DNA of 62,163 bases, counting the filler. It is 9 parts of 9 records of this genome, joined end to end, with 100 filler letters (N's around TTAATTAATTAA, not from the genome) between each part and the next. Parts side by side here need not be neighbours in the genome. Positions count along the whole stretch, not along the records: positions 57,763 to 62,163 come from SRR7504441_992; 8 more parts are not named here. One strand, 5' to 3'. The notes below the pieces were generated by a model. The model was not told the DNA's origin. It searched no databases and saw only the letters and a program-made list of their open reading frames with translations. This document shows positions 1 to 62,163 of this stretch, piece after piece; position 1 is the first letter of the stretch; each line of letters begins with the position of its first letter. The position numbers and the translations under genes are program-made.

Positions 1-5
1 TGAGC

Positions 6-743
6 TCAAACTTTGATGTCTGCATATGGGTCATCGGAGGATGAATCCGAGTCGTACGAATCGCTCCGGGCTAAACTAGAGCGGCCGCCTCTTAGGGCAG
101 GGTGCTTGGTTGAGTTTCGCGAGTCTGGAACTGCTGGCTCTCCTCTGCGCAGCCTGCGCTCGTGCGCTACAGTCATGGCAAATTCCATTGACACACCTCG
201 TGCCTGTAAGCCTCTCACTGTGCCGTGCCCCATGTGCTGGCACCTTGGGCCTGTGGGGCTTCTCTATCACTGGCTGCTCTTCCACTGCAGCCACCGGCGC
301 ACTCTCGGGCTCGCCGCAGGATGGGGAGCTGCACTGATCGATCTTGGCTTGGTCGGCTGCGCGCTGGGCGGTCACTGCACTCAGATCTCTGCGCAGTTGA
401 CTCGCCCGCTCGACCGCCTGGCGCAACTCGAGCGCGTGGCTGCCGCTGGGCGACGGGGCCTCGATTCCTGCCTGCAGCTCCCTGCCAACCGGCGGTGGGC
501 ACCCCCTAGGCAGAGTACGCACTGCAGCTGGGTGTGCAGCTGGGCGGTGGCTTCACGGCGCTGGTCGATCCGTCGGATGATCAGGTCGGTTTGGGCGGCG
601 TGCGCGGCCTCCATCTGTTCGCGTTCGAGCAGGAGCTCCTCGAGCAGCTCCCGGGCCAGCTTGAGCTTGGTCCGCATCGTCTCGGCCTGTTCCGCCGTCG
701 AGAGCAGCCGCGGCGCCCCAGCTACCTTCTGCTCGCCCGACAT
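6..743 (-). CDS. Hypothetical coiled-coil protein, 2 predicted introns (~483-522, 204-243)
   Basis: Three ORF pieces (MSGEQKV..., ELQAGIE..., ARGVSMEF...DIKV*) join in frame via GTGC...CAG mini-introns; head-to-head with the CDK gene. Confidence 0.55.
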
Positions 744-882
744 CTCCTGCTGCCCTGCTTCAATCCTGCATCTGCGGCCAGCTCGCGCCTTCCGGCCGAC
801 TCCTTCCTCAGGAAGCCCCACTCGACCACTGCCGTGCCATCCGATGTGAGCCTCAAAAGAAAGAAAAGCGCGTGCACCCTGA

Positions 883-909
883 TCCGTTATAATTTCAAAT
901 AATTTGGCG
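883..909. promoter_or_regulatory. Bidirectional promoter with MYB/MSA-like (CCGTTA), CHR-like (TTTCAAA) and E2F-like (TTTGGCG) sites
   Basis: CCGTTA 884-889, TTTCAAA 893-899 and TTTGGCG 903-909, all within about 50 bp of the CDK ATG. Confidence 0.5.
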
Positions 910-932
910 ATAGATTGTGCAGGCCGGGGGCG

Positions 933-2071
933 ATGTTCAGCAACGCGTCCAACTCGACGATGGAGCGGTATGAGAAGCTGGAGAAAGTTGGCGAGGGCAC
1001 GTACGGGGTGGTCTACAAGGCCAAGGACCGCGAGACCAATGAGATCGTGGCGCTCAAGAAGGTCCGCATGGGCTCGGAGGACGAGGGCGTGCCCAGCACC
1101 GCACTCCGTGAAATCGCGCTCCTCAAGGAGATCCAGCACGCCAACTGCGTCGAGTGCGTACCCCGCGTCACTATTCTTGCACGCGCTATGATCTGCTGTT
1201 GCTCATCCGTGATTGGCAGGCTCAAAGAAGTCGAGTCGACCGAGTCAAAGCTCTACCTGATCTTCGAGTGGTGCGATCAGGACCTCAAAAAGTACATGAC
1301 ATCGTACAAGGGTCAGATCACCGAGGAGCGGATTAAGGTGCCTGCGCTTCGCCCCGCCCGAGCCTCGAGCCCCGCTGGTGGCAGTCGCTCATGTACCAGA
1401 TGGTGCTCGGGATCACGTACTGTCACATGCACCGTCTCATCCACAGGGACCTCAAGCCGCAGAACATCCTGATAGACTCAGAGGGCACGCTAAAGCTGGC
1501 CGACTTCGGGCTGGCTCGCGCCTTTACCATCCCGATCGAGACCCTCACTCATGAGGTGGGCCTGCCTCAGCACTGTGGACACGTCGACTGAGGCTGGATG
1601 CTTCGGCAGGTTGTCACGTTGTGGTACCGGGCACCGGAGATCCTGCTGGGTGGCAAACACTACTCAGTTGGTGTAGACATCTGGTCGATCGGCTGCATCT
1701 TTGCCGAGCTCGTAACCAAGCAACCTCTGTTCCCTGGCGACTCAGAAATTGACGAGCTTTACCGCATCTTCCGGTCAGCTGCCCCGTAGGGCCTGGCGAG
1801 GCTCACGCGGTGTGACAGGGTGTGTGGTACTCCGAATGAGATTAACTGGCCTTCTGTGTCCAAGCTGCCAGACTGGAAGCCCACCTTCCCGCAGTGGAAG
1901 CGCGTTGATCTGAGTGAGAATGTGGTGCCGGGGCTTGAGCCGGCGGGAGTTGAGCTGTTGGACCGAATGCTCACATACGAGCCGAGCCTGCGGATCAGTG
2001 GCAAGGACGCGCTCGCTCACCCATACTTCGACCACGGTATCGACAAGGACCAGTTCCAGGCCATCAACTAG
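933..2071 (+). CDS. CDK1: Cyclin-dependent kinase, CDK1/CDC2 family, PSTALRE variant; 4 introns (1154-1219, 1338-1384, ~1556-1609, ~1774-1818)
   Basis: [61 protein letters not shown] introns restore the frame; alternative ATG at 960. Confidence 0.95.
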
Positions 2072-2502
2072 GTCCTCCACTGTGTCAACTAGGAGGTCGT
2101 CGGCAATCACTGGAGGCATGGTTGATTCTAAGAGCACCCAGCGATACTTCAGGCCTCCGCGACTACGTACCCACAGTAGTTCTGTATAGCAACACAAGAC
2201 CGTCTGCTCTACATCTATGCCCACCTAAGGCCAAAAAGAGTGTAGTCAGGAACAACGTACATGCGCAAGTTGTAATTAGCCCAACTTCTCCCATGTATAC
2301 CACTAAATTTTAAGAATTTATTATCATCACACGTTTTCATTCACAATACATGTGTAAGTTTCAAACGATATATGAACTCCGGCTCCGTGATTCATGTTAT
2401 TATTACGTACGATCGCGATATTATTTATCACCGTATCTACGTATCTATTTTTTAAGTAAAATATATACTTCAACCATCAGCGGGCGCGTCACTCGCACGA
2501 AG

Positions 2503-3573
2503 CTAGAGCTCTTCATCAAACTCCTCTTGCTCACGGTCATCTAGCCCCATCTCCTTCATATAGCTATCGAACCCTGGGTCAGTTGGGTCGGGGTGCCCCT
2601 TGGGGCTTGTCTCAGGATCGTGGTACTCAGGCGGGCTATCAATCTCCTGCTCGTGCTCGGGCAGATCGTCCGAGTGACCGCCTAGAAGCACCGTCTCCTC
2701 CTCTTCCGGCGCAGGCATCACCACTGGCACCGGTGCGGCCACACACTCGGACAGGGCTGAACGTTGGATCTGTGCCAAAATGAACAGTGGGCGGTAAGCT
2801 GGGTAGGACCTTCCGGTATAGTGACCAGACCACTACTATGTAGTAAATGCTGAGCGGGATCACCATCAGCATCTCCACGATCAGGTCAGCATGCACGGCC
2901 GAGAGACACTCTCGGTGAGAGGGCTTGCCGTCCTCCACCAGGCAAGGCAGTTTATAATACTGATCAACCCCCTTGTCATCCTGCGCCCAGTGAGCACCCC
3001 CGGGCTGCGGGGCACACCTCGATCACTTCGCACACCTCGAGGGTGCAGTAGCCGTCTGAGGCCTTGACGCAATTGTGCGAGGTGCAGAAGCTGTCAGTCA
3101 GCGCATAGCCTGCACCCCGGCTCGCCGTCCGGTTGGGGCGTGGGGCAACTTGTGGCTAGATAGACCAGATTGAGCACGAGCACCAGCGAGATCCAGACCA
3201 GGTACATCCGCACCTTGTAACCGGAGAGCTGTTCGGCCCCGTAGTACCTGAGCCCAGGCTTACCTACCGGAGGGGCCTGTGCGCCACCCATATATGCCGA
3301 AAACGACTTGAAGCGAACCGAGCACCACGCCCGCGGCATACATTTCCCCCTTGCCGCCCACTGCTGGCCAGTGAGCCCGGGCGCTGGGCGGAGGCAGCAC
3401 CCGAGGGAAGCATCCGGAGCAGGCCGTTGATGACAGAGGTGATGGCCACCACTTGTACGCCCTCCTGCCCAGCGCCGCTGAGCTAGCTGCTACCACGGGA
3501 CCACCTGCACACCGCAGCAACCGCAACACGTGTCGAGCTCGCATTTGGCTTTGTCCGGTTTGTGATCCTCCAT
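2503..3573 (-). CDS. Multi-pass membrane protein with Cys-rich N-terminus (CCGCC) and acidic tail; several introns
   Basis: Spliced reading MEDHKPDKAKCELDTCCGCCGVQ|EGVQVVAITSV...LQVVFGIYG|YYGAEQ...YLVWISLVLVLNLVYL...IPLSIYYIVVVWSLY...FDEEL*. Confidence 0.6.
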
Positions 3574-3703
3574 TGCAAAACGGCTACGTAATACAATGGT
3601 TTTAGCACTATAAATCTATAGTAAAGTTTATCAATCGTATACCGTATACCGTATAGCCCGTAGCGTGCAGTATTTCCTTCGCGAGCTTTGCGGCCATGTC
3701 AGA

Positions 3704-4106
3704 TTATTTCATCGTGGAGGTGCGCTGCCCTCCCCGCGGCCTGAACCTGGCTGTGCTCAGCTCGAGCGGGCCCCGGAGGCAGCCGGCGCCAGTCGGGGTC
3801 ACATGTTCCTCGGGGTGGGCGAGAGCGGGCTGTCCTTCTGCGACGCCGAGAAGGTGCGCGCTGGGCCTGATCGATCGAGGCCGGGGTGATGCCTGCTGAG
3901 CTGCTGCTGGGCAGAACGAGCTCAAGGCTTACCTCTACACAGATATATCCAGCTGGGCCGCCACCAAGACCAACTTTGCGTTCACGCACGGCACCTTTGA
4001 GGATGTAGGCAAATTCGTCTTCCGGACGGAAGAGGTGCTCCTTGCTGCCTACTGCCCAGCCAGATCCTGACTGCGGCGGCGGACAGGCTTCTTCGATCTC
4101 GGACAT
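3704..4106 (-). CDS. Small hypothetical protein, at least 1 intron; 3' end uncertain
   Basis: MSEIEEACPPP...YICVE followed by a GTAAGC...CAG intron; no recognised domain. Confidence 0.35.
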
Positions 4107-4465
4107 GGTGAGGCAGCGCGTCAATGGGGCATACGCAAAGCTGATCGGCGAATAGATCAGCACTGCCAACCAGCCACTGCGGGCGCGCACCGGCGTAGAC
4201 GGCAGCGCTGCCCTGCAGGACGGAGCTAGGAGATTTGGGGTAAGGGGCAATGCCGGTCGATATTGTAGAGTGGGATGCTGCGCAAACAGAAGCTTTTACC
4301 TGGGAATTGATTGATACTCGGGTGAACATACAATAATACCGGTTATGACGGAGTCAATATGCAATATTAGTCTAGACTACTGGTCATATTAGGTTGAATT
4401 TAATTACTCGACGTAGTAACACGTGCGGTAGTATAGCGGTAGTATCGCACCCCATTGAGTCCCTC

Positions 4466-4565
4466 NNNNNNNNNNNNNNNNNNNNNNNNNNNNNNNNNNN
4501 NNNNNNNNNTTAATTAATTAANNNNNNNNNNNNNNNNNNNNNNNNNNNNNNNNNNNNNNNNNNNN
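4466..4565. other. Artificial contig linker (N44-TTAATTAATTAA-N44)
   Basis: Identical 100-nt spacer with stops in all six frames; repeated at 10519-10618, 14024-14123, 20062-20161, 30110-30209, 46927-47026, 51165-51264 and 57663-57762. Confidence 0.99.
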
Positions 4566-7255
4566 AGCAGGACAATTCGCACACAACGGTGACTTACTCA
4601 AGTCAGAGCCTTCTGGACCTATCCCTTCCTTCGGCTGCAAAAACAACTGTATGAACCTGCGCCGCATAGATTAGCGGCCCAATCAGGACTCCATTCTACC
4701 CTGGCAGAATCTGTTTCTCAATTATTGCACGCATCCGCTCCCCAGGCAGCTCAGCTTTACATGTGAGCTGGTCGTTCCCGAAAGACACGTTCACCTAACA
4801 TCCCTGCTGGCCTGGCATGCCACCTTCCCGAGTCACCGTGGGGGCAACAACACATAGTCTGACCATACTCTGCATTGTTTTCTCTAATGCTTCCCTTTGC
4901 ACCCTCTCAATATCATCCTGCACGAGACAGCACAGATCAGAATGTCTGAGAGGAGAAATGGTACTGACCTTTGCCCGCTGCATCAAGTCAAGAATTGTCT
5001 GCTCTTTCTTGGACTTGTCCTTTTTCAGGCTTGCGGTTTCCTCCTCCGCTTTCTTCAGCCGCGTTTGCATTGCTGCCAGGGCTTCCTGTAGCTTTGCCTT
5101 AGCCGATTCTTCATTTTGAGCCCGCTCCTTCTCTCTTTGAGCCTCATCTCGCGCCTCACGCAATGAAGCTTGCACCTCTTCCAGCAAGGATTGCAAATTA
5201 TCCTGCCCATCAGACTGCTTCCGGTAGCGTGAAAGCTCTTGCTCAGCATGGTGTAGCTGGGCTTTTACTTTGTCTAGTTCAGCTTGCGTCTGCTGCAGTT
5301 TTATTGCCTGATCTTGAGCAAGCACTCGAACGGCCTCTGCCTCTTGATTGGTTGAGACAAGCTTTTCTTTCAGCGCTGCTACTTCCGCCTCTAGTGTTGC
5401 CACCAGTGCTTCTAAACGGTTGACCTTTACAAGGAGCAATATTCAGGGGCTAAGTATGATACTGGTTGGTCACCTTAGCAGACTCAGCTTCCAGCTCACC
5501 TGTCTGCCCCAGCAAATGTGCACTCTCCTATGCAGGCACCCGTCAAGTTTACACTTGAGAATAACTCACCTTCTGAAGCTGCTCGTTTGTTGCAGTGAGC
5601 TCCTGGACACGGTCCTGGAGAGTTTCGATCTCATTATTTCGGTCGCTCAGCTCAACCCCACATTGCCTCAGCTCACGCTCAATTTCACGAACTCTTGCAT
5701 TCAAAGCATCACGCTCACTCTCCCTGAGCTGAGCTTCGCCGCGGATCCGCGCTAGCTCTGCTTCCCTTTGCTCAGCATCGCTCCGGAGCTGTGAGAGCAG
5801 ATCCCTCATGTCTTGCATTTGCTGCAGTTCAGCCAAGGATCACTGAATTGCTCGAGCCAGAATACAAAGCAAGCAGTTATATGGTGGCCCAACAAGAGAA
5901 ACGCGGCCCACCTTTTCCATAACGCTGGTTGCATCATTTTCAGCAGCTCCCTGGTCAGAGAGTTGCGCCTGCAGCTGCTGTATCTCTGCTTGAAGCGCTT
6001 TGGTCTGGCCCTCGTACCGCAGACTTGCTCCCTTGTGGAAGTTCATCTGTTCAGTCATCTGACGAAGATCAACCGCTCTGCACCAACCAGATCAGCAACA
6101 GTTTGCAGGTTGCAAGGCTTACGTCTGATTGATTTGCGTCTCTTGTGAACTAATCTGATCCTTTGCATGCTTTAGTTCCACTTCGAGCGTCTCCAGCTGC
6201 TTGCTGACCATGGCTTCCTTTGCTAGCGCAGCCTCAGTTTCTAAGCTCATTTGCCCCACCTGCACCAGCTGTGAAACCTTCTTCACGGATCTCTCTGACC
6301 TGCTGCTGCAGCTGATCTGCATGCGCTGTCTCTACTTCCAGCTGCGACCTTAGCTGCAGCTCCGTTACTCTGGAGCGCTGCCGGTGCTCCTCCAACTTGA
6401 CAATTGCGCCATCACGGGCACTCTCCAGCTGGCCCCAGCGTTACGACTATCAGTAGGAGTAGTCGCACCTCAGCTATCCTGTGCTGCAGCCCCAAAATAT
6501 TGCTAGCGCTGTTGTCGTTGTCGCGAATCTTCTGCATGTGGTTCAACTGGCCACACAGCTCAGCAGATGACCAGTCTGCCCCAGCTTGCCTGCGCTTGTG
6601 CCAACGAGTGAGCCTCTGCCAGCTCTGAGTGCTCCTTTCGCATCTTTTCTATCGTCTCTCGCAAATTAAAGCACATTGGGCACTGTCGACTCCTGACTGA
6701 AGGGGTGCCGCTCTTGAACTGGCCGCCGCCCATGAACCGCTTGCTGCCCCGCTGCCGCAGGTTGGTTTGCTCCAGGCTCAGCTGGGCTTGCAGAGCAGCC
6801 ACTTGCTGCTGCAGCGAGGCCACCTACCCCACACTCAGCCCCCTCCCGGGCCGCGCCCACTGTCGGAGCCTCGTCGCTCCCCTCGGACTCGTCCTGCGAC
6901 CCGCGCCGGCTCCCAGGATTATTCGCGGCCGGCTCCTCGCTGTGCCGCCAGTCAGCAGCCGCCAGGCTGGGCAGCCCGCCTGGCCGGTGGCTCAGTAGTG
7001 CCGTCGAGGTGGAGCCCAGCTGAGGCGCTCGGGCAGCTGGCAGTGCTGGCGCGCACCGCGTGTTCGCCCTGGCCGATCGGGCCGAGGGTGCGTTTGGCTT
7101 GGTACGAGGAGCTGCCAGGATTCACTGGGCTGGCGGGGCAGGAGCCGGCACCGGGGGGGCAGAGAGGCGGGAATCTTGGCAGTGGAGGGGATGGGGGGCA
7201 GCGACAGCCGCCACATGCCCGACCCCGCGGCGTATCCCGACGTCATAACAGTCAT
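4566..7255 (-). CDS. Long multi-exon coiled-coil protein, runs to the contig end
   Basis: Successive heptad-rich (E/Q/L/A/K) ORF fragments separated by GT-AG introns; C-terminal MQSMVRLCVVAPT..VNVSFG segment; start uncertain (7255, 7246 or 7216). Confidence 0.75.
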
Positions 7256-7386
7256 GACTGTGTGGCCTCTGGCGCCATCTGCATCTACGACTGTATATAG
7301 ATACAAAACGGCACCTTTTGCGATGATCCTGATTGTTGATATCGATGATGATCAGCGCCTTACGCCGCGCGCCTACTGTAGCTAGA

Positions 7387-7423
7387 CTCGAGCTCGAGGT
7401 ATACTCGAGGTATACTCGAGGTA
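7387..7423. repeat. Short tandem repeat, unit CTCGAGGTATA, about 3 copies
   Basis: ctcgag ctcgaggtata ctcgaggtata ctcgaggta in intergenic DNA. Confidence 0.8.
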
Positions 7424-7687
7424 CTTCTAACTTGCAGTCCTTCTGAACAGGCGCATGCCGGCCGGATTCAACCCCGTATCTATAGTAAGGGAGAGATTTG
7501 ATCAATTAAAGCTTCTTCCTATTGACAATCGCGTCGTAAACGCGTCGATTAGCGTCGATCTTCCCGGCAGATCGGTTAAGAAACCAAGTAGTCTGGACAA
7601 TCATTATACGTTGAGACAGTAGAGTAACAATAGAGCACTAGAAGGCACCAATCGCGCTTTCAAGCTCACGGGGAGCCTTGGACCTGC

Positions 7688-8437
7688 TCAGCAGCTGGCA
7701 ATCGCATCGGCCACCGCCCGCTCCCAGGCCTCTGAGCTCTTCTTCGGGGCCAGCTCCTTGCGGTCGGCAGGATCGTACGGCTTGACGTCGGCATCGGGCA
7801 GCGTGCCCCATTGGCGGGTCCCAAAGAAGAAAACATACTTGAACCCGGGCTTGGTCTGCTCCGGCTCGGGGAACAGCTTGGCCGGCCACCAGGGGTGCCC
7901 CCGCATCTTTGCCCACACCAGCCGGTGCCCCTTCTTCGGCCGCTTCTTTAGCGGTCCGCTACGCTTCGCCACCGGCTGCCGCCTCCGCTTTGCCTGCTGC
8001 GGCCGGTCAGGCTGAGTGGCCTGCTCGGGCTCGAGCCGCCAGGTCTCCTTGATCAGGTCGATGGCCTCCTCTTCACCGTCGTCGTACTCCAGCGAGTGTC
8101 GGCCAGCCTGCTGATCGTACCGCACGATCCGGCCCCCGTACCACTCGCTGTCGCCGTCCCACCAGACCTGGACCCGACTCCCCACCAGCTCCGACCCGAA
8201 CAGCTGGCTAGCCCCCCCAGCCGGCCCCGCCCCCCGCCCCCCCCGCTGGGCCGCGTCCACCGCGGTCTGTCGCCGCTCACGGGCCCGGCCGAGCGCGACC
8301 GACGGACGCGGGGCCGGCCGGCCGGTCGAGCGTTGGAGCGGCCCGAGCAGCTTGCCCTTGAGTCGCTCCGGGGTGCGCCAGGCCCGCACCGCCCCGGGGT
8401 CGCAACCCTGGGCCGAGAGCTGATCAGAACAAGCCAT
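7688..8437 (-). CDS. Tudor + PWWP domain chromatin reader
   Basis: LVGSRVQVWWDGDSEWYGGRIVRYD...HSLEYDDGEEE (Tudor); basic NLS-like linker; LVWAKMRGHPWWPA...VFFFGT (PWWP). Confidence 0.85.
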   Translation of the reverse strand: MACSDQLSAQGCDPGAVRAWRTPERLKGKLLGPLQRSTGRPAPRPSVALGRARERRQTAVDAAQRGGRGAGPAGGASQLFGSELVGSRVQVWWDGDSEWYGGRIVRYDQQAGRHSLEYDDGEEEAIDLIKETWRLEPEQATQPDRPQQAKRRRQPVAKRSGPLKKRPKKGHRLVWAKMRGHPWWPAKLFPEPEQTKPGFKYVFFFGTRQWGTLPDADVKPYDPADRKELAPKKSSEAWERAVADAIASC

Positions 8438-8486
8438 GCGTGCCCCCTCCTGCCAAGGCGGCGGTTGGCAAATAACGGTAAAATAG

Positions 8487-9776
8487 ATGCAGGGCAGTGA
8501 GGACGACGAGGAGCCGGCGGCGGCGGAGGCGGAGGGGGCCGAGGCGGAGGAGGAGGAGCCGACGGCCGGGCCGCCGAACTACAAGTGGTCGGTCTGGACT
8601 CGGTCGCGCGACCCGCTCCCGGAGCACTTGACCGAGATCGCCAGCCCCGAGGCAGCCGGCGGCCGGCCGGGCTACTGAGCCGCCGGCAGGACATGGTCCG
8701 TTGCGAGTCTTCCACCTGGGGCCCCAAGCAGCTGACCCGAGTGCCGATCGGCCACCAGATCCGAATAATGAAGGTCCGGCGCCCCAAGCTGCTGCCTCGA
8801 GCCGGGCCGCAGCGAGTGCCCAACGGCGAGGAGGAGCAGGCCGGCTGGGAGGACGAACGCGGGGAAGACCACTACAACTGGGTGCCCCCCCCGCGCGCTG
8901 GGCCGGCACACCGGGCGGCCAGGCCTCCCAGGGCCTCCGCTGCCGCCGCGGCATCCGCTTCCGGTGCGCCGGGCCCGGCCGGCCCCTCACGCTCGGCCAG
9001 GGTGCTCTGCTTCCAGCCGTTCGGTCCAGCGATGCGGCCGCGGCACCACCGGATTGGGGCGTTCAAAGACCCTGACCTGGAGCAGCCCTTCCGGATCCGG
9101 GAGGAAGCCTGGTGCGATGCGTTGGGCGGTTTGGCGCGAGCCGCGATCACTGGAGAGCTGAGGGACTGGGACGAGCCAAACCTGATCGACGCAGTGGTGT
9201 TCAACCGGCGGCAGCAGGAGGCCGAGGCGCGGCGGGCGGCGGGCGGGTGCGGAGCGAGGAGCAGGTGGAGATTTGGCTGCCGATGATCGGATACCCTCAG
9301 CCGCACAAGAAGCGCGAGGATGGCTCGTACAAGCCAGCGCTGCCGCCGGTCCCGATGAGCAAGCAGGTCGGGTCCGCGGGGGCGGGCGGGCGGGAGCGGA
9401 GGCAGATCGAAGAGAAGATGATCAAGTCGATCTGGAGGATTCTGATAAAGCAGTGCGGGCTGACCAAGCAGGAGTGCCAAGTGCGAGTGAGTGCAGAGGG
9501 CAACAAGGTGGGCCGTACCATAGGTCTGGCTCAGCAGCGGGCAGAACTTTGGGCAATCGTTCGACATCGACTACGGCTGCTGGTTCAACACAATCGAGAT
9601 ACACGAGACTAAAGTCAAGGCGCCTAATCCTATTATTAACGCCTAATGATCTCACCGGCAGAAAGCGGCGGCCGAGCGCAAGAAGAAGGCCGACGCCAAG
9701 GCGGCCGAGGAGCAGGCGGCGGCCGACCAGGACGCCGAGGGCGGCTAGCTCGGTGAGTTCGTGTGACCCCGCCTGA
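8487..9776 (+). CDS. Hypothetical multi-intron protein (acidic N-terminus, Lys/Ala-rich C-terminus)
   Basis: ORF pieces joined by about 38-nt GC-rich introns, including a probable GC-AG intron at ~8652-8689; no family recognised. Confidence 0.55.
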
Positions 9777-9916
9777 TGATCAATCGTGATTTCTATGGCC
9801 ATGTACTTTATATACGTAATAATTTAATAGCAAGAAGCTCGCTCAGTAAAGCTCAAACGCTTACACGTGTAACTAATCAGAATCGCGGCGGGCTACTAAG
9901 CCCGTGGCTGGCCGGT

Positions 9917-10435
9917 CTAAGTCGGGGCCGGCAGGCTCGGGGCTCCGGTGGTGGCGTACCGACTTACCGCCCAGTCGAGCCGCTGGCGCTTGGGGATCCG
10001 GCGCATGTAGGCCTTGACCGCCGTGTGCTCCCGCTGCACTGCGTCCAGATACTCCTCGACCAGCTTGTTGTTCCCGGCGCTAGAGAGCGCCACCAGCGAC
10101 AGGTCCCCGCACCGCCAGCTCCGGCCGCGCCGATCGCAGACTTGGGAGGTCAGGTGCCCAAACACCGTCGGCGACCAGCGGAGCGGGTGACTGGCCGCCT
10201 GCGACACCGACCAGGAATGCCGGTGCCACACGCCGCCCTCGGACACCAGGTCGGTGAAACTAAACGCCGGGCCAGCTGGCGGCACCCGACCGGCCGCCGC
10301 CTGGAGCGCGAGTCGGGAGCGGGGCTGGGTGCGTGGGAGGAGCCAGCCGAGGCCCCAGCCGCCCACTCGCACCAGAACCAGCCGCCAGGCCGCCCCGACC
10401 CAGCCCTCAGCCCGCGGGTCAGCAACCAAAGACAT
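9917..10435 (-). CDS. Hypothetical protein, probably spliced
   Basis: ATG-initiated ORF with GTGC..CAG-like segments; AT-rich flanks; 3' end uncertain. Confidence 0.4.
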   Translation of the reverse strand: MSLVADPRAEGWVGAAWRLVLVRVGGWGLGWLLPRTQPRSRLALQAAAGRVPPAGPAFSFTDLVSEGGVWHRHSWSVSQAASHPLRWSPTVFGHLTSQVCDRRGRSWRCGDLSLVALSSAGNNKLVEEYLDAVQREHTAVKAYMRRIPKRQRLDWAVSRYATTGAPSLPAPT

Positions 10436-10849
10436 GTCTCCGCAAATCGTAAATCAGCGTTACCTCACACAACGTATTTATTTATTATTTACTTCAACGT
10501 CACTACGCGGCCACAAGCNNNNNNNNNNNNNNNNNNNNNNNNNNNNNNNNNNNNNNNNNNNNTTAATTAATTAANNNNNNNNNNNNNNNNNNNNNNNNNN
10601 NNNNNNNNNNNNNNNNNNCTCCAAAAGTCAGGGAATGGCTTGGACCACCCGAACTAATTTATTATAAAATTAATCTGAACAATTGTGGTCAACTCCAGCG
10701 TTACTCCAGGTACAGTACGTGTAATGTAATTGTTGCACCCATTGCATCATAATTATATCATAATTATGGGACCAAGTCATTAGAGCCTGCTCTGCTTGCC
10801 TTGGTTTTGTGGCATGCGGAGAGTTTAACAATCCTTAAGCTCATCAGGA

Positions 10850-13431
10850 TCACTTTTCATCCTGCAATCTATTGTCTTCAAAGTCATCGTCAAGATTGCC
10901 ATGTGAATGCGGAGTGGTGTCGCCTGAACAAAAAGATGTGACAACGTCATTCAAAATTCTAGACACCTGCATGTAGAACCCTCAATTGGACCGAAGAGCT
11001 TGAGCTCCGCATGCTCTGCCGCAGCTTATCCCGCTCATCAGTCGCAGAGCTCAGTCGGTCACGACACCTGAAATCAAACACATCTCACTGGCAACAGGTG
11101 TGAACGCTGACCAGATCAGTGATCCACAGAGCCATTTGACCCATGCGCCTGTTTCATGACGCCAGCCCTCCTCTCGCTCATCTTCGTCGTCGCGGTGTGC
11201 GTACTTGTTAAGCCTCTGAAGCAATTGCTTCTGCTCTTCCTGTCACCAACAATAGGTTTCAGCTACTACTGGGAATCGCAACGGGCCACCTCATCTGCCT
11301 CACCAGCGCGAACGTCCTGCAGTATTCTGATGTCTTCGCTGAGGGCCCCGACATGAGCCTCCAGAACCTGAAAAATGAAGGTACAAGTCATGCTGGACAT
11401 CTATCCACTCGAGGTTGAAAATACCTCAATGGCCTCTGAGGCCTTCATTTCAAATTCTTCATCCTCCAGGTCCTGGATACAATATTCAGACGTATCAAGG
11501 TAGTTAAATTCTTATCAATGGAGCTCACCCCATCTTGCCGCTCGTTGATTTCCTCGAGCAGAAAAATGGCAGGCAAATAGGGATCCACCTCATCCACCCC
11601 TTCCTGACACACAGATGAGACTTCCAGCAAGCTTTGTTGATGTAAACAAAGCACCTGGGCCACGCGTAATTCGAGCTTCTCCAGTACAGGCCAGATGTAG
11701 CCACCAAAGACCAATACCGTGAAGAAGATTACTAATATGGTCGTGGTTAGAATCGTATCACCATGCTGATCTTGGAAGTCTTCACTTGCTTGGAGTGCTA
11801 GAACAAACGCAATAGCACCACGGAGACCGGAGAACCACATTGTGAACTGTTTCTTTGGGCCAATTTTCTTGCTTATGAACTTGTTGAGTATGAAGCTAAG
11901 CGGGTAAATGTTGCATACACGAGCAAAGAGGCAGATCACCTGTAATTTAAGGCAGTTAGGCATCCTGTTAGCATGGTGTTACCATTGCATAGACTGAGAT
12001 GATCACTGTATCCCAGACTTGATTCAGGGTGAAGAGCGCCAGGCCCAGGTATACAAAGACATACGTTTCGAAGATGTGAGCTAATGTCTTGGAGACCTGT
12101 GGCAAAAGAGGTCAGACACTGTAGTCCACAGTTAGAGTACATCTTTGGCAAGGTGGCGGGCATGCGGTGAAATATTGGGTCGCACAAAAATGGACATTGC
12201 AATACCACAGAACAAGATCGTCACAATGCCAGACATTTTGAGCGCCTCCGCAAGCAGATACGCAATGTAGGGTGAAACAAGCACTGCAAAGCCAGGATCT
12301 CAGAATTTGCGCTGCAATGAGGGGCCAATCAATACCTACTGCCAGCTCCGCATGCTCCAGCTCTTCGTTGCCCGCACAGTCCACTTTTTGGCTCATAAAA
12401 GCGAGTAGCAAGGCCATTCCAACACCAATTGCAAATGAAATAGCAAAGATTTCAACAAAATCCAAGACAGCCCAACCGCAGCTCACTGCAGTGAAAGGCT
12501 CGTTCCTGAAGTTGCCCAAGGTGGAGTACAACACGATAGCGACTGCATCATTCAGGACGCTCTCACCAAAAACAAAGCTGAACAGATCAGGGTCTGCCTT
12601 CAGCTTGGAGAAGACTGCCAGCACTGTGACAGGATCCGTTGCAGAGATGAGTGCACCAAAGATGAGGCATTCGAGCAGGCCCATTTCAACAGCTAGACCG
12701 GCTTGGCCGACCAAGTAGAGCAGCCCGCCTACAATGAATGTTGAAATGAAGGTACCAGCAAACGCGTACGTACAGATGGTCCCAAGGTTCCGAAAGAAGT
12801 ATCGGCGCTTCATGTTATAGCCCGCTTCGAAAATGATTGGCGGCAGCAAGACGATAAAAAACACAGATTCGTCAAATTGGACCAGGCTTTCGAAGTATTC
12901 ATTGCCGTGCGTCACCACCAGGAGGAATCCGGCCAACGAGCCTGGCATCGCACGGGTGAGACTGCGGAGTGATGAGTCACCCACCTAGCAGCAGTCCAAC
13001 GCCAGCTTCGCCCAAGTACTTAAACTCTATGCGCGAGAGCTGGAAGCCGATGAGGAACGTCAAAATCAAGAGCGTGGTGTGCAGGACCATCGCGGTGTCA
13101 ATCTTCCGCTTCTCGTCCTCCTCCTCTTTCTGACCACCGGCGCGTTAAGGCCGAGCAGCGGGCAGGCCAGCCCACACCTCCTCGAGGAGTTCTTCGGCAG
13201 TCTCATGCTGCGCGAGCACACCTGCCGGAGCTCAAGATGATCGCTCACCCGCTGGGCGAAATGAGTCAGGCGCGTGCGGGGGGAGGCACGAGCTAGGGCG
13301 ACAGGACCCAAACCCGGCACCTCCACCGTGGGGCGCTAATCATCAAGCAGCCGGCCCCTAGTGCCCCACTCACCCGAGGTGCAGATCAGCAAGAGCACAA
13401 GCAGCAGCTCGGTCCGGGGCAGCGCCACCAT
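10850..13431 (-). CDS. Na+/H+ exchanger (CPA1; NHE8/NHX-like), signal peptide, multi-intron
   Basis: [68 protein letters not shown]; 3' end approximate. Confidence 0.92.
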
Positions 13432-14123
13432 GCTCGGTCCGACGTTGGCGCCCAACCGACTGGTCCACAATGCAAACTATGCGGTGAGCTGTTCGGGTTG
13501 CGACGCAATGCGGGGCGCTTGCCGCTGAAGGCTTGGCGCTGGCACGGGTGTTGTGGCCGGCTCAGTCCGGACCGGCTCTGACCACGCGGACGGTCCCGGG
13601 GGACCTCGGGGCGCAACGTTCACCATCTCGCCGGACTCGCTCCAGTAGTCAGGTGCCAGTCTATGAGACGGAGCAGTCAGTACTGACTTGACTGACACGG
13701 CACCTCCATTGTTGGTCATTTCTGTGATACATATTTTGGTACAGGCGGGCTGCGAGGTGGCGGGAACGTCTAGCTTCGCCTGTGGTGTCCTCCGACGCGC
13801 AGTGTTAGATGGCCAAGCCAAGCTTCGGCCCTGGCTCGGCCGTTCCCAAGTTCGAGCGTAAGATTGGGCTGCACCCTGGCAAGCAGACCGCTCCCCGTCG
13901 CAGCCGCACCACGACCCCGTCCTCGGGAATGCGCGGCTGGTGCGTGCTGCCCCCGCATCTGCTAGGCAGTGACTGGGGAATGTGGCGGCAGGGTGACCGA
14001 CAAGCAGGACCCGTTCACCAAATNNNNNNNNNNNNNNNNNNNNNNNNNNNNNNNNNNNNNNNNNNNNTTAATTAATTAANNNNNNNNNNNNNNNNNNNNN
14101 NNNNNNNNNNNNNNNNNNNNNNN

Positions 14124-14753
14124 TGCGACACTCGCTTGGCTGATCTCAATCGGCTGCGTTCTTGAATAGTCCCTGCGGAACACTTCCTTCTGCCTCCAAC
14201 GAAAGTACCACGCGCAGCTCCACACCAAGAGTGCAAGCATTTGGTAGTATTTTGAGTTTTCGGTGTAAGGAACTTCGTATGATAGTCCCAGCAAAGTCCA
14301 CCACACACAGAATGGGATCACAAGCACGTATACGGCGTGACTCCAGGTAAATTTCCAGAACATGCCGATCCGGCAGCTGTAGGTAGAGAGACTGATTTCG
14401 AGCAGGATAAACGAGAGAGGTATAAGTCCGCAGCCAATATATCTCAGAACGTAGTCCCAATGTGGAGGAGCCAACATCATTGCCAGGCTAATGATCATGA
14501 GAATCAGCCCTGCGAGCAGGACGAAGAAAGAGACCACATAAAGCCAGTCACAATCATGCGGAGCACACTCACCATTGGGATTACCACCCCCGCCGCCCTG
14601 GTGCCAGCCATATGTCTGCGGCGCGGTCACGGGACGATATTGTTGGTGGTGTGTAGTAGGTGGTGCATGAGAAGGGGCACTCATGGCGCCCACTCGGATT
14701 CCATCGTTCCTTCCGCCGGTGAAGGAGCCGCCGTGGATATTCATCGAATGCAC
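14124..14753 (-). CDS. Membrane protein (about 4 TM helices), 3'-truncated at the linker; start uncertain
   Basis: Hydrophobic segments WLYVVSFFVLLAGLILMIISLAMML, IGCGLIPLSFILL, AVYVLVIPFCVWWTLLGL. Confidence 0.6.
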
Positions 14754-15002
14754 TTGCTTGAAGAACCCACAGCCTTACGCGGGCGGGGTCGTGTGTCAAA
14801 TCGACACAACTGGTCTGCTCGGTGCGCTCTAGGGCTGCTGCGGGCAGGCGACCGGCTGAGCACCGTCCAAGTGGTCCGGCCGAGTGGTTCGCCCGGCTGA
14901 CCGGCTGTTCGGCAGGTCACGGCTGTCCGTGGGTGAGAGCGCGAATGGGCGCCCCAGTTGCTTTCGCCAGTTGCTTTCCGTTGCCGTCCATCTGCAGCTT
15001 CG

Positions 15003-17678
15003 ATGAGGCTGCTGCTTCGGGTGGCGCTTTGCCTGGCCGCCAGTGCGGCTGTCCATGAGCCCCTGCCGCCGCCGTTCCTGAGCTACCCGCCGCTCGGCCC
15101 AGGGGCTTACTCCGGGGCCCCAGCGCCGGCCTCGCCCGATCCACTGGTGCGCTACCGCTGGGACACTGCCCCCATCGCTGCCCAGCATCTCCAGGCCTAC
15201 CGGCGCCGCCCGCTCGCCGTGCTGGACCCGATCCCGCTCGGCTTCAGCGGCGCAGACACGCTGCTCCGGGCGAGTGCCGGGCCCAGGGCGATGCGGGTGA
15301 CTGCCCGAGGGTCAATCGGATTCGACTTCGGCAGCGAGTGCGCCGGCTGGCTCGAATTCGACTCGCCCGAGCTCGGGCCGCAGCTGCAGAGCCGGGTGGC
15401 GGTGCTGCTGTCGTCATCGGAGTTCACGCTGCCGCAGTTCACCACGCCCACGGGCGAGAACAACAACGGTAACTGCACCGGAGCAGCGCGGTCGGTCCCG
15501 GGGATCCCGGGCAGGTTCCAGCTGGCGGTCAACTCGGAGCTGTACGAGGGGCTGCGCTACGGCTGGCTGCACGCGCTGCCTGTAGTAGGCGGCGGCCAGT
15601 TCAACTTCACAGTGACTAATCTCTCCGCAGTGTGCCAAGTGATACCGATCAACTATCCCGACCGTGCGTTTGAAGCCGACGGGCCGGTTCCGCAAGCGGG
15701 AGCCGAACCGGGGTCGGGGGCACGGGCGTTGGAGGAGGTGTGGTACACGGCGATGTACACGACGAGGGTAGATTTGCTCCCTGGGGGGTTTGGAAGCATC
15801 CTGATGGACAGAGGCGACCGGATCTCGTGGACAGGAGATGCCCACTTGGCTCAGAAGGCGGCCTTGACAGGGTTTGGCGGGCAGCATGGCAGCCTGATGG
15901 TCCAGCAGAACACCGAGCGCACGAAGGCGGTGGATAACGGCATTATCAGTTACGATATGTACTTTGTGCTTTCTGTGGCGGACTACTTCATGCACACCAA
16001 CGATACAGTTTCACTTTCAGGGTGGGCCCCATTGGTTGAGAAGAAATTCGAGACCTCAATCAGTTTCTGGGCTAAGCCGAGCGCCCAAGGCTTCTGCGGG
16101 AGCGACCCGAGGATCGGGGCAGACTTTGAGCACTCAGCGCCTTCGGAGGCAGAAAAGACAAGATACTACAAGATGCTGACCATCCAAGCCGCGAGAGAGT
16201 ACGCCCGGGCGGCTGGCCAGTGTTATGCGTGCAACGCCTCCGTGCGAGAGGGTGCGGCCAGACTTGGAGCCCAGTTCACGAGCTACATGGAGCGTGAGCG
16301 TGCGTTGCTCATTAAGCCATGCACCGACTCATATGACGGCTGCTACGGAATGCATGCTGCTACCAACGCAGTGCTGACTGGGCTCACAACGCCGGCTGAG
16401 GAGCAGCAAATATATGACCACCTGCTGAGCAATCCGGCGCATATCTGCAGCTTCAGCCCTTTCAACACGTACTTCATTCTGGAAGCGACGAGCAGGCTTC
16501 GGCTCGAGGGAGGGCGGCAGCAAGCCATGCGGGCGGCCTTGCTTATGCTCCGGCGCTGCTTCCACGGGATGAACCGTCTCGGGGCCACCACTTACTGGGA
16601 GACCTTTTCGCCCGAGTGGAACCGACTGATAGCAGCGGGCGCTCCGACTCCTAACTCGCAGACTGGGTACATGAGCCACTGCCACCCTTGGGCGAGCGGG
16701 CCAGCCCCGTGGATCACTGCCAACCTAGTCGGACTCAGATCTGTGGAACCTGGCTGGGGTAACTTCAGTGCGATTCCATTCCTGGACCCAGCGCCGCCCA
16801 TCCTACTCAGCGCAGTGAGCGGAGTGCAGCCGCTGCAGACTGGGCACGCGATTCGAGCTGGTTTCGCATGTAATGGCAGCAGCTCGCTGGTTGTGCCACC
16901 CGGGACAGTGGCTGGTCTGGTGGCGCTGCCGCTCTGTGGGGCCAAACCGCGGTCGCTTGCAATCAACGGCAAACTGCAGCCGAGTCTTGATACTAGCGAG
17001 GATGCGCTGTTGGTGCGGAATCTTCAACCAGGCAGCTACAAATTCCTGATTGGCCTGACCGGACCTGAAAGAGCCATGATTGTTCCACCATCAGCAGTAG
17101 CGTCGTATCGCGATCGTTTCATCGGAACCGATGACAGTACAGCCGGTGACTGGCGAGGCAAATACGGCCTGGATGGGTACTTGATGTGGAGCTTGAGGGC
17201 AGCGCAGCAGGACGAGCAGAAGCTGCCTCTTTCGATCTCCAGCATTACCGTCAACACGCCCTACACCGGAGTTGTTGGTCCAAAGGGCGCTCCCAACTTT
17301 TCCAACTGCACCAGCGATCGGCGCGCACTCGAGCCAAGCTCGTCTCAGTCCGTGAGTTCCGAGTGCCGTGCGCTAGGCGCCCGTTTGGGGGGGACGACGG
17401 CCACGATTGACATTAACGGCACGGGCACGCACAATGTTAGCCTGTACCTCGTGGATTGGGCGCGGGAGGGCCGGAGGGTAGCTGTCGAGCTGCGCGAGTA
17501 CCACAACCTCCAGCTGGCAGCACCCACGCAATATGTGGACAACATGACAGAGGGAACCTGGATGACATGGGAGACCGCGCTGCCCTCGCGGCTTCGGCTT
17601 CACCAAGTCCAGCCACCCTTGCCGAACAACAATGCGCTGCTGCTCTTCAGCGGGCTCTTCTTTGGCACGAGTTTGTGA
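15003..17678 (+). CDS. Secreted alpha-L-rhamnosidase-like glycoside hydrolase (GH78-like) with extra C-terminal beta domain; intronless
   Basis: Signal peptide MRLLLRVALCLAASAAV; DFGSECAGWLEF; DRGDRISWTGDAH; GATTYWE; SHCHPWASGP. Confidence 0.85.
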   Translation: MRLLLRVALCLAASAAVHEPLPPPFLSYPPLGPGAYSGAPAPASPDPLVRYRWDTAPIAAQHLQAYRRRPLAVLDPIPLGFSGADTLLRASAGPRAMRVTARGSIGFDFGSECAGWLEFDSPELGPQLQSRVAVLLSSSEFTLPQFTTPTGENNNGNCTGAARSVPGIPGRFQLAVNSELYEGLRYGWLHALPVVGGGQFNFTVTNLSAVCQVIPINYPDRAFEADGPVPQAGAEPGSGARALEEVWYTAMYTTRVDLLPGGFGSILMDRGDRISWTGDAHLAQKAALTGFGGQHGSLMVQQNTERTKAVDNGIISYDMYFVLSVADYFMHTNDTVSLSGWAPLVEKKFETSISFWAKPSAQGFCGSDPRIGADFEHSAPSEAEKTRYYKMLTIQAAREYARAAGQCYACNASVREGAARLGAQFTSYMERERALLIKPCTDSYDGCYGMHAATNAVLTGLTTPAEEQQIYDHLLSNPAHICSFSPFNTYFILEATSRLRLEGGRQQAMRAALLMLRRCFHGMNRLGATTYWETFSPEWNRLIAAGAPTPNSQTGYMSHCHPWASGPAPWITANLVGLRSVEPGWGNFSAIPFLDPAPPILLSAVSGVQPLQTGHAIRAGFACNGSSSLVVPPGTVAGLVALPLCGAKPRSLAINGKLQPSLDTSEDALLVRNLQPGSYKFLIGLTGPERAMIVPPSAVASYRDRFIGTDDSTAGDWRGKYGLDGYLMWSLRAAQQDEQKLPLSISSITVNTPYTGVVGPKGAPNFSNCTSDRRALEPSSSQSVSSECRALGARLGGTTATIDINGTGTHNVSLYLVDWAREGRRVAVELREYHNLQLAAPTQYVDNMTEGTWMTWETALPSRLRLHQVQPPLPNNNALLLFSGLFFGTSL

Positions 17679-17965
17679 GGATACAATCATGTAAGCTTAT
17701 GTGAGATGCCTATTCGGTTGCTATGATGATTATGATCAAGCCATTCATGAATCAGATACAATCATGTACATCTACACGTGCGTACTTTACAAGTAACATA
17801 TCATGATGAACTCGCCCCGGCCGGCGGTCCGGCTATATACTTATTTGTACGGTATTGTACGGAGAACTGAACACCGTCCTGAGATACAGTGTATCTCTGG
17901 TGATCGTGAGACAGTCCCTATCATGATCGCAACCCGATAGTAGCCCAATAATCAATTCCATGTAT

Positions 17966-19192
17966 CTAAGTTTCTTCTTCTTCCCTATCAACAATGCTTA
18001 CCTTCGGCTCATTGTGTGCGTAGAGCTCCACCACAGGAACGACACCAGGAGGCATACCCTCAATTGGATCCTGGCCTTCAATTGGCTGCCCATTTAATGT
18101 GATCTCAGCCCGGCCCGTCGCCACCATTTGCACACTGATACAGTCTCCCTCTCCGAAGCTGGTCCCCGCATCGAAATTGGAGACGCTCCAAAGGAAGACG
18201 CCATCCACGGGCTCGTGGCTGTGCAGGCAGCTGCAGTCCTGTGGCGCCTCGGGGGTGACCAGGCCGACCATGAACTGGCCATTGCCCAAGCGGTCGACAC
18301 GTAACGTGAAATCACTACCAACATCCAGCGCCTGCTGAGTGCGCACCTGGTGCCAGCCAGTGGAGTTGACAAAGCTCTGACTTTCCTGGTTAACCTCTGC
18401 GCTCCGTCCATCGTCGCTGAGGAAGATTCTGGGGCCTCCGTTGACATACTCGGCGGTGGCTTGGTCGAAGCGTAATTCGGCTGCCCGGGCGTCGGCCGCT
18501 ACGTCGAGCAAAGCTATGACATTATTCTCGGAACAATTCATTGGACGACATCCGGCTTCCCACAATTCACGCAGAGTGTTGAGCGGCTTCTTGGTGCGGA
18601 TTGCTATATCGAGCAGCGTGTCTCCTTTCTCATAAAACCCAGCCTTGGCGAGATACACGCCGCACCTACGCAATCTGGGCTCACACCCGGCAGCAGGCTG
18701 TGGCTGCACACCAATAGGGGTCTATCCCGCCAAACTCCGGGCGAATCGGGGGGCCATCCACTCCGCGGTTCACCTGCTCCTTGGCAGGGCTGGGCATCGG
18801 GTGGGCGGCCTCAGTGATGAACTCAACCGGGAAGTCCAGAGCGAAGGTAAAGTGCACCCCGTCGGTGGACAGCACGTGCTTGTGTGCACACTTGGGTGGA
18901 CCCACCTCGGCCCCGTCCAGCCAAAGACCACCGAGCACGGCACACGCGAAGAGCTGCTCGGGGGCGTCCTCCGCGGTGCGCACCCGGAGCTCGTGAGTCA
19001 TGTCCCCGAACGCCGCCCGGAGAGGCCGGAGCTGCCCCCGAGAGCTCGCCGGGCCCGGCAGCGGAGGAGCACCTCGCCCTGGTCGAGCCAGCTAAGCAGC
19101 TCGAGCGCCCACGCCGGGCCGTGCTCCGCGTAGTTTGGGTGCAGAATGGGCACCGCGTGGGAGCCGTCGAATTCCTGCATCACGGCCTCCAT
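17966..19192 (-). CDS. Protein with C-terminal SPRY/B30.2-like beta-sandwich; 2 introns
   Basis: Three ORFs join via GTG..CAG introns; C-terminal FTLRVDRLGNGQFMVGLV...FGEGDCISV...ITLNGQ...VVPVVELY. Confidence 0.6.
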
Positions 19193-19305
19193 GCCAGCTT
19201 CCCCCCTGGTACCTTCCGCTGTACCGGAGATTCTACGGTTTCCGTTGTCCTCTCAAATCAAACGCGTCGGGCCTCATGCAGCTGTAGCCGGTGGGATTGG
19301 GAGCC

Positions 19306-20061
19306 ATGTCGTACGCTCTCCGGCTGACCGGCACCAAGTACTCGTCGGAGCCCGGCCGCAAGGGATGGCTGCACCGGAGCGCAGGCAAGCCCGGAACCAG
19401 GCACGGGCCGCCCGCGCTGTATGTCGTCCAGGTGACCACTCCCGACATGCGGAGCTGGACCGTTGAGCGCACCTTCCAAGACTTCCAGAACCTGTGGGAT
19501 GCGCTCCCGCCCGCCCAGCTGATCATCTCTATGGAGGGCGCCGGATTCCCCAGGAAGAGGCACATGGGCCACGAAAACCAAGCCGACAACGTCTCCGCCC
19601 AGGCGGCCCAATTCGCCGTGTTCTTGGACCGGGCGGTCGCCCCGTTGCTACGACCCGAGATGCGGCCCGACAGCAACCCCGCCGAGGATGAATATTCCAA
19701 GCTGCATCGATCCAGCGAGGACTCTCGTCGCGAATATTCCAAGCTGTATCGGTCCAGCGAGGAGTGGCAGGCTGCGGCGTATCCGAGGGATGTCCGGCCG
19801 GCTCCCCTGTCCCGAATGCCCGACTGGAGAGCGCACGCGGAGGGGCTGACCGGGTTCCTGGAGCTGTGGCGGGAGGACGAGCTGGAGCCAGAGCTGGAGA
19901 CGGTGGCGTCGAGCGAGCCTAGTGAGGATCAGCTTGGGGGGGCGGGCGAGGAGATGCGAGGCAGCTACATGGCAATGGCGGATGCTGGAGCGCAAGAAGT
20001 TGTGGAGTCGGGGGTAAGTAGGGTCTGGAAGTGGGTGACCGTGGCGTTGGCTTTGACCTCG
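19306..20061 (+). CDS. PX-domain-like protein with C-terminal hydrophobic segment, truncated at the linker
   Basis: YVVQVTTPDMRSWTVERTFQDFQNLWDAL...FPRKR resembles a PX core. Confidence 0.6.
19690..19763 (+). repeat. 42-nt-period coding duplication (EYSKLHRSSE / EYSKLYRSSE)
   Basis: gaatattccaagctg(c/t)atcg(a/g)tccagcgagga at 19690 and 19732. Confidence 0.85.
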
Positions 20062-20161
20062 NNNNNNNNNNNNNNNNNNNNNNNNNNNNNNNNNNNNNNN
20101 NNNNNTTAATTAATTAANNNNNNNNNNNNNNNNNNNNNNNNNNNNNNNNNNNNNNNNNNNN

Positions 20162-21753
20162 GGGGGTGCAAAGACACGCGACACCGCCGAGCAACCGGCC
20201 CCGGGCCGGAAGAGGGAGGTCCGGGCCAGCCAGGTGGTGGATAGGGCGATCACGGACGAGATGGCCCGCCAACGCCGGCTCAAGGCGGTGGCCGAGACGA
20301 GCGAGCTCGAGAATGCCCAGGCGAGAGCGATGCTGGCCAAGGGCAAGGTGCGCTGAGTCTGGGTGAAGCTGTGGGCGACCGGGGGCAGGCGGATGGGCTG
20401 GTCGATCAAGAGCAGGTCGCGCTCAAGAGACTAGAGCGGCTCCGGGCCAGTGAGATCGAACTGCGAGATGACGCCGCGCTGGCTGAGAAAGCTGCCACCT
20501 CCAAGCGCCACGCCAGAAGAATCGCACGCGAGCAGGTGGGCTGGTTATCGGGGGCGGCGCGAGCTGGGTGGCAGGCGGCCAGAGGGAGGCAGTTCGCACT
20601 GCGGGTAGAGGCGTTCGAGAAAGAACTCAAGGCAGAGCATCGACGCGCGGAGGCGGCGCTCGCAGACTCAATTGCTCACGGTAAGGAGGCCAAGAAGGCA
20701 GAAGCGGAGCTGCTGACTGCCGAGAAGGCAGTCGACGCTGCAGCGATGGCTGCCAGGTCACTGAAGGATGGCTCCAAGCTGAAGGTGGACCGAATCCATG
20801 CAGATTTGGCCGGGCAGTTTGCAGCGCTTAATGCCGCCAAGGACGCTCGTATCAGCCTCGAGGTCTCTCAACATCGAGCCCAAAAGAGGATCGCCAACGC
20901 AGCAACCGCTGTCGAGAAGGCGCAGGCTCAATTGAAGCTTGCGACGGTGGAGACTGCGCTGTCTCAAGCTTCAGAGGTTGAGGCTATCAAGTCCAAGTCT
21001 AACAAGATAGCGACCAAGGAGGCCGGCACAGAGCAAATGGCTGTGACTCTGCAGCTGGCTTCCGCCGAGGCAACTCTAAAGACTGCCGAGTTGCAGCTGG
21101 ACAGTGCGAAGCTCAAAACTGCCTCTGCAAACCAGCTATCCTTGGCTAGTCAAAAGCGAGCTGCACAGCTCGGGGCAAAGTCTACGGCGCTGATGGCTAA
21201 ACTCCGGAGGCTCCGAGCTCTGGCGAAGGCCGCCGCACGCAGATCTTCCGATGCCAAGAAGATGCGGGAGTCACCCAAGTTTGCAAAGGAGGTCGCAAGG
21301 CAAAGGACGGCGCAAGCGTCAGCTGCCCGCTTGAAGAAGCGGCGAGCCGCGGCCAGACTCGAGGCGCTGACTCAGGAGAAGGAAGACGCGCTGGAAGCAC
21401 TCGCAGCGATTAAAATAGTTGTGAGCAGACTAGCTCGAGCAGGCAGCCAGGACAGCCTCGAGATAGGCAATGTGCAGAACCTAAGCTTGAGCAGGCCTGG
21501 GGAAGGGAATGTCACTGGCGCTAGATGGATCAGCAATTTCACTGATCGCCAGATGGTCAGCAAGAGCGACCCCCTGCAAGCCGACCTGAAGGCCGCAATC
21601 AAGGCAAAGGATGCGCTGCAGGCCAATCATGCAAAGACACTAGCTGAGCTGGAGGAGGCCAAGAAGGCCAAGGAGGCACTCCAGGCCGAGCTGTCTGCAT
21701 TGAAGGCCACCGACAAGGGCAAGGGCATCACAATTCAATCATTAAATAATTAA
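20162..21753 (+). CDS. Ala/Lys-rich coiled-coil protein, 5'-truncated
   Basis: Long heptad ORF; intron at ~20348-20388. Confidence 0.7.
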
Positions 21754-21836
21754 ATTATGTACGGTACCAATACAATTGAGTCTCTAATGATTTTCAAGAC
21801 ACGCATGTAAAATTAATTATTAGTGTCAGGATTGCT

Positions 21837-23261
21837 TCAGTTCTTCATCTTGATCTCGGCCTGGAAGGTATTGCAGTCCATCGTCACATTCGCTTTCGAC
21901 CACTGCCGTGTGAACACGCCAGAGCCTGCACCAGTCTCGGAGCATAGCCCCAATGGTTCTCCATAGTCACGGTCATACTCCACCACTGGAGGCGGGTCCG
22001 CAATGCAGCCCTCCCAGCCATATCCCATCCAAGAGTACTCCCCACGCACGAGCATAAACCTGACAACATCCTGCAAAAGCGCCGGGAACGCAGGCCCTGG
22101 TCTGTGGCTGTTGTGCCGTGGTGTCTTCGCTGCAGTGAACGAGATCATTGTCGGAATTTTAGAGAAGACTGAGTCACTACTGCACGCTTCGCGCAGCCAT
22201 GCCGCACAGCCCTTGGACCCCGTCTCTCCCGGATCCATGTCATTGCCGGCCCTCCCGTCCCATATCGGCGCAGTCAGCTTGTTGTTGGCCCGAGGCGACC
22301 CATTTGTCTTGGTGAGTCCGCACTGGTACATCCCCGTGGGCAGGTACGATCCGCCGTCAGGGCAGTTGGGCGGCGAGCACGGCCAGTACGGCGGGTCGAG
22401 CATGCAGTTCACGTTGCTCCAAGTCCAGCCTCCGGCCCTCTGCACCGCCTCGAGTGCCTTCCAAGTGGTCAAACTCCAGTTGCCGAACAGTTCCCGGTAC
22501 GCTGTGCTGTTCTGGACCAGCCCGGTGCCCTGGCTGAAGAAAGGCACCTCGCTTGGGCCGCCCAGGGTCCACCAGTCGTCCAAGAGGAACCCATCCACCG
22601 CCGACCTGTTCCCCATCCCGAGCTCGCCCAGCATAAATTCGTCTACAATCCAGTCCCGAAGGCTCGCGTTACGATGATCAAACACGTAATCGCCGCACGG
22701 GATGTGGTCGCCGCAGTCGTGTCCGTTCTCAGTCCATGCTAGCCGCGTGTGGAACAGCTCTGTGCACAGCGACCGGTTGAGCCGACCGTTGAACTCGCAC
22801 TTGGGTGTGAGACTCTCGTTGTTGCCCGGGCCAAACTTGATAAACCAGCCCGAATACTCCGGATCCTCGAGCTTCTGGCGCAGCTGGGCGAAGTTGGCAT
22901 ACGGCTGAACCAGGTTCCGGTAGACCCAGACCTGGGTCTCCGGGGCCATTCGCTTCATCACGGCGGCCTGCTCCACCATCATCAGGTCGGCGTCCTTAGG
23001 CCGGTGGTGTGCCCAGATCTCCTCCTGCGACTCGAAGTCTAGCGCCACGATCCCCCACTGCCGAAGGAAGGCCCCGCTCCTGGGCGTGAGAACTGGGGCG
23101 TCCGGTAGCCGCGCCGGCCCGAAGCACACCTGCGTCATTGTGGACTTGGTCAGATTGTACGTGGCCGCGAATGGCGGCAGCAGCAGGTGCGGCATCACGG
23201 CCGCCTGCGTGGCCGCACAGAGCGACAGGAGCGCCACGATCCCCACTGCCGCACAGAGCAT
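21837..23261 (-). CDS. Secreted TIM-barrel glycoside-hydrolase-like protein (GHL15/GH168-related); intronless
   Basis: Signal peptide MLCAAVGIVALLSLCAA; VWVYRN, YVFDHRNASLRDW, DGFLLDD, DYGEPLG..GVFTRQWSKANVTMDC. Confidence 0.6.
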   Translation of the reverse strand: MLCAAVGIVALLSLCAATQAAVMPHLLLPPFAATYNLTKSTMTQVCFGPARLPDAPVLTPRSGAFLRQWGIVALDFESQEEIWAHHRPKDADLMMVEQAAVMKRMAPETQVWVYRNLVQPYANFAQLRQKLEDPEYSGWFIKFGPGNNESLTPKCEFNGRLNRSLCTELFHTRLAWTENGHDCGDHIPCGDYVFDHRNASLRDWIVDEFMLGELGMGNRSAVDGFLLDDWWTLGGPSEVPFFSQGTGLVQNSTAYRELFGNWSLTTWKALEAVQRAGGWTWSNVNCMLDPPYWPCSPPNCPDGGSYLPTGMYQCGLTKTNGSPRANNKLTAPIWDGRAGNDMDPGETGSKGCAAWLREACSSDSVFSKIPTMISFTAAKTPRHNSHRPGPAFPALLQDVVRFMLVRGEYSWMGYGWEGCIADPPPVVEYDRDYGEPLGLCSETGAGSGVFTRQWSKANVTMDCNTFQAEIKMKN

Positions 23262-23319
23262 GCTGAGTTGTGCCGGAGCGAAATCCGTTAAATCCAAATC
23301 GCCCTCCTTGTGGACAAAG

Positions 23320-24186
23320 ATGGCTCTCGACAAAGCGTGGTCAGATGCGAATCGCGCGTGGCCGCACGACCTGGGCGGCCGGGCGGGGGTGCGACAGACC
23401 TGGGCGGCGCACAGTCGACTGGTACTGCACGACGAGTCCGGCGGTGGCGGCCCTCTCAGCCCGAGCACTGACCAGCGGCGGCCGGAGTTCATGGAGCTGG
23501 CCGATACCATCTCGCTCAACAAGGAGAGGGCCGACGCCATCCGCCACTCGGGCGACTTCCGCGAGGTCCAGCACGCCTACCGCCGGTGCGCCAAGATCCA
23601 CGCCCGCCGGCCCAAACCTGTCAAAGACAAGTCAGCCGAGCTGGCCGCCCGGCTCTCACGGAACAAGAAGGCAAAGCGGCGCCAGAACGACCCGCGCGGC
23701 CGGGGATGCGCCAGTCTGACAGGAATGCGCGCCAGCACGGCCGAGCCGCGCTCCCCGTACCGGGCGAGGCCGGCCGGGAGTCCGCGGCGGGTGGGGAGCA
23801 AGGGGTGGGAAGAGCAGATGTGGTTCGCCCAGGTGGCCAGCAGCAGCTACGCGGTGGGGGCCAAGGCGGCGGCCCCGCGCAGGCCGCGGCTGAGCGGACC
23901 GGTTGGGCCGGAGCTGTTCAGTGGGGAGGGCTGGCAGGAGGAATACAGCCGGCGGTACAGGGCTGTGCTGCTTGAGAGGTTAATGGCAGTGGAGCCCTCC
24001 GAGGGAGAGACGCTGCCGGCGCGGTGGCGGGAGATTCTGGAGCAGGATCACCTGGGTGCGTCCGAGCTCGAGGTGCGCGAGATTCGGAGCAGAATCGTCG
24101 AGGAGTTTGCGGCCGCGCTAGAGCTGCAGCCTTGGGCTCATGACGGGGAGCCAGCCGAGCCTGGAGCAGAACCACCCGCGGAGTAG
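23320..24186 (+). CDS. Hypothetical protein
   Basis: Open frame from ATG 23320, 58 bp from the divergent gene; may contain in-frame introns. Confidence 0.55.
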   Translation: MALDKAWSDANRAWPHDLGGRAGVRQTWAAHSRLVLHDESGGGGPLSPSTDQRRPEFMELADTISLNKERADAIRHSGDFREVQHAYRRCAKIHARRPKPVKDKSAELAARLSRNKKAKRRQNDPRGRGCASLTGMRASTAEPRSPYRARPAGSPRRVGSKGWEEQMWFAQVASSSYAVGAKAAAPRRPRLSGPVGPELFSGEGWQEEYSRRYRAVLLERLMAVEPSEGETLPARWREILEQDHLGASELEVREIRSRIVEEFAAALELQPWAHDGEPAEPGAEPPAE

Positions 24187-24310
24187 CTAGGCCGCATTAC
24201 ATGCGTTCAAATACATGTGTGTATATATATTTAATATATATTGCTGTGCATGTGTGTAGTCAGCGACGGATCAATTGATTTGAGCCGTGGTACTTGGGTG
24301 TACTTGACGT

Positions 24311-25411
24311 TCAGTCAACCCTCGTCTTGGCGCACCGATCGACCAGCGTGTGATACGCCGGGTGCAGCAGCTCCACAATCTGCTCGCGCGGCACCACTTT
24401 GAAGCTCTCTGGGCTGTTGACGTGTCGCTCAGACCGCACCAGCGCCGCTTTGCTGGCACCCTCGGGCGCAGTCCAGCCTAACCGCCGCCAAAGCCACTCG
24501 ATCTCTCCCACAGCGTCCGCCTTCCAGTTCTCAAAGTCCAGCCACCTATCCCCACTCAGAACAGCCGGGCAGGCCGCTCACAGCGTTTTGTCGTCTCCCG
24601 GCCACTCGGCGAGAGCCTTGTACGCCTTGGTAGAATAGACACTAAACACCACGCGCATCCGTTGCTCGAACAGCGCGTCCCGCGGGGCCTTGGTCAGCGC
24701 TCCGAGCAGATCCACAAACGAAGGGAACGCCCCGACCGGGTCGCGCACGCAGACGATGATGGTCGCCTGAGGGAAGTGAGTGCGGAGCAGCGCTGGATCG
24801 ACTGAGAAACTCAACGGACAACCAACGTACCGGGTCCCGAGTCGGCCCTGGTGGTGGAGCATCCGGGCCACTGAGGCCCGGACAAATTGCATGTGGCGCG
24901 GCTCGAACCGCACCGCGCTGGTGAGGTACTCCGGGCCGTCGCCGAGCGGGGGAAAGATGACCGAGCTGACCACCTCGCTGCCGAAGTGGTGGAGCAGCAG
25001 CAGGTGCTCCTCGAGCTCCTCGAACACCCCGAACTTGTGGTTTGGCACGTCCGACTGGACCACCGCCCGGAAGAAGACTCGGTTCACCATCCCAACCAGA
25101 GGACGGAACAGACTCTTGAGCAGCAGCGAGGGGAAAATCAGGTCAAACTGGGTGCCGGTGGTGACTCCGTCCAGCGATGAGAGCGCCTTGTGCACGTTGG
25201 TGGTCCCGCTCCGCTGGTGGCCGATGATGAACACCATCTTGCCCGGCTGGTCCATGGTGGCGGCCGCGTACCGCTCGAGTCCGGGAAACAGCCAGTCTTC
25301 GAGTCCCATCAGCAGCCTGTTCAGCAGCGCCAGGCACGACAGCCCACACCACAGTCCGGCCGAGAGCAGCCGCCCCCGCCGCAACAACTCGCCCAGCCCC
25401 CGAGCCCACAT
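24311..25411 (-). CDS. Sulfotransferase (P-loop, Sulfotransfer_3-like) with N-terminal TM; 1 intron (~24546-24581)
   Basis: VFIIGHQRSGTT (5'-PSB loop); FPQATIIVCVRDP..AFPSF (3'-PB). Confidence 0.85.
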
Positions 25412-25509
25412 CGCACGCGATGCGCGCCTGCAGCGATTGCACACGCTGCAACCCTGAAGTCCGTTATAATCCGCTCCGCCCCGAAAGCGCGTACGGCGCA
25501 GGACTGGTG

Positions 25510-28500
25510 ATGGCCGTGCTGTTCAACGCGGTGACCGCCGCGGGCGGGCGGTTGGCCCCGACGCCCGAGGTGCCCCGCATCGCGCGCGAGCGGCTGGCTG
25601 GTTTGGTGCGAGAGCACGGCTACCTGCTCGGCCGACAGCTGGCCCAGCTGGCCCGCCGGGTGCCGGTGGACATCCGGCCGCTGCTGGACGGCGCCATGCG
25701 CGAGCTCGAGGCTGAGCTGGACCGGGCTCAGCATATGCCAGCGCTCAGCCGGCTGGCCACCAAGCTGCACCCCTGCCTGGCCGCGCTCCCGCTGCCCGAG
25801 GCCGCCCACCCGGCTGCTGCGGCAATGTGCCCGCGCGTGGCGCTTGCCTTCTCAGGCGGCGGGTGCCGGGCGGCGGCCCAGGGGCTCGGGGCGCTGGAGG
25901 AGCTGGGCGAGGCGCTGGAGCGCGTGGATCACATCAGCTCGGTCTCGGGAGGCGGCTACGCAGCGACGAGCTGGCTAGCATGGGCCGAGAGCATAACGCA
26001 ACAGGAGGGCAGCTCGCCGGAGGTGCTGCAGCAGGCCGCTCGGAGTGTCAAGCAGGCCGCGGCCGCCAGGATGCCCTATTCGACGGTCGGGTGGATGCTG
26101 CGGGCAGTTCTGCTGCTGCTTCTCAACATGGTCTGGACGGCGAGCATGGGCTGCTTCCTTCACCAGACGTGGACAATACAGTGGCTGATCATATTCAGGG
26201 GCGTTGGGATAGGAGAGAACGCGGACATAGTGGTGTTGGTTGTGGCTACCTTCTCGTGCTCAGGCATCTGCGGCCTGTGCGTTGCAGCATTGAACGACCC
26301 TGCCAGCTTTCAAAAAATCACTCCAAAGTCACTTTTGGTGCTGCTAGTGGCCATGGGCGTCAGTGTAGGCTTATTTTACGCCGCAAATGGCATGTTGGGG
26401 ACCTCCCCCGCGCTGCTTGCCTTCCTGCTTTATGGGCCGCCGGTGCTGTGCATTTGTGTCTACTGCCTGGCCCTGAAGCTCTACTCGGAGAAAAGCACCC
26501 AGCGGACAGGGCAGGTAGTGATCACCGGTGTTATGAAGCTCTTCGGGATTGTCTGCGCCGGATTTGTACTCACGCTCCTCTACTACCTCTTGTTCCGCCT
26601 GAACCCGCATTATTCTTGGACAGTGAGCACACTCGTGTTTGGGCTGGAAATCCCGCTGCAGCTCTGCTTTGCCTTACTCATCCTGATGGCTGTTGCCACT
26701 TCTTTCGCTGTGGTTCGTCGGCAGAACACCGGCGAGGCCTTTGGCACAGCTAATAATCAAAGCTTCAACCTGCAACTGCTGGCCACGGACGCCTTATTTG
26801 CTTATGCTCGGCTTCAATTCCTCATCATTGCTATGTGGTTCTCCGGAGGCTTGTTCAAAGACTTTAGGTGTGAGCTGCCGCAGGTTGCCGGGCAGGCCGA
26901 TTGGTGCAATTGGCCACCATGTCAGAGCGCTAGCACCGCCTGTTACAGCTATGACAATGCCTATTTACGAGCGCACTTTGCGACTGACACTCAACTTTAT
27001 TATTGCGGTGCGGCGACGACCTGTGAGCTGAAACAACCCTGCTATATTTGTGATCAGTATCTCACAATACCGGAGAGCTATAATCGATGGCATAACATCT
27101 ATTTGCCGTTTGCAATGGCAATGTACGGTCTGCAGATTCTGCTGCTGCCAGTGCAAATCCGATTGCACTACGGTCTGGGCATCACTCAAGAGCAGGAGCT
27201 CGTGATGACATTTTACCCGGAGAAGACACAGCAAAGCCGGACATCACGCTTGGGGCTGCTGGGCTGGGGCTGGCTGCTGCGCATGGTTGGACTTTCGACC
27301 CTGACGGAAGATGTTGTCACCATTCGCGACCTAGCCGATTGCATGGAGGAGTCGCTCGCTATGCCTGTGCCCGTCATCAATGCAGCTCAGCATGGTGCGC
27401 TGTCTTCCTGTGCTTTGGCTAACCTTGATGTGCAGGTTTTGTGTCCTACTGTTCGCAGCCGTTACTCGGGAAGGAAACTACACGGAGTCACTGCTTGTTT
27501 GAATTCTCGCCCTGGGCATGGGGTTCCGACCGAATCGGCTACCAGAACTACCCACAGGGCGAAAGCCACCGGACAGAATTGGAGACTGGTGAACACCTGC
27601 GGCTTTCAACAGCAATGGCCATATCTGGGGCGGCCACATCGTGTGAAGTCGGCTCTTATGGGCAACAATCATCGTCAGTGCTCGGGCTGGAGAAGTTCAT
27701 CGCCTGGTTGGCGCTCGAGACAGGTCGTTGGTTCCGGTGGGGCGACCACTGTAATGCCTATACCCCGTCACTTTGGGTCCAACTATTTGGGCTATCGCTA
27801 GGGCTGGCTCAAATGGGCCTCCTATACTATAGATGTGACCAGACGGGGGTCGCTGCAGCATCGTGGACCTCACCGATGTATATGACCCTAGGCGACGGCG
27901 ACCAGAAGAAGTTTGCTGGTGGTTACGATTGTTTGGATAGAGACAAATATCCCGAAATCTACATACTGGCCGCAGTCTCGATTGCCTTTATGGGCTACCT
28001 TTTGGCTGGGATCACTTTTGGGCAACTCAACCTGCCTGGAACTAGTTGGCTGGACGGCGCAGCGTTTAATCCTTTTGTCCTCACTCTCATCAAAAGGTGC
28101 ACCTGACCCGACGCTCTCGCCTAGCTCTCGCCTGAATCCTCTGGCTTGCAGATTGAAGTTTACCCCTACAGTAAACCACAGGGAGCCCAAGTTAATCTTC
28201 CTGGCAGATGGGGGACATTACGATAATCTAGCGATATGCCCGCTGTTGCGACGGCGGGCGCGATATATCATCGCAGTTAACTCCAGTGATCAACGAAACA
28301 GTGGTGAGCTCAAGCGTAGTATGGCCCTAGCCCAAAAGGATGCCAACTGTGAGTTTATGGTTCCTGGTCGATCACAGTCCATGTCTAGGGAACTCGACAA
28401 CTTCCACCGACCAAGAGCACTTCTCGACATGGACCTGCTAATAAATAGTTCCAGCTTCATGGACCAGGAAATTACTAGCAGGAGTGGTGAAGGGTGCTCG

Positions 28501-29838
28501 CGAGTTAGCGACCCGGAGGATCCGATTAAATTGTGCCGACAGCTGCTCTTGAGGCGATTTCCTGGGGTGCGTGCGGTGGATGTTGACCCCAGGTGCACCG
28601 ACCCCACGCCATTAGTGTTTGTGAGTTTTGACGACGCTCCAGCCATGAACAATGCCATAGAAGAGCTATCGTGTGGACCTGGCTTGAACCCGCTGTCGCC
28701 GAGCCCAGTGTGCGACATGACAGCAGCCAGTCTGCTCTTAAAACTTTCTGTGACGGTGTGCAGTCAGCTTTTTGCCTCGGGGAATCGTCCAAACAGTGAG
28801 CTAGTTGGAGCCTCTGTGGGCCAAATGTTGAACAACCCGCAGATAGGCTCCTTAATTACAGAGGCCAATATTGTATCTCAAAACTCTGGCAGTGATTGGT
28901 GTTGGCTTCGATTGGATTGTGTAAGCACCATCGGAGCCGAGATTGTTCACACAGCCTGTTGGGCTGCCGGATTCAGCACACAGATGACATTGGTGGTCAC
29001 TCTGCAGTTGTCTCCGCCTAACGCGGAGCCACCGGAAGCAGGCGACTGGCCCGAGCTCGCTTCTCGGTATGCTTATGGACCAACACTTTCGTGCCAACCA
29101 CCGAGTGAACTGCGACGTGCAATCGAGTCGCTGCAGATGCAGTGCTCGGCTGTGAACTGGAACGGCGTTACTGGCTGTCTGGAGGATTCAGAGCTCAGCA
29201 TGGCGTTTCTTGCTATAGATTGCGATGCGAGCACTGACTGGGGAGAAATCAGGCAGTGCGTGGCCAACTCCGGGCTGCAGCTCCACCGAGGGATCACTTT
29301 TGATTCCACTTACAGGCACCGGCTTACGTTGGACTTGTGCTATGTGGACTCTCCTGATACTGGTGTGCTGCACGTTGTCCAAAGCGAACTGCCCCAGCAG
29401 GAACGTGCTGAGATTATGGCTGTGGGTAGCACGACAGCACGCTCGTCGAACAGAGATGGCTGCTGTCACGCACCAGGAATGCCACCAAGCGGATCCTTCC
29501 CATACCATCAAGTCTCGACAGAGGCGTATTCTCCAGCTCAGTTCGAGGCATATTCTCGCTTTTCAAGGCAAGGCGTCTCAATGTGCAAGGCAGAGTTGAC
29601 CGACCAGCCGCTGGGTGATCAAGGCAAAGTCACCATGACAGTGAGAGAGCTTTTCAGTCTTGAGAAAGGCTCCCGCAGCTTTTTCGGGTTGTTGGACGAG
29701 AGCGCCGGATTGCTGGTGTTTAGTCGAGTTGTGCATTTCCATCCGGCTTATGGCCTAGGTACAACCGACCTCGAGGCTAACCATGTAGAACTAGAGGCCT
29801 TTCACAACGTGCCGGAATCGCCTGAAACATTCGTTTAA
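25510..29838 (+). CDS. Patatin/cPLA2-like phospholipase with large multi-TM insertion; 2 introns (~27395-27435, ~28097-28151)
   Basis: VALAFSGGGCRAA, ISSVSGGGY, FEFSPWAWG, LSTAMAISGAA, FLADGGHYDNLA..LLRRRARYIIAV, FPYH. Confidence 0.85.
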
Positions 29839-30546
29839 TTAATACCGGCAGCTCGGCTTTAATTAAGATTATTACAATCAAGATCACTTCATTGCCGTCG
29901 ATGGGGTGTAGAGCTCTACGTACGTGGTATACTCCCAACATATCCCCAACACTCTTGCAGATGTCATTGCTGCGTTTGTGCCGCGCAGGCTCATCAAAGT
30001 CTCACTCTTCTAAGTCGCACAAATTTGCCGTTTTTGCACGTCGCTGCGCTTGGTGGGCGGATAGAGCGGCCACAGTAGTGGCGGCTCTCCTGCTCTGGCT
30101 GGTGGGAGCNNNNNNNNNNNNNNNNNNNNNNNNNNNNNNNNNNNNNNNNNNNNTTAATTAATTAANNNNNNNNNNNNNNNNNNNNNNNNNNNNNNNNNNN
30201 NNNNNNNNNTGGACGGCTACGAGCGATTTGCAACGGTAGATCTAGTTGGCCAACAGGACAGAATCGGTGAGACACACATCACATGGTTTAGTTCTTCTTA
30301 GCTATGCACGAATAGGTGCTCACCCGACACGCAGTAACGCAGGTGGTGCTGCTCGTGCTGCTTTGGTCGCTCTAGTGCTGCTCGAGTACCAATCCTTTTA
30401 CACGAAAAGTGCCATGTAAATGATCATAATCAATCACAAAATTCGTAAGCAAGCAACTAGGCAGATACTAGGCAGATCTGGTATGCAAGATCCTTTTCAA
30501 TTCTATTGACAAAGCTATTTAGAACGATGGCGGTCCTATCGGAGGC

Positions 30547-32190
30547 CTAGACACTGCAGCTCCGGTCGGCGGCGGCGGTGGCGGCACGGAGAGCCCGACT
30601 CTCGCGGGGGGGGGCTGGAGCAGTTGGCGGTGGGCGGCTCAGCTGCTGCGCCGCCACTGCTGCCGGCGGTAGTGGAACAGCTGCCTCTGGTGGAGCCGCT
30701 GCGGCCTTAAGCTCTGGTACTGGCACAGAGGCATTCTGGTCTACCTCGGCTAGCTTCGCCTGTAACCCGGTCAACTGGAACGGCGAGTGCCGTGGCTCCA
30801 GATTGAACACCGCGTTGAAGCACCGCTCGATGTACGGGAGCAGGCTGGCTCGGAATACCTCGCGTGCTTTGCTAAAGTGCTGCCCTCGCATGATGTGTGC
30901 CGCGGCCCCAGCCAAGGCATCCACAACCAGCCGGGCGATCGGGCCAGCCAGTGAGCGGGCGGCGCAGTGCCTCATGTCGTTGAAGCAGGTGAGCATGTAG
31001 TTGCAGAGCGCTGCCACAGGGCTGCAGCTCAACAGCTCGACCGGTGCAGCGAGTGGGTCGGACGAGGTCGAGTGCAGCTGGGGCGGGGCTGGGCCTGAGG
31101 GCGGGGCCATCTGGCCGAGCAGCTTGTTGAACTCGTCGGGCACCACTAGCATGTTCACTCGGACCATCTCGAGCATTCTGCTCTCAAAGATTGGCACGAG
31201 CAGCCCTCGGAAATCGAGCCCGACCCTCGAGAGCGAGTGCCCGCAGTGCATGTACTGGTCGAGCAGGCTGGCGATCAGGATCGAGTCGGCCACTCGGCTC
31301 AGGCCCTGCTCCAGCTCGGCGAGCATGGCGGTCGCCTTGAGCACGGCCCACTCGTGTGCCATCTGCAAGCTCTCCCTCAGCCCGGGCACCGACTCATCAG
31401 AGGCAAATATGGCGTGAAACTGATTGAGGATCTCGTACATGGAAACCCGCAGGCAGTCGGCCGTCTTGGTCAGCCGGGTGACCACGTTGGTTTCGAGCTG
31501 CAGCTCGCGGAGCTCCGACTCAAGCCACTGGTCGCGGCACTCGAGGAACTTGCGGCTCAGCTCGGCCGGGCTGAAAGCCTTGAGTCGGCGCAAGTGCGCC
31601 ACCACCCGCAGGCATATGTGCAGCTGGAGCGGGGTGCGGAGCAGGCCGAGCAGCTGCTCTACCATCGCGGAGGCCGAGGCTTCCACATCCGCGACCACCT
31701 GCTGCACCACCCTGATGTCTTTGAGGCTGCGACCCATCGAGCGGGCGAAGGCGAGCAGCTCGATCGCCTCATCGAAGTGCTGGTTCCGCACGCAGGTGTC
31801 CATCACCTGCGGTATCTCCAGCACTTCCACCAGCGTCGTATAGCAGTTGAGCGACTCGCGGTTAGTTTTGCGCTCAGCGGCCAGTTCCGTGGCCCGGGTG
31901 CCGAATTGATCGCAGGCGGAGACCAGCTCGGGCAGCGTGGCCTGCATCCCGTCCAGGCTGCGGACCATGCCCCGGGCGGACTCCCGCACGAACGAGATAG
32001 CCTCGACCGACCCGATGAACGCTTGGTAGCCGGAGGTGGCCATCGCGTGCAGCTCGTTCTCGTGGCGCACCTCCTCCAGTCGGAGCAGCTCCGGCTCCTT
32101 CTGCAACCGCTCCAGCCCCAGAGCCCCCAGCTGCTCCAGGTACTGCCCGGTGTCTAAGGGCACACCACCACCCTGAGACGGGCCCGGCAT
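30547..32190 (-). CDS. COG8: Conserved oligomeric Golgi complex subunit 8 (Dor1)
   Basis: LQKEPELL, YQAFI, LVEVLEIPQVMDTCVRN..FDEA, LQLHICLRVVAHLRR, SLSRVGLDFR. Confidence 0.92.
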   Translation of the reverse strand: MPGPSQGGGVPLDTGQYLEQLGALGLERLQKEPELLRLEEVRHENELHAMATSGYQAFIGSVEAISFVRESARGMVRSLDGMQATLPELVSACDQFGTRATELAAERKTNRESLNCYTTLVEVLEIPQVMDTCVRNQHFDEAIELLAFARSMGRSLKDIRVVQQVVADVEASASAMVEQLLGLLRTPLQLHICLRVVAHLRRLKAFSPAELSRKFLECRDQWLESELRELQLETNVVTRLTKTADCLRVSMYEILNQFHAIFASDESVPGLRESLQMAHEWAVLKATAMLAELEQGLSRVADSILIASLLDQYMHCGHSLSRVGLDFRGLLVPIFESRMLEMVRVNMLVVPDEFNKLLGQMAPPSGPAPPQLHSTSSDPLAAPVELLSCSPVAALCNYMLTCFNDMRHCAARSLAGPIARLVVDALAGAAAHIMRGQHFSKAREVFRASLLPYIERCFNAVFNLEPRHSPFQLTGLQAKLAEVDQNASVPVPELKAAAAPPEAAVPLPPAAVAAQQLSRPPPTAPAPPRESRALRAATAAADRSCSV

Positions 32191-32528
32191 CGTGCGGTGC
32201 CGTTGGCCTCGTCGCTATGTTGCAACTCTCTGATATCTATGTCAGTGGGATCGTGGGATAGCTGCTCCCGCCTCCGTACCTGGTGAATATGTCAATTGTT
32301 GTGAGTGAGCAAGTACTGTGTCTAGGTATCTACTAGATATCTAGCAGGCCTGTGGCAGATTTATACACCCAAATTAATGCAGCCTTCAAAGTGTATAGAC
32401 TCATCAATTCAATTATCAAGGTCGCTCGAGGGGCATGACCTAAGTCCTTTGTTGTACCTGTTTACTCTGCTCTTACGTCCCAATTCGCATCCTACTGAAA
32501 ACTGCTGGGTACCACTGGAAATTTGTCA

Positions 32529-33953
32529 CTAAGCTTCGAGAACAGTGACTGCCTCGTCGTCTACATTGGCCTCCAGGAGCATTTCCCTCACAGCTGCATT
32601 GAAGCCACTCGGCCCCGAAACAACAAATCGGCACGGTGCCGGCATGCGTGATATCGCCTGGGCAACCAGCTGAGGCTCTAGTCGTGAGCGCAGGACTTGA
32701 GCGTTTGGCTGGCTTTGCAGATCTTCAAGCCCTGCCTCGCAACCTTCCACATCCGCAAATGGAGGATCGCCAGGCGCTTTAGCTGTGAGCAAGAGAGTGC
32801 ACCAGCGCAGGCCCTTTATGACTTCGGAATCCGGATTGGCAGCAGCAAAGTCAGACGCCTCTCGGCAGAGCTGGCTGATCTCCGGGAGCATCAGGACATC
32901 GTCTGAGCGGCACGAGAGCACCAGGTCCACAGGCACGCGCAGCTGGTCGAGCTTCTTGGTGCAAAAGCCGAGCTTCTCCCGGGGCTCCCTGTGCTGCAGG
33001 ATCTGCGGCAGCGCCACCACACCAGTGCCAGCTAGCAGCAGCAGCACACTGGCCGGCCGGAATGCTGCTGTGCCGGCTACGAGTGTAGGAACACTGAGCG
33101 TTTGAACTGGTCTCGAAAGCCACACCTGTGCCGGCTGGCCACTGGCTTCGGCCTGCTTGAGCGTCCTGTGCAGCCACGAGGTGGCCGCACCGTCAGGATA
33201 TATCTTGATTAATATGTGCACATGCCCCCGCTCCCAGTCTAGCGCCGTGCTGATAGGCGTATAGTCTCGCTCGATATACGGCAGAGGGCCTTCGGAGTTC
33301 GGCCCAACGGTTGCGAGCAGTGTTGTATGCCAAGTCTTTCCGATTGGCAGCCGGCGCCCACCTCCGCGTGGGTTTGGCGTGTACCGCTTGCGATCCTTTG
33401 AGCGGAACTGCAATACAGCGCTGTGTCCGGACACCAGTGTCACGTTCTCAAGTGACCACTTTGTGTACATCTGGATCTCGGTAGGCAAATCGGTGCTCAG
33501 TCCTTCGCCAAACCCGGCGCTCGCCAGCAGCTCCTGCTCAACCTGCCGGAGCTGCGGGGGTGGGCTCTCCCGCTGGGCGAGCTCGTCCGTCACCGCTCTG
33601 AGGGCCGTGTTCCACTTATGCACCGAGATGGCGTGCTCGCGCACCCGCATCATTCTTACCCCTTCGAGCCGGGACTGGACTCCAGGGTCATCGAGCGGCG
33701 GCGTCTTACCGGTCGCCCGCGTCACCACCGCAGCGGACTGCGCGAGGGTGTCGATCTGGGTGTGCATCTTCTGTCCTCCGTCCGCCTCAAGCACGATGGC
33801 GTTGGGGGCCTGGTTGCAATAGCCAAGGCAACCTGCGGGCCGCACACTGCAGCCGCCGACTGCAGCAGCCAGCTCCTCGATCTCGAGCAGCACGGCCTCG
33901 GAGCCGCGCGCTCGGCAGGTCCCCGCCTGGCAAACATAGACCTCCCCGGGCAT
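32529..33953 (-). CDS. Thioredoxin-like [2Fe-2S] ferredoxin fused to cytochrome-b5-reductase-like FAD/NAD(P) domain; intronless
   Basis: VYVCQAGTCRARGS...GCLGYCNQAPN; RDYTPIS, LIKIYPDGAATSWL, LLLAGTGV, VVSGPSGF. Confidence 0.85.
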   Translation of the reverse strand: MPGEVYVCQAGTCRARGSEAVLLEIEELAAAVGGCSVRPAGCLGYCNQAPNAIVLEADGGQKMHTQIDTLAQSAAVVTRATGKTPPLDDPGVQSRLEGVRMMRVREHAISVHKWNTALRAVTDELAQRESPPPQLRQVEQELLASAGFGEGLSTDLPTEIQMYTKWSLENVTLVSGHSAVLQFRSKDRKRYTPNPRGGGRRLPIGKTWHTTLLATVGPNSEGPLPYIERDYTPISTALDWERGHVHILIKIYPDGAATSWLHRTLKQAEASGQPAQVWLSRPVQTLSVPTLVAGTAAFRPASVLLLLAGTGVVALPQILQHREPREKLGFCTKKLDQLRVPVDLVLSCRSDDVLMLPEISQLCREASDFAAANPDSEVIKGLRWCTLLLTAKAPGDPPFADVEGCEAGLEDLQSQPNAQVLRSRLEPQLVAQAISRMPAPCRFVVSGPSGFNAAVREMLLEANVDDEAVTVLEA

Positions 33954-34293
33954 CGATTGGCCACCTCCCAGTGTACACCGACACCTCTGCTCACTGACAC
34001 CTTCTCCGGTGAGACGTGCCCGCGGGCTTCTTCACGACGGAGTATTCAAGTACCAGCTACAGTATTCCCGAGCTGGCTCTGTACGTCAAAGCTTGAGCAG
34101 CTGCCCAAAAATCCAGTGAGAAGATGAATAGAGGGTTCGGCCGAGGACTGCGCCTCGACTACAATTGACCATCCATTGGATTGAGTATTTAGTATGTTTC
34201 GCTTGAACTCGTGAACCAGTTACCTCTTACAGTACAACGATCCCCGTATCATTATGCTCAAACACCTCTTAATTACGGTTCGTCGCCCCAGCT

Positions 34294-35339
34294 TCAGAAG
34301 AGCACCAGCCGGGTTAGCTGATACAGGACCGCGAGCGCGAGCACGACGAGCACGACGATCAGTACGGCGTACCGGTCCCAGTAGAGCATAGCGAGCTGCT
34401 GTAGGTAGAGCAGGTTCTGCTTCATACTCAGCTTGCTCTCGCCCGCCACCCGCTCCTGGAAGGTGATCCCGACGTCCACCACTGGGTTGCAGCGGCAGCG
34501 GGAGGCCACTTCGAGCGCGATCTTAAACCCGATTGGGTTGATCTTGCTTAGCCCTCGCTCGAGCACCTGCCCAGACTCGCGCGGCCTGCCGGGCCCGCAC
34601 CGGCTTGGAGGTGCAGAAGAAGCCGGACATCGGGTCGGTTGAGCTTGTGAGCGGCCGCGCCAGCAGCGTGGCCACGAAGCTGATCAGTCGTCGGAGCACG
34701 GACCAGTCAAACCTGCCTCGAGTAACCGCTGCCTGAGCCCGCCAGCCCACCCCAGCCCGCCGCCGCCGACGTGCCGCGAGCCGATCGAGAACTCAGCCTT
34801 GCCTTGGAGCACCTGCGCCCGAGTGAGCCTGCCGGCAGGGCGAGGTCACCGGGGCGGCTACTGCCGGGACTGACTCGGGCTCGTGCTGCAGATCGGCGTC
34901 CATGCAGAGCATCACCTGCGCCGGATCGGAGCCGCCCGCCCGCCGCCGCACCGGGTGCTCGGCCTTGGAGAAACCTAGCAGCACCGCGCTGCTCAGCCCG
35001 CGGCCCTCGCTGCCGGCCGGTCGGCCCCCTTGCAGCTGCCGGGCCGCACCCCTTGCGCCGGACGTGAATCTTGATCCCGTAGCCTTCCTTCTGCAGCGCA
35101 GCCACGATCTTCTCGGTCTGCCCCGCCGCTCGGCCCGGCCGGGCGGGGCGGGTGCCTGGGCAGTGCCGGCGCTCTCGTCGTCCATCACCAGAAGCTCGAC
35201 GGTGAGCCCCGCCGCCTGGCCGGGCTAGGCCGGCGGGCAGGGCGGGCGGCGCCTTGGTGGCTTTGAACAGCCGCTCGCACAGCGGCCGGACGTTTTCGGT
35301 CTCGTTGTAGGTCGGGACCACTACCGAGAGCGCCGACAT
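34294..35339 (-). CDS. DPM1: Dolichol-phosphate mannosyltransferase (GT2) with C-terminal TM; 7 introns
   Basis: LSVVVPTYNE, VMDDES, RGLSSAVLLGF, MDADLQH, SIGSRH, DPMSGFF, GFKIALE, GESKL. Confidence 0.9.
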
Positions 35340-35468
35340 GATGACGTATGTCCGCGCGGGAGTCCTCAGTTGCCGTTAGCCGTTAGCCGAGCCACCGGCA
35401 CGGGGGGGGGGTGTTGTGTGCGCGGGGCTCGCACGCTGCAGGCAGGCTGCTCGGCCAGCTTTTGAGGC

Positions 35469-36109
35469 ATGGAGTTCCAGTGGACCGTGGAGGAGGCTGC
35501 AGGGGAGGCTGTCACCCGCAAGCAGGCGAGAGCCCAGCGCCCGAGCCGCGTGGTGAGCCGGGGGCGCAGCTGATCGAGTACCTGAGCGCAGTCTGCCCCC
35601 CGGCGCTCAAAGACAAGCACAAGATCGTGCCCGGGCGGCTGGGCGGCTGACTGGGCCGGGCAGAACAAGTCTGCACTCAAGAAACTCTCCAAAGACAAGG
35701 CGCTGGCCGCCTACACGGCGCGTCCCGCAGCCGGCCGCAGTCAGCCCGGGCGGCAGGAGCTGCTCAACCCGCCGGCCCCGGACGAGCAGCCCGAGCCCGA
35801 GCCGGCGCCGGCCGAACAAGCAGCCGAGGCGAGCCCAGCCCGGGCAGACGGGCCGAGCGGGGGCAGGCGACGATCACGGTCCACATCAACTTCATAGATC
35901 TCGAGGCCGAACAGCGTGAGCCGGTCGGGCTGGAGGTGCGGCCGAGCGAGAGCCTGGGGGCGGTCAAGCGGCGGATCGAGCAGCGGGAGGGGATCCGCGC
36001 CGACTCGATCATTCTGTTCAATAGACGCAACCCGAGGATGGCAAATGATAGCTCGCTGGCCGACTACAAGATTGAGGATGGTGCCAGCCTCCACCTGCAG
36101 ACCCGATGA
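35469..36109 (+). CDS. BTHB (FKBP25 N-terminal-like) domain + ubiquitin-like domain protein; 3-4 introns; missed by the ORF track
   Basis: Spliced MEFQWTVEEAAGEAVTRKQ|LIEYLSAVCPPALKDKHKI|NKSALKKLSKDKALAAYT|ELL; C-terminal LEVRPSESLGAVKRRIEQREGI...SLADYKIEDGASLHL. Confidence 0.7.
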
Positions 36110-36489
36110 CCGCATCTTACTAATATCGAAGGCTAGTACGTTTTAATGAATACCTTGCATCGCGTGCATTTCAGATGACCGGATGACTCTTGATGATGTG
36201 TAACATGAAATAGCTATGGAAATAGCTCACGCATGCACACTCCGCCACGTCAGCCACATGTCGGCTTCGGCGATATTTCCTAGCTTTTGATGTGATTTCT
36301 AACTTAGAGACTAGGGAGAGAGGAAAGTGCGCATATGCATGTAAGGTAGTAGAATGGGTGGTTTGCAATACCCCGCTGCCGGAGTGCTTGAGTGCTCTAA
36401 AGCGAGCTGCCTGAGGCCAAGGTAAGTCTGGTTGCCGTTAGTTTCGGAGAGCTTCCCAGAGCCACAAACCCGAGACGCGTGAGTGTGCA

Positions 36490-39453
36490 ATGAAGTCAGT
36501 CCTCCTGTTCGGGCTCCTCGTGCCAGCGGCAGTGCTGGGCGGGCCTGGTATGATCAACCCCGGCACCCCCTCCGGGATCAGCGCCAGTTTCGATTGTAAG
36601 GCGCGGCAGGCGGCCTGGGAGTACGGCAAGTCACTCATGCCTTCCCGGGGCCAATTCCGCAGTCTGTTCGACGCCATGCAGCTCCAAGCCTGCGGGCTGC
36701 CCACTCCGACCGAGCTGGACCAGTGGACACCGCCACGCACCGCCCTCCCGGCCGACCGGCCTCTCTTCTTCGCCGACGCCGCCAGTGGGAGCGATGGGGC
36801 CGGCAACGGCACGGTCCAGGCCCCTTTCGCCACGGTGGCCAAGGCGGTGGCGGCGGCATGCGCTGGGCGCGGGGCGGCGGTGCTCCGGGCGGGCACCTAC
36901 TACACCGATACGGTCCAGATCGGGCCGGAGTGCGCTGGGCTGCGGCTAGTCAATTACCCGGGCGAGCGGGCGGTGGTCTCGGGCGGGGTGCCGCTCCGAC
37001 TGCCCAAGCAGGCCTGGCGGGTGCACAAGCGCGGGAGCGGCGGCTGGAAGCTGTTTGAGAACCAGAACAACGTGTACGGCAGAGCTGTAGCCGGCAACGA
37101 CACCGACAGCATCAAGTACGTAGGGAGCTTTGACTCGGTCCAGGACTGCCAGGCCGCGCTGGCCGCCCACGGACAGTTCCGCTCGTTCAGCTGGCACACG
37201 CCGCAGTTCGCCGGGCCGTACAGCCGCCAGTGTTTTGGGGTGACCGACGACTCTTGGGCGCCGACCGCAGAGCGAGGGGTGCTCTCGGGACTGAAGGATG
37301 ACCAAAACACGTGGGTGGCCACACTGGCGGGGCAGGCGGCCGAGGTGCCCGGGCTCAGGCTGGCCGGCGAGCGGATGATCCGGGCCAAGTATCCGAACGG
37401 GAATATGGAGCTCTCGGGCAACTGGCTCAAGGGCGCCGGGGCCTCGATGGGTGGAGGCGACTACTCGCAAGGCTGGGTAACTGCAGACACCAGCTGGGTG
37501 CCGCCCTTCCGCCGGCCGGATTCTGACGAGATCGTGGCCACCGACGCCGACTGGCCTGACGTGGAGTGGCCGCACTACGAGGGCTCTCAGACCGGCGAAG
37601 GAGACCAGGGAGAGTTCCACATCGGGATCGGCGGTTACTGCCAGCTCGACCTGCAGGATCCTCTTGTGGGCCCTTCCGGGTACTGGTGCGCTATGAACCC
37701 GCCGCGCGGCCAGTGCTGGGACCGGGCGAGCAACACCGGCCGGGGCTGCACCCAGACACACATGAGCCCCGACGGAGTTGTGTTTGCGAGAGCAGCCAAC
37801 TATTCGGACCCTTCAACGGCTGTGGTGCTGGCTTGGCGAGGCGGCGGGCGCTGGTTCACTCAGATGTGGCGAGCGACCGAGTTTGTGCGGGCGAATAACT
37901 CGCTGATGTTCGACCCGACCACCGGAGGCCAGGGCGGTGAGGGGATGACCTCCGCCAGGCAATGGTGGATCGAGAACGTGAAGGAGGAGTGCGACTCGGC
38001 CGACGAGTTCTTCTATGAGAAGAAGTCCGATCAGCTGTACTTCAACTTCAACGGCTCTGCCGGCCCGACAGGCCAGGAGGAGTGGGTGGCCACCAGAACC
38101 AGAGTGCTGTTCAACATCTCTGGCTCGATGCAGCAGCCAGTCCGGGATGTGACCATCAGCGGGCTCACCCTACGCGACACCCGACTGACCTACCTCGACG
38201 CGCACGGGATGCCCAGCGGAGGTGCGCGCCCGGGCAGCGGCCGGGTGAGTGCTGGCAGGTGACTGGGCGCTGCAGCGGTCAGGTGCTGTCTTCCTGCAGG
38301 GCACGGAGAACGTGACTGTGGACAGCTGCCTGATGACCCGGCTGGATGGGAACGGTGGCCCGAGCAGCCTGGGCCGGGCTGACCAGAGCCTGCAGCCGTG
38401 TTCCTGTCTGCGTACAACCGGCACGCCACTATCTCCAACAACGAAGTGAGTTGGAACGGCGATACCGCTTTTGCTGCCTGGGGGATCACCGGAACTTGCC
38501 TCAACCAGAATTGCTCCAACAAGCTGCCCTACCCAGTCGGCCCCGACGGCCGAGCCGGCGAGCAGCCCAGATTCACTTCGGTGGTGGGCAATCTGGTGCG
38601 CGAGATTGGGATCTGGCAGAAGCAGAGCTCGATGTGGTTCCAAGCAATCGCCGCACAGACTTACATTGCGAGGAACGGTCCGACGCTCGCTCTGGCTCGG
38701 CTCAGTCTGACTGCAGTGCACTTCAACGGACCGAGGGCTGGGATAAACATGAACGACGGATTCGGCGGGGCTGATGTGATTGAGAACAATCTGCTGACCA
38801 ACTGCGTGCGAGAGTCGGGCGATCATGGCCCTTTCAACTCGTGAGTGGCCTGGGGGCCGACTGCTGAGCTGGTGCCAAGGTGGGATCGAGTGCCTTACAT
38901 TACTGACATTGCGACACCTGGCAAACCGAGCGTCATCCCGGCCTGGCGGCACATCAGGCGCAACTTCATCATGTCGCTGTACAGCTCGCAGGAAGCCATT
39001 GACACCGGTACGGCTGGCTGCTGTTCTGGCCGAGCCTTTGGCAGACGACGGGAGCGCCTACTACAAGACCTATGAGAACTTCTTCGTGTATGCGGCTAAC
39101 GGGCTCAAGTCAGACTTCAACGGACATGACAACGAGCACTACCGGAATGTGTACGCGTTTGTACAAAACTGCTGGGGCAATGGGAACAATGACTGGTGAC
39201 TGGTTAGGAACGCCCGCTGCAATTGAGCGGGTTGGGCAGGTTCGTGAACAACAGCTGCGTGGCGGGCAAGGATCACGGCAGCTTCAGCTCGGATTGCCAC
39301 AAGTCCAGCGGGATGCATGTTTCGGGCAACACGATCTACAACAAGGACGGCGCAATGGATTGGCAAGTATGCGACAAGACCAACACAGCAGCAAAGGTCC
39401 CCTCCGACGACGATATCATCGAGATGGGTAAAAAGGTTATTGGCTGGGTTTAA
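36490..39453 (+). CDS. Secreted right-handed beta-helix protein (GH141-like) with PAN/apple-like insert; multi-intron
   Basis: Signal peptide; GSDGAGNGTVQAPFAT, LRAGTYY, YPGERAVVSGG, RAKYPN, ENVKEECD, NGPRAGIN, RESGDHGPFNSWDR. Confidence 0.75.
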
Positions 39454-39602
39454 CTAGGATCAACTACCTAGGATGGAAGTACTACCAAGTCATAAGAGTA
39501 TAGGCCGCTATACGTACAGTCATGTACTCGTAATGTGTGGTTTATGTTAGGTTTATGTGATCTGAATTATTTTTATGGGTACCTTGGTTCATTTGATCAA
39601 AT

Positions 39603-42600
39603 CTAAATGTACATAACGACGTGCTGTTCTAAGTTTCCCAGGCCCTCCTGAATAATCATCAAAGTCATCGAAGTCCCATTCGGTCGAGATAACCACCTTG
39701 CTGTATGATGGTGGGTGGGTTTGAACTGTTGGGCTCCTTCGGTGGCGCTTGTTGATAGCCCGTTTGGAGCTTGGCTTTGAGTCCTCGCAGTCGATTTCGG
39801 ATGTTGAAGCCAGTTATGGATCCTTTCGATTCGGATGGCGCAGTGTGAACTAAGCCGGGCGCTAGGTGTGCTGTGTGGTTTTCTTCGCCTCCAGCAGGAA
39901 TGTGTGCGGTGTAGTCCCGAAGCACTGCTTCCACCTGGTGACAAAGCAATTAGTTGGAAGGGTGGTCGACTTTAACTTCGTGTCAGGGCCTACTAAAGAG
40001 CAGAGGGCCGGTTAATGACCTCTCGTCGGTCTAGACTGGCCAACATTGAAAGCACTTGTTTGAACTCGGTTGGATTTCCATTCGCTACAAGCTGCGAATA
40101 TCTGATTTGGCGGCTCAGCCGCTTATGACGGCTCAGGCTGATGGACCTTGCAGCCATGGAGGCTTTGTCGGCGGTCAAAGTCTCGAGTATTCCGATGATG
40201 CGCTGCATGGCGTGCATTGCCAATTGGATCCCTGCAGGCTCTCCAGCCTCGAGCAACGGCTCAGGATAATCCATGTCGATCAGAATGATCTGAATCGTGG
40301 CCGAATCGTTCAGCAATTGCTGTACATCTTCTACGCTCAACTTTGTGCATCTGAAACGGGAGCATAAGATAGCACTCTACAAAGCAGGCACCGCAAAATC
40401 TGACATAAGTATGCCTGAGTAAATTGTGTCACCAGCTCCGCAGCAACTAAGTCAAAGCTATCATCCAACAAGTGTTTTGCCTGCAGCCAGGCGCTCCAGT
40501 GCCGTGAGGCTAGGCCCGCACCATCATCTGGGTGTGCTGCTTCATCACTGCAGCAAGGTCGTCCACGTACCTTGAACACCTTACATAGACCCATCAGGCG
40601 CGCGGGTCAGGCAGCACAACACACCCTCCCCCAAACCCACTGCCCTCGAGTCCAAGCTGTTGCTGCTGGACTGATGCCTCCTGCTTGGCTTTCCTACCAC
40701 TGAGGCCTCAGTCAGGAATCTCGAGGCTTGGCACCTTGGCCGTTTGCTTGCACTTGTGCTTTCAGCCACTCGGGATAGAACAGGCGACAGGTCTTTCATC
40801 ACAACTCCGACTCCCTGATACCAGGCTCAGAAGCGAGACAGCCTTACAACATTCGCCGTTTTTATTGCCCTCTGTTGAGCTTCCAGAAACACGTCCCAGC
40901 TTCTAAGTGCTCGCCCGCTGTCCCCACTCCTCTTCTGCAGTGTCGACTCGAGCTCAGCTGCAGTGTCCTGTGATCAAGGTTGTCAGTAAGCTGGCGCTTA
41001 AGCCGCTGTTACCGCACAATACTTGCCAGTATTCACTAAATGGTACAGTGTTTGAACCCTATAAGCTGAATTGTCCGCCTGACAGCAGCCGCTCGGCACT
41101 CGTGCCAAGATTTGAAAACACCTGTGCTCGCAAGAACTTTCCATATGCTGTGAGTGCAGGTCGGTATGCGCATCTGTACAACTCCTCTAAAAGTATCGAT
41201 TGGCTCACCTTGGAACAGCTGACCCCACAGCCTCGCCCGCCTGGTGCTCGCAAGCTCACCGCAGTAAGCTGGACCGTATGGCCGGGAAGAGCTCGCAGCT
41301 GCCGCTCAGCACCCGAACCTGTCGAGTATCAGCAACTCGCAGCTCAGCCGGACTGATCCAGCACACGACTCGACTAGACTCCTGATTAGACACCTGGTCG
41401 GTGCTGGCTAGTCCTGCCTCCGGATCTGTGATGCTCGACACCAACTGGTTCAGGCCAGCAGCCTCTGCCTCTGCGTACAGGGGCAGGTAGGGCACGAATG
41501 CCTCAGTCATGCTACCCTCAAACACCTACCGGGGCCACGTTGCTCAGCCAACTCCGCGCGCGCACCGCGTGTTCTTCCTCCGGCTGCTCCGCCTCACGTA
41601 TTTCCGTCGGTCCGGTTGTTTGGGTTGGCTCTGGCTTACCCGATAGACCAGCAGGCGGCTGTTCAAGAGGCCAGGGCTCGATCTCTGGCAGATCGCGACT
41701 GCTCGACTTGGGCGGCATACCAGGGCCTGCTCAGAGGAGGTCATGGCCCGGCCGATGCGGATCGGACCCAGCGGAGGGCTTGGCTCGGCCCCTCGCGTGG
41801 TAGTGCAGTTCATGCTCGGCATCGTGGGCTGCAGCGACGGCATAACGGGCTCAGCGAACAGCTCCGGCGCAAATGGATTCTGCAGAACGGATCCGCCGGT
41901 GCAGCAGGCCAGTGCCAGGGTACCTGCCCAGCGTTGGGCTGTGCTGCTGGCTTGATCTGGGCCGGGGCCGAGGCAGGCTGGCTGGCTGCTGGCTCGGCGC
42001 TGCTCGGTCCAGCATCAAACGAGGTCCTCGGGCTCCGCTGCCGTTCAGCCTGAGCCCGCCCGGCCGGCAGTCGGTGCCTTCCGTCGAGGCGGGAATCGTG
42101 CTTCAAGCTCCTTCTCAAACTCGGACGCTTTGACCAATCCTGTGACCAGTCTTGAGACCGCAGTCGGCTCCCGGTGCTGCACACTGCTCGAGCCTCCCCC
42201 CGCGCGCGCACCTGATCGAACGTGGCGTGCAAGTCGCTCGCCAGCCGCTCGCGCATCTGTCTGCAGAAGAGCAGCGCCGTCGCCCGCCAGGCTTCCCACT
42301 TGGCCGGGACGCACTGCCCGTACTCTCCTTCCCACAGAGCCACCTGCCCCAGCTCGCCCACCCGCCGGCCCGCAGGCTCGCCTTGCGCCGGAAGCAGCTC
42401 AGATGGGCCTCGAGCTCAGTCAGCGAGTCCCGGCCCTGCCCGGCCTCCTGGCTCACCCGCTCGCAGTGTCCCTCCGCCAAGGTCTCGACCGCCCGGTGCA
42501 CGCAGCCCGACCCGAACGCCTCCACCAGTCTGCACAGCTCGCGCACGAAGGTCTCGGTCCATGTGCGCTGCTCCGGCCGCCAGTCCAGCTCCGGGAGAGA

Positions 42601-42870
42601 TCCGAACTGGGCCTGGGCCTGCATCTGGAGCACCTGGCGCATCAAGCTGTACTGCTGGAGCAGCTCCGGCGCCTGCTCGTCCTGCCGCTGCTGGTTGACG
42701 ATGATCGCGCTCAGCCGCTGGATCTCGGTCACCGCGGCGGCGCACTCGGAGAGCGGCAGCTCATTTAGCGGGAGCCCGGCCACCGAGACCAGCCGGGCGA
42801 GGGCGGCGGCCAGGCGCTGGGTGAGCTTGCCCGTGCTCATCGTGCTCGCGTTCAGAATGGCGGCCTTCAT
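39603..42870 (-). CDS. VPS53-like (GARP/EARP subunit), divergent, multi-intron; 3' end approximate
   Basis: W..WRATALLFCRQMRERL, ASEFEKELEARF, FEGSMTEAFVPYLPLYAEAE, SCELFPAIRSSLLRCSKVS, VQQLLND match the Vps53 block order. Confidence 0.65.
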
Positions 42871-43002
42871 GCTGCGGCCACCAGCCGGGAGCCGCGGTCT
42901 CTCACCCCAGGCCGGGTGGTCGTTCCGTTACTTCAAGGTTGCTCACTTCCTGACTGGCCCGCGCGACCTGCCTGTGGCAGAGCACCAGCAAAGCAGGCAG
43001 CG

Positions 43003-43736
43003 ATGGACTCAGCTACGAAGGAGACGCTCAAGAAGATGCCACTGCTCAAGGTGCCGAGCTGCGGTCACGGCCCAGCCGGACGCAGGTGAACGCCGGGCCT
43101 CGGGACGACCCAGCCAAGTGGAACCAGCGGCTCAAGGAGGAGATCGCCACCCTGATCGCGGTGCCCCGACGGCCCGAGCCTGGCCGGACCGGGCCGGGCA
43201 GTACGTCAATCTGTGCACTGAGATGGACAACCAGTGGTTCAACCTGGAGCCGAGCGAGGACGGGCTCCGGTGCGGGCTGCCGGCTGCGGGCGGCCGACCG
43301 GGTGGCAGCTGGTGGGGCAAAGTGTGGATCTATCACGAGATGCTTAAATACGAGTTCGACATTGAATTCGATGTGCCGGTCGGCCTGGCCCTGAGCCCTG
43401 AGCCCGGCCGCAGATCCCAGTGACCTACCCGAGCACCTCGCCCGAGCTGGCGCTGCCCGAGCTCGATGGCACCACGGCCAAGATGTACAGGTGCCCTCGG
43501 CCCCGGAGGGCAGGCTCAGCCGGCGGGCAGGGGAGGCAAGATCTGTCTGACGGACCACTTCAACCCTTTGTGGGCTCGTAACACGCCGCACTTTGGGATT
43601 GCGCACGCCATGTGTCTCGGGGTGCCTGCCTCACGCCTGCCCCGACCCACCGCTTGCTCAGATGGCGCCCTGGCTCGCCGCAGAGGTCCCCTGCCTGGTG
43701 GAAGCCGGCAAAATAGCGCCCGTGGGAGACAAGTAA
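43003..43736 (+). CDS. UFC1: UFM1-conjugating enzyme 1; 6 introns (43051-43085, 43161-43201, 43270-43308, 43373-43413, 43491-43530, 43622-43661)
   Basis: [75 protein letters not shown]. Confidence 0.96.
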
Positions 43737-43861
43737 CAACCGCAGCAGCCGAATTCATGTCGTCTCAGGCACGGAGTACCAAGTGAATTGCGTACAAGAT
43801 TATTTTAGAGCGATTCAACGCTCACACAAAGTGTCTGATTAATTCTTAATAAAAATTGATT

Positions 43862-44795
43862 TCACAGTAGTTTATGCTCAGGCTCAAACTCCTTGACAAC
43901 GTGCCACAAGTGCCAGCTCGCCCAGCCTGTGCACCGGTCAGATTGGCGGCACGAGCGCAGACCGACGAGCAGGTGCCAGCATCCGTGGTATATCCTCATA
44001 TAGTCATTATCGTCGTCCTGAACCAGCAGATGCTCAGACTCAGCCAGGGGCTCGGCGCACTAAGCCCGTCACAAAGCACACCGCCGCCAGACCCTGCCGG
44101 TCATCAGCCCAGGCCGGGGGCGAGCCACCATGAAGCCGCCGCCCTTGGCCAGCTGAGCATAGTCGAATCCGGGCCTCTGCTGCAGTGCGAGGTACTTGCC
44201 GACTGGCAGTGCGGCCGCCGCCGCTATTGGGCCCAGCGTGTAGTTGATGTTCCATGGGTCGGACTCCTGGCCCAGCCTGACACCCAGCCCCCCGGCCGCC
44301 TCGCCTGGCACATGAGCACCAGCGAGAGCGCCGCGTACTGCAGCTGTGCCCGGCTGTCCGGCCCGAGTGCGCTGCCGGTTGTGAGCCAGGCCCGGGCCCG
44401 GGGCGCCTGAAGTAGATGAACAGGTTAGCAAACGAGACGAGCGAGGCCACGTTGTCCAGCCGGTGCCATTCGCCTTCGGTCAGCCCGAGTAGCCTGCGCC
44501 CGGGCTGACCAGCGGCGGCCGGCAGGCGGACGGGCGGTCGAGCGACTCGGCTGCGTGATACAAGAAGCTGGTGACCATCGTGAACCCGCCGCCCCACAGC
44601 TCGAACCACCACCTGCGCCGCCTGCCCGGGGCTCGGGCCGGCGGGCTGGCGGGCCGGAGCCTGAGCAGGATCAGCGAGGGGATGGCGGTCAGGTTTGTGA
44701 CTGCAGTGATTAGCACCTGGGCAGCGATCGGCACTGGGCTGGCCAGTGCTCAGCACCATCAGCCAGCGCTCCTGCTGCGAGTAAACGAACCCCAT
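43862..44795 (-). CDS. TMEM8/myomaker-like (DUF3522, CREST superfamily) multi-TM protein; multi-intron
   Basis: TNLTAIP, FTMVTSFLYHAAES, WHRLDNV, DDDNDYMRIYHGCWH. Confidence 0.7.
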
Positions 44796-44933
44796 CCGCT
44801 GCCCTGCCTGCAGTGCCGACCCGGCAGCAGCACGCTCACTGCAGCTGGCAATCTGCTCACAGCAGGCTGCGTGCTTGCCAGTTGCCACCGCTCCGGCCGG
44901 AGAGGCAGAGGCGAGAGGCGAGTAAGGGCAACA

Positions 44934-45980
44934 ATGCTCTCGGCAGCGCAGGACCTGGGCCTGTCGCCGACCAGCGGTCTGGCGCGGACGCCGACCAGCG
45001 AGATCCCGGCCCGGCACCGGGTGCAGGTGCGCGAGCTCGAGGCCAGGCACAACGAGCACTCACTCATGGTCTGGCTCCGGTCGATCGGGCTGCTCTTCGG
45101 TTTAGGCTGCCTCCTCCAGCTGGCCTTCCCGGCCCATCGGCTCCAGCCGACGCTCGGGTACGCCAGCTTCGGGCTCGGGCTCGGGCTGGCCTCGGCCGGC
45201 CGGCTGGGGCCTCCGCACGCGAGCTGGATGCGGGAGCTGGTAGGGGGGGTCGAGTTCTTCAGCCGGGTGCTGAGCCCCACGCTCGAGAACTGGGGCTCGG
45301 CCATGGCCTTCGTCGGGCTCATCTCCGGAGTGCGCGAGGCGTCGGGAGTGACCGCCGGCCTGGCCTTCACGCTGCTGGTCCCCGGTTTGTTGGCCAACAT
45401 CACCGGCTGCTGCCTGCTCGACTCAGGTAAGTGGCAGACCGGGGCCCGCGCAATGATCGTCCGGCTGCTCGCGTTCGGGGGTGCGGCGCTGTCGACCACC
45501 GGTTTCGTGATGATGATTTACCTCAGTACCCGGCCAAACGAGAGGAGCCGCTTTTACTGCGTTCTGCTCTGCGCGGGCTCGGCTCTCTATGTGCTTTGCT
45601 TCATATTGAATGAGTGGCACAAGTGGAGAGAGGGGGCCAAGGGAGCGAGTGTGCTAATTCACATGGCATGTGCGGCGGTGATTGCCGTTGCTGGACTCGC
45701 GGGGCTCTTCCACATCATCGTGGGCCACTACCTCGGTCCGGGGCTGGTGCTCGCTGGGTTTGGAGCCTGGGCGTTGGGCCGGCGGATTCAACCACCGTCG
45801 GGCGAGCACTCGACCCAGCCACACTCGAAGACATTTGAGCTGGTTCGGCTCTGCACGCACGGCTCCACGAGCCAAGCCGATGCGTTCAAGTATGCTTGTG
45901 TTTCGCTTCTCCTGATTGGAGGCCGTGTCCTCATTTCCCTAGGCACACTATTCATCTTTATGCAAATTCTTAAGCAATAG
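44934..45980 (+). CDS. Multi-pass membrane protein of unknown function; intronless
   Basis: About 9 hydrophobic segments; ATG 138 bp from the divergent gene. Confidence 0.7.
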   Translation: MLSAAQDLGLSPTSGLARTPTSEIPARHRVQVRELEARHNEHSLMVWLRSIGLLFGLGCLLQLAFPAHRLQPTLGYASFGLGLGLASAGRLGPPHASWMRELVGGVEFFSRVLSPTLENWGSAMAFVGLISGVREASGVTAGLAFTLLVPGLLANITGCCLLDSGKWQTGARAMIVRLLAFGGAALSTTGFVMMIYLSTRPNERSRFYCVLLCAGSALYVLCFILNEWHKWREGAKGASVLIHMACAAVIAVAGLAGLFHIIVGHYLGPGLVLAGFGAWALGRRIQPPSGEHSTQPHSKTFELVRLCTHGSTSQADAFKYACVSLLLIGGRVLISLGTLFIFMQILKQ

Positions 45981-46176
45981 TTTAAGCAATACAATAGTTC
46001 AATCGTAATGACCTGAATGGTAGTTATTGTAACCATTTTTAGTGATTTAATTAACTACACGTACGTACTCATTATGTGCGTACTTGGTACGTACATCGAC
46101 TACGGGCCCATGCGCCGTGCTTACAAGTTGCTCATAAGTTATCCAACGTTGACTAAGCACTGAGGATTCTGAGGAC

Positions 46177-46773
46177 TTAGAAGCGAAGGGTCTTCGCTCC
46201 AATACAAATAATAGAAGAAAAACAATGCAGCAAGGGTGACGAGTACGACACACAAAAAGTTCTTCTCGGAGGCTGGCATCCCCCAGTCTTCCTCCCTGCC
46301 ACAAGCTCAAGCAGCCCCGCTGGCGGGCACCTGAAGAACGGGTAAAATATCTCCCAGTCGACCAACTGGTCCCCGCTCGAGATGCTAGACTGCTGAGCCC
46401 AGCTCACTGTGTAGCACACAGGGAACCGCTGGGCTGTACTAGTGTCCTTCAAGTCTAACCACTGATAGGTTTGAGGCTCCCATTCCTGCCGAGCTGCGAC
46501 GATCTGCGCTTGTGGGTTGTTGAGTGGACCTTGATACGCGTACACGAGCATCAACCTCTCCGGCCTGACACCTGGAAGACAGTAGCATATCGTATCGGAG
46601 CAAGTGCTTGTTGTTGAGGCGCCGGTGTTGCACTCAGAATCAAGACCGCCAGCGCATTGGCCCTGGGCCGGAGTTGGCAGCTGCGCGCACGACCACACCA
46701 GCAGGGCCAACCGGAAGCAGGCCCCCAGAGGAGCGGCCAGCCCTGAGAAGCGCCGAAGCCCTGCCGAGTTCAT
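46177..46773 (-). CDS. Small secreted Cys-rich hypothetical protein
   Basis: Signal-like LALLVWSCAQ, Cys cluster; possible intron near 46310. Confidence 0.5.
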   Translation of the reverse strand: MNSAGLRRFSGLAAPLGACFRLALLVWSCAQLPTPAQGQCAGGLDSECNTGASTTSTCSDTICYCLPGVRPERLMLVYAYQGPLNNPQAQIVAARQEWEPQTYQWLDLKDTSTAQRFPVCYTVSWAQQSSISSGDQLVDWEIFYPFFRCPPAGLLELVAGRKTGGCQPPRRTFCVSYSSPLLHCFSSIICIGAKTLRF

Positions 46774-47640
46774 TGAATTGAGCTCTAATTCTGGTCAAAA
46801 TTAAATGTGGAGCTGAGCACTCGCGCTCTGCCGGTGCTCTGTCAACTACTGTAATTACTTCTCGCTTTAAATACATTCGACGTCTTTTCTTCAGCCGCCT
46901 GGTAGGCGTCGCTTGCGGTAGTAGCTNNNNNNNNNNNNNNNNNNNNNNNNNNNNNNNNNNNNNNNNNNNNTTAATTAATTAANNNNNNNNNNNNNNNNNN
47001 NNNNNNNNNNNNNNNNNNNNNNNNNNCCGCCATCCTAAGCCCCATCCCAACCGCACACTCGCCCGGGCTGCCATCCGCGAGCCCGGATCCGAGGCACAGG
47101 CCGGCGGCAGGCGCCGGGGCGGCCGGGGGCGGGGGGCGGCCGGGGGCGGGGGCGGGGGCGGGGCAGTACCGCCGGCCTTCTTGCCGAAGAGATCTTTGAA
47201 AGCGCCGAGCATTATTTACTGCGCCCCCGCGGTCAAGCCTGCGCGGTTGCCCAGGGCCGGGCGGGCGGGGGAGGCGGGGCAGAAGCACACCTGACGTATG
47301 CGCACCCTGCTGTTGGTGGAAGGGCAAACTCTCAGACAAACGCTCGGTCCAGATCAACGGCAAGACAGCAATCCTCAGGTCTCTGTCTGGCCTCCGTCGA
47401 GTCGTGAATTCATGGTACGGTCAGCTCGTCAGCTGACGGTTGTACGGGGTAAATAGGTCGTAGAAATACATGTACAGTAGCCACGATTACGTTTTAGTAT
47501 TGCACACGGGGTTGAATGGAGTCGACTCTACAACGGCCCAAGATAGCATCAACCCGCCGGCGTCGACGAGTACCGCAACACCACGACACCGCGAATATTG
47601 GTCACAACTCAGTTGTACATGTAAGTACTGAAGGCCGGGT

Positions 47641-50600
47641 TCAATAGTTTGCGTCCGGCGGGCTTCGTGAAGTCAACTGTAGCGTCCGGCTGTCGTGCAG
47701 CCACCTGCCGGCTCGGTCGGCGGTTTATTAGCGGTTGGGCACCCTCGGGTCGTCCATAGCCGGTTGAGCTCGGCCAGCCGCTGCTGCGAGAGCACGATCC
47801 GCTTGCCCCGGCGGAGGTACGGGTCCTCCTCCCCGTGCTGGTCCAGGTAGAGCGACCCCCAGTTGCAGTGCCGGCGGGGCGGCCCAGTGTGCAGCATGAG
47901 CACGGTGCACACTCGGAGTAGCACGAACAGCCCGATCCCGCCCGCCTGCTCCGCGTGCGCCCAGCACCAGCCCTGGCCAGCCGGGCACGAGCCGCAGCAC
48001 AGCACCAGCCCTGGCCGGTGTCAGACTGGCCGTGCGGCTGGGCACCGGTGAGCAGGCAGAGGGCGGGCTCCTCGGGCACTTGGCCGCACTGGGCGCATAC
48101 CTGCCCCCGGCTTGCCACCCAGTCGCCCTGCTAAGACCTGCTGGTTGTACTGGACAAACAATTCAGTGAACTCGTACGGCAGCTCGATCAGCCCACCCTT
48201 GTCGCTCGCCAATCCGCCCGGGCTCGCCTCGGCCGGCCAGCGCCAGCCGTCCGGGCGCAGGCAGCTGGCCAAGTCAGTCCCCAGCAGCTGCCCCGAGCTC
48301 AGCCGCGCCCCGGGCTAGGGCACCTGCAGCAGCCGGCCGGCCTGCGCATCAGGCTGCTCGTCCGCCTCCAGGTTCACACTCGACTCGCCCAGCGCCGCAA
48401 GCACCAGCGCGCAGCTCCGTACGAACGGAAGCACCCGGCCGGCCAGCAGCTGGTCCCATTGCTCGTCCGGTGCGCAATCCGACCCCTCGAGCCCGGCGCT
48501 GGCCAGCTGCTCGCACAGCTCTCCGGGCGGCCCGACACCGCCCACCCAGAGCTCGAGAGCCGACCTGAGCACCAGCGGGCAGGCCAGGTAGCGCGCGCAG
48601 TGCCTGAAGCCCTCCAGCCCGCTCGCCGTCTCCCGCCAGAGCCCGATCGCCAGATGGACACAGTCGGCGGTCGCCCACTCGCCCTGGCGGATCCGGTCGA
48701 GCGCGTCGCCCCCCGACGGGGCCCGGAGCAGCATCCCGGCCAGTCCGGCGAGCGTTTGGTCGCTCACTGGGCCGGACTGGAGCAGGTTGGCCGCCTGGGC
48801 CGGCAGCCGGCAGAGCCAGTCTGTCGGAGCTTCGGGAGGCCGGAGCGGCTGCCAGCTGTCGTACGAACGCTCCTCCTCCTCTGACATCCAAGAGCTCTGC
48901 CGGGAGACGGCAGGCGAGCTAGTGTTGGCAGACATCCAAGAGCTCTGGCGGGAGACGCAAGGCGAGCTAGTGTTGGGCTCCGACTGGCCAGGCTGGAGCT
49001 TGGCCTTCCAGCTGGCATAGTCCGAGGGCGGGTCGGGCGGGCGCGGCGGGCAGACGGGAAGCACCAAGTTGCACAGCCGCGAGCAGAGCGGGCAGAGCAT
49101 CTGACGGCTATCCGGAGCAGCCACCCGCTGCCCGTGGAATGGTTGCTGGTTGGCCTGCTGGGCCCGCAGGCTGGTCAGCCGCGACTCGAAGCATGCGATG
49201 TGCATAGGATGCCCGCAGGCCGCCAGGTGTGTCAGCCTGCCGGTCTTGTCCAGCTCGACCAGCCCGCACCAGCCCCAGCCCTTCTCGCACGGCTCCATGA
49301 AGTGCGCTCTCCCGCAAGCCTCCTGGCACACAGTGCAGCACGGGCGCTCCTCCTCCTCTGACATCCAGGAGCTCTGCCGCGAGACGGCCGGCGAGCTGGT
49401 GTTGGCTGCAAACTGCTCGCGCTGCTTGTTCATCTTGGCCAGCACCGCCTGCTTCCGCTGCTCGGCGCTCATCCGCTTCTTCTTGGCCGGGCTCCGCTTG
49501 GGCTCCATCGGCGGACTTGCAGGCGCCTGGATCGCCTCGGGGCACAGCTTGCCAAACTGAGCGAGCAGCTTGCCCACAGTCGCCCGGTGCTCGCTCGACT
49601 GCTCGTGCGCCTCCAGCTGCTGGAGCAGCGCTATCAGCGACACCCCGCCGAGCGCAGTGCTCGGACCGTTCAGCCTAAGCCAGCGCGAGTGGTACCGATC
49701 GGCCCGACCCAGCTGCTGGCAGCACGCCACTGCCAGCTCTGTCCCCGGGGCCACCGTCAGCTCGATCAGCCCGTAGCCTTGCCCAAACCAGCCGTGCCGC
49801 AGCTCGCGCCTGCCCCCGCTCAGACCAGGCTGCGCTGCCCACTAGCACCATCCGGGCTCGCCCTGGCTCCTGGCCACAAACAGCCTGCAGTCGGCCTCCT
49901 CGCACGCCACCGACAGCCGTGCTGGGGTGCTGGGGCCCTCTCCGACCACTCGGAGCACCGCACTGCACAGCCCGGCCGGCGGGTCCGAAGGCGGCTCCAC
50001 CAGCACCAGCCGGAGCGACTGGGCCGCCCGCACCAGCTCGGCCAAGTCCTCCTCGTCGCTAGAGGAGCCATCTGGTGTAGAGTCTAGTGTTGGGTTGAGC
50101 GCCTGATGCAGCTCTAGCGTGCAGCTCGGGCCGGGGCCGGCGCTCAGTGCGCTAACCAGCTGCCAGTCCGCCCCCCCAGCTGGGTCAGCCTCGAGCTCGG
50201 CCTGGGCGGCAAGCGCTAGCAGTGCAAGCGAGCCGGCCAGCGAGCTGTGCCCGGCCCACGGCTTTTGGCCGAGCCAGCCTGCGATGGTCCTGTGAATCAG
50301 CTGTTGGGTCCGGCTGTTCAGCAGCAGGTTCTGGGCCGCGAGCGCCATCCCAGGCCAGAGCGAGTGCAGTCGGAGCAAAGGCCGGTCAGCTGGCAGCGAG
50401 CTCTCGGCCTGCTGCTTGTCTGCCTGCGAGAAGTGCGAGAAGAACGGGTCCACCAGCCCCAGCAGCTCCGGTTTTAGAGAAAACCTCTCAGGCTGGCCCG
50501 GCTCCGTCGGCAGCCTTACAGCCACCTGCTCTAGCACCTCGTCTAGCCGCGCCTGCCCCCCACTCAGCCCCGGCCGGGCCTGCGCGCACGTCCGAGCATA

Positions 50601-51164
50601 TCCGGTCGCAGATCTGCTCGCTGATCGAGGAGTGCGTCTTGGGCCCGTGGGCCAGCCACTGGCTCACCTCGTGCCGGCACCGCTCGTGGTCAGTCATCCC
50701 CGAATGCGCCCTGTCGGCAGCCAGCTGCACCAGGCAGCAAGTCAGCTGCCCGAGCAACTCCTGCACATCCTCCGGCTCCTCGCCGGCCCAGGCCAGTCCG
50801 GCCAGCCCGAACCGGTCCACCAGCAGCTCGACCAGCCCCTCCCCATGCCAAGCCGCTGAGATCGCCTGGAGCATGAAGCAGTCCAGGTCGAGCCCAGTGT
50901 CGTGCCAGAACCTATTCCGGTGGTAGATGGCCATCCGGGGCATCATCAGCCCGTTCCGGCGCCACAGCCCGGCCTGCACCTGCCCGAACATGCCCGCCGC
51001 CTGCACCAGGTGTTCAGCCAGCCCTGGCAGCACCCTCTCAGCCAGCAGCCCGCCCACTGGCTCGCCGCGAGCCACCAGAGGCTTGAGCAGCAGCCCGGCC
51101 AGCCGGTGCAGCGGCAGGTGCCCGCTCACCGCCGGCCCGACCGCCAGAAAGGCCCAGTCGCAGG
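47641..51164 (-). CDS. N-degron E3 ubiquitin ligase, UBR1/PRT6 family, 5'-truncated, multi-intron
   Basis: QVQAGLWRRNG, LAHGPKTHSSI, CTVCQE...CGHPMHIACF...CPLCSRLCN (RING), LIELP, PALCLLTG, YLDQHGEED..LRRG. Confidence 0.9.
48868..49406 (-). repeat. Three coding copies of an NTSSP.VSRQSSWMS(EEEER) repeat (48868-48929, 48931-48976, 49345-49406)
   Basis: Near-identical nucleotide copies flanking the RING domain. Confidence 0.9.
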
Positions 51165-51481
51165 NNNNNNNNNNNNNNNNNNNNNNNNNNNNNNNNNNNN
51201 NNNNNNNNTTAATTAATTAANNNNNNNNNNNNNNNNNNNNNNNNNNNNNNNNNNNNNNNNNNNNTTGCGACGAATCCCGAGCTGAGGCTATATCGCCCTC
51301 TTATGTTCCTGACGTCCTCTGTTGTGAATGTTGGTGCAAAGTCATGTGTTACTGGGGTTGTTTTGATTAATTATAAACCGGTAGGATCATATGATTATAA
51401 AACTCACTCACTCACTCACTAAGTCTTACAGTGTACATGTACTCGTACTCACCCAAAAAAGGATTAATAATAGTAAATTAA

Positions 51482-53266
51482 TTAATAGCGCGTCAACGGG
51501 TCATCGGGATTGTACCATCGTGCTTGCAATATTAGCTCGAGTTCGGGGCGAGCATCGGCCACCTCACTGCGCAGCGCCTCCATTTGGTTGCTGTCCAGCG
51601 TGTTCATGTCCAGATTCAGCGTGCGCAGCCGCTCGGGCAGCTTCTCCAGCACTGCTCGGGCTCCCGCGTTAGTGAGGTGGTTCCGTTGCAGGTCAAGCTC
51701 CAGTAGACTACTGCCTTCGAGCTCCAATTGGGCCGCAGTGAGATCGGTCAGCCCAGTGCCGGCCAAGTGCAGCTGGCACAGGTTGGGGTTGGCCAGCAGC
51801 AGGTTGATGCTTTCGGCTGCCTGCCACAGGGCAGGGTTGTGAGAAAGGTCGAGCGATTGCACCGCTGAGGCCTGGGCCAGCCCCGCGACCTGCCAGGGCT
51901 CCAATCCGAGAGAGGCCAGCCTGAGCCGCTCGAGCTGGCCCATCCCTTTGCACAGCTCCGGCCATGGCTCGAGCAAATCCAGTTCGCACAACTCAAGCGA
52001 GCGCAGCCGGCCCAGCCGGAGCAGCCCGGCCAGCCCCAGCTGCGGGCAGCGGACCCCGGAGAGCTCCAGCCGCTCCAGCCCGTGCCATCCGGCATCCGGC
52101 ATCCGCTCCAGCCGCACGCTTGTAAGGCTCAGCTCGGCCAGCTTGGAGCCTACCGCCTCGAGCCTAGTGACCGCCGCATCGCTCAGCTCGCAGTACGAAA
52201 GACTCAGCGCGGCCGGCAGCTGAGAGAGCGCGCATACAAACCGGTCGGCCTGCCCGTCGACGCTCGCCTTGCGGATCTTGCACGCTGGATCGGCCAGCCG
52301 CTCGGCGAGGTAGCAGGCGGCTCGCACAGCGGTCTGCCCGTCGCAGTCGTCGTCGACCTCGAGATGCTCCAGGCTACGGAAACGGTCGAGCACCTGCTCG
52401 AGCGGCCGCTCGAGTTGGAGGAGGCTGCTCAGCTTGGGGTGGCTGTTGAGCACTTCGTGTGTGTCGTCCAGCAGCGCGAGAAACTGCTCCGTGTGCTCAT
52501 GGCTGGTTTGCCCAAAGCTGGAGAGGGAGAGCAGCCGGCTGTTCACCTCGGCCTGGATGCAAACCTGCCGCCAGCACTCTGCCTGCGGCTGCTGGTCCAG
52601 CCCGCGGGCCGCGCAGTGCTCCCGCCAGGTGAGCTGCGAGTCATACTGCTGGCCGAGCTTGCTAGTCCGGCACTCAAGCCGGCACTGGACCTGCGGGCTG
52701 AGCCCGGCGCACAGCTGCTCGACCAGCCGAGCCCCGATCGAGCTCACCCCGCCCGCCAGCTGGTCGATGTGGTCGGCCAGGCAGCGGCAGCCCGCCCGGA
52801 GCAGCCCGGCCTGACCAAAGTAGTTGGCGCACGGGAGCAGCTCAAGCCAGCACTCCGGCCGGGGCAGCACGCACGGCAGGCTGGCCACTGGCCCGTCGCA
52901 GGCCACGCACCTGCCCGGCCGGCAGAGCGCCTGGTGCTCCTCCAGCATGAACCCGACACACTGCTCGACCAGCTCCGACCCGAAGCACACCGCCGCCGCC
53001 AACTGCACCCCCGGGCCCGGCTCCCCCTCCTCCTCCTCCTCGTGCACCGCCAGCAGCCGCGGGAGCAGGTCGCAGTGCCCAGCGCACGCCATAGGCAGCA
53101 GCACGCTCCGGCCGTCGGCGCAGTCCAGCTGGAGCACCTGCAGCGCCTCGCGCACCAGCGCGGCCGGCGAGAGGGTCGGGCAGGATGGCGCAGGCGCCAG
53201 CACCACAACGTCCTCTCCCGCCGTCTGCGCTGGTCGCCGGCCCCTTCTGCGCCACGGCTTGGCCAT
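51482..53266 (-). CDS. Skp1/BTB-like N-terminal domain + RI-type leucine-rich repeats
   Basis: LQLDCADGRSV, ELLPCANYFGQAGLL..GC..LA..I; LDLSHN, LHLAGTGL, LDLQRNHL, LNLDMN. Confidence 0.75.
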   Translation of the reverse strand: MAKPWRRRGRRPAQTAGEDVVVLAPAPSCPTLSPAALVREALQVLQLDCADGRSVLLPMACAGHCDLLPRLLAVHEEEEEGEPGPGVQLAAAVCFGSELVEQCVGFMLEEHQALCRPGRCVACDGPVASLPCVLPRPECWLELLPCANYFGQAGLLRAGCRCLADHIDQLAGGVSSIGARLVEQLCAGLSPQVQCRLECRTSKLGQQYDSQLTWREHCAARGLDQQPQAECWRQVCIQAEVNSRLLSLSSFGQTSHEHTEQFLALLDDTHEVLNSHPKLSSLLQLERPLEQVLDRFRSLEHLEVDDDCDGQTAVRAACYLAERLADPACKIRKASVDGQADRFVCALSQLPAALSLSYCELSDAAVTRLEAVGSKLAELSLTSVRLERMPDAGWHGLERLELSGVRCPQLGLAGLLRLGRLRSLELCELDLLEPWPELCKGMGQLERLRLASLGLEPWQVAGLAQASAVQSLDLSHNPALWQAAESINLLLANPNLCQLHLAGTGLTDLTAAQLELEGSSLLELDLQRNHLTNAGARAVLEKLPERLRTLNLDMNTLDSNQMEALRSEVADARPELELILQARWYNPDDPLTRY

Positions 53267-55089
53267 ACGCACTGCAGGCGCACTGGGAGCACCAGGAGGC
53301 TTCACAGCGCTGCCGCGGCCGTTGTAAATCTGCGGGTGCGTGCAGGAGGGTGGCGGACCTGGACACCAGCAGCCAGCGGCCTTCGCGCCGGGCGCTGGAC
53401 CCCAGCCCCCGGCGGGCGCGCAAGCCGCCAGCCGCCGATGCGGTGGGCGGTGGGCGGCGTAGCTGGCTGGAAAAGATCTTCGAGCTGCTGGACGAGGACG
53501 GGGACGGCAAGCTGAGCCGGGCGGAGCTGGAGCAGCTCGGCCGGATGGAGCGCTCGTTCTTCTGGCGGGTGTTCTACGAGCAGCTGCTGCTCGGTGCGGT
53601 CCAGTTCGACCGGGCTGGCCAGGTGGGCAGGGAGCAGTTCCTGGAGCACCTGGACGCCGCGCTGCCCCACCAACAGCACAGCTTCGAGCGGGCGGCCCAG
53701 GAGCTGATCGAAGCAGTCAACCCGCGCAGCCGGACCCCGGAGCGCCGCCGTACCCGTTCCAAGTCCAAGCCAGCCAGCCCGCGCCGACCCCGGGCCGAGA
53801 AGGCCAGCGCGCCGCCCGAGGACGGCTCGGTGCATGGGGCGCTGTCGAGGGTCTCCGGTGTGGCGCCGAGGCCGGAGAGCGAACAGCAGAGCGTGGAGGA
53901 GACGAGCAAGCTCAGGGGGCAGATGGAACAGATGGAGAGGGTGCACGCGCGGGAGAAGGTTGAGTTTGAGACAGAGCAGGCGCTGGCCCGACGCAGGCTG
54001 CTCGAGGCCGAAGAGGCGGCCGATGAGCTCAAGGATCAGCTGGATCAGCTCAGAGCCAGTAGCCTCACAATCAAAGCAAGCAATGAGCTGGAAGCCCAAG
54101 CTTCAACTCGGCAAGACGAGGTACTGGCGCTAAGCGAGCAGATCGGCAGTCTGTGGCACGAGCGGGAGCAGGCGGCGGCTCAGCTAGAATCGGCCCAGAA
54201 GCAGTGGGCGGCCGAGCGCTGCAGGTTGGAGTCGGATCAGCACCAACAGCTGGGCGAGCACAGGAGCCGATGGACCGAACAGGCAAACGCTCTGCAGCGC
54301 GAGAAGGACATAGCGACCGGCCAGCTGGTGCAAGCGGAGGCCGAGCTGGCCAGGAGCGAGTCTCAGCTCCGTCAGCTGAAGCTCGAGCTGCAAGAGATGA
54401 CCGACGGCATCAGACATCGCGAGCGCGCGTGGCAAGCTGAAAGGGCGCGGCTGCAGGAGAGCAAGCAGGAGCTCGAGTCGGCGTGCTGCAACTTAATGCT
54501 CAGGCTGACAGAGACACAGGCCGAAGCGTCCAAGGCTAAAGCTGATAAGGAAGCTGCCCAGAGCAGTCTGGAGGAACTTGAGGTAAGCTCTCAAGTCAGC
54601 TCGCAGCACAAGCTCAATTCGATGCTCAAGAAGATGGCCGAACAGAAGCGAGCCCACCAAACAGAGCTCCAAGCCCAGGCCTCGGAGCAGAGCGCTGCTC
54701 AACTGGAGCTGGAGCTGGAGCTGGCCAACTTGAGACAGGCAAACGCGGCTGCGGAGGGCACTGTGCGCCGATTGCAGCAGGAGCAAGCGCAGGTCAGCCG
54801 TCTGGCAGGGGAGAACAAACAGTTGAAGGAAAGCCATTCCCAACTGGAAGCCCGGTACCGGGTGGTAGTAAAAGCGTTGGAAGAGATGGAGAGCCAAGTC
54901 ACAACGCTGCGGACAGAAGTTGTCAGTGCTGCTGCAAATACAATCCACAGACGCAACAGAGCGGCACAAGCCGACTGGTATGTCTCTGCTGATAACCCTC
55001 AGGAATCAAACTTAGCTCTAAGCATTGAGCGAGCTCAAGATGCTGCAGATAAGCTCTGCCGATTTCAATGGCAAGATGATGTGCAATAG
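53185..55089 (+). CDS. EF-hand + long coiled-coil protein; start codon uncertain
   Basis: IFELLDEDGDGKLSRAEL (canonical EF loop), second degenerate loop, heptad-rich remainder. Confidence 0.75.
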   Translation: MAQAPAPQRPLPPSALVAGPFCATAWPYALQAHWEHQEASQRCRGRCKSAGACRRVADLDTSSQRPSRRALDPSPRRARKPPAADAVGGGRRSWLEKIFELLDEDGDGKLSRAELEQLGRMERSFFWRVFYEQLLLGAVQFDRAGQVGREQFLEHLDAALPHQQHSFERAAQELIEAVNPRSRTPERRRTRSKSKPASPRRPRAEKASAPPEDGSVHGALSRVSGVAPRPESEQQSVEETSKLRGQMEQMERVHAREKVEFETEQALARRRLLEAEEAADELKDQLDQLRASSLTIKASNELEAQASTRQDEVLALSEQIGSLWHEREQAAAQLESAQKQWAAERCRLESDQHQQLGEHRSRWTEQANALQREKDIATGQLVQAEAELARSESQLRQLKLELQEMTDGIRHRERAWQAERARLQESKQELESACCNLMLRLTETQAEASKAKADKEAAQSSLEELEVSSQVSSQHKLNSMLKKMAEQKRAHQTELQAQASEQSAAQLELELELANLRQANAAAEGTVRRLQQEQAQVSRLAGENKQLKESHSQLEARYRVVVKALEEMESQVTTLRTEVVSAAANTIHRRNRAAQADWYVSADNPQESNLALSIERAQDAADKLCRFQWQDDVQ

Positions 55090-55350
55090 ACGCGCTGACG
55101 TCAATAGTGAAAACTTGTAGAAAACTAGCGTGCTCGGCTTACTAGTGAATGTCAGCGGTAGTTAGTCTCCATTAAGTCTCCTTCTCTGTACGTTCTCGGC
55201 GTTCTCTACCGGTCTTGCGTAGGTCCTGCGCTATCTTGCCGGCGGCTCGGTTGGGTCAGTAGTACAGTAGTGTACTGATGAGCCGTTACTTGGTACTTTA
55301 ATACTGGTCAACAACCCTTGGCACCAAGAACGGTCAGCGGCACGGAGAGG

Positions 55351-56445
55351 ATGCGGAGGGCAGTCCAGCGCTTCTTCCATTCCGATCGGCGGCTCGGAGG
55401 GCCCATCCGGCTCCCGCCAGGGCTGCCTGCCGGCGAGGCGGTGCGTATCGGCTGTGCGCTGGCTGACTGCCGGCAGCTGGTGCAGGAGGGCATCCCCCGG
55501 CTGGCTGACAGTGCGGCCGGCTCAGCCTTGCGGGTGGCTGTGCTCAATCTGATGCCGCTCAAGGAGCAGACCGAGCTGCAGCTGGCCCGGATGCTCGCCC
55601 AGTCCCCGCTCCCAGGTGCCACCCCTCCGGGCTCGAGCGATCCGCTCCGGGCCAGTCGAGCTCACGCTGCTGGTGCCGGACGGAGCCAGGAACAAGAACA
55701 CCGCCCCCGAGCACATCAAACGGTTCTACTCCAAGTTTTCGGAGGTGGAGGGCGAGCGGTTCGATGGGGTGGTGGTGACCGGGGCGCCGGTGGAGCACCT
55801 GCCGTTCGAGGAGGTGCTTTACTGGGAGGAGCTTTGCCGGGTGTTTGACTGGATCGAGAGCAGCCAGGCCTGCATGTACAGCATCTGCTGGGGGGCGATG
55901 GCCAGCCTGTACCACTTCCACCGGGTGCCCAAGCACCTGACCGCCACAAAGCAGTTTGGGCTGTTTGAGCACGCGGTGACCCAAGGCCACCAGCTCACAG
56001 AGCAGGTCGGCCAAACAGTCCGGATCCCTGTATCCCGGCACACCGAGTGGCGGGCGGCCGACATGGCCCATCTGCCGGCCGGTGTGCAGGTGCTGATCCA
56101 CTCGGACCGGACTGGGCCGTGCGCGATCTGGGACCAGAACCTAAAGCATGTTCACATGATGAATCACTTTGAGTACGACCATGACACGCTCGACCAAGAG
56201 TACAAGCGTGACGTGGCCAAAGGCACCCCGACCGGTCCGGCTAGGCTATCAATCAGGCTCACTGATTGCAGGCGAGCCAATTGCAATACCCGAGAACTAT
56301 TACCCGGCCGATGACCCTGACCAAACCCCAGGTCAGTGCCGGCCCGAATGGCAGCTACTGACGGCCGGCAGGGCATGCTTGGCGGGAAGACGGCAGGGCG
56401 TTTTACTCCAACTGGCTTCAAATCGTGGCAGATAATGCAAAGTGA
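55351..56445 (+). CDS. metA: Homoserine O-acyltransferase, MetA family (likely acetyltransferase); about 4 introns
   Basis: VLNLMPLK..TE.QLAR, FDGVVVTGAPVE, YWEEL, ICWGA, SRHTE, HFEYD, EYKRD, PENYYP.DDP, FYSNWL. Confidence 0.92.
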
Positions 56446-56867
56446 GCTCGAATTTGCACCGAAGACGTCCCGATACGTACAAATTGTCATCATCGACACA
56501 ATAATCAGTGTCATGCATTATTACGAGTACCGGTCCGTACTTAATTTAATACGAGTTCGTATGTACACGTGCATTCACGGACCGGTCAGTACACTACACT
56601 ATAAGTCAGTGCATAGCTCTCCTACTAGGGTGTAAGAATTATTTAATTAAAGATGTTGATTGATGTAATTTAGAGCAGAAGCAAAAGGTAGCAAAAAGGC
56701 TTGGCGGGCACTCAGCGCTTCCGCGGCTCACGAGTACCCAGGCTGGGCAGGAACTACCCTGGAACTGATAGAAACTTGTTGATTGATGGCAGTGAGTGAT
56801 CTAAGTATGCACATCATGGTTGGTTCACTCGAATTCTCCCTGATACTCTGGGTCATAGCAGCCATCG

Positions 56868-57662
56868 TCACCGTCCACGAAAGGAAGGCAGACCGATCTC
56901 TCCCGACGGCGATTGATGATCTTCATCTCGAATTCGCTCCTGGCCCTCCGTCAGCACTTGCCCTATCAAGAGCCAGCACCTATCAAGCTCAGACTTGACG
57001 TGCCCAGCTCGGAGCAGCCTCTCCTCGCGCTCCTTAGGGTGCACCCAGCCATCTTCCATGAACTGAGCCCACACCTCAATTCAAACCTCTAACTAAACCC
57101 ACGTGTTGGCGCTCCCGTCGGTTCCCGTCGCGGCCAAGTTCAAACTCGTCGATTCCGATTCTGGACTGCCTCTCGACCTGGATCCGCTGCCTCAATCGCA
57201 GCTTACAGTACATCCGATACCTCCCACCCGATTCCGAGGGGTGATCCTTGGGCCGGTACACCACCGCCACCACCTGAACTCTCCTGAGCCAGAGCCACCA
57301 GCTGCCTACCGAGCAGAGGCTTGTACTCCCGAACCTGCACCGAGTCGAAGCTGACGCCTCTTCGGCCGCATCCATTCCTGCTCGAGCGTTCCGGTCGATT
57401 GACAACCCGATGGTTCACACTCCGCGGCGACAGCGCCTGCTGCCTACTAAGCCGGCGCGCCGCTGTGGAGCACCATAGCTGGGCTCGGCCGCGTGCGCAT
57501 GCGGTCCATGGCCGGGCTGTGCCGTTGCATCCCTTGGCGCACCGCCTTGGCGAAGTCGCTCGGAGTGCGACTGCCGCACCATCCGACCTCATCCCACACA
57601 CTGCCAGACGGCTCCGGAAGTACATCCGCAAACGGCTCTGGCTCTGGCTCTGGCTCCGGCTC
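56868..57662 (-). CDS. Hypothetical multi-intron protein, 5'-truncated
   Basis: EPEPEPEP... frame from the contig end, GT..CAG introns, terminal ORF 56868-57074. Confidence 0.4.
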
Positions 57663-57905
57663 NNNNNNNNNNNNNNNNNNNNNNNNNNNNNNNNNNNNNN
57701 NNNNNNTTAATTAATTAANNNNNNNNNNNNNNNNNNNNNNNNNNNNNNNNNNNNNNNNNNNNTTTTGTAAGATGTGTTTTGTAAGATGTGCAGACTATCC
57801 TCCAACCGTCCGTTGTGCGACGAGATCAGTGTCGACGCGGCGCAGGCTGCAGACTGTGTCGGCGGCTACACGGTTTGAGGAGACGGCTGGGAGGCCTGAG
57901 GCGGG

Positions 57906-60900
57906 ATGGAGGCCAGCCTGGAGGCCGACTTGGGCCGGGTGGCTGAGCTGAGCTCTATGGGGTACGTGGCGCTCAAGGCGCACCTCAAGGCCTCCGGCAA
58001 GGTCGACCCTGCCGCGGTGGACCGGGCGCTATCTAAGCAGGAGCTGCTCCGCCTGGTCTCCGGCGAGCCCGAGCGGCCGGAGCAGCCGGTGACGTGGCTC
58101 AAACCGGAGCATCCGGTCACATGGATCCGACACACGTGTGACCGGCGGCACTGGATCCGGCGCACCGAGTTGATGAAACTGTGCGCCTCGAGCAGCTACG
58201 CCAACCGGCCGGGCGGGCCGGGATTTCCATCGGTGGAGGAGCTGGCTGGGATGGACCCAGCTCTGCTCAACGGGCAGATGCTCGACTGGCACAGCACCCC
58301 GCTCTGTCTGGCTGCCGACAGCGGGCACGTCCTGGCGGTGGAGCGGCTGCTGGCAGCCAAGGCCGACCCGAACTGCCTTCCGGTCAAGACCACCAGGGAC
58401 GGCGGGGGCAGCCGGCTCCGGCTGACGCCTCTGCACTTTGCGGTCCGGTCTGGCTTCCACAGCGCTGTCCCGACCGAACATCGCGCCCGGACAGTGCGAG
58501 CGCTGCTCGAGGCCAGTGGTCGGGACCTCAACGTGCGGTGCGATCGGTCGGGCGCCACGGCGCTCTCGCACGCGGTGCAGTGCAAGACACGCTTGAGCGT
58601 GCGCCAGCTGCTGGCCTGTCCCGACATCGACCCCGACCTGCCGGACCACGACGGCGTCTGCCCGCTGCTGCACGCCGTGCTGCTCAGGAGTGAGCAAATG
58701 GTGGCCGAGCTACTTGACCCCCCTGGCCGGCTCAACGTCAACTTCACCTGCGCCGAGGTCCAGCACAGGACAGCGCTCCACCTGGCGAGTACCGCGCCAG
58801 AGAGCCGGTGGGACATGCTCGGATGGCTGCTCAATCAGCCGGCGGTTGCACTGGACCCTGCCGACCTCGAGGGCCGGACTCCCTTAATGTACGCTGCGAT
58901 TTCCGGCCAGATACACGCCGCCTCGCGGCTGATTGACGCCGGCGCCCAGATCAACCTCTGCGACAGCCCTACCAGCGGCGGCCAGCCCCGCACCGCGCTA
59001 GACTATGCCAGCAAGCACCAGCACACGGAGCTGAGTCGGTTGCTGGCCGAGCGAGGGGCGGTCTCAGCAGACCTAGTGGAGCAGCTGCATGCGGCGGCGG
59101 CCAGACAGGACCAGACCCGGTGCGTTGAGCTGATTGAAGCCGGAGTGGACCTGCACAGCCTAGACGCGGACGGCCGGTCACCCCTCGTGCGGGCTGCGAG
59201 CAATGGCTGGGTCGATTCCGTTAGGATCGTGCTCAATCTGGCGGACCAGTCTACCCCCGAGGCAAACTGCGCGCAAATCCGGCTGGCGATGGTGGCAGCT
59301 GTGCAGGCGTCCGACGTCGAGATGGCGAGGTGCATCTTGGACCACCCAGCCGTCGATCCCAAAGCGGCGTGCCTGGGCGAGACGGTTGAGGGGCAACTGG
59401 GCGGGCTCGCCATCAATCCCGAGGTGCACAGTAAGCCGGTGCTCTTGCTGGTAATCGAACAGTCGCCGCGAGATGGAGAGCATGCGGCCCGGCTGTTGTC
59501 AGTGTGCCAGGCTGTGGTGTGTCGATGTCCACAATCGGTGGACCAGCTAGTTTCAGGCCGGGACACCGTGCTGGTCCTGGCCAGGGGCAGCCCTAACAAC
59601 TTGATCAGGCAGTGGGCGTCGGCGTACGGCTCGTACTTAGGAAGGTATAAGCTGTTGGCCGAGCAGCCTGAGCATAAGAGCGCCACTTGCGAGGTGTGGC
59701 GAGCGCAGGACACGATTGAGCTCAAGGAGGTTGCCCTGAAAATTGTTGCGGAGCGAGAACATTTCGAATCCGAGGTGCTCTGCCGGGTGAACAAGGGCGG
59801 CTCCAGGCTGGACGACAGCTACGTGCTGGATCTGGTTAGGACTCACGTGCCTCCGGGGTTTGTGTCGGACTATGTGGGACAGACGGTGGACTGGCTTGTG
59901 GACGCCAGCCACTGCTCGACGGAGGAAAGCTTTGTGCTGTGCATGCCTTGGGCCGATAGGAACTTGGCTCAGATCGCCGTGATGGAGCGCGTGGCCGGGA
60001 TCAGCCTTGACACGATCATGGAAATCTCAGCACAGTTTGCCAGGGGACTGCAATATTTACACCAGAATGATCTAATCCACGGTGATGCCAAGCCCCGAAA
60101 CGTGGTCAGGATAAACGGACGATTCAAGCTGATTGACCTCGACGCGTCTGCCAGTTTTGACCAGCCGTGTGGTAAAAAGTTCTCGGAGGCTTACGTGCCT
60201 CCAGAATTCATGCGGCTGCTGCTGCCGACCAGGGCGCAGCACAAGGGCCTCAGCAAGCACCCGCACCCGACGATACCCGCCAAGCCGTCCTTCGACATTT
60301 GGCAGTTCGGGGTGGTTTTATTCGAGCTGCTGTCTGGTGCAGATCTGTTCCCAAAGGATTTCAACGACGACACAATTTGTCTCGCCGAGGACTGCCACAA
60401 GCTGGCAACTTGGACAGAGCCGCCGCCCGAGAAACTCGACTTGGTGCTCAGATCTGCGAGCGCCACACCCGTGCGGTTGATGATGGCCCGGGACTTGCTC
60501 TCCCTCTGCCTCCAGGGATCGGAAGAGAACAGGCCGGCCTCCATGTGCAGCATATTGGCACATCCTTTCTTCTGCGCACCGGACCTGCCGATTGCATCCT
60601 TGCCTTCGGATATGAGGCTGCCAGATACAGTGGACGTGGTCTTCAGCTACCAGAGCACGCAAGTGGTGTTCCTCCGCAGGATCAGGAGGGCACTCAACGC
60701 ACTAGGGATTGCAACGGCAGACGGGACTCAAGTGCCCGCAGGCCACGACTGGAGGGCTTGGTACTTTAGCAAGGCCAACAAGGCGGCCCTGTTCATCCCC
60801 ATTTGCAGCCCTAATCTATTTCGTTCGAGCGCGTGCTTCGAGGAGGCGCTGTGGTGCATGAACATGAACAAGCCCGTGATCAGACTCAACTACGACCAGC

Positions 60901-62150
60901 CGGGGTTCGACGGGCTGATGAATGACCCCGGAAATAAGAGAAACAGCGAGACGCAGGGCCAGCCGGGCTACCGCTCCATGCTCGCCGGCTGCCCGGCTGT
61001 CCCAGAGCTCGGCCAGTTCGATCTCGGATTCTTTGCCAACCTCAAGAAGCTGGTTGACGTGATCATCGGTCGGCTCCCAGAGCGGCCTCGGCCTCGAATC
61101 CACCTTGTCTGCGCTCCAGACCCGCAGCAGCGCGAGTTCTCGTCCTCTTTGAGTGAGAAGCTGTGCGCGCAAGGGTTCGACGCGAGGGTGCTCGACGCTG
61201 CTGCGCCTGACCAGCCTGCGGAGGTTTGCCTGCCGGTGATTTCTGGGGGCTTGCTCCAGTGTCCAAATGCGAGCGAGCTCCTCCAGCTAGAGCAGGAGAA
61301 CAAGGCGCAGTGGCTGCCGGTGCTGTACGACATCAGTTCGTTCTATTCGGCGAGAAGCTGCTACAAGGACTCTCCGGACACAGCACTGAGAGTGCCCCAT
61401 CTCCTGAGCATTCTCAATACCGCTAATCGAACGCCACCCAGTAGCAACTTCACTGACAATTACCGCGACAACTTTGATACGCTGCTGGCGGCGCTGCGGC
61501 GGCTGGTTTTGATGGATCGGCAGCCGCGAGCTCGGCTGGCACACTACCTGCCCAAGTTTAGCACTATACTCCACGGCAGCCCAAAGCTACCTAGCTCGGG
61601 CATCCTGTCGCCCGACTGCTTTGATGACTCGATGGACGAGCTAATGGGCTTGATCCGGCCAATCAGACTGAAGGAGGCCCTGCCGCACAACCCGGCAGAA
61701 ACCAGCTCATCGGTGCGTGGCCCTGTAGTAGTGGTGTCGCATACCTCAGCAAAGATCGAGCTGCTGCGATCGGTAGTGGAATTCCTCAAGGGCCAGGGGC
61801 TCACCGTGATCTTCCATGAAGACCCCGACCCCCTTGAGTGGTTTGACGACTGTGACGACGCAAGTGTGTGCCTATTGTGGATCACGCGCGACTTTGTGGC
61901 CACGGCGTGCGGATTGAACTCTCAACGGCTGCAGTCCCAGATGACGTTTGCCAAGGACAACCGGCTGCAGTTGATTCCTTTGATGGCTGAGAGCGTCAGG
62001 TTGGAGGTCGACTATCTGCTGTCGAACCGCGGCCAGGAGATGCAAGACCTAATGGCGCTGCTGCAACAGAAGGAGGAGATAATTCAAAATCAGCAAAGCG
62101 AGTTGAGAAGATTACAACAGCTAAGAGGCGGCCCCCCAGCTAGTTTATAG
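57906..62150 (+). CDS. Ankyrin repeats - protein kinase - three TIR-like domains - coiled coil; intronless, 1414 aa
   Basis: TPLCLAA/TPLHFAV/TALHLA/TPLMYAA ankyrin repeats; VALK, HGDAKPRN, LIDLD, YVPPE, DIWQFG kinase; DVVFSYQ...FIPICSPNLFRSSACFEEA...KPVI TIR, plus two further TIR-like blocks. Confidence 0.88.
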   Translation: MEASLEADLGRVAELSSMGYVALKAHLKASGKVDPAAVDRALSKQELLRLVSGEPERPEQPVTWLKPEHPVTWIRHTCDRRHWIRRTELMKLCASSSYANRPGGPGFPSVEELAGMDPALLNGQMLDWHSTPLCLAADSGHVLAVERLLAAKADPNCLPVKTTRDGGGSRLRLTPLHFAVRSGFHSAVPTEHRARTVRALLEASGRDLNVRCDRSGATALSHAVQCKTRLSVRQLLACPDIDPDLPDHDGVCPLLHAVLLRSEQMVAELLDPPGRLNVNFTCAEVQHRTALHLASTAPESRWDMLGWLLNQPAVALDPADLEGRTPLMYAAISGQIHAASRLIDAGAQINLCDSPTSGGQPRTALDYASKHQHTELSRLLAERGAVSADLVEQLHAAAARQDQTRCVELIEAGVDLHSLDADGRSPLVRAASNGWVDSVRIVLNLADQSTPEANCAQIRLAMVAAVQASDVEMARCILDHPAVDPKAACLGETVEGQLGGLAINPEVHSKPVLLLVIEQSPRDGEHAARLLSVCQAVVCRCPQSVDQLVSGRDTVLVLARGSPNNLIRQWASAYGSYLGRYKLLAEQPEHKSATCEVWRAQDTIELKEVALKIVAEREHFESEVLCRVNKGGSRLDDSYVLDLVRTHVPPGFVSDYVGQTVDWLVDASHCSTEESFVLCMPWADRNLAQIAVMERVAGISLDTIMEISAQFARGLQYLHQNDLIHGDAKPRNVVRINGRFKLIDLDASASFDQPCGKKFSEAYVPPEFMRLLLPTRAQHKGLSKHPHPTIPAKPSFDIWQFGVVLFELLSGADLFPKDFNDDTICLAEDCHKLATWTEPPPEKLDLVLRSASATPVRLMMARDLLSLCLQGSEENRPASMCSILAHPFFCAPDLPIASLPSDMRLPDTVDVVFSYQSTQVVFLRRIRRALNALGIATADGTQVPAGHDWRAWYFSKANKAALFIPICSPNLFRSSACFEEALWCMNMNKPVIRLNYDQPGFDGLMNDPGNKRNSETQGQPGYRSMLAGCPAVPELGQFDLGFFANLKKLVDVIIGRLPERPRPRIHLVCAPDPQQREFSSSLSEKLCAQGFDARVLDAAAPDQPAEVCLPVISGGLLQCPNASELLQLEQENKAQWLPVLYDISSFYSARSCYKDSPDTALRVPHLLSILNTANRTPPSSNFTDNYRDNFDTLLAALRRLVLMDRQPRARLAHYLPKFSTILHGSPKLPSSGILSPDCFDDSMDELMGLIRPIRLKEALPHNPAETSSSVRGPVVVVSHTSAKIELLRSVVEFLKGQGLTVIFHEDPDPLEWFDDCDDASVCLLWITRDFVATACGLNSQRLQSQMTFAKDNRLQLIPLMAESVRLEVDYLLSNRGQEMQDLMALLQQKEEIIQNQQSELRRLQQLRGGPPASL

Positions 62151-62163
62151 CGATACGGTAGTT

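Follow-up and report, generated by a model that had tools for sequence, protein, structure and literature searches.

How is the 3' end of an intron located when the whole intron spans about 40 nt, consists largely of G and C, and carries no pyrimidine tract before its terminal AG? The question is raised by a gene for the Ufm1-conjugating enzyme UFC1, whose introns a preliminary description had taken, together with those of a DPM1 gene on the same contig, to be spliced by a ruler from the branch point. We deduced splicing in the surrounding 62 kb of DNA from homologues, Pfam coordinates and statistics.

The analysed window

The window, by which we mean the whole stretch of DNA that was analysed, comprises 62,163 bases in which nine contigs are strung together by eight 100-base linkers. 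Each linker is made of 44 N, TTAATTAATTAA and another 44 N.

4466-4565, linker 1
10519-10618, linker 2
14024-14123, linker 3
20062-20161, linker 4
30110-30209, linker 5
46927-47026, linker 6
51165-51264, linker 7
57663-57762, linker 8

Because the contigs are joined by linkers, genes that adjoin across one are not true neighbours and might differ in organism. The UFC1 and DPM1 genes and a gene for a beta-helix-type protein share one contig (30210-46926). GC content varies along the window from 0.49 to 0.71 (2-kb bins). An Rfam scan of the window for snRNA genes returned no families.

Exon sizes in the window span a wide range. An open reading frame (ORF) of 1,416 codons at 57900-62147 (+ strand) combines ankyrin repeats, a protein kinase domain and a TIR domain without an intron, and several further genes have uninterrupted exons of 1.5-4.2 kb; in the small housekeeping genes UFC1 and DPM1, exons measure 48-91 nt.

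Six mini-introns in UFC1

The UFC1 gene occupies 43003-43736 on the + strand and is divided into seven exons by six introns, listed here in order with the position of the branch-like A relative to the intron's last base, the 5-mer around that A and the 3' end:

43003-43050, + strand, exon 1
43051-43085, + strand, intron 1: 35 nt, GC 0.77, A at -12 (CCCAG), 3' end CGCAG
43086-43160, + strand, exon 2
43161-43201, + strand, intron 2: 41 nt, GC 0.85, A at -14 (CGGAC), 3' end GGCAG
43202-43269, + strand, exon 3
43270-43308, + strand, intron 3: 39 nt, GC 0.85, A at -12 (CCGAC), the sole A apart from that of the terminal AG, 3' end GGCAG
43309-43372, + strand, exon 4
43373-43413, + strand, intron 4: 41 nt, GC 0.80, A at -13 (CTGAG), 3' end CGCAG
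43414-43490, + strand, exon 5
43491-43530, + strand, intron 5: 40 nt, GC 0.82, A at -13 (CTCAG), 3' end GGCAG
43531-43621, + strand, exon 6
43622-43661, + strand, intron 6: 40 nt, GC 0.72, As at -13 (CCCAC) and -17, 3' end CTCAG
43662-43736, + strand, exon 7

Cutting out the six introns leaves an ORF of 498 nt, that is, 165 codons plus a stop. When exon pieces were scanned singly, five of six matched the Pfam UFC1 family (PF08694) at consecutive profile positions (14-35, 60-80, 81-105, 107-136 and 137-154); the exon 3 piece had no Pfam match on its own and fits the profile gap at 36-59. Using the in-frame stretch 43202-43372 as a query, we retrieved four UFC1 proteins from transcript collections, in a cluster that includes one named Telonema subtile. 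Spliced alignment with six homologues, mostly transcript-derived, yielded the identical six introns every time, at 86-94% identity. The nearest named protein, T. subtile transcript protein P0007, matches spliced UFC1 at 155 of 165 residues; the host of the gene is a marine protist with Telonema as its nearest named relative.

Together, the contiguous Pfam coordinates and the six spliced alignments bear out the UFC1 junctions of the preliminary description, with all six lengths as it gave them (35, 41, 39, 41, 40 and 40 nt). Its statement that these introns are very GC-rich is borne out by values of 0.72-0.85, and every one of the six starts with GTGC.

Two features of the locus are recorded here as side observations. 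Retention of intron 3 (43270-43308) would keep the frame, introduce no stop and add 13 residues. Head to head with UFC1 lies a 270-codon ORF without a Pfam match (42118-42927, - strand); the two start codons are about 130 bases apart, which suggests a shared bidirectional promoter.

A verified set of 22 introns

Four further genes yielded introns whose boundaries could be set by homology:

about 34294-35338, - strand, DPM1 (dolichol-phosphate mannosyltransferase) gene with seven introns
35216-35252, - strand, DPM1 intron 1, 37 nt, GC-AG
35118-35155, - strand, DPM1 intron 2, 38 nt, GC-AG
35010-35049, - strand, DPM1 intron 3, 40 nt
34916-34951, - strand, DPM1 intron 4, 36 nt
34813-34849, - strand, DPM1 intron 5, 37 nt
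34713-34750, - strand, DPM1 intron 6, 38 nt
34567-34600, - strand, DPM1 intron 7, 34 nt
36514-39447, + strand, beta-helix-type protein gene (homologues with PF22842/PF07602), six introns after a long first exon
38222-38258, + strand, beta-helix-type gene intron 1, 37 nt
38355-38395, + strand, beta-helix-type gene intron 2, 41 nt
38678-38716, + strand, beta-helix-type gene intron 3, 39 nt
38841-38879, + strand, beta-helix-type gene intron 4, 39 nt
39008-39044, + strand, beta-helix-type gene intron 5, 37 nt
39196-39239, + strand, beta-helix-type gene intron 6, 44 nt
55616-55655, + strand, intron of an HTS/MetA-type (homoserine O-succinyltransferase) gene, 40 nt, nearest A at -16
1338-1384, + strand, protein kinase gene intron 1, 47 nt, A at -17
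1556-1609, + strand, protein kinase gene intron 2, 54 nt, A at -12 (TGGAT) or -19 (CTGAG)

With UFC1, these genes make up a verified set of 22 introns in five genes, all with boundaries fixed independently of branch or tract features. Spliced alignment of DPM1 with eight homologues, two of them from T. subtile, recovered introns 1, 4 and 5 with all eight and introns 2, 3, 6 and 7 with seven of the eight. The DPM1 lengths agree with the approximate range of 34-41 nt described previously. That description had missed the first two DPM1 introns, where no GT is on offer at the donor and the intron starts with GC. Every DPM1 intron has an A at -11 to -13. In the beta-helix-type gene, five introns were placed by 8/8 homologues and the one at 38841-38879 by 7/8; an extra candidate at 39443-39479, supported by one of eight, was dropped. 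For the two remaining genes, profile coordinates fixed the junctions: PF04204 is matched at 27-62 before and 64-255 after the HTS intron, and the Pkinase profile runs from 1 to 101 before kinase intron 1 and resumes at about 102, then reaches about 157 before kinase intron 2 and continues at 158. A homologue search with a UBR-like ORF gave no more than 31% identity among its strongest matches, too distant to fix junctions.

The HTS/MetA (PF04204) gene (55282-56311, + strand) thus carries at least one mini-intron of 40 nt. This family is best known from bacteria, and the gene is possibly an old gene transfer that later acquired or retained introns.

Composition and splice-site ends

The verified introns are 34-54 nt long (median 39) and are composed of 0.41 G, 0.36 C, 0.13 T and 0.10 A. 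They are also more GC-rich than their surroundings: in 22 of 25 cases, counting three introns of a Na+/H+ exchanger gene described below, GC content exceeds that of the flanking 60 + 60 nt (0.74 versus 0.60, about 13 points). Intron GC above exon GC is the reverse of the usual pattern.

At the 5' junction, G is the final base of the exon for 20 of the 22 introns. The intron then opens with GT in 20 and GC in 2, with GTG in 18 and with GTGC in 12; the GTGC start described for these introns thus extends to all of UFC1 but fails for most of DPM1, where 3/7 have it. GC donors, observed in 2/22 verified introns, may be unusually common in this DNA. Further matches to the motif model introduced below also start with GC (35718-35756, 35829-35866 and 42344-42381). 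The 3' end is AG in all 22 introns and CAG in 21, and the earlier statement that most end in GGCAG or CGCAG applies to 16. Position -4 is G in 18 (p = 3e-5 against the interior G frequency) and position -5 is G in 14.

Judged by their GT/GC...AG ends, and by the fact that their removal restores an ORF collinear with homologues, the 22 introns are best explained as genuine spliceosomal introns of the major (U2) type. Minor (U12-type) introns have a 5' [AG]TATCC start and a TCCTTAAC branch motif; 0/22 combined the [AG]TATCC start with TCCTTAAC, and this assignment was rejected. We also discarded the idea that RNA structure holds the intron ends together, as the mean folding z-score was -0.10 and 4 of 22 introns fell below -1; in addition, no covariation was seen between positions +k and -k in the 22 introns for k = 5-9. 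G-triplet enhancers were likewise rejected, with GGG depleted relative to shuffles (32 observed versus 47.4 expected). Intron length is not divisible by three in 17 of the 22; the 5/22 that are divisible compare with about 7 expected, which in so small a sample gives no clear sign of frame-breaking selection.

A positioned A, a first-AG pattern and a missing tract

An A stands at -11 to -14, followed by 10-13 nt, in 20 of the 22 introns. When intron interiors were shuffled, none of 20,000 shuffles reached 20 introns, whether this fixed window or any 4-nt window was scored (maximum 17), which puts the spacing, at the 10-13 nt of the preliminary description, far beyond chance. Per position, there are 6 As at -11, 6 at -12, 6 at -13 and 3 at -14, and just 5 in all from -3 to -10. 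Over all 22 introns, the branch-like A is followed by a mean of 11.7 nt (sd 1.6). The spacing is a band of several values, with no single exact distance. The exceptions are the HTS intron and kinase intron 1, whose nearest A lies at -16 and -17, respectively (15-16 nt after the A), and kinase intron 2 has a poor context at -12.

Three introns contain no A other than the branch-like one and that of the terminal AG. Read from the 5-mers, the base two positions upstream of the branch-like A is a pyrimidine in 20 of 22 introns, the base three positions upstream is mostly C, and the bases on either side of the A are mostly G or C, giving a context of roughly C-Y-S-A-S; the branch consensus is yUnAy. 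From the sequence alone, we infer that the A near -12 is the branch point. The degeneracy of the motif had been recognised at the outset, but the five 5-mers then proposed (CTGAC, CCGAC, CTGAG, CTCAG and CTCAC) are correctly placed in just 8 of 22 introns, and the signal is looser than they imply. The distance from the 5' splice site to the branch-like A is also narrow, at 23-30 nt in 21 of 22.

The AG used is the first one at least 7 nt past the branch-like A in 22/22 introns. AGs at offset 1 from that A (12 introns) and at offsets 4 and 6 are skipped, and in eight introns a further AG within 10 nt of the start of the exon goes unused. The spacer, measured from two bases past the A to position -4, is composed of 0.47 G, 0.35 C, 0.15 T and 0.03 A. 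With a pyrimidine fraction of 0.50, it holds no pyrimidine tract in these 22 GC-rich introns; the absence of a tract that had been noted for UFC1 and DPM1 is a property of the whole verified set.

Recurrence of the design within the window

For a replicate set, we used a periodic-Markov spliced-ORF search, which returned no introns in controls and has loose boundaries; it served this purpose only. Relying solely on coding potential and G+C content, it added 14 introns between 34 and 50 nt long, some of which, on the minus strand at 44.2-45.0 kb, are probably false positives. Here, 11 of 14 have an A at -11 to -14, a level reached by 8 of 20,000 shuffles. A codon-only version of the spliced-ORF search was abandoned as too noisy (78 introns in real strands versus 42 in reversed controls).

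A motif model built on the 22 introns was then scanned across the window, counting non-overlapping matches with a score of at least 6. It gave 55 matches, of which 12 are training introns that match by construction; the corresponding figures for Markov resamples and for the reversed sequence were 12.7 and 9. The matches fall in at least seven of the nine contigs. A plain count of GTGC...CAG pairs had no length peak, as both words are common. Taken together, the replicate set and the window-wide matches indicate that this intron design is common in this DNA, a statement that covers 62 kb and not a genome.

A low-GC gene with T-rich spacers

A Na+/H+ exchanger gene on a low-GC contig (10619-14023) speaks against a lineage-wide loss of the tract. 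Its three introns are slightly longer than most of the others and have a GC content of 0.42-0.50:

12284-12335, - strand, exchanger intron, 52 nt, branch motif CTGAG at -17
12097-12140, - strand, exchanger intron, 44 nt, branch motif CTGAC at -16
11940-11982, - strand, exchanger intron, 43 nt, branch motif CTAAC at -17

Across the exons of this gene, the reading frame, the Pfam coordinates and the numbering of residues in solved exchanger chains all continue without a break. Their spacers are T-rich, for example CTCTTTTGCCA, and among all 25 introns T-rich spacers are confined to these three. Over the 25, spacer T drops as intron GC rises (Spearman rho -0.79), and the distance from the A to the intron end shortens with rising GC (rho -0.44). 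The T-rich spacers of the exchanger gene suggest that the tract is dispensable here rather than abolished. This contig is tied to the rest by linkers only and may come from another organism, in which case the argument from tract persistence would fall.

Mini-introns as old introns reduced in size

With the T. subtile UFC1 protein, 21 related metagenome loci were found, and nine were aligned, chosen because their match extended over more than the coding length or because identity was high. Between them, loci of other lineages (L011, L019, L020 and L021) have introns, 53-163 nt long, at five of the six UFC1 intron positions. L020 has introns at four of the six positions (69, 56, 131 and 95 nt), L019 and L021 have two UFC1 positions in common, and L011 has the first. 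The sharing of positions with other lineages shows that the mini-introns are old and shrunken, not newly inserted, and the longer introns of L020, in DNA with a GC content of 0.49, indicate that shrinkage and GC enrichment are recent and lineage-specific. An introner or transposon origin was rejected on the same shared positions and on a mean pairwise identity of 0.379, compared with 0.376 in shuffles. The UFC1 locus of L020 (L020:33-743) encodes 95 of 120 residues identical to the T. subtile protein.

How the 3' splice site may be chosen

We favour, with a probability of about 60%, an ordinary major spliceosome acting on near-minimal, GC-rich introns, such that the spacing reflects a lower steric limit together with pressure for minimal introns. 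Each mini-intron would be recognised as one unit through a weak 5' site, G/GTG(C) or occasionally G/GC (slash, exon-intron boundary), and a degenerate branch site of roughly C-Y-S-A-S. The branch A would lie 23-30 nt from the 5' end and have 10-13 nt after it, and the 3' site, usually in GGCAG, would be the first AG to lie outside a short excluded stretch that follows the branch. With its 7-9 nt and high G content, the spacer cannot serve as a pyrimidine tract, so that site would be located by its closeness to the branch and not via a tract. As the distance from the 5' site to the A is narrow too, the steric floor of minimal introns can suffice and no special ruler is needed. The ruler from the branch point proposed in the preliminary description is partly supported: the narrow A-to-AG distance and the first-AG pattern are as a distance or first-AG rule would have them, but a steric floor accounts for the spacing equally well, and the two predict an identical sequence pattern.

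A rather unlikely alternative, the stronger form of the altered or reduced U2AF dependence put forward in the preliminary description, is that the lineage no longer relies on the U2AF large subunit and a tract for recognition but on a genuine ruler starting at the branch point. A 7-9 nt spacer with 47% G and just 15% T would fit such a change, as would the narrow distribution of branch-AG distances and the preference for G at -4 and -5, where other eukaryotes favour pyrimidines. There is also a human precedent, in that SPF45 takes the place of U2AF on short introns with truncated tracts (10.1101/784868). Against this, the low-GC exchanger gene in the window still has T-rich spacers behind branch motifs of the classical kind. 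Spacer T also follows local GC (rho -0.79), as base composition alone would predict, and the equally constrained distance between 5' site and branch speaks for overall minimisation rather than a device specific to the 3' end.

We consider it quite improbable that the A near -12 belongs to an extended, protein-bound 3' splice-site signal, with branching at an upstream A or at a non-adenosine. The degenerate context would be in keeping with this, as only 8/22 introns match the 5-mers originally proposed, and in 12 of the 22 the A is itself part of an AG and so looks like a decoy acceptor; moreover, usable branch sites are reportedly missing from human G-rich ultra-short introns (PMC4463651). In three introns of our set, however, there is no other A besides that of the terminal AG. 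The low-GC introns also show textbook CTGAC and CTAAC motifs at a similar place, and the pyrimidine found two bases before the A in 20 of 22 introns resembles yUnAy.

That the segments are not introns at all, being assembly or frameshift artefacts or coding insertions, is very improbable indeed. UFC1 intron 3, at 39 nt, is in frame and free of stops when retained, but all 22 segments have GT/GC...AG ends, and 17 would disrupt the reading frame if retained, their lengths not being multiples of three. None of the UFC1 and DPM1 segments is present in the transcript-derived proteins of relatives, and relatives have longer introns at the same positions.

Relation to known intron types

Introns of about 25 nt occur in Paramecium and of about 15 nt in Stentor, and tiny introns are also found in nucleomorphs. 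The mini-introns resemble these ciliate and nucleomorph introns in their near-minimal length, narrow length distribution and intron definition. The ciliate and nucleomorph introns are AT-rich, more so than their exons, whereas the mini-introns are 13 points GC-richer than the flanking exons. Yeast and mammals choose the 3' site on a first-AG basis (scanning or proximity) and pass over AGs in an exclusion zone next to the branch; the mini-introns behave alike, using the first AG beyond a few bases in 22/22 and skipping nearer ones. The branch-AG distance in these model systems ranges widely, over about 10-40 nt, whereas the mini-introns are held at its lower end.

Irimia and Roy (2008, PMC2483917) document tract-less introns whose branch is anchored relative to the AG in Trichomonas vaginalis, Giardia lamblia and Yarrowia lipolytica, along with a constrained distance between branch and AG in several hemiascomycete yeasts. 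The first three share with the mini-introns the lack of a 3' pyrimidine tract and the constrained branch-AG distance. Since the tract is, on that evidence (PMC2483917), not universal among U2-type introns, its absence here is compatible with U2-type membership. The species of the Trichomonas, Giardia and Yarrowia type are intron-poor, with strong, near-invariant branch motifs and an exact spacing of 2-4 nt (or 5-10 nt) (PMC2483917). By contrast, the mini-introns sit in intron-dense genes (six in the 498-nt UFC1 coding sequence and seven in DPM1) and combine a degenerate motif with a 4-nt band, in which 10-13 nt follow the A, and about 80% GC.

Human cells provide another close precedent. G-rich ultra-short introns of 37-65 nt are described as rare exceptions (PMC4463651), and short introns with truncated tracts as dependent on SPF45/RBM17, which replaces U2AF (10.1101/784868). 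Human short introns are like the mini-introns in length (around 40-56 nt), in having G as the commonest base, in their weak or absent tract and in their weak splice-site scores, and a bypass of the tract-binding role of U2AF has been proposed for them (PMC4463651, 10.1101/784868). They differ in three respects: human G-rich introns are rare, whereas mini-introns look like the default in the GC-rich genes here; G triplets form the core of the human enhancers but are not enriched in mini-introns; and several human ultra-short introns have no recognisable branch site, whereas the mini-introns have a positioned A.

A tract-less, GC-rich mini-intron design is thus uncommon but not unprecedented. 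What sets the present case apart is that intron-dense genes, introns GC-richer than their exons, G at -4/-5, frequent GC-AG donors and a degenerate branch motif confined to a 4-nt band occur together. A literature search at the level of search results found no description of the nuclear intron structure of telonemids.

Implications

For the rare human G-rich ultra-short introns, it is an open question how a large spliceosome copes with some 40 nt of sequence, weak sites and a missing tract. Here, such introns seem routine, and the A about 12 nt before their end gives them a clear positional mark; lariats could be mapped and splicing factors surveyed in this organism or in cultured relatives of it. 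Constrained branch-AG spacing has so far been tied to intron-poor genomes with strong motifs, whereas in this DNA it accompanies intron-dense genes and a degenerate motif. In practical terms, genes of this kind will be mis-annotated by gene finders whose training introns are AT-rich and bear a tract, and GC-AG donors (2/22) must be allowed.

A bolder proposal, which we regard as speculative and doubtful, is that tract-less, GC-rich ultra-short introns are the default of a telonemid-like lineage in its GC-rich, intron-dense genes, that their 3' site is measured from the branch, and that the U2AF large subunit has lost its tract-binding role or ceded it to another factor, such as an SPF45-like UHM protein. 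If true, this lineage would offer, at the scale of a whole genome, a natural model of how human G-rich ultra-short introns are spliced, which is still unexplained.

What the first reader, a model, noticed from the sequence alone, without database searches (positions are those of the whole stretch)
57906..62150. Ankyrin-kinase-triple-TIR protein: candidate one-component innate immune / cell-death system in a protist
Seen: a single intronless ORF with a small helical N-terminal module, ankyrin repeats (~58290-59350), a kinase (~59640-60570) and three tandem TIR-like domains (~60630-61070, ~61090-61500, ~61720-62030), ending in a coiled coil. TIR1 keeps the S-x-x-C-x-x-E pattern (SSACFEE, Glu codon at 60843). 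TIR2 and TIR3 appear to lack it. Known: this Glu is catalytic in TIR NADases (SARM1, plant TNLs, bacterial Thoeris TIRs). Inference: a sensor(ANK)-kinase-effector(TIR) protein with one active and two scaffold TIRs, possibly antiviral or antibacterial. I do not recognise this architecture from a characterised protein.
Basis: partly seen in the sequence, partly recalled or inferred. Interest (0 to 1): 0.8.

Follow-up and report, generated by a model that had tools for sequence, protein, structure and literature searches.

The report
Ankyrin-kinase protein with three TIR domains
A marine protist gene encodes one large soluble protein that joins ankyrin repeats, a protein kinase and three TIR domains, only the first of which keeps the catalytic glutamate; it belongs to a small, uncharacterised family and looks like a single-chain innate-immune or stress-signalling receptor.

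Summary
ORF 57906-62150 (+) encodes 1414 aa bounded by in-frame stops, with about ten ankyrin repeats, a protein kinase that keeps its catalytic residues, three TIR-type domains and a C-terminal long helix. TIR1 is a full TIR by Pfam and by fold (Z 16.9 to the SARM1 TIR). Blocks 2 and 3 are TIR homologues by profile-profile comparison; their folds were not searched separately. The catalytic-position Glu (E980, codon 60843) is kept in 60 of 64 relatives in block 1. It is present in 1 of 28 in block 2 and 0 of 17 in block 3, where Gln is usual.

The protein is not unique. The order kinase-TIR-TIR-TIR recurs in unnamed marine sequences and in Telonema subtile transcripts, and one relative carries a multi-pass membrane N-terminus instead of ankyrin. 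"Kinase TIRs" were noted, uncharacterised, in choanoflagellates in 2018.

NADase activity and an immune role are inferred, not shown. The window is nine contigs joined by artificial linkers, so there is no gene neighbourhood and no paralogue count. I rate it a new variant of a known kind, of moderate interest.

The parts
57906..62150 (+). Complete ORF, 1414 aa, no hydrophobic segment predicted (soluble protein)
   Evidence: in-frame stops upstream, TAG at the end; Kyte-Doolittle scan: no segment
57906..58295 (+). N-terminal region (residues 1-130), no recognisable family
   Evidence: No Pfam hit at E<=10. Atlas look-alikes all below 0.8, which is noise level.
58296..59357 (+). Ankyrin repeat array, about ten repeats (residues ~131-484)
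   Evidence: Pfam Ank_2 3.1e-37 with 6 stretches, Ank 3.2e-21, Ank_4 6.4e-20. The repeat count was read by eye.
59358..59636 (+). Linker and conserved lead-in to the kinase (residues 485-577; 'IRQWASAYGSYLGRY' type motif shared with relatives)
   Evidence: No Pfam hit at significance. The lead-in aligns with P0010, P0006, P0126 and P0127.
59637..60572 (+). Protein kinase domain (residues 578-889): K612 (VALK), E623, H725-G-D727, K729, N732, D744-L-D746, PPE767. The glycine-rich loop is replaced by 'EHKSATCEV'.
   Evidence: Pfam Pkinase 1.8e-18 over 670-889, family alignment, residue positions. Matches to solved kinases are only generic, best E 5.5e-9.
60627..61082 (+). TIR1 (residues ~908-1059): complete TIR with a conserved BB-loop motif (DG.QVP.G.DWR) and S-x-x-C-x-x-E
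   Evidence: TIR_2 29.1 bits against cut-off 28. Model residues 14-165 match the SARM1 TIR at Z 16.9, rmsd 2.1 over 129 aa, and the SPARTA TIR at Z 16.9, with Z 16.2 in the Foldseek-independent search. The block-1 profile hits the Cat1, RPV1, SNC1 and TLR15 TIRs.
60843..60845 (+). Codon GAG for Glu980, aligned with the Glu of the 'C-x-x-E-L' helix of solved TIRs
   Evidence: position; alignment to SDWCWDEL, SRWCLDEL, STWCLNEL; Glu in 60 of 64 family representatives.
61089..61520 (+). TIR2 (residues 1062-1205): diverged TIR homologue with Leu1125 at the Glu position and the BB-loop region deleted
   Evidence: hhalign against block 1 gives probability 99.3%, E 4.6e-20 over 141 columns. Against an independent profile of canonical TIR_2 domains it gives 96.8%, E 2.8e-10. 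Glu is present in 1 of 28. Model pLDDT is 90-98 with a beta-alpha order. There is no Pfam hit in the query, and the fold was not searched on its own.
61521..61709 (+). Helical linker between TIR2 and TIR3 (residues 1206-1268), containing a further copy of the 'P..G.F' helix motif
   Evidence: Model helices 313-329 and 342-356, alignment, weak second b2-HMM matches in relatives.
61710..61997 (+). TIR3 (residues 1269-1364): diverged TIR homologue with Gln1345 at the Glu position and a 6-residue insert shared with the closest relatives
   Evidence: TIR_2 16.5 bits, E 0.013 in the query, and 28.7 bits in relative P0033. hhalign against block 1 gives 98.5%, E 1.6e-15, and against canonical TIR_2 97.1%, E 7.7e-11. 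Glu is present in 0 of 17 (Gln 12, Arg 4, Lys 1).
62007..62123 (+). C-terminal long helix (residues 1368-1406), a possible coiled coil
   Evidence: Model helix 474-512, pLDDT 84-89 in its middle. Relatives end in similar helical tails. Self-association was not tested.
57664..57762 (.). Artificial joiner (N-run, TTAATTAATTAA at 57707-57718, N-run) separating this contig from the previous one; not biology

Best explanation
This is a soluble, multi-domain signalling protein of a marine protist, built as variable N-terminal module + kinase + TIR1 + TIR2 + TIR3 + C-terminal helix.

Shown here:
- All domains are real.
- The kinase keeps its catalytic residues.
- TIR1 is a complete TIR with a conserved BB-loop and the catalytic-position Glu.
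- TIR2 and TIR3 are old, degenerate copies that lost that Glu in the whole family.
- The kinase-plus-three-TIR core is conserved, while the N-terminus differs between members: ankyrin repeats here, a multi-pass membrane domain in P0112.

Inferred:
- The ankyrin array is the input. It binds a protein ligand or holds the protein in an off state.
- Activation brings copies together through the C-terminal helix and TIR-TIR contacts.
- The kinase phosphorylates itself or a partner.
- TIR1 then cleaves NAD+, either depleting it or making a cyclic ADP-ribose-type signal.
- The two Glu-less TIRs act as built-in scaffold partners for TIR1. They would stand in for the neighbouring TIRs that solved TIR enzymes need, as recalled from the SARM1, plant TNL and bacterial filament literature.
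- The likely biological role is innate defence or stress and cell-death signalling.

My odds: TIR1 is an NAD+-cleaving enzyme, about 0.55. The role is defence, about 0.5. The whole chain as stated, about 0.4.
For: Domain calls.

Structure: the AlphaFold model of residues 895-1414, built with 50 relatives, has mean pLDDT 89.6 and pTM 0.80, which points to a fixed three-domain body.

TIR1 fold: Z 16.9 to the SARM1 and SPARTA TIRs.

Glu alignment: the block-1 profile aligns family 'S.aC.dE' with the C-x-x-E-L of Cat1 (E 1.2e-7), RPV1 and SNC1.

Selective retention of Glu: block 1 has it in 60 of 64, block 2 in 1 of 28, block 3 in 0 of 17. Blocks 2 and 3 keep the fold signal without that Glu, so its retention in block 1 is not explained by fold alone.

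Blocks 2 and 3 are TIR homologues: hhalign 99.3% and 98.5% to block 1, 96.8% and 97.1% to independent canonical TIR_2 domains, with linker controls at 0.1-0.4%. TIR_2 is the top Pfam hit for block 3 in 6 of 8 fragments that carry block 3, and for block 2 in 2 of 8 fragments that carry block 2.

The triplication is old: b2+b3 form a clade at 97/97, and 24 of 25 b2 rows form a clade at 99/84.

Conserved order: b1-b2-b3 occurs in 9 representative relatives plus the query. A kinase lies directly upstream in 7 of the 38 hits scanned by Pfam and in 14 representatives by phmmer.

Kinase: the catalytic residues are conserved in most members.

Swappable N-termini: P0112 has 5 hydrophobic segments and no ankyrin. 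P0127 is ANK-kinase-TIR, P0129 is LRR-kinase-TIR, and P0130 and P0131 are ANK-kinase.

Purifying selection: 15 of 21 differences in near-identical marine metagenome contigs are synonymous.

Context: TIRs from four protist lineages are active NADases, and TIR genes respond to virus in Gephyrocapsa (passages read).
Against: No activity, ligand, partner or expression data exist for this protein or any relative.

The Glu is necessary but not sufficient. Only 4 of 29 Glu-bearing protist TIRs were active in one screen, and the TLR2 TIR was inactive.

Fold scores do not separate enzymes from adaptors. SARM1 scores 16.2-16.9, while IL-1RAcPb scores 16.0 and MyD88 15.1-15.5.

The TIR blocks match no PADLOC defence model at E<=0.01.

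The folds of blocks 2 and 3 were never searched on their own, because block 1 fills the hit lists. A block-3 profile finds no solved TIR by sequence.

The kinase lacks a glycine-rich loop, and two relatives (P0012, P0106) have lost catalytic residues, so kinase activity is not required family-wide.

There is no gene neighbourhood, no genome and no paralogue count. One low-depth metagenome contig carries a stop at Tyr1147.
Confidence: 0.4

Rival explanations
1. Adaptor-type signalling without enzymatic TIR. The three TIRs serve only as protein-protein assembly surfaces that recruit other TIR proteins or substrates to the fused kinase. This would be a single-chain analogue of receptor TIR, adaptor TIR and IRAK-type kinase, as proposed for the choanoflagellate Kinase TIRs. 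The output is phosphorylation, not NAD+ chemistry.
For: The kinase keeps its catalytic residues and lies directly upstream of the TIRs in 14 representatives. Adaptor and receptor TIRs match TIR1 as well as enzymes do: IL-1RAcPb Z 16.0, IL-18Rbeta 15.6, MyD88 15.5. TLR15 keeps the same C-x-x-E-L motif. Two of the three TIRs have no catalytic Glu. The Richter et al. hypothesis for Kinase TIRs is of this kind. Only 4 of 29 Glu-bearing protist TIRs were active.
Against: The Glu is kept in 60 of 64 block-1 domains but lost in the two sister domains of the same chain. That pattern fits selection on catalysis better than on fold. The best sequence match among solved TIRs is the NADase Cat1. The same preprint reports that even the TLR4 TIR makes cADPR, which blurs the adaptor/enzyme divide.
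Confidence: 0.3
2. A signalling protein unrelated to defence. The ANK-kinase-TIR protein works in ordinary cell physiology (feeding or prey recognition, mating, osmotic or nutrient stress, NAD+ or calcium signalling through cADPR), and the immune flavour comes only from the TIR name.
For: There is no link to infection in any data seen. One relative (P0041) joins EF-hands to blocks 2-3, and cADPR is a calcium-mobilising messenger (recalled). No PADLOC TIR match was found. Family size in the library is modest, 106 hits at E<=1e-3, and no expansion could be shown for lack of a genome.
Against: Variable sensor-like N-termini on a conserved core (ANK, membrane domain, and LRR in the related kinase family) are the pattern of immune receptors. 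TIR proteins are tied to defence wherever they have been tested in protists (TirA, Gephyrocapsa, passages).
Confidence: 0.2
3. Assembly or gene-model artefact. The single ORF is a chimera of separate ankyrin, kinase and TIR genes created by misassembly of a metagenome-type contig.
For: The window is stitched from nine contigs. The contig is short at 4.4 kb. No metagenome contig laid on it bridges a domain junction. The exact protein is not in the 15-billion-protein collection.
Against: The frame is open for 4242 nt with no break. The same kinase-TIR1-TIR2-TIR3 order is present in independent sequences, including Telonema transcripts. ANK followed by this kinase subfamily recurs in P0127, P0130 and P0131. 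Near-identical pieces from four runs lie along the whole ORF.
Confidence: 0.04

Closest known systems
Choanoflagellate 'Kinase TIRs' and 'Kinase TLRs' (Richter et al. 2018, eLife, PMC6040629; passages read)
   Same: A protein kinase domain is fused directly upstream of a TIR, without (Kinase TIR) or with (Kinase TLR) LRR and a membrane span. They are uncharacterised and were proposed to short-cut adaptor and kinase recruitment. The query meets the architectural definition: Pkinase + TIR with no hydrophobic segment. The related P0129 looks like LRR - hydrophobic segments - kinase - TIR.
   Different: Those were reported as unique to choanoflagellates. This family is in Telonema subtile and unnamed marine eukaryotes. 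It carries three TIRs of which two are degenerate, plus ankyrin repeats and a C-terminal helix. Common descent with the choanoflagellate proteins was not tested, because no sequences were at hand.
SARM1 / TIR-1 (ARM-SAM-SAM-TIR NADase)
   Same: It is the best structural match of TIR1: 9mw2_A at Z 16.9, rmsd 2.1 over 129 aa, and C. elegans TIR-1 at Z 16.1. It has a repeat-type regulatory N-terminus, an oligomerising element and a Glu-dependent TIR.
   Different: The query has no SAM or ARM domains by Pfam. It has a kinase and two extra pseudo-TIRs. Sequence identity is 11-13%. It is not a member.
Cat1 (CRISPR-associated TIR 1) and other bacterial or plant TIR NAD+ enzymes (RPV1/RUN1, SNC1, RPP1, SPARTA TIR-APAZ, ThsB)
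   Same: The block-1 profile hits Cat1 at E 1.2e-7 and RPV1, SNC1 and RPPT-TIR at E 0.0025-0.0067, with the S..C..E-L helix aligned. Fold Z is 13-17.
   Different: The partner domains are different. No PADLOC TIR model matches. Activity is untested.
Proteins with several TIRs in one chain: mollusc twin-TIR Tolls (PMC4929906, abstract in search listing only), Dictyostelium TirE with two diverged tandem TIRs missed by Pfam (bioRxiv 10.64898/2026.04.30.722052, passage read), and multi-TIR arrays with WD40 or CHASE2 (P0057, P0082, P0097 and others)
   Same: They have tandem TIR domains in one polypeptide. As in TirE, the extra copies are too diverged for Pfam.
   Different: Here the copies are functionally asymmetric (one with Glu and a BB-loop, two without) in a fixed order, conserved across a family and coupled to a kinase. 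In the multi-TIR arrays every copy matches TIR_2 strongly.
Animal TLR - MyD88 - IRAK pathway
   Same: It works by the same logic of TIR assembly coupled to a protein kinase.
   Different: There the parts are separate proteins joined by death domains. The kinase here is not specifically IRAK-like: its best solved matches are SNRK, PHO85 and CDK2 at E 5e-9 to 5e-8.

Membership tests
TIR domain (Pfam TIR_2, STIR clan) - block 1 | Sequence match above the Pfam gathering score | tested here: met
   29.1 bits against cut-off 28 for residues 895-1065 alone; 38.0 bits in the whole protein
TIR domain - block 1 | Five-stranded alpha/beta TIR fold superposable on solved TIRs | tested here: met
   Model pLDDT above 90. 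Z 16.9 with rmsd 2.1 over 129 aa to the SARM1 TIR; 163 of 1000 chains at Z>=8, and the listed top 50 are almost all TIRs. Z 16.2 in the Foldseek-independent search.
TIR domain - block 2 | Sequence match above the Pfam gathering score | tested here: not met
   No Pfam hit in the query at E<=10. Relatives P0100 and P0054 reach 18.7 and 16.6 bits, below the cut-off of 28.
TIR domain - block 2 | Homology to TIR by profile-profile comparison | tested here: met
   hhalign 99.3%, E 4.6e-20 over 141 columns against block 1. 96.8%, E 2.8e-10 against 38 canonical TIR_2 segments. Linker controls 0.1-0.4%.
TIR domain - blocks 2 and 3 | TIR fold shown by a structure search of the domain itself | tested here: inconclusive
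   The model is confident (pLDDT 87-98) with a beta-alpha-beta order.
TIR domain - block 3 | Sequence match above the Pfam gathering score | tested here: not met
   The query reaches 16.5 bits, E 0.013. Relative P0033 reaches 28.7 bits. The block-3 profile finds no solved TIR by sequence.
TIR domain - block 3 | Homology to TIR by profile-profile comparison | tested here: met
   98.5%, E 1.6e-15 against block 1. 97.1%, E 7.7e-11 against canonical TIR_2.
NAD+-cleaving TIR enzymes | Glutamate at the catalytic position of the alpha-C helix (C-x-x-E) | tested here: met
   TIR1 has E980, aligned to the Glu of the Cat1, RPV1 and SNC1 motifs, and Glu is present in 60 of 64 relatives. TIR2 (Leu1125; Glu in 1 of 28) and TIR3 (Gln1345; Glu in 0 of 17) do not meet it. 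That this Glu is the catalytic one in those enzymes is recalled and is also stated in the passages.
NAD+-cleaving TIR enzymes | Measured NAD+ hydrolysis or cyclisation that depends on that Glu | not testable with these tools
   This needs protein expression and LC-MS or fluorescent NAD+ assays.
NAD+-cleaving TIR enzymes | Self-association that forms the active site | not tested
   The complex prediction never ran.
Eukaryotic protein kinase (Pkinase) | VAIK Lys, alpha-C Glu, HRD Asp, catalytic-loop Asn, DFG Asp | tested here: met
   K612, E623, D727 (in HGD), N732, D744 (in DLD). Pfam Pkinase 67.3 bits.
Eukaryotic protein kinase (Pkinase) | Glycine-rich loop GxGxxG | tested here: not met
   The loop is replaced by 'EHKSATCEV', a motif shared by relatives as 'H.SATC.V'.
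'Kinase TIR' architecture (Richter et al. 2018) | Pkinase followed by TIR in one protein, with no transmembrane domain | tested here: met
.
'Kinase TIR' architecture (Richter et al. 2018) | Common descent with the choanoflagellate proteins | not tested
   No choanoflagellate sequence was fetched. The named relatives here are Telonema subtile only.
SARM1 family | ARM repeats and two SAM domains before the TIR | tested here: not met
   No SAM or ARM family among the Pfam hits at E<=1.
Bacterial anti-phage TIR proteins (PADLOC models) | Match to a PADLOC TIR model | tested here: inconclusive
   None of the three blocks has a hit at E<=0.01. The fold match to ThsB is Z 13.1.

The most novel reading that the evidence does not exclude
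The kinase-TIR-pseudoTIR-pseudoTIR-helix core is a new class of protist innate-immune receptor. The two Glu-less TIRs form a pre-assembled, intramolecular stand-in for the TIR oligomer that other TIR enzymes must build from separate chains. They would gate or complete the single catalytic TIR1, while the fused kinase sets the switch. Different lineage members plug different sensors onto the same core (ankyrin repeats, a multi-pass membrane domain, possibly EF-hands). This would be a one-polypeptide counterpart of both the plant TNL resistosome and the animal TLR-MyD88-IRAK chain.
Probability: 0.2. Interest if true: 0.8.

Novelty: new variant of a known kind. Interest (0 to 1): 0.55.

Why it matters
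TIR domains are the most widely shared immune module across bacteria, plants and animals, and their roles in protists are only now being tested.

This family offers a natural experiment. One chain holds one TIR with the catalytic Glu and BB-loop and two old copies without them, in a fixed order and fused to a kinase. If TIR1 is active, the protein could show how non-catalytic TIRs regulate a catalytic one, and how phosphorylation couples to NAD+-derived signalling.

It also extends kinase-TIR fusions beyond choanoflagellates. That bears on whether such fusions are ancient or arose repeatedly. If TIR1 is inactive, the protein is still a compact model of adaptor-type TIR signalling outside animals.

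Tried and rejected
**Searches that found nothing or only noise**
- The word-indexed homologue search with residues 895-1414 found nothing. The exhaustive search then found 106 relatives.
- Plain phmmer of the C-terminal 520 aa against PDB sequences gave 0 hits at E<=10.
- The block-3 profile (A2) against PDB gave no TIR; the best hit was E 0.15 and unrelated.
- The BFVD viral fold search showed only low-TM Rossmann-like multidomain proteins. A Tetraselmis virus TIR/WD40 protein scored probability 0.98 but TMq 0.22. There was no viral counterpart.
- PADLOC gave generic kinase and ankyrin hits only and none for the TIR blocks.
- The Atlas gave TIR_2 clusters at 0.81-0.84 for the C-terminus, which counts as a lead only. 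The N-terminal 128 aa scored below 0.8, which is noise.
- tblastn of the protein against the rest of the window found no paralogue, only a 29.6% kinase stretch at 1397-1753.

**Structure work that fell short**
- The single-sequence AlphaFold model was unusable, with pLDDT 39.
- pdb_via and pdb_via_wide list only block-1 matches, so they say nothing about blocks 2 and 3.
- Complex prediction of two copies of residues 908-1406 never ran. The queue was full repeatedly, the accepted job was lost, and the tool then became unavailable.

- No whole genome is held for the window.
With the single protein it found no relative in the JGI metagenome contigs.

**Sequencing runs**
- Only small shares (0.05-0.10 of the words) were found, in marine and seawater metagenomes, and no RNA holder was listed.
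- Laid contigs are 150-314 nt, none bridges a domain junction, and parts of the ORF are uncovered.

**A count I discarded**
- The first residue count mixed the three blocks, because each block HMM also hits the others. It was replaced.

**Ideas considered and dropped**
- IRAK/Pelle-like kinase: the idea came from recalling the HGD motif, but solved-structure matches are generic.
- SAP-like N-terminus: no support.
- Giant-virus origin of the contigs: a COG8 gene on another contig and no viral fold relatives argue against it.

**Literature**
- Eight searches found no paper describing an ankyrin-kinase-triple-TIR protein.
- Supplements of the two 2026 preprints, which may list Telonema TIRs, could not be seen.

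Full report
**1. What is in the sequence**

The window is not one stretch of genome. Eight copies of TTAATTAATTAA, each flanked by runs of N, cut it into nine pieces (none expected by chance). The finding lies on the last piece, about 57763-62163, which is 4.4 kb. No whole genome is held for the window, so gene neighbourhood and paralogue counts are out of reach.

On that piece, ORF 57906-62150 (+) encodes 1414 aa. The upstream frame carries stops, so ATG 57906 is the first start, and TAG closes the frame 13 nt before the window ends.

Other pieces carry uninterrupted eukaryotic genes. One is a 547-aa COG8/Dor1 protein (Pfam E 2.6e-73). Its best named relatives are plants at only 34-36% identity, and its best unnamed ones are at 59-60%. 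The source is therefore a eukaryote with no close named relative in the library, apparently with few introns: there are 23 ORFs of 250 aa or more in 62 kb.

Short contigs (150-314 nt) from four marine or seawater metagenome runs match scattered parts of the ORF. Of 16 laid records, 4 are at 99% identity or more, 9 at 95-99% and 3 at 90-95%. Of the 21 single-letter differences they show, 15 are synonymous, a modest sign that this frame is under purifying selection in nature. One depth-2 contig carries a stop at Tyr1147.

**2. Domains**

Pfam on the whole protein gives ankyrin repeats (Ank_2 E 3.1e-37, 6 stretches), Pkinase (E 1.8e-18, residues 670-889) and TIR_2 (38.0 bits against a cut-off of 28, two stretches). 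By eye there are about ten ankyrin repeats between residues 131 and 484. The first 130 residues match nothing. A hydrophobicity scan finds no membrane segment.

The kinase N-lobe (578-669) is too diverged for Pfam but aligns with relatives. The domain keeps the following:

| Feature | Residue in the query |
|---|---|
| VAIK lysine | K612 (VALK) |
| alpha-C glutamate | E623 |
| Catalytic loop | H725-G-D727, K729, N732 |
| DFG equivalent | D744-L-D746 |
| APE equivalent | PPE767 |

The glycine-rich loop is replaced by 'EHKSATCEV', a family trait written 'H.SATC.V'. Solved kinases match only generically, the best being SNRK at E 5.5e-9. I expect an active but atypical kinase. Two relatives (P0012, P0106) have lost catalytic residues.

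**3. The three TIR blocks**

Scanned alone, block 1 (residues 895-1065) reaches TIR_2 at 29.1 bits, block 3 at 16.5 bits (E 0.013), and block 2 gets nothing.

An exhaustive HMMER search of 1.84 billion representatives with residues 895-1414 found 106 relatives at E<=1e-3, 37 at E<=1e-10 and 7 at E<=1e-30. I aligned 50 of the 106 with the query (A1). I left out the large multi-TIR proteins, which I took to be prokaryote-like from their WD40 or CHASE2 partners without checking, and many short block-1 fragments.

With this alignment, AlphaFold gave a confident model of the 520-aa region: mean pLDDT 89.6 and pTM 0.80, against 39.4 without the alignment.

Model residues 14-165 are a complete TIR:

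| Solved TIR | Z score (call) |
|---|---|
| SARM1 TIR | 16.9, rmsd 2.1 over 129 aa (40); 16.2 (96) |
| SPARTA TIR | 16.9 (40) |
| C. elegans TIR-1 | 16.1 (40) |
| Hydra TRR-2 | 16.0 (40) |
| IL-1RAcPb | 16.0 (40, 96) |
| RUN1 | 15.2 (40) |
| MyD88 | 15.1 (40); 15.5 (96) |

Enzymatic and adaptor TIRs are tied, so the fold does not tell which kind this is.

Their TIR nature rests on three other lines of evidence.
- *Profile-profile comparison of family columns.* Block 2 against block 1 gives 99.3%, E 4.6e-20 over 141 columns. Block 3 against block 1 gives 98.5%, E 1.6e-15. Block 3 against block 2 gives 98.0%. The helical linker control gives 0.1%.
- *The same test against an independent profile* of 38 canonical TIR_2 segments from ten multi-TIR proteins. 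Block 2 gives 96.8% (E 2.8e-10), block 3 gives 97.1% (E 7.7e-11), and the control gives 0.4%.
- *Pfam on fragments that lack block 1.* TIR_2 is the top hit for block 3 in 6 of 8 fragments that carry block 3, with P0033 above the cut-off at 28.7 bits. It is the top hit for block 2 in 2 of 8 fragments that carry block 2.

The model's strand-helix order and pLDDT of 87-98 fit a TIR-like alpha/beta domain in both blocks. A plain profile of block 3 finds no solved TIR by sequence.

**4. One Glu-bearing TIR and two without**

The block-1 profile aligns the family motif 'S.aC.dE-l' with SDWCWDEL of Cat1 (E 1.2e-7), SRWCLDEL of RPV1 and STWCLNEL of SNC1. Glu980 (codon 60843, GAG) is therefore the counterpart of the Glu that the literature treats as catalytic (passages).

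I counted residues on family representatives only. The query, same-cluster duplicates, the prokaryote-like multi-TIR proteins, and P0127 and P0129 were excluded, and each domain was assigned to the block HMM that scores it best.

| Block | Residue in the query at the Glu position | Family representatives with Glu |
|---|---|---|
| 1 | E980 | 60 of 64 |
| 2 | L1125 | 1 of 28 |
| 3 | Q1345 | 0 of 17 (Gln 12, Arg 4, Lys 1) |

In block 1, Ser974 is present in 66 of 66 and Cys977 in 65 of 66.

Block 3 instead conserves a Glu two residues earlier, in 13 of 17; the query has Gln1343 there. Block 1 also has a strongly conserved BB-loop motif (DG.QVP.G.DWR; Trp invariant, Gly, Pro and Arg at 90% or more). 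That stretch is deleted in block 2 and shortened in block 3.

A maximum-likelihood tree of 106 TIR cores places b2 and b3 together (97/97). Inside that group, 24 of 25 b2 rows form one clade (99/84), and the 13 b3 rows plus one odd row form another (90/92). This tree has only 115 columns, its bootstrap had not fully settled, and it is rooted at the midpoint. Taken with those limits, the triplication and the loss of Glu predate the spread of the family.

**5. The family**

Block HMMs show the order b1-b2-b3 in nine representative relatives (P0002-P0007, P0009, P0012, P0014) plus the query. Six fragments carry b2-b3 and twelve carry b1-b2. Only one sequence, P0023, has a different order.

The same kinase subfamily lies directly upstream of b1 in 7 of the 38 hits scanned by Pfam and in 14 representatives by phmmer.

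Named sources are only Telonema subtile transcripts (P0006, P0010, P0031). The rest are unnamed ENA, Logan or JGI records, and the query's exact sequence is not in the collection.

The one other member with a long N-terminus, P0112 (1231 aa), has five hydrophobic segments and no ankyrin repeats. P0041 has EF-hands before b2-b3.

The kinase subfamily also occurs in these combinations:
- ANK-kinase-single canonical TIR-coiled coil: P0127, 29% identity to the query over the kinase.
- LRR-hydrophobic segments-kinase-TIR: P0129, 14 cluster members, on contigs up to 138 kb.
- ANK-kinase without a TIR: P0130 and P0131.

The pattern is a conserved kinase(-TIR) core with interchangeable repeat or membrane front ends.

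**6. How it probably works**

Shown: the parts, the retained catalytic residues of the kinase and of TIR1, the family-wide asymmetry of the three TIRs, and the modular N-termini.

Inferred: the ankyrin array is the input or the autoinhibitory element. The C-terminal helix and the TIRs mediate assembly. The kinase acts as a switch or a second output. TIR1 cleaves NAD+, with TIR2 and TIR3 as built-in non-catalytic partners.

The best argument for catalysis is that Glu is kept only where the BB-loop is kept, and is lost in sister domains that retain the fold signal.

The arguments against are these. [quoted passage not shown] Adaptor TIRs fit the fold equally well. No bacterial defence TIR model matches.

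I put TIR1 enzyme activity at about 0.55 and a defence role at about 0.5. Rivals are adaptor-only signalling (0.3), a non-immune signalling role (0.2) and an assembly chimera (0.04).

Self-association could not be tested, because the complex tool never ran the job.

**7. Comparison with what is known, and novelty**

Richter et al. 2018 named 'Kinase TIRs' (Pkinase + TIR, no membrane span) and 'Kinase TLRs' in choanoflagellates. They called them unique to that group and left them uncharacterised (passages read).

Tandem TIRs are known in mollusc Tolls (listing only) and in Dictyostelium TirE, whose two diverged TIRs Pfam also misses (passage read).

Three things seem new. The first is the conserved one-active-plus-two-degenerate TIR module fused to a kinase. 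The second is its presence outside choanoflagellates, in Telonema and unnamed marine protists. The third is the ankyrin-fronted form.

Eight full-text searches found no description of it. Supplements of the 2026 TIR atlas preprint, which searched EukProt and may list the Telonema members, were not available to me.

I rate it a new variant of a known kind, with interest 0.55. It is a well-defined, testable candidate in an active field, but the function is unproven and the genomic context is missing.

Noticed in passing
window 4510, 10563, 14068, 20106, 30154, 46971, 51209, 57707: The window is nine separate contigs joined by N-runs around TTAATTAATTAA (stops in all frames). Neighbouring 'genes' across these points are not linked in the genome.
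   Followed up: yes
window 30547-32190 (-): An uninterrupted 547-aa COG8/Dor1 gene (Pfam E 2.6e-73). Its best named relatives are land plants at 34-36% identity and its best unnamed ones are at 59-60%. The organism has no close named relative in the library, with a weak lean towards the plant side of the eukaryote tree.
   Followed up: partly
window 25420-27801 (+): A 793-aa ORF whose residues 142-188 match the start of the patatin-like phospholipase domain (E 2.2e-7). The rest matches nothing.
   Followed up: no
window 51482-53266 (-) and 53185-55089 (+): Two long ORFs on opposite strands overlap by about 80 nt. One has a weak LRR_6 hit and the other a single EF-hand. Neither was examined further.
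   Followed up: no
window 1397-1753 (+): This is the only other similarity to the protein in the window: a 125-aa stretch 29.6% identical to the kinase catalytic region (E 1.2e-5). It is a different kinase gene on another contig.
   Followed up: no
window 57763-57800: The contig begins with a direct repeat, TTTTGTAAGATGTG twice. One metagenome contig (run X2) that matches 57801-57978 carries 53 unrelated letters upstream of 57801. This could be a strain difference, an assembly end or a splice or leader junction.
   Followed up: no
window 61346 (Tyr1147 codon): One 151-nt, depth-2 metagenome contig reads TAA instead of TAT here. It may be a sequencing error, a broken allele or a paralogue.
   Followed up: no
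P0129 and its cluster (not in the window): A 1656-aa protein with LRRs, two hydrophobic segments, the same kinase subfamily and a canonical TIR_2. It is found on metagenome contigs up to 138 kb and resembles the choanoflagellate 'Kinase TLR' layout. Its organism is unknown.
   Followed up: partly
block 3 of the family (query residues 1342-1345): Block 3 conserves C-E-x-Q in place of the C-x-x-E of block 1. The Glu two residues earlier is present in 13 of 17 relatives, but it is Gln in the query and its closest relatives, which also share a 6-residue insert just before it.
   Followed up: partly
P0023 (not in the window): A 309-aa fragment with the blocks in the order b2, b2, b1. It is the only departure from the b1-b2-b3 order, and its second b2 groups with b3 in the tree.
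   Followed up: no
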